A stretch of DNA of 60,103 nt, the filler included, from Dirinaria sp. TL-2023a (taxonomy: Eukaryota): NCBI GenBank assembly GCA_051941275.1. It is 5 parts of 5 records of this genome, joined end to end, with 100 filler letters (N's around TTAATTAATTAA, not from the genome) between each part and the next. Parts side by side here need not be neighbours in the genome. Positions count along the whole stretch, not along the records: positions 36,160 to 48,094 come from JAVEBF010000804.1; 4 more parts are not named here. One strand, 5' to 3'. The position numbers and the translations under genes were made by a program. Below the pieces are notes generated by a model. The model did not search any database, was not told where the DNA came from, and worked only from the letters and a program-made list of their open reading frames with translations. Each line of letters opens with the position of its first letter. The stretch's first letter is position 1. Shown here one piece after another: positions 1-60,103 of this stretch.

Positions 1-2
1 GG

Positions 3-425
3 TGGGTGAGGGGTTGCGTTGGGTGGAGGGTTTCCTGCTGGATTGTTGTGACCATTCATGTTTGGCGCGCCTCCAGTGCCTCCTTCAGGAGTGCCACTGC
101 TCTCTGCCTGTGTCTTTCCCCATGCCCAAGCTCCGATAGCAGTGATCATCATCAATACTATAACACCCATGCCACCGCTTTGCATTATTGTTGCGAGCCA
201 TTCTTTCAGCACTGGGAAACAAATCGACCAGATGGCACCCGCAACTACAGTACAGGCTACACCGGCCAGAAAGCTATTGCGATGTGGTTGGAGTGAGGGG
301 AGATATAGAAAGCCCCCTCCAGCCGAATGCGGAGGTATGATGAAAATGTCATAGTTGCCCTCAGGGAGGCCTCCTCTTGCGCCGTTATTGCTTCCATGTG
401 GTGGAGGGGGCGGCGGAGGGTTCAT
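3..425 (-). CDS. Conserved fungal hypothetical membrane protein, 3'-truncated by the contig edge
   Basis: ATG at 425 opens a frame that runs to the window edge: MNPPPPPPPHG...LPEGNYDIFIIPPHSAGGGFLYLPSLQPHRNSFLAG, then two hydrophobic segments. It is absent from the ORF track because it has no stop codon. Confidence 0.75.
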   Translation of the reverse strand, partial: MNPPPPPPPHGSNNGARGGLPEGNYDIFIIPPHSAGGGFLYLPSLQPHRNSFLAGVACTVVAGAIWSICFPVLKEWLATIMQSGGMGVIVLMMITAIGAWAWGKTQAESSGTPEGGTGGAPNMNGHNNPAGNPPPNATPHP

Positions 426-1739
426 GGCCGCAGTTGACTAGGTAAAGGATCGGGTCGCGATGAAGGAGCTGGAGCAGCAGAGACGGGCCCTATTGCAACC
501 TCCGAATGTGCAATAATCTTTCCAGAGGACAATGCCGCAATTGATGCCGTTGCGTCATGTTACCGTAACTGGATTGAATGCGCCGCTGGCTGATTTGCGG
601 TGGGAATGCGTTCGAGAACCCTGGATTTAATGAGACGAGCTCTTGCAATAGTTTGGCATATCCTTGACAGTGGCTTCTGGATACGGAGTGCTGAAATTGC
701 CTCTGTGATCGTGACGGCTGCGAGAGTGTGAGGGTTTTTCTTGTTGTGTTTGGACCTCCAGAAACATACCAAAAAATCCCTGCCAAGCTTTTACTCTTCC
801 GTCGGGACCATGCCGCCTCCCGTGATGCAGGGCGATAAGATCATAAGGTAGATTGATATGCTTTCAGGATTCGAACTGTCATATATGGCATTCTTTCCTG
901 AGACTACTAAAAGAGCACTATTCTAAACGGTCCGTGGATGCTTCTGAAGAACTGAAAGGGGGTATCCCTTGTTTACTCGCTTTCGGACTACGGTCAGGCA
1001 GGTTTAGCCCGTGTGTGGGGATTTTGAGAGGGGTGAAGTGTCATAGGACTAAGAACAGACAAATCACATCATGTCAAAGCTTTGTACGGCGGCACAAGAA
1101 CCTGTAGATTTCGTGACGGCACTGCAGGAGTTCGGCCACTTGAGCGAATGAGAAACAGAGCGATCCGCTTTATCCTTGGCAAGCGTGAAATTGTGCAGAG
1201 TCTACTCCATATATTCAACCCGATAGACCTCTTCCGCACCACACCATTGTGAATTGGCAATGCACGCCCAGAAGTGCTTGTGGCCATACGTGCTTTCTCA
1301 ACTGAAGCTTCGGGCGCGTGGAAATCATCGCGAGTATTTCAGCACGAGAACTCCGTAAACAGATCGACGTCATGACGGCCCCGGGCAACCGCTCGCTTAT
1401 TTGGCCCAAAACGTATTAGTAATGCCTCGGCAGAAACTGGCTTCGGTACCTTAAGGCAAGAGGATACATCATGGCGGGTATGGTAAAGAACCCGTTTGAT
1501 ATCCACTCTACAGATGGATCCTAGAGTTGAAGGAAAAACTCGAAATATCAGATCAGTGTGGTCTGGCGAGCATTGAGATCCGTTTGTCACCTGCAATCTC
1601 CCGCACTCAGCCAGTGGAACGCAGCTTGGCTAGTGGCCCTTGAAAGGCCCATACCGCACGTAATAAGCTTTGTCAAGGCCTGCAAATTCCTCGTTATTAT
1701 TGTAGTCTTTGTATCGGCAGCTATCGGTGTGCCTAGAAC

Positions 1740-3277
1740 ATGGCATCTTCAAATGCTGCTCAAGACCAGCCGGCAGCTACACCGCGGCCAGAGCCTCACT
1801 ACACCGTCTTCATACGTCTGCCCTTCCCGAGGGGTGATTTCGTTGATCCTCCTCCCGTTCGTGGAGCCTATCGAGCCTATGTATCACGAATGTCACGAGC
1901 TAATAGATTTGTAGGTGATATGGGATTCGAAGAAGGATCGAGCCCTTTGGGAAGTCATTTCAGAAGCGTCAAATGGCCAGGAGATCGATTGTATAGACTT
2001 TCTCTGAGTTCTCGATATAACCACTGACAGATCCAGGGCATGCACTGTTCGTACACTATGATATAGCATTCTCATGGACGATCTTCTGATATTCAGGAAG
2101 AGCAGACAAGTTCGACGTGACGCTTAGCTTCCTGCTGCAGCAAGCAGCATGGTTGTATGAAAAACAGCTCTCTCAAGTCAGAGCCCAGCTGCGAAGGGTT
2201 AACAGGCCTCTATCTGTTGGCACACCACCGATGCCAAGCTCCATCTCTGGTAGTGGAGTTGCTATGACTCGAGGGGCAAGTGGTGGTATTGCTCCTTTCC
2301 ACGTATGTCCGACTCAGGGATTTGATAAAGCATAGGCTCACGCATACCATCATCACTTTCGCATCGTACCCGAGAGCAGCCAGCCCCAAGAGGAGACGTC
2401 GAAAGCCCCGAAGCTGCTAGCAATTTACGGGGTGAGCAGATATTCCTTTCGTTTGAATTACTACAAACCACTAAGAGTTCAAGATCCTCGTATGTCCCGA
2501 ACATCGTCTACAAATACAGTTTTCCAGGTACAGAAATCTTCTCCAGTTGCTGCCATTACTTCTGTGGATGAACCGCAATCAAGCTTCCAGCGCCGTCAAA
2601 AGGGCCAAGAAGCACGCCGTGACTCCATCAACGCTTCGCCAAAGTTGGCACAAAAAGCTCTTTCTCCGCCTGCAACGCCCCCATCCAAGATGGAGAAATT
2701 GAGTAGTTCGTCATCCTCAGAATCGGCGAATGAAGCTCCACTCTCACGTAGTAAAGCCTACACACGACGTCCTCGATTTTCCTCTGTCAAGGCACCACTA
2801 GGCCCTCTTTCGGATGCTGATGAGGACTCTGGAGACTCCCCGCCATTCCTACCCTTTTCGGACGCAAAAGGTTCCCAAAAAACCGTATTACCCACAGCAG
2901 ATCCCAGTGCCACCCTCAGAGTGTCCCCCAAGTCACTGACTTCGCAGCGACCGGCTCTAAACCCATCGGATAAGCCTCAGCACCTGAATGCGTCCCGGGC
3001 TGTCCACTCTTCTTCGTCCTCAGCTCAGTCTCAGCCCCCCACTCGCGAATCTCAAGGCCTAAAGGGCCCGCTATCATCGCTATCTCCTCGTCAACGGCGT
3101 CTAGCGAGGGAGGGTAGCGACGGTGCGCCTAGCATGGGCAGCAGCTTTAGTGACTTGGACGACGCAAGTGTAACCCAAAGTGCTTTGGAAGAAGCACTCG
3201 CCAATGAGATGCGGCATGGAGGTGTTGCTTCTCGCATGAGTACGATCAGCCAAGCTCTGCGCTCTCGTTACCTGTAA
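1740..3277 (+). CDS. ATG29: Autophagy-related protein 29 (multi-exon)
   Basis: Spliced N-terminus HYTVFIRLPFPRGDFVDPPP-VIWDSKKDRALWEVIS...IDWHALADKFDVTLSFLLQQAAWLYEKQL, Ser/Pro-rich middle, C-terminal SMGSSFSDLDDASVTQSALEEAL. Introns at 1857-1914, 1991-2036 and 2047-2100, plus two more near 2285-2335 and 2432-2483. Confidence 0.88.
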
Positions 3278-4352
3278 TGGAGGCCCTTCAAGCTGGTTCT
3301 GATGGAACTCCATGATTCTAGTCCTATATCATATATATTTTCGGTAGTCTATCTCTTATACATCTTATTCAGCCTCATTTATAATGTCCCTACTATTTCA
3401 CGATTTGACGACATGCCAGAAATGACTGATCCAATTCATGTCCGTCCGTGACGAATCACTTACCCGTCATCCCAGCCATCTGTCTTAAGATCTGCGAAAA
3501 AGCATCTGGCTCGAAAAACTAGGATTTATCTTCCCTGAAATTTGCTACTAAGAGGGAAAAAGATTTTCTGATTCCCATTATTGCCTGTCGCTACCAAAGA
3601 CTCGAAATTGTCAACCCGAATGACGAAATCAGAAATCAGCTCATCACTCGTCTCTTCTGATCCAGAATTTTCAAGAATATTTTTGATGTCCTTGAGATAG
3701 TCACCTAACGCAGCACTACTCGTAATTGCGATCATTTCTAACTCTACCTCGTACCGTCTTGGTACAATAAGACGCATCGCAATCAAAGAGCGATTTAATC
3801 CTGTCGTCACTATATACATACATTGCTTGTGAAGAATCTTAATGTAATAGAAAGCCTGATTGTTAACTTGCAGCTTATATTCAAAGTCACGTAATTTTTT
3901 TTTTCGAGTCGATGTATCAGTATTTCGTGGTTTCATACAGCCATGATTTCCAGATCCAATGCCCTTTTTTTTTTCTTATCATCAGTTCACCTTTCATGCC
4001 TCTTTCTAGATACTCACGACCTTTTCATGAGTTGATAACCAAAGGACAATGAGTAGCTAATGATCTGAAGCTTAGCCTTCTGTCAAATCGTTTCTCACAC
4101 GGTCTTTTGGTCCTTGATCAAAAATCTACGGACATCTACATTGGATATAAAGGCGAGAACGTTACTTGTCAAATGGAGATCAATGATTTCTTCCTGCTGA
4201 GAACTTTCGGTCGTAATTTGGCGGCTATGATTGACAAGACTTAGAGAGACAGAAAAAAGATATAGGACATTAGACGATGTAGTACACGACAAAATGCGAA
4301 TCATTTGCTTCTCAAAGCTTTACAATGAATATAGAAGCCCATCTAGCCGCCT

Positions 4353-7300
4353 TTATAATTCTGATTCTGATGGACTACGCGCTACCTTCGAGCCCCTAAC
4401 AGCAAGATTCATGTCTTCTGCAGAGCTTTGCGTTGACTGTCCACGCTCCTCGCAGAGGATAAGAATCATCTCAGCAGTCTCTTTGTTGTCTGTATAGCCC
4501 GCGGCATGGTACGGGCTCTCGCCCCAGCGTTCCTTTTTGAGCGGGTCTGCACCAGCATCCACCAGCTTTTTCACCAATCCAGCACTGCCGTACATCGCTG
4601 CCGCGTAGAGTGACTTCTGCAATCCCGTGGCCTTGGGCCAAGCTCCGTGCTCCAGTAGGAGCACCGCAAGATCGTAATATCCATTGATTAAGCCGTAATC
4701 GAGCGCCGTATCTCCGAAATGATCTCTCAGGTCTGCTTTTGCGCCAGCGCCAAGAAGGCATTCTGCGGCTTTGTAGTCATTGTATAGGGTTGTCCAGTGC
4801 AATGGCGTCCGCTTGAGGCGATCCATGGCGTTCAGATCAGCTCCGGCTGTGACCAGAAGCTCAAGGATATCGGCATGATGGTTCGAGATACTCAGGTGAA
4901 GCGCTGTATGTCGGTCGAGGTCGGATTCGTTGAGATCAATACCACGAGCAATGTAGGATTGCACTGTTTCGGTCATTCCGACCTTGGCTGCTTTGAGAAG
5001 ACTCATCTCGTTGCTATTGATCGACGTGTTGGCATGCCTGAGTTGCCCAATAGATTCATCACGAGCCTTTTCTTGCTTTCGAAGCTTTGTCAACAGCTCG
5101 AGCGCCTCAAGATTGTGCATATCCTTCGCTACACCGACCGGAGAGCGGTCGTCACCATCGTGGATGTCCGTCCTAGCTCCATTTTCAAAGAGGATTTCGA
5201 TAGTCGAGCAGTAATTGAAGTAGGCTGCGTCATGCATTGCCGTTCTTCCGTTCGTGCCCTGTGCATTAATATCAACGCCGGTTGAATTTCCGAATAGCAC
5301 GCGAAGAACATCGTCTTGTCCATTCACGGCAGCGCTGTGGACTGTGGTTCGGTTATATATGTCAAGTACTGTTGGGTCCGCGCCTCGCTCCAGCAAAAGG
5401 CGCACAACTTTTGTATAGCCGTGGTCGATGGCACGGTTCAAAGGAGTCCCGCTTGCTTTATCGAAGCCTTCTTGCAATTCAGTGTCGGCACCGTGGTCCA
5501 GGAGCGCCTCTACCGCAGCCACGTGGCCATCTCGCGCCGCTTCTGTCAATGGTGTGCACCAATAATTCCTCTTGTTGACGTCAACGTCAGGGTGTCCAAG
5601 AATCAGCCTGACTACCTGACCATCGCCCGTGACTGCAGCTAAATGAAGTGCTGTTGATCGCGACTCACCAGACTGAAAGTTAACATCGAGGCTAGGTTTA
5701 TGGACTAATATCGGGACTATCTGAGCTCGCCTTAGAGAAGCAGCTAGCATCAATGGTGTCCGATCCCTATGAGCGGGGTCCACGAGATTTACGTCGATGT
5801 TTGGATGATTCAACAAGAGTCTCGCAACGTCAACTTGGTTGAAAGCTATTGCGCGATGTAGAGACGAATTACCACGGCCACAAACAAGATTCGGATTCGC
5901 GCCTTCTCTGAGGAGCTCTTGCACCGCGGGCGCATGGCCGCCGGCAGCAGCGTACATGAGTGGTGTGGTGTCCTGGGAGTCTCGGGTGTCAACCGCTGCT
6001 CCATCCCTTAGCAGCCTGGTCACTACCTGCGTGAGGCCAAAGTAGGCAGCTAAGTGCAGAGGAAGGACACCACTCTTTACATCCCAGCCCGCAACAACCG
6101 GGCTGTCAGAATACCATAAAGCCTGAACAGCTGAATTGAGATGTTGTCGATGATTCAAGAACGCTAGGATTCTCGACGTTAATTCTTCAGGGCGTTCTGC
6201 AGAATTAGCGTGGAGACCCCAATAAGAGCAGCAATATTCTAACAAAGGGTACTGTAATGTCCTCTTCCCGAAATCATCTCTTTCTGTCGGGCCGCTGCAG
6301 GCTCCTGAGTCAAATGCTTTGAAAGACAGATAATTTAGGCAGTTATGAGCAAGGCTGATGTCGCCTTCAGGGAACCACCTTTGGCGATTGTCCTTGAAGT
6401 AACTCTGTGCTGAAAAGTGGACCAGGCGTACTATCTCGGACGCGTCAATAATGACTAGTCCGGCGCACATGGAAGTCAAATCGCTGGCAAGGAGTACTTC
6501 ATCAGGGTCAATTTCCCTAATCCGAGCATCGATTGCACAAGCATGCTCGATCTCCGGCACGCTAAGCGGCCTTGCAGCGACCGTGATCCACAGCAAGAAA
6601 TTCATAGTAATTTTGCGATCGTCCTCATTTAGCTGCTCAATGCGCTGCATTGCTTGATCGTATGTCTTGCTAATCTCTGTCGGAAGGCTTTGCAAAGCTT
6701 CCTGCACAGCTTTTGGTGTCCTTTTCGTGGCAAGGACATCTACGTGCAGTTTTGCGAGAAGAAACCTAAAATATCGAAGTCAGCTCTGGACAAGTCCGCA
6801 AAACAGTCAATCTTGGCTTGATGGTCGGGTTTATCCTGTAGCATTTTACCAAGGCACTTTTACAGATCCAGATAGCGACACCAGGGCTCTTAAAACCCTC
6901 CATGTAGTGCTTGACCGTGAGCTTTTACGAGACTGGTAGCATGGCTCGCTCTTGACCAAGGAATATCTTTATGCAGAGGATACTCAGACTTTAGCACGAT
7001 TTGATGATTTTACACCGGACCAGAACTTGCGATTCGAGCAAGTACAGACGCCATCATCAAACCGTTAGACAGTGAGAGCGTTCGCAGATGTTACGAAGGG
7101 TCTGCAATACGCGTTTCGATCTGTATCGTTTGATTGAAATTTTGGTAGCATGGTAATAGGCTCCTTCGTTGCGCTTTTTTACTTATCTTGATAACGCTCC
7201 TTCAGCGGTAATAAAGATATGCCAACCGACGATCCACTGTGACAAGCAGACGGAGTTTCTTTCGACAGCATATTTGAAAGAACGATAGGCTTCACACTTA

Positions 7301-8738
7301 CATTCCGTTGGACTGTTGCACATTCGTCGAAGCAATCTCCTCTCGCAACGCCCTCTTCTTAGTCACATTTTCCAAAAGCCGTGGCTCACGTTTCATACGA
7401 GCTTCTACGTAAAGACGTATGTCGCTCTCGGTGGCTCCTATCTTGACCTGATATGAACCAAACCGTTTGACAGTGTAATGGCCATCTTGAGAGCAAGTCG
7501 TCTCTTGCCCATGACATTTATCGCAGAGAACAAAACCACTGTCTGAACACTGTTTGCAGTAATAGATCAGGCGTAAATTCTCCTCCTCGCAGGCATCACA
7601 GCTTATATCTACGATGGATGCGAATAACTCTTGTATACTGTCCAAGGGACGCGAAGTTACCATTATATTGACCTTGCCATAAGTCAGCGTCTCCAAGAGA
7701 AGGAGCCGGTTGGATTCATCTGGTATTTCATCGAGCCCATCCACCACTATGTAACACTTCTCGAATTTGGCTATCTCGGATCGAAATATTTTGGTCAGAG
7801 AGGGTAGGGAAGGGAACACCTGTGTCCTGGAATGTTGCCGATATACTTCCTTCAACTCTTTACTGACTTCTGGGCGTAACTGAATGACCTGCTTAATGAG
7901 AGCTCCAATAAGTTTGTCCATGGACTGGCTTTTCGCTTCGTTATAGCCGCAGTAGATGATGAGCACTGCAACATTCTGCTCTGCATGGATTTTCCTCAAG
8001 TACTCAAAAACAATAGAGGCAAGGAAAGTTTTCCCAGCTCCCGGGATACCTGGAGACCAAAGCATTGCCTCATTTTTCGATTCCCAGTCAAGGAATTCTT
8101 TCCTTTGCAGGAACCATTGCCCGGTACCTTCACGAGTCTGCTCCGTGATTTCGTTCTGTGGTCTTTTGTTAGCCACTAAAGTCGTCCAAGAGAGTCCGTT
8201 ATCAATACTTGTTGTTTGACGAAATTGAGACTTGATATCCACTCAATTATTGCTTTTAGCTCATCATCTGCCACGGAAAGCTTGATAGCCTTAGTATCGC
8301 TTTGGATTCTACGTATATCAGCTGCGCTGGTGGAATTCATGGCAGTATCGACATAGCCTTTCAATCGGTTGAGGCGAGTCACACGAGTCTCAACCTCGGA
8401 TTTGTCGAACGGCCAACGAAGTGTCTGCATAAGCTTGCGGTGACCAGTCTTTGGTTGAAGTCTGTTGTCAAGCTCGTCGAAAGCGGTCGAGATTTGGTCA
8501 AAGACGCCTTGATCCTCATCAAGCACTGCAATAGTTTTAAGCCATGGGTCACTGAGCTCTTCATCGTCTGATTGCAAGTGCCCCTCTAGGACTTTCAATA
8601 CCATCCAGAGAGCATTCAACTCGGTGAAAAGCCGAAGCCTTTGCTTCCCTCCTTCCTTGATTGTGTTCACAAAAGCGACGAGTTTGAAAGCGCCCTCTGC
8701 GAGTGCTTCGATGCTAGCCAGAAGACTTACGGGTCCAT
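4353..8738 (-). CDS. NLR-like STAND protein: helical N-terminal domain + NACHT (zinc-finger insertion) + ankyrin repeats; start appears frameshifted
   Basis: Walker A GIPGAGKT, Walker B IVVDGLDE, MVTSRP, GMFLLAKLH formed across intron 6766-7301, and more than 10 ankyrin repeats (PLHLAA, TPLMYAA, TALHLAA). A phase-0 intron joins VKQQ to NEITEQTREGTGQW. Confidence 0.88.
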
Positions 8739-9454
8739 AGCAAATACATTCAGTAATCAATCGTTATTCATGCTTTTGACAAGGAAATGAACATAGGAAG
8801 AGTGCAGCGCTATGTCGCGTTAGGCCCTTTTGTACAGTAGAAGCTCAGGCTAATCAAATGGCGTTCATTGTCCCAAGCAATAGTTGATCAGCAAGATATG
8901 GACGCTCGAGATGCCCACTCCCAGTTAGGTTCTATGTAACAAAAGCGCCTAGTTGGTGAACAAGTAAAGAATGTCCAAAAGGAAGATTACAAAGTACAGG
9001 AAACAGCACAGGAAAGGACTGACCACTTGTATATCCAATGTCAGCCGCAATTCCCAACCACGCTTGGAAACGCTCCCACGCCAACTCCATGCGAAGTCGC
9101 CGAGATCGCTTAGTTCGGCCGCATAACCGCTGCCAAGACCCGTTCCTGGGCTCGGCACTTGGCACACACCAAGTGGTGTTGCTTCTTTCCATTGGCTCTC
9201 ACTTGCTCGCTAGCTCGAACGCGCTTAACGTCCAGACGTCCCTTTCCCGATGTGATGTGGCCTTTCGAGGAAAAGTGCTTTTTACATGCCTTTACATGCC
9301 TTGAACACTAATACACACTTTCAAATTAAGAACCCAAAAAAAGAAAAGGCTTCGCGGTGTGTTTTTCACCAGCCTGAATTGTAAGCTCGGTCTCGAAGGT
9401 TCATACCAGCGGCTGCCTGACTGCTCAATTCAGAGTATTTACTTATGCATATGT

Positions 9455-11565
9455 ATGCCTAACTCCTTTGGGGAACCCATAGTACCACTTGCTTCTGTTC
9501 GTGTATCAACTATACCGCCTGAGCAGTCCAATATTTTGCCACGGCACCAAGACGATGTCGAATTAGATGAATTTGCACTAGCTGGCCAACTGAGACATCC
9601 AACTGAAAATCAAGAAAATCATTTCTCTTGGGATCGCGACAGCCCTAGACAAGCCATTCCGCCAACGCATCCACCATCGCCAATTTCACCCATTCCTGCT
9701 GCTACTCCGGATCCAGGAGCGCTCGCTCGCTCGTCATTTTCGTCCAGCTCTCTAGACGAGGAAAGGCCAATGGGACATCAACCCTCGAGAGCGGGGTCAC
9801 AAGAGGCTAAGAGGCCCACCTCGAGCGCATTGCCAGAGCAGAACGGCATTGCCAACGGTAGGATGCAGTCACACGTGGAGATGAGGAGAAAGCACCCGGT
9901 GCTGGAGTCCTCCGAAGCTAGTTCTCAAACGGCACATCTAATGGGTCGGGAAGGATTCAGCCTGGATGATACGCCGCCCACGCCGATGGCGCCCAATCCG
10001 AATGCAAGCTTTTTCGACCTTCCAAAGCAAGACAGAAGAAATTTCCTTCTTTTGGTACTATTATACTTCCTCCAAGGCATCCCGATGGGCTTGGCTGGCG
10101 GGTCTGTGCCCTTCCTGTTAAAGCCAAAGCTTTCGTACAGCCAGATCGGAGTTTTTACGCTGGCATCATACCCATACTCTCTGAAGCTACTATGGAGCCC
10201 TATTGTAGACGCAGTATGGAGCCGACGCGTGGGAAGGAGAAAGAGTTGGATATTGCCCATACAGTTATGCTCGGGTTTTGGCATGTTGTACCTTGGTAGC
10301 AGAGTAAAGGAGATGCTGGATGAGGCAGGCAAGAGCGACGGATCTGGTATATGGAACTTTACTGCTTGGTGGTTCTTTCTTGTTTTCCTTTGCGCTACGC
10401 AGGATATTGCCGTCGACGGCTGGGCCATCACTTTAATATCTCCGCAGAACCTCTCTTACGCGTCTACCGCCCAGACCGTCGGGCTCACCGCAGGCCATTT
10501 TCTCTCGTACACTGTATTCCTCGCCTTTGAAGCGCCTGATTTTGCCAACCGGTGGTTCCGATCTTCTCCCCGGCCTGAAGGCGTTATGACACTCGGTGGC
10601 TACCTGACATTCTGGGGCTGGGCATACATAGCAGTGACGCTTGCTCTTGCAGTGCTTAAACGCGAAGATAAAACAATAGATCGAGACGGAATCAAGGAAG
10701 TCTATAAGAGCATGCTTGGCATACTGAAGCTGAAGAACATTCAGAGTATAGTCATCATACATCTGATCGCGAAGATCGGCTTCCAAGCTAATGATGGCGT
10801 CACAAATCTTAAGCTCGTGGATAAAGGCTTTAGTCACGAGGACATGGCGCTCACAGTCCTCATCGACTTCCCATTCGAGATCAGTCTAGGCTACTATGCT
10901 GGACGGTGGTCGACTTCAAACCCACCTATCCACGTCTGGTGCTGGGCTTTCGTTGGGCGACTTATAGCCGCCGTTATTGCACAGCTAGTCGTAATGATAT
11001 TCCCAAGTGACGGCGTGCAGACATGGTACCTTCTGACGGTCATTGCATCACACATCTTCTCAACCTTCACGAATACAGTCATGTTCGTGGCTATCTCGGC
11101 TTTCCATGCCAAGATCGCGGATCCGGTCATCGGAGGGACATATATGACCCTACTTGCTACGTATGTTCCAACGTTCAACGTTTCTATTCCCAACAAGCTG
11201 GGAATGTGGTTACTGACAAGACGATTAGTGTCTCGAACCTAGGTGGCACCTTTCCACGTTTTTTCATCCTCAAACTCGTAGACACCTTCACCATCGCCAA
11301 TTGTGTTCCACCAGAAAAGGCCCTTCCGTCGTCAGAGCTAAAAGGCGAATTAATCACATCTGCATTTTCGTGCGTGCAGGAGGCGGAAAAGCGTAGATGT
11401 GTAGACGGTGGAGGCACCTGCGTGATTGAAAGGGACGGCTACTACATCACGAATGTGATCTGTGTGATTATCGGCGTGGTGACATTCTGGGGATATATTA
11501 GGCCAGTGGCGATGAAATTGCAGGCTTTGCCGTTGAGGGCATGGAGGATAGCGAGCGGGGGTTGA
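9455..11565 (+). CDS. Acetyl-CoA transporter (Acatn/SLC33A1-like, MFS fold); start uncertain
   Basis: LLVLLYFLQGIPMGL, YPYSLKLLWSPIVD, GRRKSWI, ATQDIAVDGWA and DPVIGGTYMTLLAT|VSNLGGTFP across intron 11161-11228. Confidence 0.9.
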
Positions 11566-11960
11566 TCAAATAAGATAGACCTTGCTTTGATAGCATCATG
11601 AAGACGAGATTATCCGCAAGCCTCTTGTCTACTACCTGATGTTTTTGAAGCATGTTGGCATCTATCAAGAAAACTTCATTCAGATCTGCGTGTGGTAGTG
11701 TCGTTCTTCTGATATCATGAGTAGTTCCAGGCAAACCAGATGCCTACTTTATACATACAAATGGTATTCATTACAACATATAATCTGGGATTACCAATTC
11801 CCAAAACCCAATATTATTTCCCCCCCTTCTCCCTCTCCTCCTTTTTCCCAATCTTTCCTCTCCCTCATCCATTTCATCGAATTTCGAAGGCAAAAACCCT
11901 CCACCAAATTTCTCGCAAACTCGACTCCCACCGGGCTTGGCAACCAACCCAAGCATGCCC

Positions 11961-12060
11961 NNNNNNNNNNNNNNNNNNNNNNNNNNNNNNNNNNNNNNNN
12001 NNNNTTAATTAATTAANNNNNNNNNNNNNNNNNNNNNNNNNNNNNNNNNNNNNNNNNNNN
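11961..12060. other. Artificial contig linker N44-TTAATTAATTAA-N44
   Basis: Six-frame stop linker flanked by 44 Ns on each side; identical at four places. Confidence 0.97.
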
Positions 12061-12654
12061 AGAGGCGGGTTATGTGGGGGGGTTTGTGTGTGGAGAGTGG
12101 TGAGGTGGTTCACAGAGCGTTTGTGGGCTCAGGTCGGTTTCGTGGATCTGTTCCAGGGCTTCTGCAATTGCCTCTACTCCGTTTTCGTGGATGAGATGGA
12201 AGAGCGTTTCCATGGACGGTGGACGCTGAGGGGTTTCGTTGCGAGATAATGAGTAGTGGTCGATGTGGTGGTGGTGGTGATGCTGCGCGGTTTTCTAGGG
12301 TATTTTATCTGCTTGGGGATTGAGCTGTGCGTCTAAAGGATATCGATCTTCTCTCGAGTCCATGATTTATGATTCGCTTTGTTTTGAGCCTCTGGTGTCT
12401 GGAGCTCGGGATATCTTTGGATGATATGTAGCTTTGTTTGAAATGCTTAGCTTCTGCTCAATGTAAATTCAGACCGTGGGTATATATCCGAAGATGATGC
12501 TGAGTAAAAGGTTCTTCGTGGTGAAGTTGGGTCTTGAAAATACATTTTGCAATGTGAGAAGGACGCGTAGATACTTCGGCATTAGTTACCATCAGTCTTC
12601 GTGTTTTGTGTCACTTGCGCCATACCCCTTCCTCATCTCCAGCTCATAACGTAG

Positions 12655-12796
12655 GTAGCAATTCGGAGTAGCAATTGCGCGTCGCAACTCAGGGTCGCAA
12701 TCTAGAGTAGCAAGCAAGGGGAGTATCTTAGAGTAGCACTTTAGAGTAGGATTCGAGAGTGGTATTCCCGAGTAGCATTTCAGAGTAGCAATTCGG
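12655..12796. repeat. Degenerate 13-bp minisatellite (about 11 units, GTAGCAWTTYRGA-like)
   Basis: Successive units gtagcaattcgga, gtagcaattgcgc, gtcgcaactcagg, gtcgcaatctaga ... gtagcactttaga, gtaggattcgaga, gtggtattcccga, gtagcatttcaga, gtagcaattcgg. Confidence 0.75.
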
Positions 12797-13632
12797 TTCC
12801 GGTATCCTCTCGGATAAGGGGTGGGCTTCCCCTGCTAAATACCTGGGCACACAGAAAGCTGCAGTTGGTGGCAGCTCTCGCTCCTGCAGCCTCACGTACG
12901 AGCGATAGCTTGATGTCACTCATCTCGATCTCAGCTCTCGTGCACACAGCTGTCCAGATCCTGTCTCTACTGTTTTTTGATCACAAGTGAACAGCCAACG
13001 CCTCCCACAACGCTATGGTGTAGAATCTTTCGATTTGATCCCCGTAGCACGAAACTAAGAGACGAGCGCAGCCATGTTGAAAATAAAACCTACAGGTACC
13101 CAGCTGAGAGCTCAAAATGGTTGTCTTATCATTGCATCGTCGTTTCTCGGACATAGATACCAATTGCCCGCGGACGTACTTGAATCAGAGATTGTGGCAC
13201 ACCATGAAGAAACTCGATTGTTAGATAAGTTTTAGCTATCGCCCGCACTCAAGATTCAGCTTGAAGAGCCAGCATTGCCGACCTTGTGGAAGATGGTAGG
13301 ATTGATGATTGTTTCGGATAGACTCCCTGCTGTGACAATAGCAATAGGGCGCAGATTGGGAGGAGGTGGTTTACATTCATGGCGATTGACTGTGTATGTG
13401 AAGAGTTAAATCACTTGCCATTTTTGAACGTAAAAGAGTACCACGGGGAAGAACTTATCGCGTACCTCTAGTTTGCTCGCACATATGCCCTAGACTGTGG
13501 CCGGGTGGAAATGCTAAGAGGACTATGCCATTGATCAGCAACTAAGAAATTCCTTCAATGACGCAGAACCTATGGAGAGGGGCAATTCCGGCCGTTGCAA
13601 CATTGGAGATGGACATACGGTGAGTAGCGTCT

Positions 13633-13662
13633 TTGACCTTGAACACCTTGACCTTGAACACC
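13633..13662. repeat. Exact 15-bp tandem duplication TTGACCTTGAACACC x2
   Basis: Read directly from the sequence. Confidence 0.85.
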
Positions 13663-16600
13663 GAAGTGGGGTTCTCTTAGAAGGTGCTCGAGAACAGCCC
13701 TATTAGACATACGGGAAAACATGCCACATGGCTTGACGCTGGTAAGGGCTTTCTTAAGTCGCTTTCAAGCGATGTCCAATGAAACGTGGCTCATGTACTC
13801 CAATGAATACAACAATGTCTGCCAAAAGATGGAAGGGCTGCCCAATAATGTTTGGAATTCGAGGCCATCGTACTATCAGGACCGTACCTATAAGTTCCCT
13901 GAAAATTCATGTTTTTCCAATCAATCTGCGAATCTATAAGGTCCTACACAATTGATGCACGAGACACATCGCACCTTTATCAGGTTCACTGTAACCAAGG
14001 ATCTCCTTGTATCATTTCTACTTGATGCTCGTAAAGTTGGAGCGTCGATTACTTTAATCTGGCAAAGCCCAGTAACGTTGACAGATTAAGTCATGACGAA
14101 CAGCGTATCAGAGCCTTACTCGCGGCGGCATCCAGAGCGGCGGATGTTATTAAGGTAAGGCATGTGCAGGAAGATGCACAAGCACTTGAATGGGATCGGC
14201 GTAGGAAGGGAGGAAAGGTAAAGGATCCTATCAGGACTGAAGAACAAAGCCAGTAGATGGTCAGTGTGAGAAGAATGAGTAGCAATTGCTTTGACTCCCA
14301 AAATACCGTCCCCATAGACTCATTATGTAAGTTACTCTAAAGGGTTTACCATCATTCAGAAATCCGAGTCTATGCATGAGAACTGACTAGGTGAGTAGCA
14401 ATGCCAAAGCATGTACACGCTTTGATGGGTATGTGTAAGACAGCAAATATCTTGCACATTGCACCAAAAGAGGACGCCTCTTTTGGTGAATGATTATTGC
14501 TGTATTTGTTGGTTTTTTCTGTCCGACAGTATGCATTCTGTGTATTTGAACTGTTTGGCATCTGCGGCCAAGTCTCTTCGTAGCAAGCCCTCTCAGTCGT
14601 GCGCTTTGTCGCATCCTTTAGATAAGGTAAGTTAGCGGTTTGGTTAGACAGTGGTTTTTGAGCCAGCAACGGCATGCGGCTAAATCGTGTCTCGCCGTCC
14701 AATCTCTGCCATCTCGCTATCGATTGGTCGAAACTATTACTCAGCTTTGGCCAAGAAAGCGGTCGTCGATAAGCTCGTGTCAAAACAGACTTTTGACACG
14801 GGAAACAGGTACAAAATCAATTCGGATCGCAAGAGTCTTCTGAGATTCTCATCATGCGCTTTCGCCGTCGGGCTGAATTTTCGCCTGGGATTGCTGTTCC
14901 AATGATGCTAAGTAGTGGCACTTAAGCTAGTCGCTTTACTTCGATACAAGCTTGCACCTGACCGACATCAGCCGACACATCTATTTCACTCCAGATTCTA
15001 ACCTTTGTCCCATGACTTCGTCAACGGATGATGTTCTACTGACTATGAAAGTGCGTGGAGAAGCCCGCCTATGTCTACATAATAACGACAGAGCTAACGA
15101 AGACTGCGTACCGATCTGGTCTGGGAAGTGGATGTATGGTGACTAAAGAAAAGAGGTTGTTAAGGTAATAAAGCAACTGACAGGATATGATAATATGTGC
15201 AGAAAACCATGTATTGGGGTCCAGAATCTAGAATGAGCCCGGCCAGGAAGTGTCTTGCAGCTTGCTTCAAGGACACGATATGTGAAGTCCTTTTCCTCTG
15301 CCTATACCATGATTTCCCATCGTCGTTGGCTCAGTAATTCTAAGAATCACTCATTTAACCTTTTATACGCAAATTGTTGCCACCGTACTTGTACCAGCCG
15401 ATAGGCTCACAGTACAATCTTGACGAGTCTGGAGAGAGCCCATTTTCAACATCTAATTAATGTTGCTTGAGCGCTCCGATATACGCCTCCTCTACACCCT
15501 CGATATCTTCGAATGCCTCGCTATTGTATGGAGTACATGCAACCTTCTACCTCTTTCTGTCTCAGCCATCATACGCCCCAGAATGGCCTCAAGACCTGAA
15601 GCACTCCATCTCTTAGATCTGCCCTAGCCTCGAATGTGGCGACAAGACAGCTTAAACTTCGAAGCATAATGACGAGCCCGTTTTGATTGGTAGCTATACA
15701 GAGAGAAGGATCCTGTCTGCATTCGAGCGAGGTCTGAAAGGGTATGTAACATCCGCCCCTCCTGGGTTCAGGAGTAATTGCTCGACTGGAAACGTATCGA
15801 AAGCCCTCGTCTGAAGATCCTGACCGCGCATCCTTGATTGTACAAATAACCCACCCGAGAACCACGTCATGTACCTCTGGAATCTTTTCCTAGCTCTTAA
15901 AATTGCAGACGATGACACGCTAGGTGAATGAGTCCGAGCACGATCTGTAGTAGACAGCAGGAGGTAGAAGTATCCCTGGAAATTCATAATTTGTGCTAAA
16001 TATCAGCTACCCTCAAGGAGACGATTTAGTATAGACGATCTGAGAGAGAAAGGTAGCGATGCATTCACGGATAGAGGCGAGTGGTCGTCCATGCGCTTTG
16101 ATTTGAACTCCTGTCCAGCTCAGATGACGTGAGGATCCTTCGTAAAGCTTCTATGGATCATGGCGCGAAGATATCGGTCATACTGTTGACGATAGATGAC
16201 GAACGCGTAATGAGAAAGAGCATGGCACGAGCAAGAATAAGAACAATGTCGATGTGTTTGTGAATCTTTTGAGATAGCTTTCCAGCATTACTATCACTGG
16301 CAGGCAACTCATCCGTGCCATTGACCTTTGCATAACGATGTTTCAGTGCTCGCTGAACCAGAAGATCTCACATCGTTGAGTCCCTGATCACTTTCGCACC
16401 GCGCACAAGGATGTGACAGCCAAGGATTGGAAAGGGAGCCTTGGATTTCTAACTGATCTCAAAGAAATTTGTACAGTCTCGAACTGTTCGAGGTATATGC
16501 AAAGACTTCGAGATACGACGCGCCAGGGCTTTCTAGTAAGACCCGCGAGAGACATCAACTTTTATGCCGATGGTCCATCTCGATCTACTAAAATTTCACT

Positions 16601-16822
16601 ATTGATCACAGCTTAGGCGTGAGGAGTGATGTATCCTCCAAATCAGGAAAACAACGCGACAGTAATAGCTGGTGCAAATCAAGAACAATTATCTTGCATC
16701 AAGGCGAGGTCACAGCAAGTAATGGACTTAATAGGAGGGAAGAATGTTTTGTTTCCCTCATCTATCTACCCCTATTGATAACCTTGCAAGATGTTCGATC
16801 AACTTCCAACTATCCCACATAA

Positions 16823-17234
16823 CCAGCAACTAATCCTAGAGACCAAGACCCACGCCTGACACCCCAACAAAGAACACATGCTCGCAGTTCATCCAGAGCA
16901 TATGTCATGGACCTCCTAACGAACCCAACTTCCTGTTCGCCCGACTATGCAACCCAACGCCTAAGCGCCGGCTTCGCAGGGTGTGCCTTTCTCCGAATCT
17001 GGCTCTCTCACCTTGCCCAACCACAGAAACCTTGTCCAAACCCAGCAACCAATCCAAGAGACCAAGACTCACGCCTGACACCCCAACAAAGAACACATGC
17101 TCGCAGTTCATCCAGAGCATACGTCATGGACCTCCTAACGAACCCAACTTCCTGTTCGCCCGACTATGCAACCCAACGCCGAAGCGCCGGCTTCGCAGGG
17201 TGTGTCTTTCTCCGAGTCTGGCTCACACCTTGCC
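16823..17234. repeat. Tandem direct duplication, period 219 bp (about 195 bp aligned)
   Basis: 16823-17017 and 17042-17234 are near-identical (ccagcaac...catggacctcctaacgaacccaac...ccttgcc), with a few substitutions and one 2-nt indel. Confidence 0.93.
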
Positions 17235-17443
17235 TGAACTTCCAACATCGTCGAGGTGCGGCATTGACCCAAACGTACCATGGCTTGGAATTGTTTAGCA
17301 AACATAATAAGTAACCGGGAGACTTACCTTTGGTTTGGGTGCCAACCTACGAGGGAGCACGAAGCTATGACTTTGTCATGCGACTAAGTCAGCACCTTAG
17401 CCGCATAAGGACATGAACAAGTGAGATACATTACCTTTGACTT

Positions 17444-17560
17444 GACCTAAGATGAGGTGGACTTGGGATGAAGTTGACTTGAGGTCAGGTTGACTTGGGA
17501 TGAGGTTGAATTGAGGTCAGGTTGACTTAGGATAAGGTTGACTTGGGATGAGGTTGACTC
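17444..17560. repeat. 16-bp tandem array, 7 units (GACTTGGGATGAGGTT / GACTTGAGGTCAGGTT variants)
   Basis: Units start at 17444, 17460, 17476, 17492, 17508, 17524 and 17540. Confidence 0.88.
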
Positions 17561-17790
17561 AGGAAGGTGATCCATGATGGAAGGTAACCCATGGTAGAGG
17601 AAGACAAGCCAAGGTACGTTACATGAAAGGTAAAGGGGGAAGGCAACCCAAGGTCAGGTAATGGAGGAAGGTAACCCAAGACAAGGTGGAGGAAGGTAAC
17701 CCATGGTAAGGTAAAGGGTGAAGGCAACCCCCAAGGTAAGGAAGGTAACCCAAGGTAAGGTCAAGGGCGAAGGTAACCCAAGCCAAGTCA
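17561..17790. repeat. Purine-rich irregular array with about 9 GAAGGTAACCCA-like cores
   Basis: Repeated ggaaggtaacccatgg / ggaaggcaacccaagg / gaaggtaacccaag cores separated by short AAGGT-rich linkers. Confidence 0.82.
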
Positions 17791-18726
17791 AGGAGAGCTG
17801 GCTAAGCACCAGATGACTTAGAGGAGGCAGGATGATGTGAGTGTACGAAGAAAAAAGAAAAAAATCTCGCCCAGGTCAGGGGGTGAAGGGCATTATGTAG
17901 CAACTGACATGCTCCGGGTAGGCAGGCGTGAAAATGGGATCGGGTTCCACAAAATTCCCTCAACACCTGGGGAAAAAAAAGGAGCGCGTTGTTGGGGCGG
18001 CGCGTCATTTTAGCATATTCATCAGTTATGGGACCCGGTGGGCTAAACGAATGTCTCGGCCTTTCTGATCCGAGGGTTGTTGTCTATCTTATGCCAAGCG
18101 AAGCAAGCAATTGGATCTACTGGTCCTTGAGCTGTTGGTGGAATTCTGAGGCGTGCAGGCTCTATGTTTTGTTGCTTGTTATAGGGTTGTTTTGACTGTG
18201 GTGGGACTTAGTAGGGGCTTTGTGATGGGTTTATCTCATGCTGCTCCGTGTTTCCTTTGAAGGCTTGCATGAGAGCTATATGTATGGCTCTTGACGCTTC
18301 GAGGACTGGGTATTTTTGGGGACTGATTATTCTGATCTAGGGACTTCGTCTTGGTAGCTTCAAGTGGAGCACAAGATGTGGATACTTCGTATTGTGTCAT
18401 ATTTCCAAGGACAATGCATTGCACAATGACAGCTCTCAAAGACCAGCATGATTCTCAAGAAGCCTAATTGAGCTTCTCTACTAGTCCGAGCTGAAGTGAA
18501 GATGTGGACAGTAGTTCACAGGTAGGATAAGACTGCCTTACATTGAGTGCGCGAGAGAAAAGGGGGTTTTGGATTGTGAATGCATCATGCAATACGGTCG
18601 ATGCTCCCTTGTCCAAGATGCTAGCCCAGAAATTTTGTATTTGTAAATGACCTCCAGCATTTCATCTTCCTTTCCCGTTTCTGATCCATGATCCATGATC
18701 CGGGGCGCCCACGGGGCTGAAGCCCG

Positions 18727-20782
18727 TTAAGTACTTTGCAGGCCAACTCCCGCTTCCTTTCTTCCTTCCACAAAAATCACCGGGGCCGTGTAAAATCTTC
18801 GCCCATGCAATATGTAAGCTGCAAGTGCAATGAGGATCACCCCTGCCCATACAAGCGGGGCCCAGTTGGCCGTGCTCGTCGAGACTGGCACCGTGTTGGG
18901 AAAGCAGGAAAACACTATCACGAAGCCCGAATAAGCAAAGGCGAATGCGTTGATAGGAAGTCCCCATCGTCCGAGGCTCCATCGTGCGGGTGGTAGATCT
19001 TGCTTTCGGATACGCTTCAGAAGGACGAATCCAATGGAGACCATATAGGTTGATAGAATTGCGAGTATGTTCAGAGAAACGACGATGTTAAAGGCGGTAG
19101 TCGATCCTAGGTTGATAAGGCATATGATAGCCGAGATGATTGAAGTAAGATAGACGGAATTATCAGGGACGTTGCGCTTGTGGTTCATCTAAGTTATCGC
19201 GTCAGCAGAAGGCAAATCCTATAGATGAAAATCGTGACAAAGGGGTCCTACACGTGATATCCATCTCGAGCAGGGAAATCCATGATCTCGAGAAAAAGCC
19301 CACATTTCTCGAGAGGTGGTCGCTAGTGCAGTGATGTTCCCAGAGAAGATCAGCACAAACAGAATTACAGAAAGAGCAAGTGCGACCCCGAAAGACCCTG
19401 TGTTCAGCATAAGCACAAGGTACGGTGTCGCGGAATCAAGGACAGTGTCGAGGTCTCCAATGCAGAACAACATGGTGATGAGCATTACAATGCCCATGAA
19501 GAGGTTGCCTAGGTAGCTCCACCACATACAACGAGGGACTACGAACGATGCGTCCTCCACTTCTTCCGCTGCGTGAAGTTGAGTGCATTAACTCGAGGTA
19601 AGGCGTTAGGGGATCGCTTACAGATATGGACGGCAGTGTCAGAGCCTGTCGAAGGCATTACTTCAAAGGACCCTTTGCGAGATGTCGATACATACCTAAG
19701 TTACAGTAGAGGACTGTGACTTGCGCAACGAGACAAGATGTCCCCGTATTACTCCAGCCACCGCTATTGACAACCTCGGCGAAGACAGCATGAGCTGAAT
19801 TCTTCGGTGCGAGGACCCATAACGGGACTATAAATATTACGAATCCTCCAATGTGTCCAAACAACGATATAGTCTCTACCATTGGCAGTATCGGTGCACC
19901 CCAAGTATTCAAAAATATGGTTAAGACCAGACACGCAAGCATTATCAGGGTATACTGCCAATTGGGGAAAGCGAAACTCGAATTTTGAAGGTTGATCATG
20001 TTTTCGATGAGGGTTGCAACCACAAAAAGACTGCTTGCAACACTGGCCAGCCATGCAAGTGTCGACATCCAGCCTGCAGGCGATCAGCCAGATATCAACA
20101 ATGTGTATCCGCAGAGTAGATCGGACCGGCTGCATAGCTAGCGAACTTTTGGTATTCAGGAGGAGAAAATTCGCTAACCCAATGATATTGACCACCACTT
20201 GTGGGAGCCCTGTCGTACATCTTTAGCCTTGCCTCATTCAGAGTCGCCGAATTCGCTTGCGTGCAGCATAAGGCGGAGATTAAATTGTCAAAGCAGTACT
20301 TACATAGATTCCATCTCGGCTAAGGAAGCGACGATGGAGGCATAGCAAGTGGTGGTACCGATAAAGACCCAGAAGAGACCTCCAAAGCCACCATTGACAA
20401 GACCCACGCTCAGGGAGCTCCTCGATCTTAGCCATCGCACCGTGCAGCAGACGGATGTTCAGAATGTTACTAACACTAGTACAAACTCCCAAGTGGCCAT
20501 GAAGATGGAGATAAAGCCTAGCGTTGAAAGGAAGCCGAAATTCCGCTGCTCGGACGTTGATTAAGGGATATTATGATATAGGAGCGCTGGAGGACGAAAT
20601 ACCTTGAACTCTTGCTTTTTGCCCAACCGTTTCATGTCCGATACATCATTTGTCGTATCTCTAGATCCCAACTCGGATGTTGCAAAAAGCTGTAGGAATG
20701 GCGCCGCTTTGGAATCTGACTGTTGCATGGTGTCGCCATGCCCAAGCTTTCTATCAAATTCGGAAGTGCCCTTAGGAGCCAT
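18727..20782 (-). CDS. APC-superfamily amino acid permease (GABA/choline permease-like), multi-exon
   Basis: MKRLGKKQEFK|RNFGFLSTLGF, EMESM|APTSGGQYHWVSEFSP, GSDTAVHI|AEEVEDAS, TTSREMWAFSRDHGFP, PPARWSLGRWG. Several GT-AG introns and a 24-nt exon. Confidence 0.9.
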
Positions 20783-22175
20783 TTGAACGTGTTCTCAGGA
20801 AGGATGGCGAAAACAGAATGGAGAGGGTCGACATTGCAAAGGTCTAGTGCTAAATTATGTTGGAAATTGTTGCCACTGGCAGCATCGTCCAGATGCACCC
20901 CTAGCGTGGGGCTTGCATCTCGCATTCATCGGGGTAAAGGTGATTGGACATTTGTCTACCATCTTGCATGAAACTGCCGGGAAGTAACGATGTACTACGT
21001 ACACAGAACAGCCTGAAAGATAAGGGCCAGGGGGCGCATAATGGCTTGTCAGCGGCTCTACCTAGAACACTGTTCTTGCTGATTTCTTGAAGTTAGAGAA
21101 TGCAAAGCTGAAGATGCATCTGGCATTAGGTATCAGAGAGACAGCCACGGAGCATCTCATGATCTACAAAGATAGGACCTATTCGCTACCATCACGAACA
21201 ATGAGGTTCACACACAAATCCAAGCAATCAAGTCCTTGTCAAACAGCTGCTGACTTGCGAGGGCCATTAGAGGTAGCCAAAGGGTCTAGACCAGCCATCG
21301 TTTCGGAACAGATCTCGGCCCGATCAACTCCCCTTAAGCCAGCCGAGCCAGCCTGACCTGAGAAGCCGGACTCACTGCTACTAAGGTAGTCTGACTAACT
21401 GGAAGTCAACCCGGGAACTACCTGAATTATCACCCGTACATACCTGCCAAAATCATTACCCAGGTTGCACCTTTTTTTCCCGAAAGGTACACATTTTCCT
21501 CTAGACACCGTAGTCCTGCACATGGTGCGAGCCGCAACTTATGATATCGAGCTCTCTACCGATTACAAGCTCCACAAATGATATTTCCACTAAAGAGGGC
21601 CCCGAATTGTCAGCGTAGACTATTGGCGTAGAAGGTACTGTACAGTACTAGGTAGGGAGCGCAGCTTACTGCCGTCAGTAACATGCCCGCTTTGGCTTTT
21701 TCCAAGAACTAGGAGGACTCGCATTGACCATACTGTATGCTGCTTGCTCTCGCGAGTCTGTGAGAGCTTGCTGCAGCAAAATGAGACCGTTCGTCAAACC
21801 AGAGCAACTTTTCTCCGTGACAATCATTTGCGACGCGGGAAATTCTCTTATAGGCATGTCTCAGAACGGGCATATCAATGATGGCGCACGGAGAATCGTC
21901 CGACTCAACCAAGACATGATCAAACTCGTCATTTGCGCCTCTTATTTAAGCGCCGTGCGCTGGTGCAGTGGTGACCGTGCTTGGGCCAGTATGCGCTTCA
22001 AAGCCACGCCACAACCAGTCGCACGATTTGCGTCGGCTACACGCGAGTCGCATGATAAGGCCAGCGATAATTGTGCTTTGTTTTTAATAACGGGACAATC
22101 GAGAAACTTGGAAAATGCTCATCAAAGCTCAAACTCCGAGTTATTGGGATCAGGCGACAGGGAGATTACAGCGTG

Positions 22176-23231
22176 ATGTTTGGTCTACGAAATATAGGCC
22201 TTCTGCTGCTCCTTCTGGGCCTCGTTCAAGCGGCTGTCCCATCCAGACCTTCGGGCTTGGAGCAGCGATCTGTGAACAGGACATCACAAACGAGCCAGAG
22301 TGCGAAAAGCCTGTAAGTCTCCCTCCCGCAAGCCGAGGCTCTTTCGCTCACGTTGTATAGGGAGCATGTTGTGGTGAATGTTTCCAGTATTCATCACGTG
22401 CCAGACACGTCTATGACACTGCACTTCTCAGATGGCGGCGAAGACCTCCCTGTACAAGTAGTACAGTCGTGCCTTCTAAAAGCAATGACCTGGGTCGCGC
22501 AACAAGCCAGCGTCGAGTCCGATGCCCCAATGAATTACAAGACCTTCCGCCAGAAGCCGATTCTCCTGAAAATTTTCCCTAGAAAAGCGATGTCGAGGTC
22601 GACCTGCGCCAAAATCCTCGCGGCTTGGAGTGAGTTCATCACGAACGAACGGCGGGCTTTTGTCACCCAGATGACCATTACGGATGGCGATTCGGGGTTT
22701 CTAGGATATATGGAGATCCTCAATGAAGCGTCTGGGTCAGATGTGTCGGCTGCATTCAACGCATCATCCGTTCAGCTCGTGAAGCCTGGTGACGATGCTG
22801 CTAACTTGATATCGGACGGCTCGAACACTAATAATAGCCTGACCGCGAACCGCCCCCCTAACGAGTACAAGGTTCGTTTGCCGGAAACGACCTATGTAAG
22901 ATTACAAATGAACAATTACGGTCAAGATCTTCCGGCATCGGACTTTTTGGCCGTGCTCTTGGACATCCAAATGACCGTCATCCAACACATCATAATCTCC
23001 GGTGGCAGTTCGTACGTGGGTGAAGTCCAACGATGGAACGCCGGAGGCGTGAAATTCCAGATTGTTCCGTTGAGAATGACGTGGCTGACTCTTGCCCAGC
23101 TGGTGGAAGCAATTCATAGTAAAGTGGTAGAACCCTTTGGCACGTTCGAATTTGAGTTTGATGTCACATATAATGGGCCTCGGGGATCCAACAAACTCGG
23201 CGTCGGTTTCTGTAGACAGCAACAGCATTGA
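22176..23231 (+). CDS. Secreted protein of unknown function with two internally similar domains
   Basis: Signal-peptide-like MFGLRNIGLLLLLLGLVQAA; intron 22313-22360 (GTAAGT...TAG) splices in frame to the 292-aa ORF. Confidence 0.8.
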
Positions 23232-23476
23232 GATGTAGATGGAGTATATACCCTTTATGTTGATGTAAATAACGACAATATAGATTTCGTTTTAGTCTTA
23301 TTTCATGGTCTTGGAAGGCGAAGGTAGTTGTTAATAAGCCTCCAGGAAAAGATTCCCCGAGTGGCTGCTGAACCCTCCAAACAGACACCCGTGTTGCCTG
23401 CCCCCATTACCTCTTGACCAAAAAATCCACATCGTCAACGCCTGGTACAGGATATCCATACCTCATCCTCGATCCC

Positions 23477-23510
23477 TCACTCACTCACTCACTCACTCAC
23501 TCACTCACTC
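23477..23510. repeat. (TCAC)n microsatellite, about 8 copies
   Basis: Read directly; lies immediately after the stop codon of the KP4-like gene. Confidence 0.9.
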
Positions 23511-23512
23511 AA

Positions 23513-24013
23513 TCAGGCCACAGCATGAGTCCCATTCCCCTCCCCAGTTCTAACCTCCACCTGGGGACAGAGGCCACTACAAACCGTTCCCTGGACATAG
23601 TTCACCGTCAACACGCCTGCCTTCTCGGGGCTATTATCTCCGGACAGCGGCACACTACCACACAGCGTGCAGCCATGCTGCTTCAATTCCCTCAAGCGTT
23701 CCTTGATCACCGACCCCCTCGTGCCCCCTCCCTTGACATTCCCCTGCGTGAAGGCACAGATCCCGCCCAGAAAGCTTTCGCCCTGCGGGATACACATGAT
23801 GTGTTGCCCCGGGGCGTAGAACGCCGTGTCGTTCAGGGGCCCGCAGTTGAACGGTGAAGCGCAGATTAGAGTCCGTCCTGAGCAGAGCGTCAAGAAGATC
23901 TGCAGGATGTCTGGGTCGTGGGACGGCGGTGGGTAGGTGCAGAGGGTGCTGCCGCGGCAGTTTATCCCGAGGGAGTGGGCGAGTGGGGGAAGGAGGAGGA
24001 GGAGGGGAAGGAG
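23513..24013 (-). CDS. KP4 killer-toxin-like secreted protein, 5'-truncated at the contig end
   Basis: Extending the ORF to the contig end gives the signal-peptide tail LLPLLLLLPPLAHS, then LGINCRGS, GGICAF, HGCTLCGSVP and GVLTVNYV, which are KP4-family hallmarks. Confidence 0.88.
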   Translation of the reverse strand, partial: LLPLLLLLPPLAHSLGINCRGSTLCTYPPPSHDPDILQIFLTLCSGRTLICASPFNCGPLNDTAFYAPGQHIMCIPQGESFLGGICAFTQGNVKGGGTRGSVIKERLRELKQHGCTLCGSVPLSGDNSPEKAGVLTVNYVQGTVCSGLCPQVEVRTGEGNGTHAVA

Positions 24014-24014
24014 G

Positions 24015-24114
24015 NNNNNNNNNNNNNNNNNNNNNNNNNNNNNNNNNNNNNNNNNNNNTTAATTAATTAANNNNNNNNNNNNNNNNNNNNNNNNNNNNNN
24101 NNNNNNNNNNNNNN
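24015..24114. other. Artificial contig linker
   Basis: N44-TTAATTAATTAA-N44. Confidence 0.97.
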
Positions 24115-24512
24115 GGGAAGGTGAGGTAGTCTTCTTCTTCTTCGGCTTCGGCTTCTTTTTGTTGTTGTTGTTTTTGGTTTGTGGATGGCATTTTGGGTTG
24201 GATTGGGGGATTTTTTGGGTTAAGAGGGGGAAGGAAGATGCAATGCGAGGTCGGATTTGGGCATGTGAATTGAATTTGGGGTTGTTGTGTTTAGGGCTAA
24301 GGGAGGGTTTTGCATTTGATGTTTGTGGAGAGGATTGAGGATTGAGGATTTAAAGTAAGTAATCTTACCTTAATGAGTATGATAGTGTGGAGGGTGGTGT
24401 GGTGGCGCTACTGTGGGTTCCCTTTTCCTATATGTATGTATGTTGCAGAATGAGAGGCTTGATTTTTTTTTTTTTTCCCCTCTTTCGTATGGAAAAAAGG
24501 GAATATTATTTT

Positions 24513-26060
24513 TTAATTTTTACGTTCAATGATGCCTATCCTACCGCTTAATCCGGTCCAAGGGTTGTGTCTGTCTTCTTCAGTCCAGATGTCTCCTTGG
24601 TGCTCTACCCCACCGTTGAGCAGCTTCCGTAACTCATCCAGCGACGTCTCCGCGGCACGCGCATGCTTCTCTCCATGCTCCAAATGCTCGCTCAGCGTGG
24701 CGTTGTTGGCTATCCGAGCTGAATCGGCGGCAGAGGCCCACATTCGACCCTTGGCTAAGATACTGGATTCCCCATCGTAGCTCGGAATGCCTCCAAGAGA
24801 GGATGGAGATAGCTTCGGACCTCCGAGGCTAGGAATATTGGTTCGAAGGGAAGGCTGTTCTGTTGGGATTGGATAGTTTGCCAGCAGATGGCTCTCGTCT
24901 GCTAGCTTGTCGAGCATGTCGGCCGTGATTTTCTTTTGCACGGTGAGACTGTTCAGGATGTGGGCTTTTTGCTGGTGCATGGCTTTTTGAGCGTCGGCTG
25001 CTGGAATGAGATGCTCGGTCACGCAGGGTAGTATTTTTGAGGCTTCAGCGCTTGAATGCAGTGTCGTCTCTTGGATAGGTTTGGAGGCTTTTGGCTTTTG
25101 AACCACTGGATCTGGGATTTGATGGACTGATCTTTTCTCGGTGGTAAGCTCGATCAATCTTCTTCGAGCATCTAGGTAGTCCTTATAGAGCCGGGTTGTG
25201 TTCTCTTTCTGCTGCTCGATGCCAATGTAGTTGTCGGTAGGGTCGAGGTCTTCCACGTCATCGTCTTGTTCGTCGATTTTGGCTAATCTGTCTTCGGTCC
25301 AGGCGATCAATTCATTTCGAGTCCGGGTCAATGCGTGAATTTTCGCGCAAGGATTAGTATCATTCGAAGCCCCAGATGCCACATCAGCCTGAAATTGGGA
25401 TTTCGTCTGTGCGAGGAGTCTTCGCTCCCTTTCTAGCGCAGCATTTGCACTTAGCAGAGTCCTTTCAAGACGAGCAGTCAGATTCTCAATGTTTGAATTA
25501 TCTGTTAAGGCGGTGAACACGTTATCCTCCATTGTGAATGGCAGATCAGGTACAGGTTGGATTGTTTTTTGGACTGATGCTAGAGTGAGGTAATCCAGTT
25601 TCGCCGATTCCTTCTTCCCTAGCTCGTCAATGTAATCATTCACAATACTAAGCTTTTCATGCTTGCGTTGTGCTTGTAGTAATCCCAAATAGGTAGTAGT
25701 CGCGCTCGAGGCTTCACCGTTAATCTGGCGGCTTTTTCCAGCATTAAGGGCATTGGAGGATTCGCTGATGCTTTCAGAGATCGCATCATACTCATTTCTG
25801 GCTCTGATATTCGCCTGTAGCGCCAAAAGATAATCTCTGCGCAGACCTGTTATTCGAGATGGTATTTCGTTCACGCGCATCTCACTACTAGAAGACACAG
25901 GAAGGTCAAAAGGCAAACCATCTGGCGTAGAACCTTGCACGGTTGAGGCGAGGTAGAGAGACAATATACGCCTGATGCGCAAAGCCTCTTGACGCGTTTT
26001 GATGAAAGGCCGAAGAGCTTCCGCAACCTCGGTCAGCGGACATTCTGGTGCTTCTGCCAT
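24513..26060 (-). CDS. Fungal hypothetical coiled-coil protein (515 aa), head-to-head with BRR2
   Basis: Long intronless ORF with helical, charged composition; no recognised domain. Confidence 0.78.
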   Translation of the reverse strand: MAEAPECPLTEVAEALRPFIKTRQEALRIRRILSLYLASTVQGSTPDGLPFDLPVSSSSEMRVNEIPSRITGLRRDYLLALQANIRARNEYDAISESISESSNALNAGKSRQINGEASSATTTYLGLLQAQRKHEKLSIVNDYIDELGKKESAKLDYLTLASVQKTIQPVPDLPFTMEDNVFTALTDNSNIENLTARLERTLLSANAALERERRLLAQTKSQFQADVASGASNDTNPCAKIHALTRTRNELIAWTEDRLAKIDEQDDDVEDLDPTDNYIGIEQQKENTTRLYKDYLDARRRLIELTTEKRSVHQIPDPVVQKPKASKPIQETTLHSSAEASKILPCVTEHLIPAADAQKAMHQQKAHILNSLTVQKKITADMLDKLADESHLLANYPIPTEQPSLRTNIPSLGGPKLSPSSLGGIPSYDGESSILAKGRMWASAADSARIANNATLSEHLEHGEKHARAAETSLDELRKLLNGGVEHQGDIWTEEDRHNPWTGLSGRIGIIERKN

Positions 26061-26362
26061 TTTTTTTCAGCACTCATATTGGGCTCTGGGTGGATCTGTG
26101 ATCATTTAGTGCACAGTGATCCTAAGTATCCCAAGCATCCTAATCAGGAGTTGTCGAGGTACCGAAGTACCCCTTCTGATAAGCGATACGGTCCCGAAAA
26201 GGAAACACAAGCGCCGGGTAAGGCTGCAGCGGCCGATTTAGCAGCATATCTAGAAACCAGAACTTCTTTTACCTGTACGCCACTCAACAGTGCAACTTGT
26301 ACCAGCTTTGATCTCATAGTCTTTGAGCTGAACGGGTGCTTGGGCACCCCCAAACCTTCGAC

Positions 26363-29300
26363 ATGGCGGACCCAAATAACATCTCGCAGTATAAGTATAC
26401 TGCAATGTCAAATTTGGTCTTGCAGCATGACAAAAGATTCAGCACTCGTCGTAATGATGAAGTTACAGGAGATCCAGAGTCGCTCGCTGGGCGAATCAAC
26501 ATTCGAGATATGGGTTCGCGAACCGCCCGAGAAGACGCGCCTAAACAAAAAAAGAAGGCGACCGGTCCTAAAGACATCGAGAGAGGCAGCATACGAGAAG
26601 GTGAGGATGTTTTGGAGAGAGAACAGCGGAAACGAAAACGAGGCGAACCGGCGCAATTAAGAGGCGCTGGTATCCTTTCTGCAGCCGATGCGCTCGTGGA
26701 AGGATTGAAATATCGTCCGCGTACACCGGCTACTCGACAAACCTACGACCTAATCCTTACAACCACCGCGAACAATCTTGGTGACGTACCTCACGAGGTA
26801 GTGCGCAGCGCTGCAGATGCCATTCTCGAAATGCTCAAAGACGAAAACATGAAAGAGTATGACAAGAAAAAGGAAGTCGATGACCTGCTTGGGATAACCA
26901 TGGGACCAAAGGAATTCAACGAGCTTGTAAACCTGGGCAAGAAAATCACGGATTATGATCAGGATGAGGATGTCAACATGGATGAGGAAGATAACGTCGG
27001 CGAAGGCGCCGAATTGGACGAAAGGCAAGGTGTTGCCGTGGTGTTTGACGAGTCTGATGAAGATGAAGAAGGCGCTGGCAGAAACTTCGAAGTACGTGAT
27101 GAAGACGACGCGTCCTCCGATGAGGATGCCGAGGACGATAGAGACCAGCCTGCAGCTGAAGATGGGAACACTGCTGATGGCACAGATGATCATGATCCGA
27201 TGGAGGATGCAGACGGCGAAGGTGGCGAGGAGATGATCATCGAAGGAGATCCAGATAGCATGAGAACCAAGAAGACTCGAGATTCTGACAAGAATTCTGT
27301 GCCAGTCCGTGATATCGATGAATATTGGCTACAACGGCAAATCGGAGCTATATACACAGATGCTCATATACAACAGTCTAAAACGAAAGAGGGTCTGGAA
27401 ATATTAGATGGTCGCACGGATGACGGTGAGGAGAAGCCCTTACGCGAGACTGAGAATGATCTTATGGAGCTTTTCGATTACGAGCATCATGAGCTAGTGG
27501 AGAAAATCATCATGAACCGAGATAAGATTTTGTGGGTTACACGTTGGCGCAGGACGGCTGAAGATGCAAATGCAAGGGCCGCTCTGGAACGCGAGATGGT
27601 CTCGGCGGGTCATCGCAAGATCTTAGATCAGCTCCAAGGCAGGGAAGAAGATGGCGTCGACGGTTCCACAAAGGCCAACAAGAGGATGAAGCTTGATCTT
27701 ATGGACATTGACGTACCTAAGTCTTCCGGCGACGCCGAACCTGGCAACCCCAAAGATGGTGGTCTGATTGGGGGATTGCAGCCACGAAGGCTTATAAATC
27801 TTGATAACCTTGTCTTTGATCAAGGTAATCACCTCATGACCAATCCAAATGTCAAACTCCCTCAAGGCTCCACGAAGCGGACCTTCAAAGGCTACGAGGA
27901 GATTCACGTTCCTGCGCCAAAAGCTCGTAAAGACGCGAGCGAGCGAAACAACATGCCAACGTCCGAGTTGCCTGAATGGGCCAGGCAGGGCTTTGGCACA
28001 TCAAAGGAGCTCAACAGAATCCAGACCAAATGTTTTCCAACTGCGTTCAATGATGATGGGAACATGTTGATTTGCGCTCCCACGGGGTCCGGCAAGACCA
28101 ATGTTGCGATGCTCACTATACTTCGCGAAATTGGTAAAAATCGCAACCCTCAGACTGGCGAGATCATGCTCGACGATTTCAAAATTGTTTATATTGCCCC
28201 GTTGAAAGCCCTTGTCCAGGAACAGGTTGGAAATCTTGGCAAGCGATTGGAGCCTTACGGCATAAGGGTATCGGAGCTTACAGGAGATCGACAACTGACA
28301 AAGCAGCAGATTGCTGATACTCAGATCATTGTCACGACGCCCGAGAAATGGGATGTCATCACGCGAAAAGCATCAGATATGAGCTACACTAATCTCGTCA
28401 GGCTCATCATAATCGACGAAATCCATCTTTTGCATGACGATCGGGGTCCCGTACTTGAAAGCATAGTCAGTAGGACGATCCGCAAGATCGAGCAAACGGG
28501 CGAACCTGTACGTCTGGTCGGCTTGAGTGCCACATTGCCAAATTATAGGGATGTGGCAAGCTTCCTACGCGTGGATCCGATCAATGGTCTATTCCATTTT
28601 GATGGTTCTTACAGACCTTGCCCTCTGCGTCAAGAATTCATCGGTGTCACCGATAAAAAGGCTATCAAGCAACTCAAGACTATGAACGACGTTTGCTACA
28701 CAAAAGTCATGGAGCAAGTGGGAAAGCAAAGGCAGCAAATGCTAATATTTGTGCACTCCCGGAAAGAGACAGCCAAAACCGCGAAATACATTCGAGACAA
28801 AGCACTGGAGCTAGAGACTATAGGGCAAATACTGCGAAGCGATGCAAGCACTCGGGAAATCCTTACTGAAGAAGCTAGCAATGTCACTGATCGAGACCTG
28901 AAAGACATTATGCCTTACGGATTCGGTATACATCATGCCGGTATGTCTCGCGCTGACCGAAGCTCCGTGGAGGATCTGTTTGCGGACGGCAGCCTTCAAG
29001 TTTTGGTCTGCACGGCGACTCTAGCATGGGGAGTCAACTTACCGGCCCATACTGTGGTTATCAAGGGCACTCAAATCTATTCCCCTGAAAAGGGTAGCTG
29101 GGTTGAGCTGAGTCCGCAGGATGTTTTGCAGATGCTTGGTCGGGCAGGTAGACCACAATACGATACTTTCGGAGAGGGCATTATAATCACGACTCAAACT
29201 GAGATGCAGTATTATCTTTCACTCATGAACCAGCAATTGCCCATCGAGAGTCAGTTTATGAGTAAACTTGCGGACAACTTGAACGCTGAAATAGTCCTTG

Positions 29301-32300
29301 GTAATGTGCGGAACAGAGACGAGGCTGTTGAGTGGCTTGGTTATACTTATCTGTTCGTGCGTATGCTAAGATCGCCAGGCCTTTATAGTGTAGGCGCAGA
29401 ATACGAGGAGGACGACGCTCTGGAACAAAAGCGCGTGGACTTGATACATTCAGCCGCCACTGTACTCGAAAAGTCTAGTCTAGTAAAATATGAAAAGAAG
29501 TCTGGGAGACTCCAGGCGACCGAGCTTGGACGGATCGCTTCGCACTACTACATCACTCACACATCTATGCTAACGTACAATCACCACATCCAGCCGATGA
29601 TTACTCCTATCGAGCTCTTCCGAGTCTTTGCTTTGAGTGACGAGTTCAAATATATCCCCGTTAGGCAAGATGAGAAGCTCGAGCTAGCGAAGCTGCTTGG
29701 GAGGGTACCCGTGCCGGTGAAGGAGACAATTGATGAGCCGCATTGCAAGATCAACGTTCTGTTGCAGGCATACATATCGCGGCTCAAGCTTGAAGGTCTT
29801 GCTCTCATGGCTGACCTCGTCTACGTTACGCAATCCGCTGGCCGTATATTGCGAGCAATTTTTGAGATATGCCTGAAAAAGGGTTGGGCGTCAGTCGCCA
29901 AGACTGCGCTCGATTTGTGTAAGATGGCTGAGAGGCGGATGTGGCCTACCATGACTCCTCTGCGGCAATACCCGCCAACGATGTGCTCTCGAGACATTAT
30001 TACTAAGACCGAGAAGATCGATGTGCCATGGTCTAGCTACTTCGATTTAGATCCTCCGCGCATGGGTGAACTGCTTGGTATGCCGAAGGCTGGAAAGACG
30101 GTCTGTAACCTCGTGCAGAAGTTCCCACGGCTGGAGGTTCAAGCGCAAGTGCAGCCAGTTACTCGATCTATGCTCCGGGTTGAGCTGACCATCACCCCAA
30201 ATTTCGAATGGGATGAATCGCTACACGGTAATGCAGAAAGCTTCTGGATCTTGGTAGAAGACTGTGACGGTGAAGATATCCTCTTCCATGACGTTTTCTT
30301 GTTACGCCGAGACTATGCCCAATCCGACATGAGTGAACATCTTGTCGATTTCACTGTACCTATTACCGAACCTATGCCGCCAAACTATTTCATCACTGTG
30401 CTCTCTGACCGTTGGCTTCAATCAGAGACGAAGCTTGCGGTATCTTTCGACAGGCTAATTCTTCCTGAAAAATTTCCTGCTCACACTCCGTTGCTCGATT
30501 TACAGCCCTTGCCGGTCTCGGCACTCAAGAGGCAGGACTTTCAAGATCTCTACCCAAACTGGCAGAAGTTCAATAAGATCCAGACCCAAGCATTCAGTTC
30601 GCTATTCTCTACGGATGACAACGTTCTCATCGGCGCTCCGACCGGTGCAGGCAAGACTGTGTGTGCTGAATTTGGTCTCCTTCGTCATTGGTCTCTTCAA
30701 ACCCAAGGACGCGCGGTCTATGTAGCTCCTTTCCAGGAGCTGGTTGACCAGAGGCTAACAGACTGGAAGGAGAGACTTGGTAAAACCGCTGGTGGCAAAC
30801 GTGTTTTGAAACTCACAGGTGAGACCACGGCCGACCTGCGAATCCTCGAGCAGGCAGACCTTGTCCTTGCTACACCCTCACAGTGGGATGTGCTGTCGCG
30901 CCAATGGCAGCGACGAAAAAATGTACAGACTGTACGACTGTTCATCGCCGATGAGCTGCATATGATTGGCGGACAAGGAGGCTTTGTGTATGAAAACATT
31001 GTGTCCCGCATGCACTACATGGCCTTACAAATGGAGAGCAACATGAGGATTGTCGGATTGAGTGTTTCGCTCTCTAATGCTCGCGACATTGGCGAATGGC
31101 TTGGGGCTACAAAGCACACGATATACAACTTCAGCCCGCAAATTCGGCCTGTTCCTCTGGAGCTTCATATCCAGTCTTTCACAATACCCCACTTTCCATC
31201 GCTCATGCTTGCGATGGCGAGACCAATGTATGCTTCGGTCCTTCAGATGTCGCCTGACAAGCCGGTAATGATCTTCGTTCCAAATCGTAAGCAGACGCGA
31301 GCTACTGCTCTGGATCTGTTGGCAGCTTGCGTAGCGGATGAAGATGACGATAGGTTTTTACACGCTAGCATAGAAGACGTAGCACCAATCTTGCAGCACG
31401 TCCATGAGAAGGCGTTAGCAGATTCTATGTCGCATGGCATTGGCTACTTCCACGAGGCCTTAAGCGCCAATGACAAACGCATCGTATCACATCTTTATAC
31501 TCGAGGCGCCCTCCAGATCATGATTGCTTCGAGAGACGTATGCTGGGAACTCGATTGTACGGCTCACTTGGTCGTCGTTATGGGGACTCAATTCTATGAG
31601 GGGCGTGAGCACCGATACATCGATTATCCCATCAGCGAAATCCTGCAGATGTTTGGGAAGGCCAGCAGGCCGCTTGAGGATAAAGTCGGCAGGGGACTGC
31701 TTATGGTTCCTGCGGTGAAGCGTGAGTACTACAAGAAATTTTTGAACGAAGCGCTTCCCATAGAGAGCCATTTACAAGTCTATCTCCATGATGCATTCGT
31801 ATCGGAAATCAGCACCAAAATCATCGGTTCCACACAAGATGCTGTTGATTGGGCTACGTATACATACTTTTACCGGCGATTACTTGCCAATCCGAGCTTT
31901 TATGGCCTCACAGACACCTCCCACGAAGGCCTGAGCACTCATCTATCGGAGCTGATAGAGAACACCCTGAAAGATCTCTCGGAAGCAAAAATCATCGAAC
32001 TCGACGAAGAAGACGACACGGTCTTACCTCTGAATGCCGCCATGATCGCCGCCTACTACAACATATCATTTATTACCATGCAAACATTCCTGCTGTCCCT
32101 GAATCCTCGAACGAAGCTCAAAGGAATACTAGAGATAGTAACCTCCGCGACAGAATTTGAATCGATCCAGATACGGCGGCATGAAGAGAAGATCTTGCGG
32201 AGGATTTACGACCGGGTTCCCGTAAAGATGGCGCAACCTGCGTACGAATCACCACATTTCAAGGCGTTTGTCCTGCTACAAGCGCATTTCTCGAGGATGC

Positions 32301-33189
32301 AGTTGCCTACAGATCTGGCCAAGGATCAAGAAACAATTGTCTCAAGGGTCCTGAATCTTCTTAGCGGCTGCGTCGATGTCCTGTCGTCCGAGGGGCATCT
32401 CAATGCCATGAGCGCCATGGAGATGTCACAGATGGTCGTGCAAGCCATGTGGGATCGCGACAGCCCTCTGAAGCAGATCCCGTATTTCTCGCCCGAGGTT
32501 ATCAAGGCTGCAAACGATTTTGGGTATGTCCCCCCCCTCTCCTTATTCAAAAACCCACTCTTGCCTTCACACACAACAACAACAACCTAATTAGCTAACA
32601 CATTCCTTGTAAAAACAGTGCCAAAGACGTATTCGAATTCATGGACCTCATGGACCCGGAGCACCAGAACCACAAGAAGATCCTCGCCCGCCTGGGGCTC
32701 GAGAACAAGCAGCTGGCCGAGGTGGCCAACTTCACCAACACCAAGTACCCGAACATCGAGCTCGAATTCGAGGTCGAAGACCCGGACGACATCACCACGG
32801 GCGCGCCGGCGCATCTCAAGATCAAGGTCAAGCGGGACGTGGACGATGATGATGAGGATGAAGAAGAAAAGCCCGCCGACGACGACTACTCAACCGTGCA
32901 CGCGCCTTTTTACCCGCAGAAGAAGATGGAGAACTGGTGGCTCGTTGTCGGCGAGGAGAGTACCAAGAGTCTCCTGGCTATCAAGAGGGTCACGATCGCG
33001 CAGAAGCAGCTGGAGACGAGGTTGGAATTCGCCGCGCCCGAGGCCCCCGGCGAACATGACTTGACGCTCTACCTCATGAGCGATAGTTATATCGGCGTGG
33101 ACCAGGATCCGACGTTTAAAATCACTGCTGCGGAGGGAATGGAGGAGGATGAGGATGAGGATGCGGATGAGGAGGGTGATGAGGAATAA
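26363..33189 (+). CDS. BRR2: U5 snRNP spliceosomal helicase Brr2
   Basis: Two Ski2-like helicase cassettes (APTGSGKT...DEIH...QMLGRAGR; APTGAGKT...DELH) and Sec63 domains. One intron at 32524-32618; the last exon has HAPFYPQKKMENWW and YLMSDSYIGVDQ. Confidence 0.97.
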
Positions 33190-33692
33190 GTAGCTACGAT
33201 ATATTGTGTGTGGCAGCTTGTGCAAAAAGCACAAAAGATGATCAAATCTATTATTCTATGAGCACTTTCCCGAGCTTGGAGGAGTTGTTCTAGCGACCTG
33301 CTTTTAACTTTGCCGATTTCCAAACTTACGTATCCATTTTCCTTACGGGATCATGGCACTAGTATCTCGAAGTCTTAACCTTGGCCGCAGCACCCTCAGT
33401 CCTCCTGCCGCTATCACAGTAGTCGGGCCTTCCGACTGCTTTCACGATCCGTGAATCCTGGCCATGCAGAATGACATTTAGTTAGAAGCTAAAGCTGCGG
33501 CTATATTGGAGTTTGCCGAGTGTAGCTTCTACTGTCGCGGCGGGGTTCTTGAGCCTATCCTTAAATGTTACCTTACTTACCAAACGTTACCTATTGCTCA
33601 TTTCCCCCAAGACTTGACGCTATTTCTGCGCGGGGCTAGCCACGAACTAATCTTGATTTAGAGAGAAAGAGAGAGATCGCGAGGCTTCATCA

Positions 33693-34784
33693 ATGGCTGA
33701 TCAAGAATCGTACATGCTCCCAAGGGACAGCACAGAGTCCGAGCGACTTGATAGTCAGCATGAATATATGCGTGACCTCGGGTACGGGCACCTGATCCAT
33801 CCCTCCATCAACACTGCCAATATACGGGCAATCGCCGATATCGGTACGGGAACAGGTATCTGGCTGCGAGAGACTGCGCAGCAGCTGGCTGGGTCACGAT
33901 CAAATGATGGAACAATCGAGTTTGTCGGCTTCGACATATCCTCGCAGCAATTCCCTAAGCAGAATCTGCCAAACCTCGAGTTGGTGGTCCATGATATTGT
34001 TACCCCTTTCCCGCACGAGTACCAGGAAAGGTTTGACTTGGTTCATGTTCGCCTTCTCACCTACGCATTGAAGGTAGAAGATCTTGAGAGCGCCGTGAAG
34101 AATGCTGTCAATTTGATCCGTGAGCCTTGACATTGATCTTTCTTCATGGTTCTTTTCCTAAGAGACACTCGATTACAGGTCCCGGTGGCTTCCTCCAGTG
34201 GGAGGAGTCGGATGCGATTGATGTCTGGGCCACTCCAGAAACCGCCCGGACAAGGGCCACGGTCGATCTTGTCTGTTCGGAGAGAATTGCCCGTGGGCTG
34301 AGCCCAGCGTTTGTGCTCTTCTCAGACGGGAAGGAAGGAGTTCAACTGACAACCCTTAAGCATAGTGACGCCGTTGGTAAAGACGATCCAGTCCTTGACA
34401 CTTCCCTTACCAGAGGGAAAATTCAATCCGTTGACATGGACTGAAGACATGATACGTATCTTACACCTTGAAACAATCTCTTCTATGAACCATGAAGCGC
34501 CGAGGGTTCAGGCCATGAAAACTGACACAGTTATGCTCAGCGCTCTAGCCCTACTTAATGCAGCATTGTCGAGAAGGGCCGCTGGTGTAGCAGCGCCAGC
34601 GATGTCCATCTCTGAAGTGAGGCGGCTCGAATCGGAGGCAGCCGAGATCAAGGAAATCATTGAAGCTATCAAAAAAAGTGAAGATCCGGCTTCGAGTACG
34701 TGGGATATGGAAATGACACGTATACTCGCGAGGAAAGTGGCTGTAGCGGACAGGAAGGGGGCATGGATGTCACTTAGGAGATAG
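33693..34784 (+). CDS. Class I SAM-dependent methyltransferase (LaeA-like fungal family)
   Basis: YMLPRDSTESERLDSQH, IADIGTGTGIW, GFDIS, FDLVHVRLL and R|PGGFLQWEE; introns 34120-34178 and 34309-34360. Confidence 0.85.
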
Positions 34785-35353
34785 TTTTTCAACCGACCAC
34801 AGTAAATCAAAGCTTACCTTTGCTCGTCTCATGTATTGGATTTAAGACTTCGGAGTTCTCCAAGCGAAGCAGACTTAGTGACTGATTGGCCAAGGATCAT
34901 AATTTTTGCGTCCATGCCCACATAAGAAATCTCCCTCAATTTTCGCCCTAATAAACAGCCGTTTGGCATACTGTGGGGAGAGTGGCCTCTTGATCTCTCA
35001 AGTCATAGGCAGCGTCGGGTATCAATATGATGCTGGACTGCAGCCAATCTCGGTGACCTCAATAGAGCCTTCTGCCGCCTGACGGACTGTACTGTAGAAA
35101 CGATGTTGGCCGCTCTACGCGACCTCAGAAAGTCTAAAGTATTTCCCACATCCGTGCCAAAGCTCAGCGGCGGATCATAAGATGATAAAAATGATTGAGA
35201 AGGAGAGTTGAAAATAAGACCTTACCTAAAGGACTCTTAGCGTTGACGAGCTCGGGCCGAGGAAGTGCCGGAAACCGTAAACTTCTCAATATGCAACCGG
35301 CCAGCTCTAAATCTTCATTGCAATGCCGCCTCTGCAGCGCTTTCCCTCTATTG

Positions 35354-36059
35354 ATGCTTCGGCTGGGTGCGCGTGCTGCTCGCTATTTCCGTGGTAATAC
35401 AGGCTTCCCTCGCTCCAGAGTGGTCTCCCAACATGGCCTCCGTGGAGGACGTACCTATGCATCTCACCGGCAGTCCGACGACCCTGATTCGCCCGACGAA
35501 CCACCAGTCAACTTGTATGAGCAGCTGTACCCTGGAGCTCCAGATAAAAGACGAATCGACCTAGCATCGCAAGGTGGAGATGAGGATTCCGAGCAAGCAC
35601 GGCTCATACAAGCTAAGATCGAGGAACTGGACTCCGAAATCGCCGATCTAAGCGGTGACAACAAACCATCTTTAATCGAGCCGCTGATTGCAACCCTATC
35701 TGAGGAAGAGCAGTTGAAAGTCAGGAAGGCTCTGGCTGAAGCCAAGCCTTCGGAAGATAGTACAGCTCTGCTTGAACGAGATGTTGCCCTCATGGACCTT
35801 CCGAAGCTTGCAAAATTAGGAACAAAGCTAGGATTGCTACCTCAGCAAACGGTCTACCTTACTAACCTCGACAAGCGCCTTCGCGAAGCTGCTGATGATA
35901 TTGCAAACGTGTCTTGTCGCAATAAATTGTGGAGAGCATTCGATGCCGCTAAGCGGAACCTCCCGCCCTTCCTCCACCTGGCGCCAAGGAGTATCTACAG
36001 AGTCTTATTCGAGAGCGAAAGGAACGCTGATGATGTACATAGCCCAATGCATGTGTGTG
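35354..36059 (+). CDS. Probable mitochondrial protein (resembles the N-terminus of fungal PPR proteins), 3'-truncated
   Basis: Arg-rich presequence MLRLGARAARYFRG...RTYAS; frame open to the contig end. No PPR repeat is visible, so the PPR call is tentative. Confidence 0.55.
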
Positions 36060-36159
36060 NNNNNNNNNNNNNNNNNNNNNNNNNNNNNNNNNNNNNNNNN
36101 NNNTTAATTAATTAANNNNNNNNNNNNNNNNNNNNNNNNNNNNNNNNNNNNNNNNNNNN
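36060..36159. other. Artificial contig linker
   Basis: N44-TTAATTAATTAA-N44. Confidence 0.97.
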
Positions 36160-36834
36160 AAGGGTCGGGATGGCGAAAATGCCGGTGTATAGCATCAAGC
36201 AGAGTTTATTGGAGGAGAGCGTACCAAGAGCGATTTGCCCGGCGAGCAGCTGTCCACCAGTAGCGAAAACGGCGAACACGATCGTGCCAAAGGAAAGAAC
36301 CTCGCGACCAAGGGGGCCAAAAAGAATGTACCCGGCATCCCCCATATTATGGACTGGATTGAGCCTGATCAGTAGGATGCATGATATCAAGCTGAACTCG
36401 AGGACTAAAGATTGAGACGGGGAATGTTCAAAATCAAAGACGCTTGCTCGTAAATCAACTTGCTCTGGAAAGCAGTCGGCCAATTGATTTGAAGATTACA
36501 TACCCTCCGGATGCCTCAACTTGAACTTGATCAGTATCCAAGCCGTGAAAAGGCCGAACGCGCCCAAGAAGACGATGGCGACCACACCAGGCACGAGCCC
36601 GACGACGGCCAACGAGCTGGGCAAGGATAGCATGCCATTGCTGACAATCTCTGCTATCATGAGAACAGCGACGAGCGGCCATGACAAGGTCTTGTAGTGG
36701 ATCTGATGGTTCTCTTCCGAGCCGAAAACATCAACGGCGTGGTAGCCACCGTCAGGGCCCTCGATCTCTGATATGTGGTCGAGGTAAGGCGAGGAGCCAT
36801 TGTCTTTCTCGCCCTTGCTCAGGCTCATATCCAT
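36160..36834 (-). CDS. Neutral amino acid transporter (Aa_trans/Mtr-like), 3'-truncated
   Basis: IHYKTLSW...MIAEIVSNGMLSLPS...FKLRHPE|VHNMGDAGYILFG across a GTATGT...CAG intron. Confidence 0.88.
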
Positions 36835-37417
36835 TACTTACGTGTAGCTTGTCGGGAACAAGCATATTGAGACGAAAGGAAGGAGGAGCAGAGACGATGC
36901 TGATAGACATATCAATGTGCCGCCAGATAGTCGGGGTGGTATCTGCTGCTCTAGAGTCTACTAGGCCCTCGGTAGGAGCTGAGGGCGGGATGCGGGCGCA
37001 GGCCGAGTGATGTCACGATCGAGAACGGTCGACCTGTTAGAGTCCCGTACCTTGCCTTATGCATCTTAAGATACTATTAAGTATGAGAATCTCTGTTTCC
37101 TGGTTGATTGATACCTAAGACGAGGTTAGGGAACCCTTGAGCGACCCGACCATAAATGACCGAGGGGCCTACTTGAGATACAGTGTGATACAAGGAAATT
37201 GTACTAGAGATGATAGCAAATTAGTGGTCTGAAATGAAACTATTTATGTTGAACATGGGTTACAAGAATACTTCAGGGGTCTTTGCGAGTCAACTCCTCA
37301 GGTACTCGTACTGTTATCTACGACCCTCAAACCTTCGTCCCAACGCCTTGCTGCCACATGACATGATTCATGACAAGAGCTTCAGGACCACATATGCAAG
37401 CAAGCCGATCTGACGGC

Positions 37418-40094
37418 TCAAAACTTCTCCATCATGTTCTTTCGCACCGTCCACATCCGGAGCCGCTTCCCGTAGATATACATTGGGATCGTAGTCAATA
37501 AGCAGGCGATTTGGATGCCTCCAATCGCCACGAAAACATCCTTCGAGCCGTCCGCTTCCAGCCACTTGTTGAAAAAGAGTGAAAAGACGAACCCATGGAA
37601 GATGTCTGCCACAATCCTGTCAGCACAAAGTCTTCCCACCCCAATCGGCGAAACAGTTAGACAGGGAGCAACTCACTCTTGGAGAAGTTCAGCGTGACCA
37701 GCGCTTCTCCCGCGTATTGCCGGTAGCTGTCCACAGCAAAGGTAATCGACGTGGTACTCCCCAGACTGCATCCGAAGCTGATGATCCCGAAAAAGATCGT
37801 CGGCACAATCCACCTGTCCTTTTCGGCAGCACTCCAGCCGAAGCCCATCAGCCCGATGACAGTCGCGAGTGTCACCGGTATGGCCATTACAAGGCGAAAC
37901 TCGGGCTCGTACACGCCTCCGTTACGACGACTCATGAATCGCACAAGTATATCACTAACCTTGCCCGCCACCGCAGTTCCCAGCACACCGCCGATAAAAG
38001 GTGACAGGTAGACAAGGCCGGTGCCCAGTGCGGAGAAATTGTAGGTTGCTTTATCGCGATAGATAGACGTGACCGATTCGGAAAGAACGATGAGCCAGCC
38101 GATGCTGAGGGAATAGACGAGAGTAGACCAGAGGATACCCGGGTATGCGAAGAGGATAAACGGACGGATTGCAACTTTGAGCCAGTTCTCGTGACGGATA
38201 TGGCCATTCCATGGTTTGAGCGTCTGCCGGAACGTCTTCGTAGGCTGCGTGCGAAGGTAAGTGGTGTAGCGTGCGATACCTGGCGTCGCTGTTGAAAGGT
38301 CAGCAGTCACAGGCTCAGTCCTTGCAGTGTCAGGCGGCGTCCGGGGTGCCACGTCATGCTTGGGCTGTTCTTCCCCCTCACTTTCCTTGCTTGCATAATA
38401 CGGAGAGTGGGAACTGCGAAGACTAGGCGTCGGCGGCGCTTGGCTGGCCAGCGAAGCGCTAGAAGGACGGCTCCCAGGGGAATGAGGCAAAGGGACTGTT
38501 GAGGGGTCTAGTAGTGCGCCAGGATTGGCCTTTTCGGGATCGGCAGGGTCTTGAGGACCTATCCGGTTGCCCAAAGCATCGACGGGGTCCGTAGAGTGAG
38601 ACTCCTCGGCAAACCCAACGTGGTGTTGGTTCTTCCTTTGACGTCTCTCAGCGATGGTTTCTGGTTCATTGACCGCCGATGATCCAGCGTCGTGAATTGC
38701 CGGCATTGTCGTGTCGGGGTTGCCTTCAGCTTTACTGAGCATATTGCTCTTCTCACCGTGATGCAACGGAGGGTGGAGTAATTGAGAAAGGGAACGGAAA
38801 TAAGTCTTTCGAGTCTTCTTTTGAGGCCTTGGAGTACGATCCCAGACAGTCTCTGGAACAAATAGAAAGACCGTAACCAAACAGAATCCAACCACAACGG
38901 CAATTATCCTATTGAAAATTAGCAAAATTGCGGTATACGGTCCCTGCTTCTTGCTGTGTCCTCACCAGAAAACCCATCTCCAACTGAGGCCCTGGATGAT
39001 TGCAGCGCTGACCAATGGAATTAAATTCTTACCACCCAGCAAAAGCAACGTGTATATGCCAAGTCGGAACGCTCTTTCGTGGAGGAAAAAAATCTCTGCG
39101 ATGGTCGCAGAGGGTAAGCATTCGACGGGGCTGACCGCAAGCCCCATGAAAATTCTTGCGACAACCAGAGACGAATAATTTGGGGAGACCGCGCACCATA
39201 CCGCACTGATTATGAAGAGGATAATACCAACCAAGTACACGGGGCGTTTGCCGAACAATATAGCTGTTGGGGAGGCCAAAACCGAGCCAATACCAAGGCC
39301 TAACATGTAGAAGCCAGTTGTGAGAGCGACCTTGGGGACGCTGACCGAGTACGTTTGAGATACATTGTCGAAACCGGCCGCCAGAACGGGTGTCATGCCA
39401 CCTCCAAGCGCACAGTAGAAGCCAAGCGACAATAAGGCGATGTCTCGTCTCCAGGCAGGCCAATTCAAAGGGTCATTCATCGAATCGTCCGGCTGTGGGT
39501 CTAAGATAATCTTGTTGTCCGCAGTCCTCTTTTTGTCCTCTTCAATGCTTCTCTCTGACTCTCGCCTGAACATTGGGGGTCTGGTACTGGAAGGGGTTCT
39601 CGTACTACTTCTCGTACTAGAAGGGCGTCTCGCACTTGGGGGAAATGGTGAGGGCAACGATGAGGCGGATGTTCTTGCTGGAGCATTGCGAAGTCCCAGC
39701 GGCTCATTGCGAGTGGTATTTGACATGAGAAGCACAGAGCCTATAACGGGAAAGCATTAGCGACCAATACCTTGACAACCAAAAAGGCAGAAAATTGAGG
39801 ATGCGTTCGGTTTTGCGGTTGGACAAGTTGGATTTGGGTCCCAGCAAACTTACCAGGCACTTCATCGGTCTCCTTGTCATTGAGCACACCTAGACTCCAT
39901 TTCTCCGGTCTCACCTTGATCTCGTCATACTGGTCGGATGATGCTCTTGAGGTGGGGGATGCTTTTGGAGTTTTGGAGACGCCGAGTATTCGTTTCCACC
40001 TAGGTGGTTTCGGATCTGGAGCCTTTTCGGGCTCAATGGCGGCGTCATGATGCTCTCGAAACGGCAAATCACCGGCTTGATCTTTAGCACTCAT
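37418..40094 (-). CDS. MFS transporter (HOL1-like), multi-exon
   Basis: WSLGVLNDKETDEVPG|SVLL, PQPDDSMNDPLNWP, FGKRPVY, TIAEIFFLHERAFRLG, RRNGGVYEPEFRL and YIYGKRLR. Confidence 0.9.
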
Positions 40095-41384
40095 GATGAA
40101 AAGATGCGAAGTATGGATAAGGCGTGGTCGAGGGGGGAGTATGTAGGAGTTGACAAAGCCAATTATGTACACGGATCAATTCATAGAGACATTGATCATA
40201 TGTTCAACGTAGCATAGCTGTATGGGCTGAAGATGAGCAACTTCGAAATAAATGAATTGACGAAGGAGATAGGTGTCCAGGACAAAGGAAAGTGGCGCAA
40301 TGGGGAAAATGATCCTCCATGATGGAGGCTGGCATGAGAGCATGGTGTGAATATATTGTCAATCGCTGCTAGCCCTCAGGCTAGGCGTGGAAGTTTGAAC
40401 ATGCCGTTGAGTAGTGCAGCAGGTGCAATGGCCACGGGGAAGTTTCATGTTGAGTCAGAGCAGCCAGTGGGCCAACGGTTATCGAGTTGCATCACATGGA
40501 TCTGGTTTGTGCTTTGGGCTTTATTTGGAAGGCTTAGTGTGCTTCGCCCGGTTTGACCGAATCGTCAAACCTGCCTAGCGCAGCGGTGTAGAAAGTTTCT
40601 GCGATAAAAGGTATCTTATCTGCAGGATGAAACCATCATCTGCGATATTGCCTTAAGTTCTCAGCTATTGCGACCAACTACGCCTACTAGTTACAGTAGT
40701 ACTCACGAAACATTAACAATCCATCTCCAAAGCTCCGTTGAGATACTGCTCAACGCTCTCCAACGGTCCGAAACTTTGCTCCCCCCAATTCCGGCATCAC
40801 CGCTCTTTGTCCACGTTGGCCTACAAGCGCTTAGATAGGCCGTTGCAGCATGCGTCCCATGCTCACATGGCCATCTCCGATTTAACTTCCAAACGTCGCG
40901 GCTTGGCTTCGATTGGGCAAATTTGATAGTCGCTATTTTATTGCGACTTGAGCTTTCTGGAGCTTCCGTCATGATCCGGCCATGCGGCTACTCATGCAGA
41001 CCTTAGGGATGCAGACCCTGTGCATCTCACAGCCGCCCATCCGGACGTTTTCGAACGAAGCGCCAAGATTTGGCCTGGAGTTTGTCTCATTCGACCACCG
41101 ATTCTAGTACATATATCAGGTATTCTAGGAACTGCTTAATTGCTCAGTAGTAAGTGCAACGGCTGGCCTCAATCCAAGGACTCCTAACGAGGAAATGTGC
41201 ACCCATGAGGAGCAGGCTGTTGTAGACCTTGAAAGATGAGTATATACAATAAGGTACATATGTTGCCCATGTTGCGCTCGGCTATTTACATCATCATAGC
41301 ATGACATACCATGAAATCCATACCTTGTCCTTCTAAGTCCATCTATATAAATACATTATGTCTTAAACAAGGTCGTGCCTGTGA

Positions 41385-43258
41385 TCACTGCCGCAATGAA
41401 ATTCCCCATTGGTTCAGCTGCGTGCATCTCTTCTTCTGATCTGCCGGCACCGTCTCCATGACCGTATTGCTCACGGCATTGCCACCGCCTTGGATCAATA
41501 TCCGGCGTTGAGTGCTCGGACCCCCCCACTGATCCCATGTTGGGCTACCCGGTAATCGAGCGACATTTGGGTCGTAGAAGCGGATGAAGCTGGTCCAGTA
41601 TGACTGCATAAGCTGGACGACATCCGCGTTGGAACCACCGGGTTTGTAGCTCGCGGGTGCTGATGGAGAATCCCAGATAGCGTTAAGTTCAGCAACGTGA
41701 GGAACACCATAGCCGTTTTTCAGAGAAGCTGGGTCAGTGACGTTGTAGTGGTAGCTGTACACTCTACTCGAACGATTGTGGGCGTAGTATTGACTACTGA
41801 TGTAGTCGCCTGTACAAACGTAGCGGAGTTCGCCATATGCAGCAGCAGTGGAGCGCCAGTATTCGCCAGCAGAGCGGTAATGCGGATAGGCAGACGGTTT
41901 GTACAGAGACTGTATTGTAGAAAGTTGAGTGCTGTTGATGAGTGGGAATTGTGCTCGAATGAACGAATTCGAGTCATCAACTGAGTCTGTCGACTTCGGG
42001 ACGAATATTGTTCCTTCGTTGGCGACATCGCCATAGATGGCTGGCACGTTGTGGAAGCGACCATCTTCGAAAAGTGCGAGAGTCAGATCTTGCAGGAAAT
42101 CATTGTCGACCACTGGATTGTACGAAAATAGCGGATTCTGGTCGGCTCCAGGAAAAGGAGTACCGATGTTTTGTTTCTGAAGATCTTGACTTGAGAGCCC
42201 GCGAAGGCAGGCCAGCGTGTCGTTGTGTCCGGTATCTCTCTCAGCGCATTTGGTACGATTGACGAGCTCATCATATTGGTATTGAGAGTCGGGAACGGTG
42301 CGAACAGCGCCAAAAGATTGCGACTCAGCAGCTGTGGCATGGAACAGATTGTCATCTCGACCACCGTATGCTCCAACTTGCAAAGCCACAGAGCCGGCAC
42401 CTGCGCTGGCACCTCCCATTACGACGTGGCCTGGGTCCCCTCCAAATTTGCTGATGTGATCTTGTACCCATTGCAAAGCCTTTCGCTGATCCAGTAAGCC
42501 ATTGTTTAAGCTAGCGTTGCGTTGTATCTCTGCGCTTGCAAGGAAACCGTAAAGTGAGACGCGGTAATTGAAGTTGACTATAACAATGCTGAAACCTGAG
42601 GCTTTCACGAGGCTGGTGCCGTTTAGATTGGGGTCTGCGTTCGAATTGAAACCTCCACCCTGTATGAAGAAATACACGGGAAACTTCGAATCTGTGGTGA
42701 AGTTCGAAGGGGCGTACACATCGAGGAACAGACAGTCTTCGCTCTGACTCTGAGAGATAGGCTGATCTGTAACCTCAGAACGCGTACCTAGGCAGGTTGG
42801 GCCATGCTAGGAGAGCTATAAGATATGGTCAGATGATGGGGTCCAGATCAACGCACCTGGCTTGCTTTCTGGAGCGTCGCGTTATATGGAGGGTCTTGAG
42901 GGGCGGCGAAGCGGAGCTCGGCCAGTGGAGCTGCAGCATAACGAATCCCCAACCATTGACTTACACCATGCCGGAAATCATTCCCCTGGTACCTGCTGTA
43001 GCCAAGGTCGACGACAGGAAGCGCAGTATTGTTTGTGTGATGGCCATGCCTCAGTCCCAGCGTCAAGCCGAGACTGAGCCCGAGGACGAGTCCAATGAGT
43101 AGTATGATGGCACTGACCACAATGGCTGAATTCCTTCTGCTGTGGAGTACACCCTTGTGGAAAGCGCCCTTCTCCGGTTTATACTCATGTTGGATCGAGC
43201 CTGTAGCGCTTGAGTCGGGTGTAGATGAAGCGGCGCGCCAGAATTTCCTCGGAATCAT
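41385..43258 (-). CDS. Type-B carboxylesterase/lipase with N-terminal membrane anchor
   Basis: VVDLGY, WLGIRYAAAP...LRFAAP, SEDCLFLDVYAP, QGGGF oxyanion hole, nucleophile motif GASAG, NEG and GVPHVAE; one intron near 42808-42856. Confidence 0.9.
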
Positions 43259-43938
43259 GGTCAAAGAGATGAAGACAAGCGACCCGACGAGCAATGTTGC
43301 GCATGCGGTCAGATTATTGGAGTATTGCGGCCATTGCGTGTAGCAGGAATCCGCTGAGTGCATGTAGAAGAATGAGAGACAGCGATCCAAGGTGCGAGAG
43401 GGGAGCGGAAACAGTGAAAACCCCGAGAACGAACGGTTCTCAACATTATCATGATGAATGTCAGGACCGAAGGAGATGACTATTTTAGTGACGTTGAACT
43501 TGGCATGGGTGGCAGGTGAAGGCCCGGAGTATCATTGGGGGAAGGGAACAACAAGGGAGCAAGGGAGGGTAATCAGTAGTAAGGTAGGTAATCATGGCAA
43601 TCCTGATGCAAATCTCTGCCAAGCCTTCCGAATTGGATCCGAAAGAGAGAGGCTGCATCGCACTACTCACGCTAGGAGGCAGACGGCCAATTGACTCGCA
43701 GCAGATTCTCAACCATCAAGTGGATCTCGTCGATGCAAAGCTTGGTATCGGACTTATTTGTGACGTACATGCACATACATGAGATAAGGTACCTTGCCTG
43801 ATGTAAATAGTGGCGTTTCAACACACATCGATACCTTCAAGTCAGTTTGAATAAGGTATCGATAACGAGTTTCAACGATATTATTACCATTTCTGTAGCA
43901 TCTTTGCGTCTTTCGCCTGCCCATCCAGGTCATCAACT

Positions 43939-46255
43939 ATGGGCCAACCATCGTTTCAGGCATCCAATGCCATCATCTATCTCACCTACGGAGCATTTCT
44001 GTAATACTGGTCATACCTCAAACGCTTGCGGGACTGGACTGATTGCTGTCGTGCGTTCTAGTGTTTCTGGCCTCGGGGTTGCGTGGCATTGGAGGCATCA
44101 GTCGAAATCGGAATTCCTGGCAAGCAATCGCACGCAGAAGGGTTAGCCCTATACTAGCAACGCCATGAATCTTCAGACCTCAACGCATATTGTTGGCTGA
44201 CCGGAAACTAGCATTTCCACTTGTATTGAACTTCGTAGCTTCGGGTGAGTGCAGTGGCGCATACACCATGGCTTCTTGAGAAGCGGCAGCATCGGTCGGC
44301 ATAAACGCATAGCAGCATATGTGAATATGGTTGCGGAGAAACAAGGGACGCAGCATGACTAGGTTCGTACAACTAGAAATAACGCTTGCCGATGTCTAGA
44401 GTTTTGCTCTGCTAGCCAACCATGGGCTGGTCGAGCAGGCTTTGGATAGAGGTTTGGCGCGGCTTCACTACGGGCGCGGATTGCTCGAAGGCTCTTTCGA
44501 TCCACCTCTGTGCTCTGGCCACAGAGAGATCTTGGATGACCTGCCTGCATGAAGCTGAGATTGTACCGTAACACTCGATCAAGATAATGCTTGCGTGAGG
44601 AACGTGCTGCCGCTTCCCCCTTCCTACTCTTTCGTATAGAGATCGCTGACTGTAGGTCAATTTCATTCATGGGCAGCGCTTGGGTCTGGAATTCTATTCT
44701 CCTACCCTGAAATAGCTACAATTGCTGGCGTTCAAGGACTTGTCGTCTATACGCTGTCCTCCTCCTTACCTCTCTTGATTTTCGGGTTCCTGGGACCAAT
44801 TATTCGGAGGAAATGCCCCGAAGGCTTCGTTTTGACAGAGTGGACGAGGCAGAGATATGGTATTGTTACTGCGCTGTACTTAAGCCTTCTAACGTAAGGG
44901 GAACAGCATTTGGTCGCTTGAGTATTTCGATATCTAAGAAACTCCCAGGCTTGTTACCCTCTTTCTTTATATGGTGGCAGAGCTTTCAGCGCTTCAACAG
45001 ATCATCGAAGCCATGACTGGGTTCAGTGGCCTAGCCGCGGTAATCGTTGAATGTGCTGTCACGACTATTTACACAAGTAAGACTTCTCCCTCCTTCAGGC
45101 TGAAAACCGTGAGCTCATGGCCCTTCTAGCTCTGGGGGGCTTTCGTATCTCCTTTCTTACCGACAATATCCAGGGCGCTATGGTCTTAGGCCTAATCGTT
45201 CTCGCTGTCATCACTGTTGGAGTTGAAACCAATGTTGACAAAGCCTTGGTGGATTCCTCAGGACTCCTGAACGCCAGCTTGCTGGGATGGCAACTAATAT
45301 ACATCTTGCCCGTTGCCATCCTCACCAATGACTTTTTCATCTCGGGCTTCTGGATGAGAACATTCGCTTCCAAAACGGACAAGGATCTAGTGATTGGGAC
45401 TTCGATTGCTACTGTGGCTGTAACAATAATATTGACCCTCGTCGGCACTACTGGCTTGCTCGCCGCTTGGACAGGAGCCTGGCCTGGAAATCCGCCTCAA
45501 GAGGGAAGCATTGCCTTCTTCCTGCTGCTGGAGCAGCTTCCTGCATGGGTCGTTGGAATTGTGCTTGTGATGACAATATCGCTCAGCACCGCTGCTTTCG
45601 ATAGTTTTCAATCGGCCATGGTGTCCACCGCCAGCAACGACCTCTTCCGCAATAAGCTTAATCTCATCTATGTCCGCATTGCAGTTGTCCTCATCATCTT
45701 CCCTGTGGTGGTGGTTGCCCTGAAGAGCCCAAGTGTGTTGCAAATTTATCTGATCTCCGACCTTGTCAGCGCCAGTTCGATCCCGGTACTTGTCATAGGC
45801 CTCAGCAACAAGTGCTACTGGTGGCGTGGATTTGAAGTCGTCGTTGGAGGCCTGGGCGGATTGCTGACAGTTTTCATATTCGGAACCATCTACTACGGCA
45901 ATGCAGATGATGGTGCGAATCTCTTGCTCCTGGAAGGTGGTCTTTATGCCGAGGATTGGAGTGTTTTCGGTAATGATCCCCAGGGTACGGTGTGTTTTTT
46001 GGAACAGCTGGTGACTCTTGATCAGGTGCTTTTGTTGCTGCCCCAGTCGGAGGCCTCTTATGGGCGGCTGGAGCCTTCCTCTTTCGTGTATTGTGCCTCT
46101 GGATTATGGCCAAGGCCAAAGGTCACCGATTTGATGCCTTCGATCGCCCTCACACATCGAAAGCGGCTAATCCTGTTCGAGGGGAGGATGCGCAGGAAGA
46201 AGAACAAGAGCCGGTCAGCGTGGAGGTTTCGTCTACTAAGGGCAGGTTCTTCTAG
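43939..46255 (+). CDS. Sodium:solute symporter-family transporter, NCU01977/DUR31 type (putative thiamine or precursor uptake)
   Basis: Spliced product MGQPSFQASNAIIYLTYGAFL-VSGLGVAWHW...SNRTQK-AFPLVLNFVAS-ALGSGILFSYPEIA...RRKCPEGFVLTEWTRQRYG...GGFRISFLTDNIQG...KGRFF*. Six introns; intron 3 (44245-44676) holds a TPP aptamer. Confidence 0.88.
44459..44613 (+). promoter_or_regulatory. Intronic TPP (THI-box) riboswitch aptamer
   Basis: GCTGAGA (44554-44560), TACCGT pairing with ACGG at 44470, CTCGATCAAGATAATGCTTGCGTGAGGA (P4/P5 with GATAA loop), and P1 formed by GCGGC..CAC with GTG..GCCGC. Confidence 0.92.
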
Positions 46256-46429
46256 GATGACGGCTGCAACCATCCAGTGCTAGCAGCAGATGGTCGTACA
46301 CGTCTATGTTCGATGCAGATATTGATTTTCGCAAGTCTAGCTCCTGTCCAGTCTTTCTCTATCTCTGGAGAAGCTCCCTTTCTGGTCCGTGAACTCTTTA
46401 TGTAGATATAGTAAACATGGGCGCTTCAC

Positions 46430-47575
46430 CTACATAGTAAGCGGTACTTTCTTTCCGGCTACGATATCCTCGACATCGCTCTCGTTTGCTGTTCCCCAGA
46501 TCTTCCAGCCAGGAGCCTCTTTGCCCTTCATCATCCTCAACTGGACGACTAAATACTCCGTAATGTCCTTCGTTTCCCCCGTGCCGGGCACGATCGTCTC
46601 TTCCTTCCCAGATCGTCTCCGCTTCGTCAGGCTTTGCTTCGACCGCAGCCGCACAACCACCTGCCGCATGCCACATTCCTTAAGACCGGGCACAGGGAGT
46701 GAAGTCGCTCGATTGGAAACCACACGGGGCCTTCCGATCGGGTTATAATATTTCCACTCGAAGCGCTCATTGTGGCGTCGGGCTTTGATGCGGGAACTTA
46801 AGTCTTTGTAGAGACCTTCGGTGCAAAGCGCTTTCAGCTTCTCCAGATCGCCCCTGACAGTTTGGTTTTTCACGCCGTCAGTCCTCAAAAGTCATGTAGC
46901 TGGAGCCGGAGGCGCTCAAAGGAGATGCTCGAGGGTAGCGTACCTGGCGAAAGCAGTCCACATATTCCACTGCATGCGCGCTGCCAATCGAGCTATTTTC
47001 CTCCGACGGTATAGTCTTGGCCATGGTCTGCTCCTCAGCAAGAATTTGTAGTGGATCAAGCTAGCAACGGACATTTTCTTCTGATCAGCATCCATCAACC
47101 AAGTTAAAGAAAAAAGGCTGCTCCGGCAGGAAACGAAAAGACACACCCTTTCAAATCCTGGAACCGCGACTTCAGTCTATGCCATTCTACACGCGCTCGT
47201 TGTCTCGGTGCCTTGAACATAGAAGGCAATTTATCACCGGTGGGCATAATGAAGGTAACTGTTTCCCCCGCCCCAGCTCCGTTAGCTAAGGGGAGCTCTG
47301 GCAAGACACACACGCTGGAAAAAACTGGGGGTGTACTCGCAAGGCAGAAGTCCGTTATCCTCCGGGTAATCCATGCCTTGCGGCGTGAACTCGAGTCTCT
47401 TGACATCGTCCTCCAGGACTTGCATTCTCCGGATCTCGTTCGCCTCGGCCCGAGGCGTAAAGGGGCTGCGCAGAAGCTGAGTCGTGGAAAGAGGACGGGA
47501 GCGTGTCGAATGGTAGCATGGTGGAGGATAGAGGAAGGCGCATTGGGTGCGCCACTTGGGAAGTCGCAGGGGCAT
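46430..47575 (-). CDS. MBA1: Mitochondrial Tim44-like domain protein (Mba1/mL45-like), 4 exons
   Basis: Presequence MPLRLPKWR..., DNGLLP|TFIMPTG, AFAR|GDLEKLKALC, PRVVSNRA, MRQVVVRLRSKQSL and EYLVVQ...WKIWGT. Confidence 0.72.
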
Positions 47576-47785
47576 GACTACCTTGTAGTATTTTTCTCGT
47601 GGACAGGAATCAATCCCATTCCACATTCATTGAGCTTAAGAACTCCAATATATTCCAGATATCCTCATAGATTATCATTGCTAGCAGAGCATACACACAC
47701 GGCCGAGGCGAGGCCACAAACAAAACACAACTATCTCTTGGCGCCAAGCGAAGCGGAATCCACTGAAAAAAAGAAGAGAGAGAAA

Positions 47786-48094
47786 ATGGACCAAGCGAAC
47801 GCGAGCAGCACCACCAGCAGACCCGTCCGCCACACCACCACCCAGAAGGTCAAAAAGGCCACGCACGGTGTGCGACTCTCGGGGATCGGCAAGTTTGACG
47901 GCCGAAATTTCTCCCTGGCTTCCACCCCGCCTCCCAGCTATGAAGTCACGACGAAAGTCGACCAAGAAGAAACAATCACCACCTGGACCGCCGCCGCCGC
48001 AGCAGCACCGGCAGCAGCAGCACCGGTAGCAGCAGAGGTACAAGAAGTCGCTCCCTCAGACCCCTCATCAGAAAGCCCCCCATCAGAAAGCCCC
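47786..48094 (+). CDS. Low-complexity hypothetical protein, 3'-truncated
   Basis: ATG in an A-rich context; frame stays open to the contig end; no recognised domain. Confidence 0.4.
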
Positions 48095-48194
48095 NNNNNN
48101 NNNNNNNNNNNNNNNNNNNNNNNNNNNNNNNNNNNNNNTTAATTAATTAANNNNNNNNNNNNNNNNNNNNNNNNNNNNNNNNNNNNNNNNNNNN
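48095..48194. other. Artificial contig linker
   Basis: N44-TTAATTAATTAA-N44. Confidence 0.97.
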
Positions 48195-48932
48195 GGGAGG
48201 GGCGGAAGGGAGGTTTATTTTTTCTCGTCTTAGCTTTTTTTTGTTTGGGGTTTTTGGAGAGAGGAAATAGGCAGGTACGTAGCTTATGGATATGGTGATA
48301 TGGATGTATAGAGAGAGAGAGAGAGAGAGAATCTCCAGGGTTTTTATGCTATTTCATCTCATCTCATCTTACAGAGCAGAGAGCAAGCCGTATTATACCC
48401 ATGATGGAATGGAGGTTCATGGTTTCGATATCATGGTCTGTTCGAGCCAAACAGCTGGCTAGCTAAGCAAAACTATCCATTTCATTTATTACATGTAGAT
48501 CAATGAATAGAAATGAAATAAAATGATATAAGCGGGATTGGGGTATATATCCCGCCCTTAATATACTGAACTAAGTTTTTGAGAAATATATGACACGTGG
48601 GTAGAAGGGATAAAAGATGATAAAGTGGTAGCTCTCATCATAATAAGCATACTTGAACTCTTTTTTTTCTTTCTTCTTTTCTATGTACATTATGTATATG
48701 CTACGTATGTATGTTATGTATATTCCGTCAGGTTTTTTTTATTTACAAGGCCTCTTCTTCCTTTCTCTTTCTGTCTGTGGCTGCTAAGTAGTATGCTCGA
48801 TTACCGGAACAAAGTAAGTACACTTAAGCCCCCTTGCACAAACTCCCGTTTCATTAGGGAATCGTGGTTTGCGGGTTTTTTTTTTTTTTTTTTTTTTTTT
48901 TCTTGGTATATGTAGATATTAGGTTTCGTTTT

Positions 48933-50898
48933 TCATCGAGGGCGAGGAGGCGCCCCGCGGTTATTATTATTGCCTCTACCTCTGCCTCTGCCTCTCCCGC
49001 CACGGGCACCTCCACCTCCACCTCCACCTCCACCTCCACCACGCCCACCACGGCCTCGACCACGGCCTGGATCTGGAGCAGGCGGTACGACGTCTTCATC
49101 ATCGTCGTCGGAGTCGCTTTCGGAGTCGGAGAAATCGCTCTCTGTGTCTGTCTCGTCGTCATCGTCGTCGTCGTCTGAGAAGGCATCACTATGATAGGGG
49201 AGGGGGTGTTAGTTTGGAAATATAGATATGGATGGAATTAGCTATTTGGGTGTAAGGCTGAAAGAGGCTGGGGCTTTTGTTTTGTGGAAAATGAGTTTTT
49301 CAAACGAGGGGCAGGGAAGAATCAGCGTTTAGGATTTTGCGGGAGTGAAAGACGGGCTGAACTCAGCCTGAAGTAATGTCGACTCCAGGACAATCTTCGC
49401 GTAAGAAAAGAAGAAACAATGTAGGCTATCGACAAGCTAAGGAGCAAACGACCTACCCGAGATCCCCCTGGCCCCCGAAACCAATCCCCACGTCTCCGCC
49501 ATCGCCACCTTCAAGCTCCCATAGCCGCATATAGCATCCGTTCTGCGGGTTGTTGAAATGCCTGTACGGATTCCCCTGCTCCAGCCAAGAGCTACAGAGG
49601 TAGCAGAAATGGCTCTTGCACTTGAAGCAAATCATATGATTGCAGCCCAAGCTCTTCTGGCACGGGGCAGTGCACGTAGGGCACGGCGTCGAATGAAGTT
49701 TGATATAATCCTCAGACGCCCTTTCCTCGGCGGAGATTTCTCCCGGGTTGCGGCTTGTGCAGTATTTGAATTCGCCGTGCCAGGAGGCTTTGCAGACTTG
49801 GCAGAAGGCGAAGTTGCAATCTTCACAGATCGCGAGGCGGTCGGCTGGGGGCAGAGTCCAGGGTTTGCTGTCATTCTTGCCAGTACTGGATTGGCGGTCT
49901 GGTGTGTACTGGCCCATGTTACTAAGCGATCTGGCGTCTGCCGCTGCTTCTCTGGCAGCTGTGCGAGCAGGGCCTTGGCACCATTTACGTGGACACCAGA
50001 CGGTAGTAGGGTCTGACTCATACTTCTTCTTCCGCTTGAGGGTGATATAGCGCTGCACCTGTTCCTGACTGAGGGGGATCTGGAGCAGCTCGCTTGGATC
50101 AAGTGTACGGTCGTCATCTCGACCTTCTGTCTGTGGCAGATCTTCTCCGCATTTCGGTGTTATACACTTCACGCTTCCGACATCTCCCTCGGTGATACAT
50201 GAGTTGAAAAAGTCCTGAAGACATTGCACGCAAAAGACGTGCTCGCAATCTAGGAATTGGTGGCACTTGGAACCTTTCTTCGGTTCCAAGCAGATGCCAC
50301 ATTCATAGGTTCCGGACTCGAATTTGGCGCGCTTGGCTTTGAGATCAAAGTCGAGCAGCGCGAGTTTCAAGTCGTTCGATACTTCCAAAAATTCCCCGTC
50401 CTCTTTGACCAGACCGAAACCGTTCTCTGCAACTTCCCGTAGATGGTCGATATATGCGAATACCACTTGATCCCTGCCCATGTCTTCCCATATCGTACGC
50501 CCCGATTCCTTCAGCTGCCTAAGTCGCCAGTCCGGAAGCCAAGGCGGTTCCGTCAGTAGGCGAAAGCAGGGTGGCGTTTCTTTTGGATACCCCTCCGGAA
50601 GGCCAATTCTTAGTGTGAGAGGTGGCAAGTGGGCTAGCTTCTGAACCTCTTGCGCAGCAACTTCGACGGTAGCGTGAGAGGCCTCATCGGACGGTGGAGG
50701 AGTTGGTAGACGGTTTTCTGGATTCACACCGGCAGGAAACCGAATCGCTAAAGGCTCGATGGGCTCCACTGGGATGTCAATAGTTGCAGAAAATGGATCA
50801 GAAGAATCAATAGCTAGCTCGGGATAGATGGCAGCAACACTGGATATTTCGACTGCCCGTTCATCATCTCCGCCTTCTGTATCGTCGTCGTTGCCCAT
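48933..50898 (-). CDS. ITT1: RWD-RING-IBR-RING (RBR) E3 ubiquitin ligase, Itt1/RNF14-like
   Basis: RWD (HLPPLTL...YP), RING1 CGICLEPKKG...CEHVFCVQC, IBR WCPRKWC...CEDC...CQVC and RING2 CPTC...GCNHMIC...HFCYLC. Intron 49189-49456 leads to an acidic plus RGG tail. Confidence 0.85.
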
Positions 50899-51212
50899 GG
50901 CAAAAGTCGCACTTCATCGGACTTCCAAGCTATTAGTGGAAGGAATTCGAAAGAAAAAATAGTAAATGATGAATGTTGAGTATTCAAGAAAGATTGCAGA
51001 TCATTTGAGAAGCTTCAAAGTCTTTGCGACCATGAGTGCATATAGACTGAGTCATTAAGTCAAGACGCGATATGTTGAAAGGAACCGTGACTGTCGACTC
51101 CTAAAGCCGTCTTAACCCCGGATTAGTCATTCATTCACAAGGAGTGGGAGTGTAAACACGCGACCATCAAGAAGAAAAGAATATAGGTACAGTATACCTC
51201 CATCGATTCCTC

Positions 51213-52038
51213 ATGGAGGACGCCCCATTGGCCTCGCTATCACTGACGCATGTTCACTATGTAAGCCTTGAGTCTACATCCCGAGGAAAGGCGATCTGAT
51301 CAGTGGAACTAGAATGCCGCCGACCCTGTATCTTACCTCTGCGCCTGGCTTGCTCTGGTGCCTCAAGCCTTGTGTGTCATCTACGCCACTTTAATATGGT
51401 CGAGCCGCGAGCTCGAAATCGTCTTGATGTTCACCGGGCAAATGGGCTGCGAGGCTCTCAACTTCCTTCTCAAACGTCTCATCAAAGAAGAGCGTCCGAA
51501 GCGCATGTCTCCTTCCCCGTCTACGAAACAAAAAGCCTGGATTGCTGATATCGCCGCAGAAATGAACGGAAAGGGATATGGCATGCCCTCATCGCACGCG
51601 CAATACACGGCCTTCTTTTCCCTCTACCTGATGCTTTTCCTCCTCCTTCGACACCGCCCGCTACCGGCGTCTCCTTCGCACCGTCCGTTCACACTGTCCC
51701 AGCGCGCTTTGCTGTCGCTCCTTGCAGTACTGTGCGCTGCGATTGTCGCTTGGAGCCGCATCTACCTGAATTACCACACCCTACCACAAGTACTCGTTGG
51801 CTTTGGCGCGGGCGTTGTCTCCGCGTTGGGATGGTTCGGAGTCACTGAAGGTGCTCGGAAGTTCGGCCTACTGGAGCGCGTCCTTGACACTAGAATAGCA
51901 ACCGAGCTCAGGATGCGAGACTTGGTAGTGGAAGAAGACCTGGTTGCTCCCGGGTGGGAAAGATGGCAAAGTAAGAGACAGAAACAGAACGGCCCGCGGC
52001 ATAGAAATGGAGCCTCTACGGATAAGAAGCTTCGCTAG
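51213..52038 (+). CDS. CAX4: Dolichyl pyrophosphate phosphatase (PAP2 family)
   Basis: MEDAPLASLSLTHVHY|NAADP, KRLIKEERP, GYGMPSSHAQ and SRIYLNYHTLPQVLVG. Confidence 0.9.
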
Positions 52039-52899
52039 AACAAATCCATGAGCTTCTCAAATTTACCGCGGTCTCAGCGAAAAGGAGGTCGAGTCCATTC
52101 CGCCATTACCAGGGATGTCTTCACGATACGGCGCTCCGTATTTCAAGTTTCACCGGTTCAGCTATTTCTTCGAAGACAAACATTGCCGATACAAGAACAA
52201 GAGGTACGTGACCCAGCAAATCAAAACATCTCCAGTTGTGGCAGATTGCTAAGATCTAATGACCGCAGATTGCGCTAAGAAAATCCATCCTACATTCTTG
52301 CACTAATACCGGTCATCAACTTTTCACCAAATTCCTCCTCTAAATCAGCCTCAGTAAGGACCGATGGGGAAAGCGGAATGAAAATTTCCTAAAGTAAGCC
52401 ACAACCTGCTACTCTCAAAGACATGAAAGAGCGGCTTGCCTCCGCATTGCCTAAGCAATGATATAGCATCCCTTGTTCTATGAGTGACTCTTGAAAAACA
52501 CAGAAGGGGAGAATGTAGAGCAAGCATGCTGAGCTTGCTCATTTCGATTTGAAGGAGTTAAGTATGTCTATTCACAGATGGTCATGAATGATGTGTTCGG
52601 AGAACGATAGGTCATTGAGGATGAGAGAAGCTCTTCCTTGCATAAACCGATTTCGTTCTCGCTCTCCAGCATGTGGCGGCTGAATGCGCTCGTTTTTTCA
52701 AGCACAGAAGATTGAGTCGTGTGTCTCTCATCCTCATTAGGTTGTCCAATGAATCTCTAACAAGCGGGTTATGGGTATCATCGCTTTCAAAAGTAAAATA
52801 GAAAAGACCGCCAGAAGCCCTACCCTCGCATTTTCCATTCCCGGCTCCTCTCTGATGTTAAGCTTCTCATCTAAAAAAAAAATCCCCCGCACAAACACT

Positions 52900-55800
52900 T
52901 CAGTCAATCGTAGTCTTCGCCCTCAAAAAAACCCTCCTGGTGCCTCCTACTTTTCCTAGCTCCCCAACTGACAAGTCTCCGCCTCCATTAGGTTGGAGAG
53001 CCGATTTACTATTATTGCCGCTGCTATTAGTCTTCTCCGCTGGAACGCCCATGACGGATTTCTTGTTGCGGGCCTGATCCAGCACCCCGTCCACCCAAGC
53101 CTGCTTGCTGGGCGAAAGATCGGGTTTCTTTGGTTTGGGTCCAGCGCCGCCGAGAGGGGAGTCGTTTTCTTCCGCAACAGAATGGCGTGAACTGGGTCTG
53201 AAGGCGGGATCTGAGTCGATAGAAGCAGGGGTAGGTCCGAATTCCCTATAACCTTCTGGCGTCTCCGGCATTGGCGCATCGTGGAATGCAGCGTGGCTGG
53301 ATGAGGACGTAGGCCTGCTGCTGGATGCGCTGGCATTGTTGTGAGCAGCTGCTGGAGAACTGGTAAGAGGCGATGACTGAATCTCCTGGATCGCGTATCT
53401 GCTATCTGAGACATAACGTTTGCCATGGTGGGCTGCGTATTCTTTCAGGTACTCGCCTAGATCCGCCCATCCCCCACCAATACGCACCATGACGCGCTCT
53501 CGGCCAATTTCCCCTACCAGTCGTACGAAGAGCTTGATGGGAGCTTCTTTGCTCGACTGGTGCAGATGGTACACTTTGGTTTCTGCGTCACTGCTTTGTC
53601 TGCGGCTGGCGCTCTTTGGTTGTTGGGCCGGAGCTAAAGTCATGGACGGCGAAGGCGTCGAAGTCTGCGCTCGCGTGAAGCGAGGAGGCGTTTGGCGAGT
53701 CAAGGAATCTCTTAGGTCAGGTAAACCTGGCTGTTTGACTTCTGGTGCGTCTTCCTCCGGTCCAGATGTAAGCTGTATGTGCACTGGGACTTCTGTTAAA
53801 ATTGAATTTATTCTGGCCTCGAGTTGCGATGCATCGTTCTTAGCAGGTGACGACTGCTTTGAAATCGGCTTTGGAGGCGATGTGTCAGACTTTTGATTTT
53901 GGCGGATCTTGACTGGAGTAGTGCCAGGTCCAAAATCTTCTACATCCTCAAATCTGTTCCGAGATTTCTTTGGAACCGATGGAGTGTCTGCGGCGGGGAT
54001 AGAACGATCCTGTTCAATGTGGATGCTGGGTCCGGGTAAAACGGTCACTTGCTGCGTCGATCTAGGTTCTTGTGGTGGAGCGATGTCGGATGTAGGAAGG
54101 TCTTTTGTTACGTGGGTTGACTCCTGCTCGAAGGTTGGAGAGCCGGCAGAGTAGCTCTCACTCCTCTGGCCTAGTATAGGCTGGTTCTGTGGGACCAAAG
54201 AGGGGAAATGGTTGTGAGAGCAGTCATAATTACCTACAGGAGTCCTAGGTAAGACCTCAAGGGACTGCATGGACGCGCTCCTTGTCCTCAAATGGCCAAT
54301 TTGGTCCTTGCTATCCCCCATCTGGGCGTAGCTATGTTTTGGATATTCGGGAATAGCATCTTCTGGCAAAAACGTTGATGCGCGACTGCGAGGACTGACG
54401 GGTGCAGCAAAGTTTCTTGCAGAAAAGTCAGCCGACATAGACCTTCCTCTCTCTGTGCGTTGACTTGAATGTCTTGAAAGGCTGCTTAAAGGAGACGTGG
54501 GGCTTTTCTGAACTAAGCCTGGAGTTGTAACTTCTACCGGAGCGCCGAAATACTCTGCACGAGACGCGTGCTGGATTTCTGGGCTCGACATATCAGAAAA
54601 ATAGTCTGATGTTGCTGACCCTGGATAAGATGCGTCCGAACAGAAACTTGAATTCATATTACCATCAGCCTTAGACCCAGGCTGGCTAAGGGATAAGGGT
54701 GCCGGTCTCGAATTACTCCTTGATCTGAACACTGTGTCTGTGACTTCAACTGAGGGAGGGTTTCCCTCGGACGGCAGCGACTCAAATAAGTCGTTGCTCG
54801 GCACGTTAGCTTTAGGTTTCCTTGAAGGAGAGGGTGGAGGTGAAAATGTGAATGGCGAATCAGGCTCCCCCGTTAACGCTTCTCTTGAGAGCAATAGCCT
54901 CTTTAGATGGGATGATAGTTTCTCGGAATCATTCAAGTTGGTACGCAGCGCGTTCGTTGGAGTCTTTTCCAGCTGATCTGGGGTAGTCGTAGCCTCTAAC
55001 GTAGGGCCAGGGGATTCTAAGGCTCCCTTTGCTGCCTCTGGTTCTACCAAAGAAGCTAGCAGGGTCGTAGAACTTTCTTGACTTGTTTTATCCGCAGCTG
55101 AAAATGCTTTTGCTGGCGATTGGCTATCGCTATCACAGCAAGGAGCCGCAACTATTTTGGAGGCTCTGTTCTGTGCTTTCAGGTCGTTTTCCAAGACGCG
55201 CCTCTCCGCCTCGACTACCCAAGTCCCAAAATCTGCTTCAGTAGCTTCCATATGCTCAATCCAAGCGTCTGGAATCGTGTCTTCTCGGCCTTCGAGCGCA
55301 TCTAGCATGTAGTCAAGTCGTTGACCAAGGTCGAAAATACTACTTTCCAGCACGTACCGCATAGTAACAAAAGCGTCTCGATTGAGAGCCTGCTTCGGCG
55401 TTTCGGCCTGGTCAGAGACCATGTCAATTGCATTCCATGCTGATTTCATGGCTGTTCTAGCCGCATCCATGGAATCTAGAAAACCCTGCACTTGCCGTAG
55501 CACCAGTAAGCGGACAGACCATGTGCTGAGCAGGTTGTTCAGACGCGAGAGATCAGGCAATGTTTGCATTATGGTTGCAGTAATGACAGCTGTGAAGTCA
55601 TCCATATGCGCATATTGCACCTGAGAGCCAGAGTCCGCTTGACCATACATTGAACGCCTGCCCCCCGTTGGAAGATGAGAGGCACGAACGTGGTTCTTGA
55701 GCTCCTCCAGCTCCAGCGCATCCATTTCTTCTCGGATAGTCTCGATCCGCCTCTCGTACTCTTCTACCGTGTGCGAGGGCAGGCTCCTGCAGTGAGCATC

Positions 55801-56265
55801 CCGTGGATCAACAGGCGGATCGCCCTGGTCATTGGTAGCATCTCCAAAGCCACGAGGTTTGCTTCTCTGCTCCTTTGCCGTACACCGGTTTCCGGACAAG
55901 AGCTCGAAGCCATTCGCCCCGTCGTTCGAACCAGTAGGCCACGGCCACGCTGCAATCTCCCTGTACCATTCCCTCGACCTTTTGCCCGCTAGTGCAGCCT
56001 TTATACCCCATGCTCTTTCTGTTGCTGATGCCGCTGCAACACTGTCTATCAGACTCCCCTTGCCTTTCATTTCTCTTCCTACTACGGCATCTGTGCTTTC
56101 CAACGCTTCTAATGTAGAGGTTGGCGACAGATCGGCCAGTAATGGGTCGAGCTCATGCGCGATCGCATTTCGCCGTCTCAGAGGGGATCTCGAAGGAGAG
56201 CGTGACAGATCTCGCTGCTCAGAGAAGGTGAATCGTAACGGAGGCTTTAACGCAGAGTTATCCAT
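52900..56265 (-). CDS. GAS2/GAR-domain protein
   Basis: C-terminal KLFVRLVGE...RVMVRIGGGWADLGEYLKEY after a long disordered region; a possible in-frame intron near 54181-54237. Confidence 0.85.
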   Translation of the reverse strand: MDNSALKPPLRFTFSEQRDLSRSPSRSPLRRRNAIAHELDPLLADLSPTSTLEALESTDAVVGREMKGKGSLIDSVAAASATERAWGIKAALAGKRSREWYREIAAWPWPTGSNDGANGFELLSGNRCTAKEQRSKPRGFGDATNDQGDPPVDPRDAHCRSLPSHTVEEYERRIETIREEMDALELEELKNHVRASHLPTGGRRSMYGQADSGSQVQYAHMDDFTAVITATIMQTLPDLSRLNNLLSTWSVRLLVLRQVQGFLDSMDAARTAMKSAWNAIDMVSDQAETPKQALNRDAFVTMRYVLESSIFDLGQRLDYMLDALEGREDTIPDAWIEHMEATEADFGTWVVEAERRVLENDLKAQNRASKIVAAPCCDSDSQSPAKAFSAADKTSQESSTTLLASLVEPEAAKGALESPGPTLEATTTPDQLEKTPTNALRTNLNDSEKLSSHLKRLLLSREALTGEPDSPFTFSPPPSPSRKPKANVPSNDLFESLPSEGNPPSVEVTDTVFRSRSNSRPAPLSLSQPGSKADGNMNSSFCSDASYPGSATSDYFSDMSSPEIQHASRAEYFGAPVEVTTPGLVQKSPTSPLSSLSRHSSQRTERGRSMSADFSARNFAAPVSPRSRASTFLPEDAIPEYPKHSYAQMGDSKDQIGHLRTRSASMQSLEVLPRTPVGNYDCSHNHFPSLVPQNQPILGQRSESYSAGSPTFEQESTHVTKDLPTSDIAPPQEPRSTQQVTVLPGPSIHIEQDRSIPAADTPSVPKKSRNRFEDVEDFGPGTTPVKIRQNQKSDTSPPKPISKQSSPAKNDASQLEARINSILTEVPVHIQLTSGPEEDAPEVKQPGLPDLRDSLTRQTPPRFTRAQTSTPSPSMTLAPAQQPKSASRRQSSDAETKVYHLHQSSKEAPIKLFVRLVGEIGRERVMVRIGGGWADLGEYLKEYAAHHGKRYVSDSRYAIQEIQSSPLTSSPAAAHNNASASSSRPTSSSSHAAFHDAPMPETPEGYREFGPTPASIDSDPAFRPSSRHSVAEENDSPLGGAGPKPKKPDLSPSKQAWVDGVLDQARNKKSVMGVPAEKTNSSGNNSKSALQPNGGGDLSVGELGKVGGTRRVFLRAKTTID

Positions 56266-57146
56266 GGATGGCTAGGGCGCCACCAGACGTCTATGGTAGC
56301 CAAATGCTGAGGTACGAGTACGAGCCAGGTTACCGAAATTCCTGCGGCTGAAGCGCTGGGCATGGCCGAGAAGCTCAAGAAATAGCTGGCCGTAAGCCTG
56401 GTAGTCAAGAGCCCCCTTGAAGTGCTGCTAGACAAGCTTCGGCGATGCGCTGTCAGTCTGTCGACCTCCTCCGCCGCTAGATCGAGTCCGCCGCAACGCC
56501 TAGTGCCAAGAGCGCTCCCTTACCCTCAGAACCTTCCTGTTCGGTAGCGTCTAATCATGCAGGAGCTTTGATCAGTGAACTTGAAATATGCTTCTCGGAC
56601 GCAGGCCCAAGATAATGTCGTGCAGGAACGGATAATTTAAACATGGCCCTTGACGAGACATCGTTGGTCTGGATCGAGGCAGAACCTCGGAACCCTGTTA
56701 TCTTCGGGGGTTGATGAACAACACGGGAACGTGTAAACAAGGTCTCCAGTGCAGTGGTGGGTGACTGTCATCCAACTGATGACAGGAGTGGCGTGAGGAA
56801 AGATGATTGACGAGTTCACGAGTTTACGAATCCATGAAATAGCCGTGTATCGATAGTCGATAAAAGCAAAGTGATTATTGATTCGATGCGCTTGGCGGGG
56901 CAGTTGGCCGGAACAAGGAAGTTCGTCATTATGCATGTCCCATTCTAGAGAGACCACCTGCACCTTTTAGAGCAGTGAGGTGAGGTATCTACACACAGTA
57001 CACCAACCTACACTACCTCTCTCCAAGGCATAAGGCAGATACTCTCAAAGCCGATGCCCACACTTTCGAACCTAGAACAGCCAGAAGACTCTGTACCCAG
57101 CCAGACCTGAGTCGTTCCTACTTTGAGTCGCGTTTCGTCATCTGCC

Positions 57147-59868
57147 ATGACATCGAAAGGCTCCCATCTCCGTACCCCTCCCCTTTCCCCCACAGCATCT
57201 TTCTACGATCTCAGTGACGATGAAGAGGGAGACTACAATACAATAATGCACAGTAGCTCGGGACGTGGGGTCAAGCTGCTGTTCTCCAAGAGCAAAGTCC
57301 GTTCACCTATCCTCCATCAGGTTCCAAGACTTACTGCTAGGCAAGGTCTACGTACACCCTACGCCCTCCTCCAAAGACAATATACCCGGCTTCGTTGCTC
57401 TTATACAACAGAAACAGCCCACACTGGGAACACAAGACCGACCCTCCTCATCCTCATCTAAGAAGAGTCACAGAGCCTCCGCATATCTCCTCGCTTGGCT
57501 GCCTGAATCTTCTCTTGGCGACGCGTACGATGCATACGTAAAGGTCGAGACCACAGACTCACCCTCCCCACCCCAACAGACATTCCTCGTACCCGAACCA
57601 CCCACGACAACCGTCCACAAAGGAGCAGTAGGCGCATATTCCTTTGCTGTTCCTGTTAGCGAAATATATTCCCTGCTCATAAGGCCACCCAGCCTAGGAT
57701 GGTGGTATGGTAGCGTTGTTATCAACACAAGATCAGGCGACAGCTTTCCTGCGCTTTTCTTTCATGATGACGAGTGCCAGTCTACCATTCTGCAAAAGAA
57801 GAAACTGGTCAGAGAGAGCTTTGATCCTTTTGGCGAAGGCGGCGGCACCTTCTGGGGTGGCGATGAAGTCTTAAGATGGCTGAAACGATATGTCACGGTA
57901 GAAAAGTCTGGAGCAGACCCTTCCGTTTTTCTTATTGAGCCAAGCGCGGAGGATAAGCTGGGGTTCGGAAGTCCATCCACCCCGAAAACACCAAAGTCTG
58001 CTTCCAGTACTGCTGAAGGACAAGTGGGAGCTGCCGGCCCAAGCTCTGGCTCGGGACGAAAAGAAGCCAGCATGGATCCGGTAACGAAGGCTTTGAAGCA
58101 GGCAAGATGGAGTTTTCTGGAGAAGATGAGCCAGGTCACGAATTTCACTAGGCGAACGGCACAAGATATTTCAGAGAATCCCAAGATCCCACCACAGGTT
58201 AGACGGCTGATGAAAAATCCTGAAGTCCAAACCCTCTCGGATGAATTCGATAGCGCAAGGGTATATCTGGCGCGGTGGGCCATGGGCATGGCGGAGCAGA
58301 GTGAGAAAGAGAGGAGCCAACGAATATTCACCGCCCAAGATGTTCTTGAAATGGAGGAGAGTGACGTTGGGCAGTTCGAAATACTTGATGTGGAGGCCGG
58401 GAATATGTCATTAAGTGAGAGACGAAAGCCCGTCTCACTAAAAGAATGGAATGGCTTTTTCGATGCACAGACAGGTCGGTTGCAGGTCACAGTCGATGAA
58501 GTCAAAGAGAGGGTCTTCCTGGGCGGTCTGAACGCTGAAGACGGTGTGAGGAAGGAAGCTTGGATGTTCTTGCTAGGTGTGTATGAATGGGACAGCACAT
58601 CCGATGAAAGAAAGGCTACAATGAATAGTAAACGCGACGAGTTTATTAGATTGAAGGGTGGTTGGTGGGAGCGTATGATTGATGGCAGCGGGACTCCAGA
58701 AGAAAGTGAGTGGTGGAAAGAGCAGAAGGGTAGGATAGGTACGCTTCAATTTCATGACTGTCTGGGTTTGACGCTTGCAAGCTGACTCAACCCATTGCTT
58801 GGGGTTCGACATATAGAGAAGGACGTGCACCGTACTGACCGTCACATTCCGCTTTTCGAGGGCGAAGACATTCCTCATCCTGATCCTGACTCACCTTTCG
58901 CAGAAGTCGGCACCAATGTTCATCTAGAACAGATGAAGGACATGTTGTTGACCTACAACGAGTACAACAAAGATCTGGGCTACGTTCAAGGAATGAGCGA
59001 TCTGTTGGCACCAATTTATGCTGTCATGCAAGATGATGCTCTGGCATTCTGGGGTTTTGTCAAGTTCATGGAGCGAATGGTAGCTTCGGCCCGAATTCAG
59101 ATTTTGCTCCCATCGTTAACATTCTCGCAGGAAAGGAACTTCCTCCGAGACCAGTCAGGCATGCGTAAGCAGCTTCTGACCCTCGATCATCTTGTCCAGC
59201 TCATGGATCCCGCTCTCTATCTCCATCTTCAGTCTGCCGATTCCACCAACTTTTTCTTCATGTTCCGCATGCTCCTTGTATGGTACAAGCGCGAGTTCGA
59301 ATGGACTGACGTGCTTCGCCTGTGGGAATCGCTGTGGACCGACTGGCTGAGCAGCAATTACCACCTTCTCATAGCCTTGGCAATCCTTGAAAAACATCGG
59401 GATGTCATTATGGAGCACTTGAAGCATTTCGACGAGGTACTGAAATACGGTACGTGGAGCTCTCTATCTTCGGTGCTTAAAATGAGGAGCTCACACATCC
59501 AAGTCAATGAATTATCCAGCACTATCGACCTGCCCTCCACGCTTCTACGAGCGCAGGGTTTGTTCCGCCGCTTCCAGCGCACGGTCGAAGCCATAGATAA
59601 GAAAAACAATTTCCCAGCACCCAGAGTGCGCCAGCGAAAGCCCGCAGAAACAACAGCTGCCAACAAGAACGCTGCTCAGAAACAGAGCACGCCCACTCGG
59701 AAGACTGCAGGTGCCGGCACAGGTTCTGACGCAAAGGCCGCAAGTGGTACCGAAGACGGTGAGAATGCTCAGGAGAAAGTCATCAGTCCCGAGCTTCGAG
59801 GCCTGTTAAGTCGGGAGATCGAGGTGCTTGATAAGCAAGGTATTCGGGAGCATGGGGGAGGACTCTAG
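57147..59868 (+). CDS. GYP7: Ypt7 GTPase-activating protein (Rab-GAP TBC domain)
   Basis: VKLLFSKSK|VYVHPT, PALFFHDDEC, VRKEAWMFLLG, I|EKDVHRTDR, GYVQGMSDLLAP and FFFMFRMLLVWYKREF; four introns. Confidence 0.93.
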
Positions 59869-60103
59869 CTCGACTTCGTTTGAGGTGACTCGGTGGTGAT
59901 CTTAAAGCATAAGGAGTGCGTGGAGTTTATGGCGATTAGGAAAATATTGACTGTACCGAGAACGGACAAGAGAGCAGTGTTTCTCCTCAGTCGGTCAAAC
60001 GATTATGCAAAAAGAAAGGAATTTAGGACTGATGTTCCCTTCCCGCTCAGCTATGAGCGAAAATGATTGCCAGATCTGCTTTCTGTATCGGATGAAACTC
60101 GTG

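Follow-up and report, generated by a model that had tools for sequence, protein, structure and literature searches.

Background

The closest described relatives of the element reported here are fungal introns whose splicing is controlled by a TPP aptamer. According to the sections of Li & Breaker (2013, PMC3597705) drawn on here, the intron of Neurospora crassa NCU01977 is a long coding-region intron with its aptamer close to the 3′ end. An element called alpha, with the consensus RGCGGYRRY, lies less than 60 nt downstream of S1, the first 5′ splice site, and forms at least 11 contiguous base pairs with alpha′, which is the right shoulder of P1 and is commonly located less than 60 nt before the acceptor in the published set. 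Internal decoy donors, of which three (S2-S4) were mapped, are combined with premature stops, and the S3 donor is used on thiamine addition. The same sections report a residual thiamine response after deletion of alpha, for which a P4-P5 route was suggested, and the legend of Supp. Fig. S5 states that the N. crassa aptamer binds TPP, as judged by in-line probing.

A second system is DUR31 of Candida, the ortholog of NCU01977. In the parts of Donovan et al. (2018, PMC5997356) on which we rely, DUR31 belongs to clade V (Dur31) of the transporters, carries a TPP aptamer in a native intron that is spliced in a thiamine-dependent manner, and was shown to transport thiamine. A third arrangement, known from NMT1 and THI4 in filamentous fungi (Type I), uses the same aptamer class, and TPP likewise represses these genes through the choice of alternative 5′ splice sites. 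As presented in the relevant passages of PMC3597705 and of Mukherjee et al. (PMC5882874), these introns lie in the 5′ UTR, their proximal donor is masked by P4/P5 nucleotides, and uORFs are involved.

We analyzed a stretch of 60,103 nucleotides of Dirinaria sp. TL-2023a (assembly GCA_051941275.1), referred to as the window. It contains a symporter gene whose third intron is, with high probability, a TPP riboswitch of the NCU01977/DUR31 kind (“Type II”) that turns off a thiamine importer via alternative splicing.

A symporter gene with one long intron

The gene occupies 43939-46255 on the plus strand and is of the DUR31/NCU01977 sodium:solute symporter type. Its seven exons (43939-44000, 44062-44141, 44212-44244, 44677-44893, 44949-45076, 45130-45969 and 46026-46255) join into an open frame of 1590 nt, i.e., 529 codons and a stop. 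Introns 1 to 6 measure 61, 70, 432, 55, 53 and 56 nt, so that intron 3 (GT..AG, 44245-44676, with the S1 donor GUGAGU at 44245 and the acceptor AG at 44675-44676) is a length outlier compared to the 53-70 nt of the other five.

Exon 6 and PF00474-bearing proteins of lichen fungi in the Teloschistales share 86-87% identity, and identity to an N. crassa protein annotated as “urea transporter”, which falls in a cluster matching the NCU01977 sequence, is 76% for exon 4 and 70% for exon 6. Single exons of the window gene match no Pfam family. The PF00474 (SSF) curated cut-off of 22.8 bits applies to a whole protein; homologs were scored in place of the spliced window protein. Over residues ~40-400, the score is 34.4 bits for a homolog that is 87% identical and 39.8 bits for the N. 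crassa protein.

Intron 3 interrupts the same codon in the N. crassa protein, and the peptide LGSGILF begins at residue 60 in both. A further 44 distinct orthologous introns, 420-742 nt in length, occupy this codon position too, and the end of exon 3, ...LNF(I/V)AS|G-GT, is common to them and to the published NCU01977 sequence. At 432 nt, the window intron is shorter than the 550-650 nt from S1 to acceptor that is common in the NCU01977 species set, as given in the portions of PMC3597705 used here.

Judged by these sequence comparisons, the window protein is a member of the DUR31 thiamine-transporter clade and an ortholog of the N. crassa protein. The comparison was made with the N. crassa member; the introns of Candida DUR31, as described in the text available from PMC5997356, are those of a budding yeast, in contrast to the window, although the two share the presence of a TPP aptamer in a native intron. 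Since the NCU01977 ortholog DUR31 transports thiamine in Candida, a thiamine transporter repressed by TPP is the best reading of the gene.

It is unlikely that the switch operates as we describe while the cargo is a precursor of thiamine, such as HMP or AmMP, or some other solute. One could point to the label “urea transporter” that databases give the homologs, even though this family's characterised member imports thiamine, or to the treatment of the subject in PMC5997356, in whose pertinent sections precursor transport is hypothesised for algal orthologs and transport is shown only in Candida. However, two Candida species become resistant to pyrithiamine when DUR31 is deleted, and restored DUR31 complements the deletion in C. 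albicans, according to the same sections.

The TPP aptamer

From P1 to P1, the aptamer extends over 44459-44613 on the plus strand. P1 is formed by 44459-44463 and 44466-44468 with 44604-44606 and 44609-44613, and contains a 2x2 internal loop that distinguishes it from NCU01977 as described in PMC3597705. It encloses P2 (44470-44473/44566-44569), a long P3 (44476-44555), J3/2 with CUGAGA (44555-44560), P4 (44574-44577/44596-44599) and P5 (44580-44583/44590-44593) with the L5 loop AUAAUG (44584-44589). Of the sequences known to make ligand and closing contacts in the TPP aptamer (Mukherjee et al., PMC5882874), GAGAU is located at 44557-44561 in J3/2, GCG at 44593-44595 in J4/5 and UAAU at 44585-44588 in L5.

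A preliminary description of this DNA had proposed that intron 3, which it singled out for its length, contains a THI-box, and every part that it named could be located. It had also suggested a search with the Rfam TPP model (RF00059), for which the outcome was mixed. With E-value reporting on 43800-45000, RF00059 matches 44460-44619 on the plus strand over its full length (model positions 1-105 of 105, with P1, P2, P4, P5, J3/2 and L5 in place), at 37.1 bits and an E-value of 2.3e-5 as computed for 1.2 kb and 4227 families. However, the score lies below the gathering score of 54.3 bits, which is an operational cut-off and not a structural feature, and with gathering thresholds applied, the whole window gave no Rfam matches. 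The shortfall arises because the match has a long insertion in P3 (74 nt) and lacks P3a. The match is thus significant by its E-value and by conservation only, and is under the curated cut-off.

A full-length RF00059 match below the gathering score was found in all 14 orthologous loci scanned (31.4-49.1 bits), such that sub-gathering scores are the rule for this orthologous class. Of 80 related loci, 65 carry the aptamer's 3′ half on the same strand as the gene; 12 of the other 15 stop short of the intron, and three (L006, L008 and L046) have an intron that lacks the aptamer. Our comparative set consists of 45 distinct orthologous introns, and 48 distinct aptamers were aligned using MAFFT. Within these 48, the aptamer core is invariant, including GAGAU, GCG and UAAU, while the surrounding intron diverges freely. 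The aptamer's pairing holds in 91.4% of alignment cells, versus 29-41% when the partners are slid. Covariation adds little since the pairs are almost invariant in the ortholog set: in P1, P2, P4 and P5, 1 of 21 pairs exhibits a double change, and 20 of 500 shuffles reach the covariation score. Some cells of the outer P1 helix are misaligned by MAFFT.

Thermodynamic folding gives no support here, with the exception of the alpha/alpha′ helix, which is present when the whole intron is folded to its minimum free energy (MFE). For the aptamer by itself, the MFE structure lacks the canonical TPP shape and shows no gain in stability over shuffled sequences (z-score 0.12), so we do not regard folding as evidence for the aptamer. 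The canonical fold lies 2.3 kcal/mol above the MFE, and the z-score of the whole intron is -0.67.

In a comparison by eye, the 3′ halves of the window and N. crassa aptamers show few differences, which are at non-core positions. Given the experiments on N. crassa and Candida, we predict that the window aptamer also binds TPP.

The alpha/alpha′ helix

The alpha element (GAAGCGGCAGCA, 44280-44291) begins 35 nt downstream of S1, within the interval of about 35-50 nt seen in the NCU01977 type, and within it AGCGGCAGC is a match to the published consensus RGCGGYRRY. Its partner alpha′ (UGCUGCCGCUUC, 44605-44616) forms, as in NCU01977, P1's right shoulder; its distance to the 3′ splice site is 60 nt, a borderline value for the spacing of commonly less than 60 nt reported in the consulted sections of PMC3597705. 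The two elements form a perfect long-range helix of 12 bp, with 12 Watson-Crick pairs and one G-U pair. A search of 44200-44720 for inverted repeats returned this helix alone, and a perfect helix of at least 12 bp occurs in 3 of 1000 dinucleotide shuffles.

Nine of the 12 alpha′ nucleotides are in the 3′ strand of P1, and therefore P1 and the alpha/alpha′ helix are mutually exclusive. The calculated duplex energy is -26.9 kcal/mol for alpha with alpha′, versus -15.6 kcal/mol for the P1 strands. Among 34 unique alpha/alpha′ pairs, all seven core positions are paired in every case, and compensatory double changes are found at two flanking positions (AT in 16 and GC in 8 at one; GC in 16, GT in 6, AT in 3 and TA in 1 at the other). 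Fewer than nine contiguous pairs remain in 10 of the 45 orthologous introns.

Together with the exon identities and the shared intron codon, the helix bears out the likeness to NCU01977 and DUR31 that the preliminary description had drawn. This expression platform was absent from that description and was found in the later analysis.

A conserved decoy donor

An alternative 5′ splice site, S2, with the sequence AG|GUUCGU, is located at 44363-44368. GTTCGT occurs in exactly one copy in 42 of the 45 distinct orthologous introns, and in all 12 close loci the donor stands out as an island of conservation. By Supp. Fig. S8 and the product sizes given in PMC3597705, it corresponds to S3 of N. crassa, which has the same AG|GUUCGU sequence. 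The window thus has one clearly conserved internal donor versus the three mapped in N. crassa according to that source. As in NCU01977, decoy donor use is coupled to a premature stop: if S1 is unused, translation meets an in-frame TGA at 44277-44279 and the protein is cut off after 69 residues. An in-frame stop precedes the donor in all 42 orthologous introns that have GTTCGT.

These features invite comparison with NMT1 and THI4. It could be supposed that the aptamer is functional and acts in the manner of these genes (Type I/III of Mukherjee et al.), with an incidental alpha/alpha′ helix; unliganded P4/P5 nucleotides would mask the proximal donor at 44363, and TPP would free it. The length of 432 nt sits between the published ranges for Type III (200-400) and Type II (650-900), in essence a single internal donor is good, and a stop separates S1 from S2; for the residual thiamine response after alpha deletion in N. 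crassa, Li & Breaker suggest a P4-P5 route. However, the 44363 region pairs with P4/P5 no better than expected by chance (63 of 500 shuffles do at least as well), the GUUCGU sequence has no consistent partner site across the 42 introns, with energies that resemble those of shuffles, and conservation of the alpha/alpha′ helix includes compensatory changes. We therefore regard an NMT1/THI4-like mode of action as very unlikely. In contrast to NMT1 and THI4, the window has a coding-region intron, a platform at the shoulder of P1 and a proposed repression by premature termination. A pairing of GUUCGU with the 5′ strand of P2 (UACGGGC), noticed by eye, was also rejected: it is the best partner in only 8 of 42 introns, again with energies like those of shuffles.

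Splicing of intron 3 in RNA

What is known of the window's switch comes from sequence and from RNA contigs of a relative, a further difference from NCU01977 as treated in PMC3597705. The contigs derive from one environmental lichen sample with no stated thiamine status and represent an organism that is 95-99% alike. They show removal of introns 1, 2, 4 and 6 at the modelled positions. For intron 5, the contigs bear out the donor (45076|45077) but resume at 45133 after three other letters, and the acceptor is therefore given at its modelled position, not confirmed to the base.

Where the other five introns are removed, intron 3 is either retained or spliced from the decoy donor, joining 44362 to 44677. 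Both forms are stopped by the TGA at 44277, and in this respect the preliminary description, which had expected retention or any downstream donor to truncate the protein at this codon, proved right. The productive junction 44244|44677 was not found in the contigs of this sample or in the 80 related loci, and S1 use in this organism therefore rests on homology. Because contigs drop rare forms, the missing junction is no evidence of absence.

The GCUGAC sequence is present at 44645-44650 as previously noted, 27 nt upstream of the 3′ splice site; we take it to be a probable branch site, based on the fungal CTRAY consensus.

That intron 3 is a decaying relic, i.e., merely long and poorly spliced with an aptamer that has lost TPP binding, might explain the retained and cryptically spliced transcripts, the missing productive junction and the low Rfam score, and the three loci with an aptamer-less intron at this position indicate that loss happens, but this explanation is scarcely credible given that every core helix and all ligand-contact motifs are intact, that the core is invariant amid a freely diverging intron, that low scores are usual for the class, and that the RNA contigs, which differ from the window nine times in intron 3, never do so in alpha, alpha′ or the aptamer core.

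Proposed mechanism

We propose that the Type II switch works as follows, with its direction taken from the experiments on N. crassa and Candida. When TPP is low, the aptamer would be unliganded, and the 3′ strand of P1 would be available as alpha′ to pair with alpha just downstream of S1. The resulting 12-bp helix would loop out roughly 310 nt, with the decoy donor at 44363 among them, and bring S1 (44245) near the acceptor (44676). The entire intron would then be removed, yielding the 529-residue symporter. When TPP is high, the ligand would lock P1 so that alpha′ is no longer free, and the advantage of S1 would be lost. Splicing would then proceed from the 44363 donor, or intron 3 would be kept, and both products would reach the TGA at 44277 and encode a 69-residue stub.

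Two further proposals are tentative and rather unlikely to hold. First, the AG|GUUCGU donor, near-invariant in otherwise unconserved sequence, may be a dedicated component of the platform with a sequence-specific role, as opposed to a redundant cryptic donor among several. From the residual response, Li & Breaker inferred an “undiscovered second route”, for which this donor is a candidate. Second, the mycobiont in the lichen thallus may hold its importer in the OFF forms, as only retained and 44363-spliced forms were assembled. If the latter is true, the isoform ratio is a possible in-situ reporter of the thiamine status of the mycobiont in symbiosis.

Significance

The locus is a correct but ordinary further example of the Neurospora-type TPP switch and leaves the established picture unchanged. 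The 45 distinct introns confirm the alpha/alpha′ model in new lineages, down to introns of ~420 nt, and the comparative set singles out one conserved decoy donor. Among the papers searched, none combines “TPP riboswitch” with “lichen”. For lichen fungi the locus could serve as an off-the-shelf molecular marker for vitamin B1 status.

An antisense open reading frame within intron 3 (44359-44670, 103 aa) was considered as a gene and rejected; it matches no Pfam family and overlaps P3 and the spacer, where conservation is poor. Neither annotation based on open reading frames nor a default Rfam scan reveals the switch itself, which also corrupts gene models: of 16 database homologs that were aligned, 6 show aberrant sequence precisely where intron 3 lies.

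Gene model and encoded symporter

Inspection of the region's sequence, with exons spliced and translated by script, gave an open frame of seven exons (1590 nt, 529 codons) on the + strand, at 43939-44000, 44062-44141, 44212-44244, 44677-44893, 44949-45076, 45130-45969 and 46026-46255. Intron lengths are 61, 70, 432, 55, 53 and 56 nt, so that intron 3 (44245-44676) is about seven times as long as the others. The first in-frame stop on reading from exon 3 into this intron is TGA at 44277-44279, and GCTGAC lies at 44645-44650, with the acceptor 27 nt further on. The preliminary description had reported one long intron among short ones, this TGA and a GCTGAC at 44645; all three are borne out by the spliced model and the sequence, and every one of its coordinates is correct.

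Among 8000 candidates scored with exon 6 as the query, 389 relatives were found at E <= 0.001. The best matches are Teloschistales lichen-fungus MAG proteins (86-87% identical), most with PF00474 recorded, and "urea transporter" is a label that relatives carry from many sources. The 90% cluster of a Sordaria match includes the "urea transporter" of Neurospora crassa OR74A and a shorter, 398-aa variant that is also annotated. Identity to the OR74A protein is 76% over window exon 4 and 70% over exon 6, and LGSGILF begins at residue 60 in both the window protein and the N. crassa protein. No Pfam family was matched by single window exons, as is explained by the modest margin of full-length homologs over the SSF cut-off (34.4 and 39.8 bits versus 22.8). 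NCU01977 and DUR31 belong to a clade described as distant kin of the true Dur3 urea/polyamine transporters, and deletion of DUR31 makes two Candida species resistant to pyrithiamine, which shows it to act as a thiamine transporter (Donovan et al., PMC5997356). The neighbours are a carboxylesterase-family gene (41385-43390, - strand), transcribed divergently, its start codon about 550 bp from that of the symporter, and a gene for an RWD and IBR (RBR-type) protein (49453-50898, - strand). Both are unrelated to thiamine, and no thiamine-related clustering was found at the locus.

TPP aptamer in intron 3

An Rfam scan of the whole window at gathering thresholds gave zero matches. With E-value reporting over 43800-45000, the TPP riboswitch family RF00059 matched at 44460-44619 (+) over its full length (model positions 1-105 of 105), and the only other rows were two DUF805b matches at noise level (E = 1.6 and 4.2). 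The preliminary assignment to this family thus obtained a full-length match (E = 2.3e-5), but its 37.1 bits lie below the gathering score of 54.3. Such a score is typical of the orthologous class, because all 14 related loci that we scanned also gave full-length TPP matches below 54.3 bits (31.4-49.1).

The full THI-box previously proposed could be mapped element by element on the + strand: P1 (44459-44463 and 44466-44468 with 44604-44606 and 44609-44613, around a 2x2 internal loop), P2 (44470-44473/44566-44569), P3, a long irregular hairpin (44476-44555), J3/2 CUGAGA (44555-44560), P4 (44574-44577/44596-44599), P5 (44580-44583/44590-44593) and L5 AUAAUG (44584-44589). In the RF00059 match, P3 holds a 74-nt insertion and P3a is absent. 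All three motifs that Mukherjee et al. (PMC5882874) name as pyrimidine, pyrophosphate and closing contacts (GAGAU, GCG and UAAU, respectively) are present. Thermodynamic folding is no help for aptamer identity: the minimum-free-energy (MFE) fold of the aptamer alone (-50.8 kcal/mol) differs from the canonical one (-48.5 when constrained), and its stability resembles that of shuffles (z = 0.12).

Sixteen homologous proteins were aligned (A1), and the alignment served to collect related loci from metagenome contigs; 302 pattern matches gave 166 confirmed relatives, of which 80 were kept. With positions 44550-44620 as the nhmmer query, the 3' half of the aptamer was detected in 65 of these 80 loci, on the same strand as the gene. 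Twelve of the other 15 stop short of the intron, and three (L006:529-761, L008:421-655 and L046) have an aptamer-less intron of about 230-300 nt after ...LNFIAAG, at the same codon as intron 3. To judge from these sequences, this looks like lineage-specific aptamer loss. L006 and L008 show remnants of the aptamer's 3' end, without CUGAGA.

Alignment of 48 distinct aptamers (A2) shows an invariant core and a P3 that differs in length and sequence. Pairing holds in 91.4% of cells, versus 29-41% with partners slid; covariation within this alignment says little, because double changes occur in only 1 of 21 pairs. Most of the 48 share a conserved motif pair, GGAUCCAAC... and ...GGAGAGAUC, in the distal "variable" P3 (44496-44505 and 44521-44530; A2 columns about 115-130 and 201-212), and the published N. 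crassa sequence also has it. Regulation persisted in a P3-truncated construct of Li & Breaker (PMC3597705).

Expression platform

A perfect 12-mer inverted repeat, GAAGCGGCAGCA, joins 44280-44291 to 44605-44616, is lengthened by one more G-U pair, and is the sole inverted repeat in 44200-44720. Only 3 of 1000 dinucleotide-preserving shuffles of the intron reached 12 bp anywhere. In N. crassa NCU01977, deletion and compensatory mutation established that alpha/alpha' pairing drives use of the distal donor S1 (PMC3597705). Going by its sequence, the window repeat is this alpha/alpha' helix: AGCGGCAGC satisfies the consensus RGCGGYRRY, and alpha lies 35 nt past S1 (44245), compared with commonly < 60 nt in the published figure. 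From alpha' to the acceptor is 60 nt. P1 and alpha/alpha' are mutually exclusive, because the 3' strand of P1 supplies 9 of the 12 alpha' nucleotides. Duplex energies are -26.9 kcal/mol for alpha/alpha' versus -15.6 for the P1 strands, and the whole-intron MFE fold contains the alpha/alpha' helix.

S1 was located in 45 distinct introns (the window and 44 others; 420-742 nt), in which the exon end ...(L/F)NF(I/V)A(S/A)/G-GT is constant. The alpha core motif occurs in 41 of them; at least 11 contiguous alpha/alpha' pairs (G-U allowed) form in 31, and fewer than 9 in 10. Across 34 unique alpha/alpha' pairs, seven core positions are always paired, and compensatory double changes appear at -2 (AT 16, GC 8) and -3 (GC 16, GT 6, AT 3, TA 1). 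An alpha-like element, GAGCGGTAGC or ATGCGGTAGC, is kept in each of the three aptamer-less introns. Many orthologs have as their first in-frame stop a TGA that touches or overlaps alpha at its 5' edge (...TGAAGCGG...; window 44277-44291), so that stop and pairing element are physically coupled; the distance from the intron start to the first stop is 30-39 nt in 25 of the 45 introns.

Aligned over the 5' part of the intron, the window sequence and those of 11 close loci (A3) share three conserved islands, S1, alpha and AGGTTCGTA, amid freely varying sequence. The decoy donor AG/GUUCGU(A) (44363-44371, + strand) recurs across the related loci: 42 of the 45 introns contain GTTCGT a single time, 113-257 nt in, with an in-frame stop upstream in all 42. 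It is a weak-looking donor despite its near-invariance, and no pairing partner for it was found in the introns. The N. crassa donor S3 has the same AG/GUUCGU, as deduced from the published Supp. Fig. S8 sequence and product sizes (703 - 454 = 249 nt after S1). S3 is used upon thiamine addition, mutating it left the published reporter unaffected, and no single alternative donor was essential (PMC3597705). The main text of that paper does not contain the string GUUCGU, and we found no mention of donor-motif conservation in the available part of Mukherjee et al. (PMC5882874).

Transcripts from a close relative

Four runs from one lichen metatranscriptome sample, available as contigs, are 95-99% alike to the window; about 2-3% of positions differ, so the contigs derive from a different strain or sister species. 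Introns 1, 2, 4 and 6 are spliced exactly as modelled. The donor of intron 5 agrees, but the contigs resume at 45133 after three non-matching letters, a local feature of the RNA-source relative, so that the acceptor is unconfirmed to the base. Small 5' UTR deletions (window 43857-43883) and a 9-nt insertion after 46318 in the 3' UTR were also seen.

A 3044-nt contig from run X1, with the other five introns removed, reads through intron 3 (44211-44893). A 2469-nt contig from X3 joins 44362 to 44677 (GT..AG); in X2, one contig ends at 44362 and another spans 44450 into exon 4. TGA 44277 stops both forms. Alternative processing of intron 3 thus occurs in a near relative and takes both forms predicted for the OFF state, which establishes isoforms and not regulation. 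The productive junction 44244/44677 is absent from all contigs of the four runs, which is no evidence of absence because contigs drop rare forms. X1 and the window differ at nine positions in intron 3 (44321, 44337, 44436, 44454, 44498, 44511, 44538, 44629 and 44631), none of which falls in alpha, alpha' or the aptamer core.

Proposed mechanism and alternatives

The intron is very probably a two-state TPP switch operating through alpha/alpha' versus P1. Without TPP, alpha' would pair with alpha, looping out the decoy donor and bringing S1 near the acceptor, and use of S1 would yield the full symporter. With TPP, P1 would form and sequester alpha', so that the 44363 donor or retention would prevail and translation would halt at 44277. 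The aptamer match, the helix with its P1 overlap, the conservation of the elements and the two non-productive isoforms are direct observations; ligand binding, switch direction and substrate are inferred from the N. crassa and Candida work.

We consider the alternatives less probable. The symporter might carry a different substrate; relatives are labelled urea transporters, and against this stands the thiamine transport by DUR31 in Candida. The aptamer might instead act by an NMT1-like masking mechanism, against which the conserved alpha/alpha' helix with its compensatory changes speaks. Finally, the element might be a decayed relic; it scores below the gathering threshold, but its core is invariant among 48 aptamers.

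The proposed mechanism places the intron in Type II of the scheme of Mukherjee et al. (PMC5882874), but its 432 nt lies between the ranges given there for Type III (200-400) and Type II (650-900). No paper pairing "TPP riboswitch" with "lichen" appeared in the literature searched, and the top ten of a looser query were only of the Bacillus licheniformis type. The window intron adds one case to an already known switch type. In A1 columns 1-100, 6 of 16 database models (P0018, P0040, P0056, P0063, P0094 and P0096) are aberrant or have an insertion directly upstream of LGSGILF; the riboswitch intron is evidently mis-handled by gene predictors.
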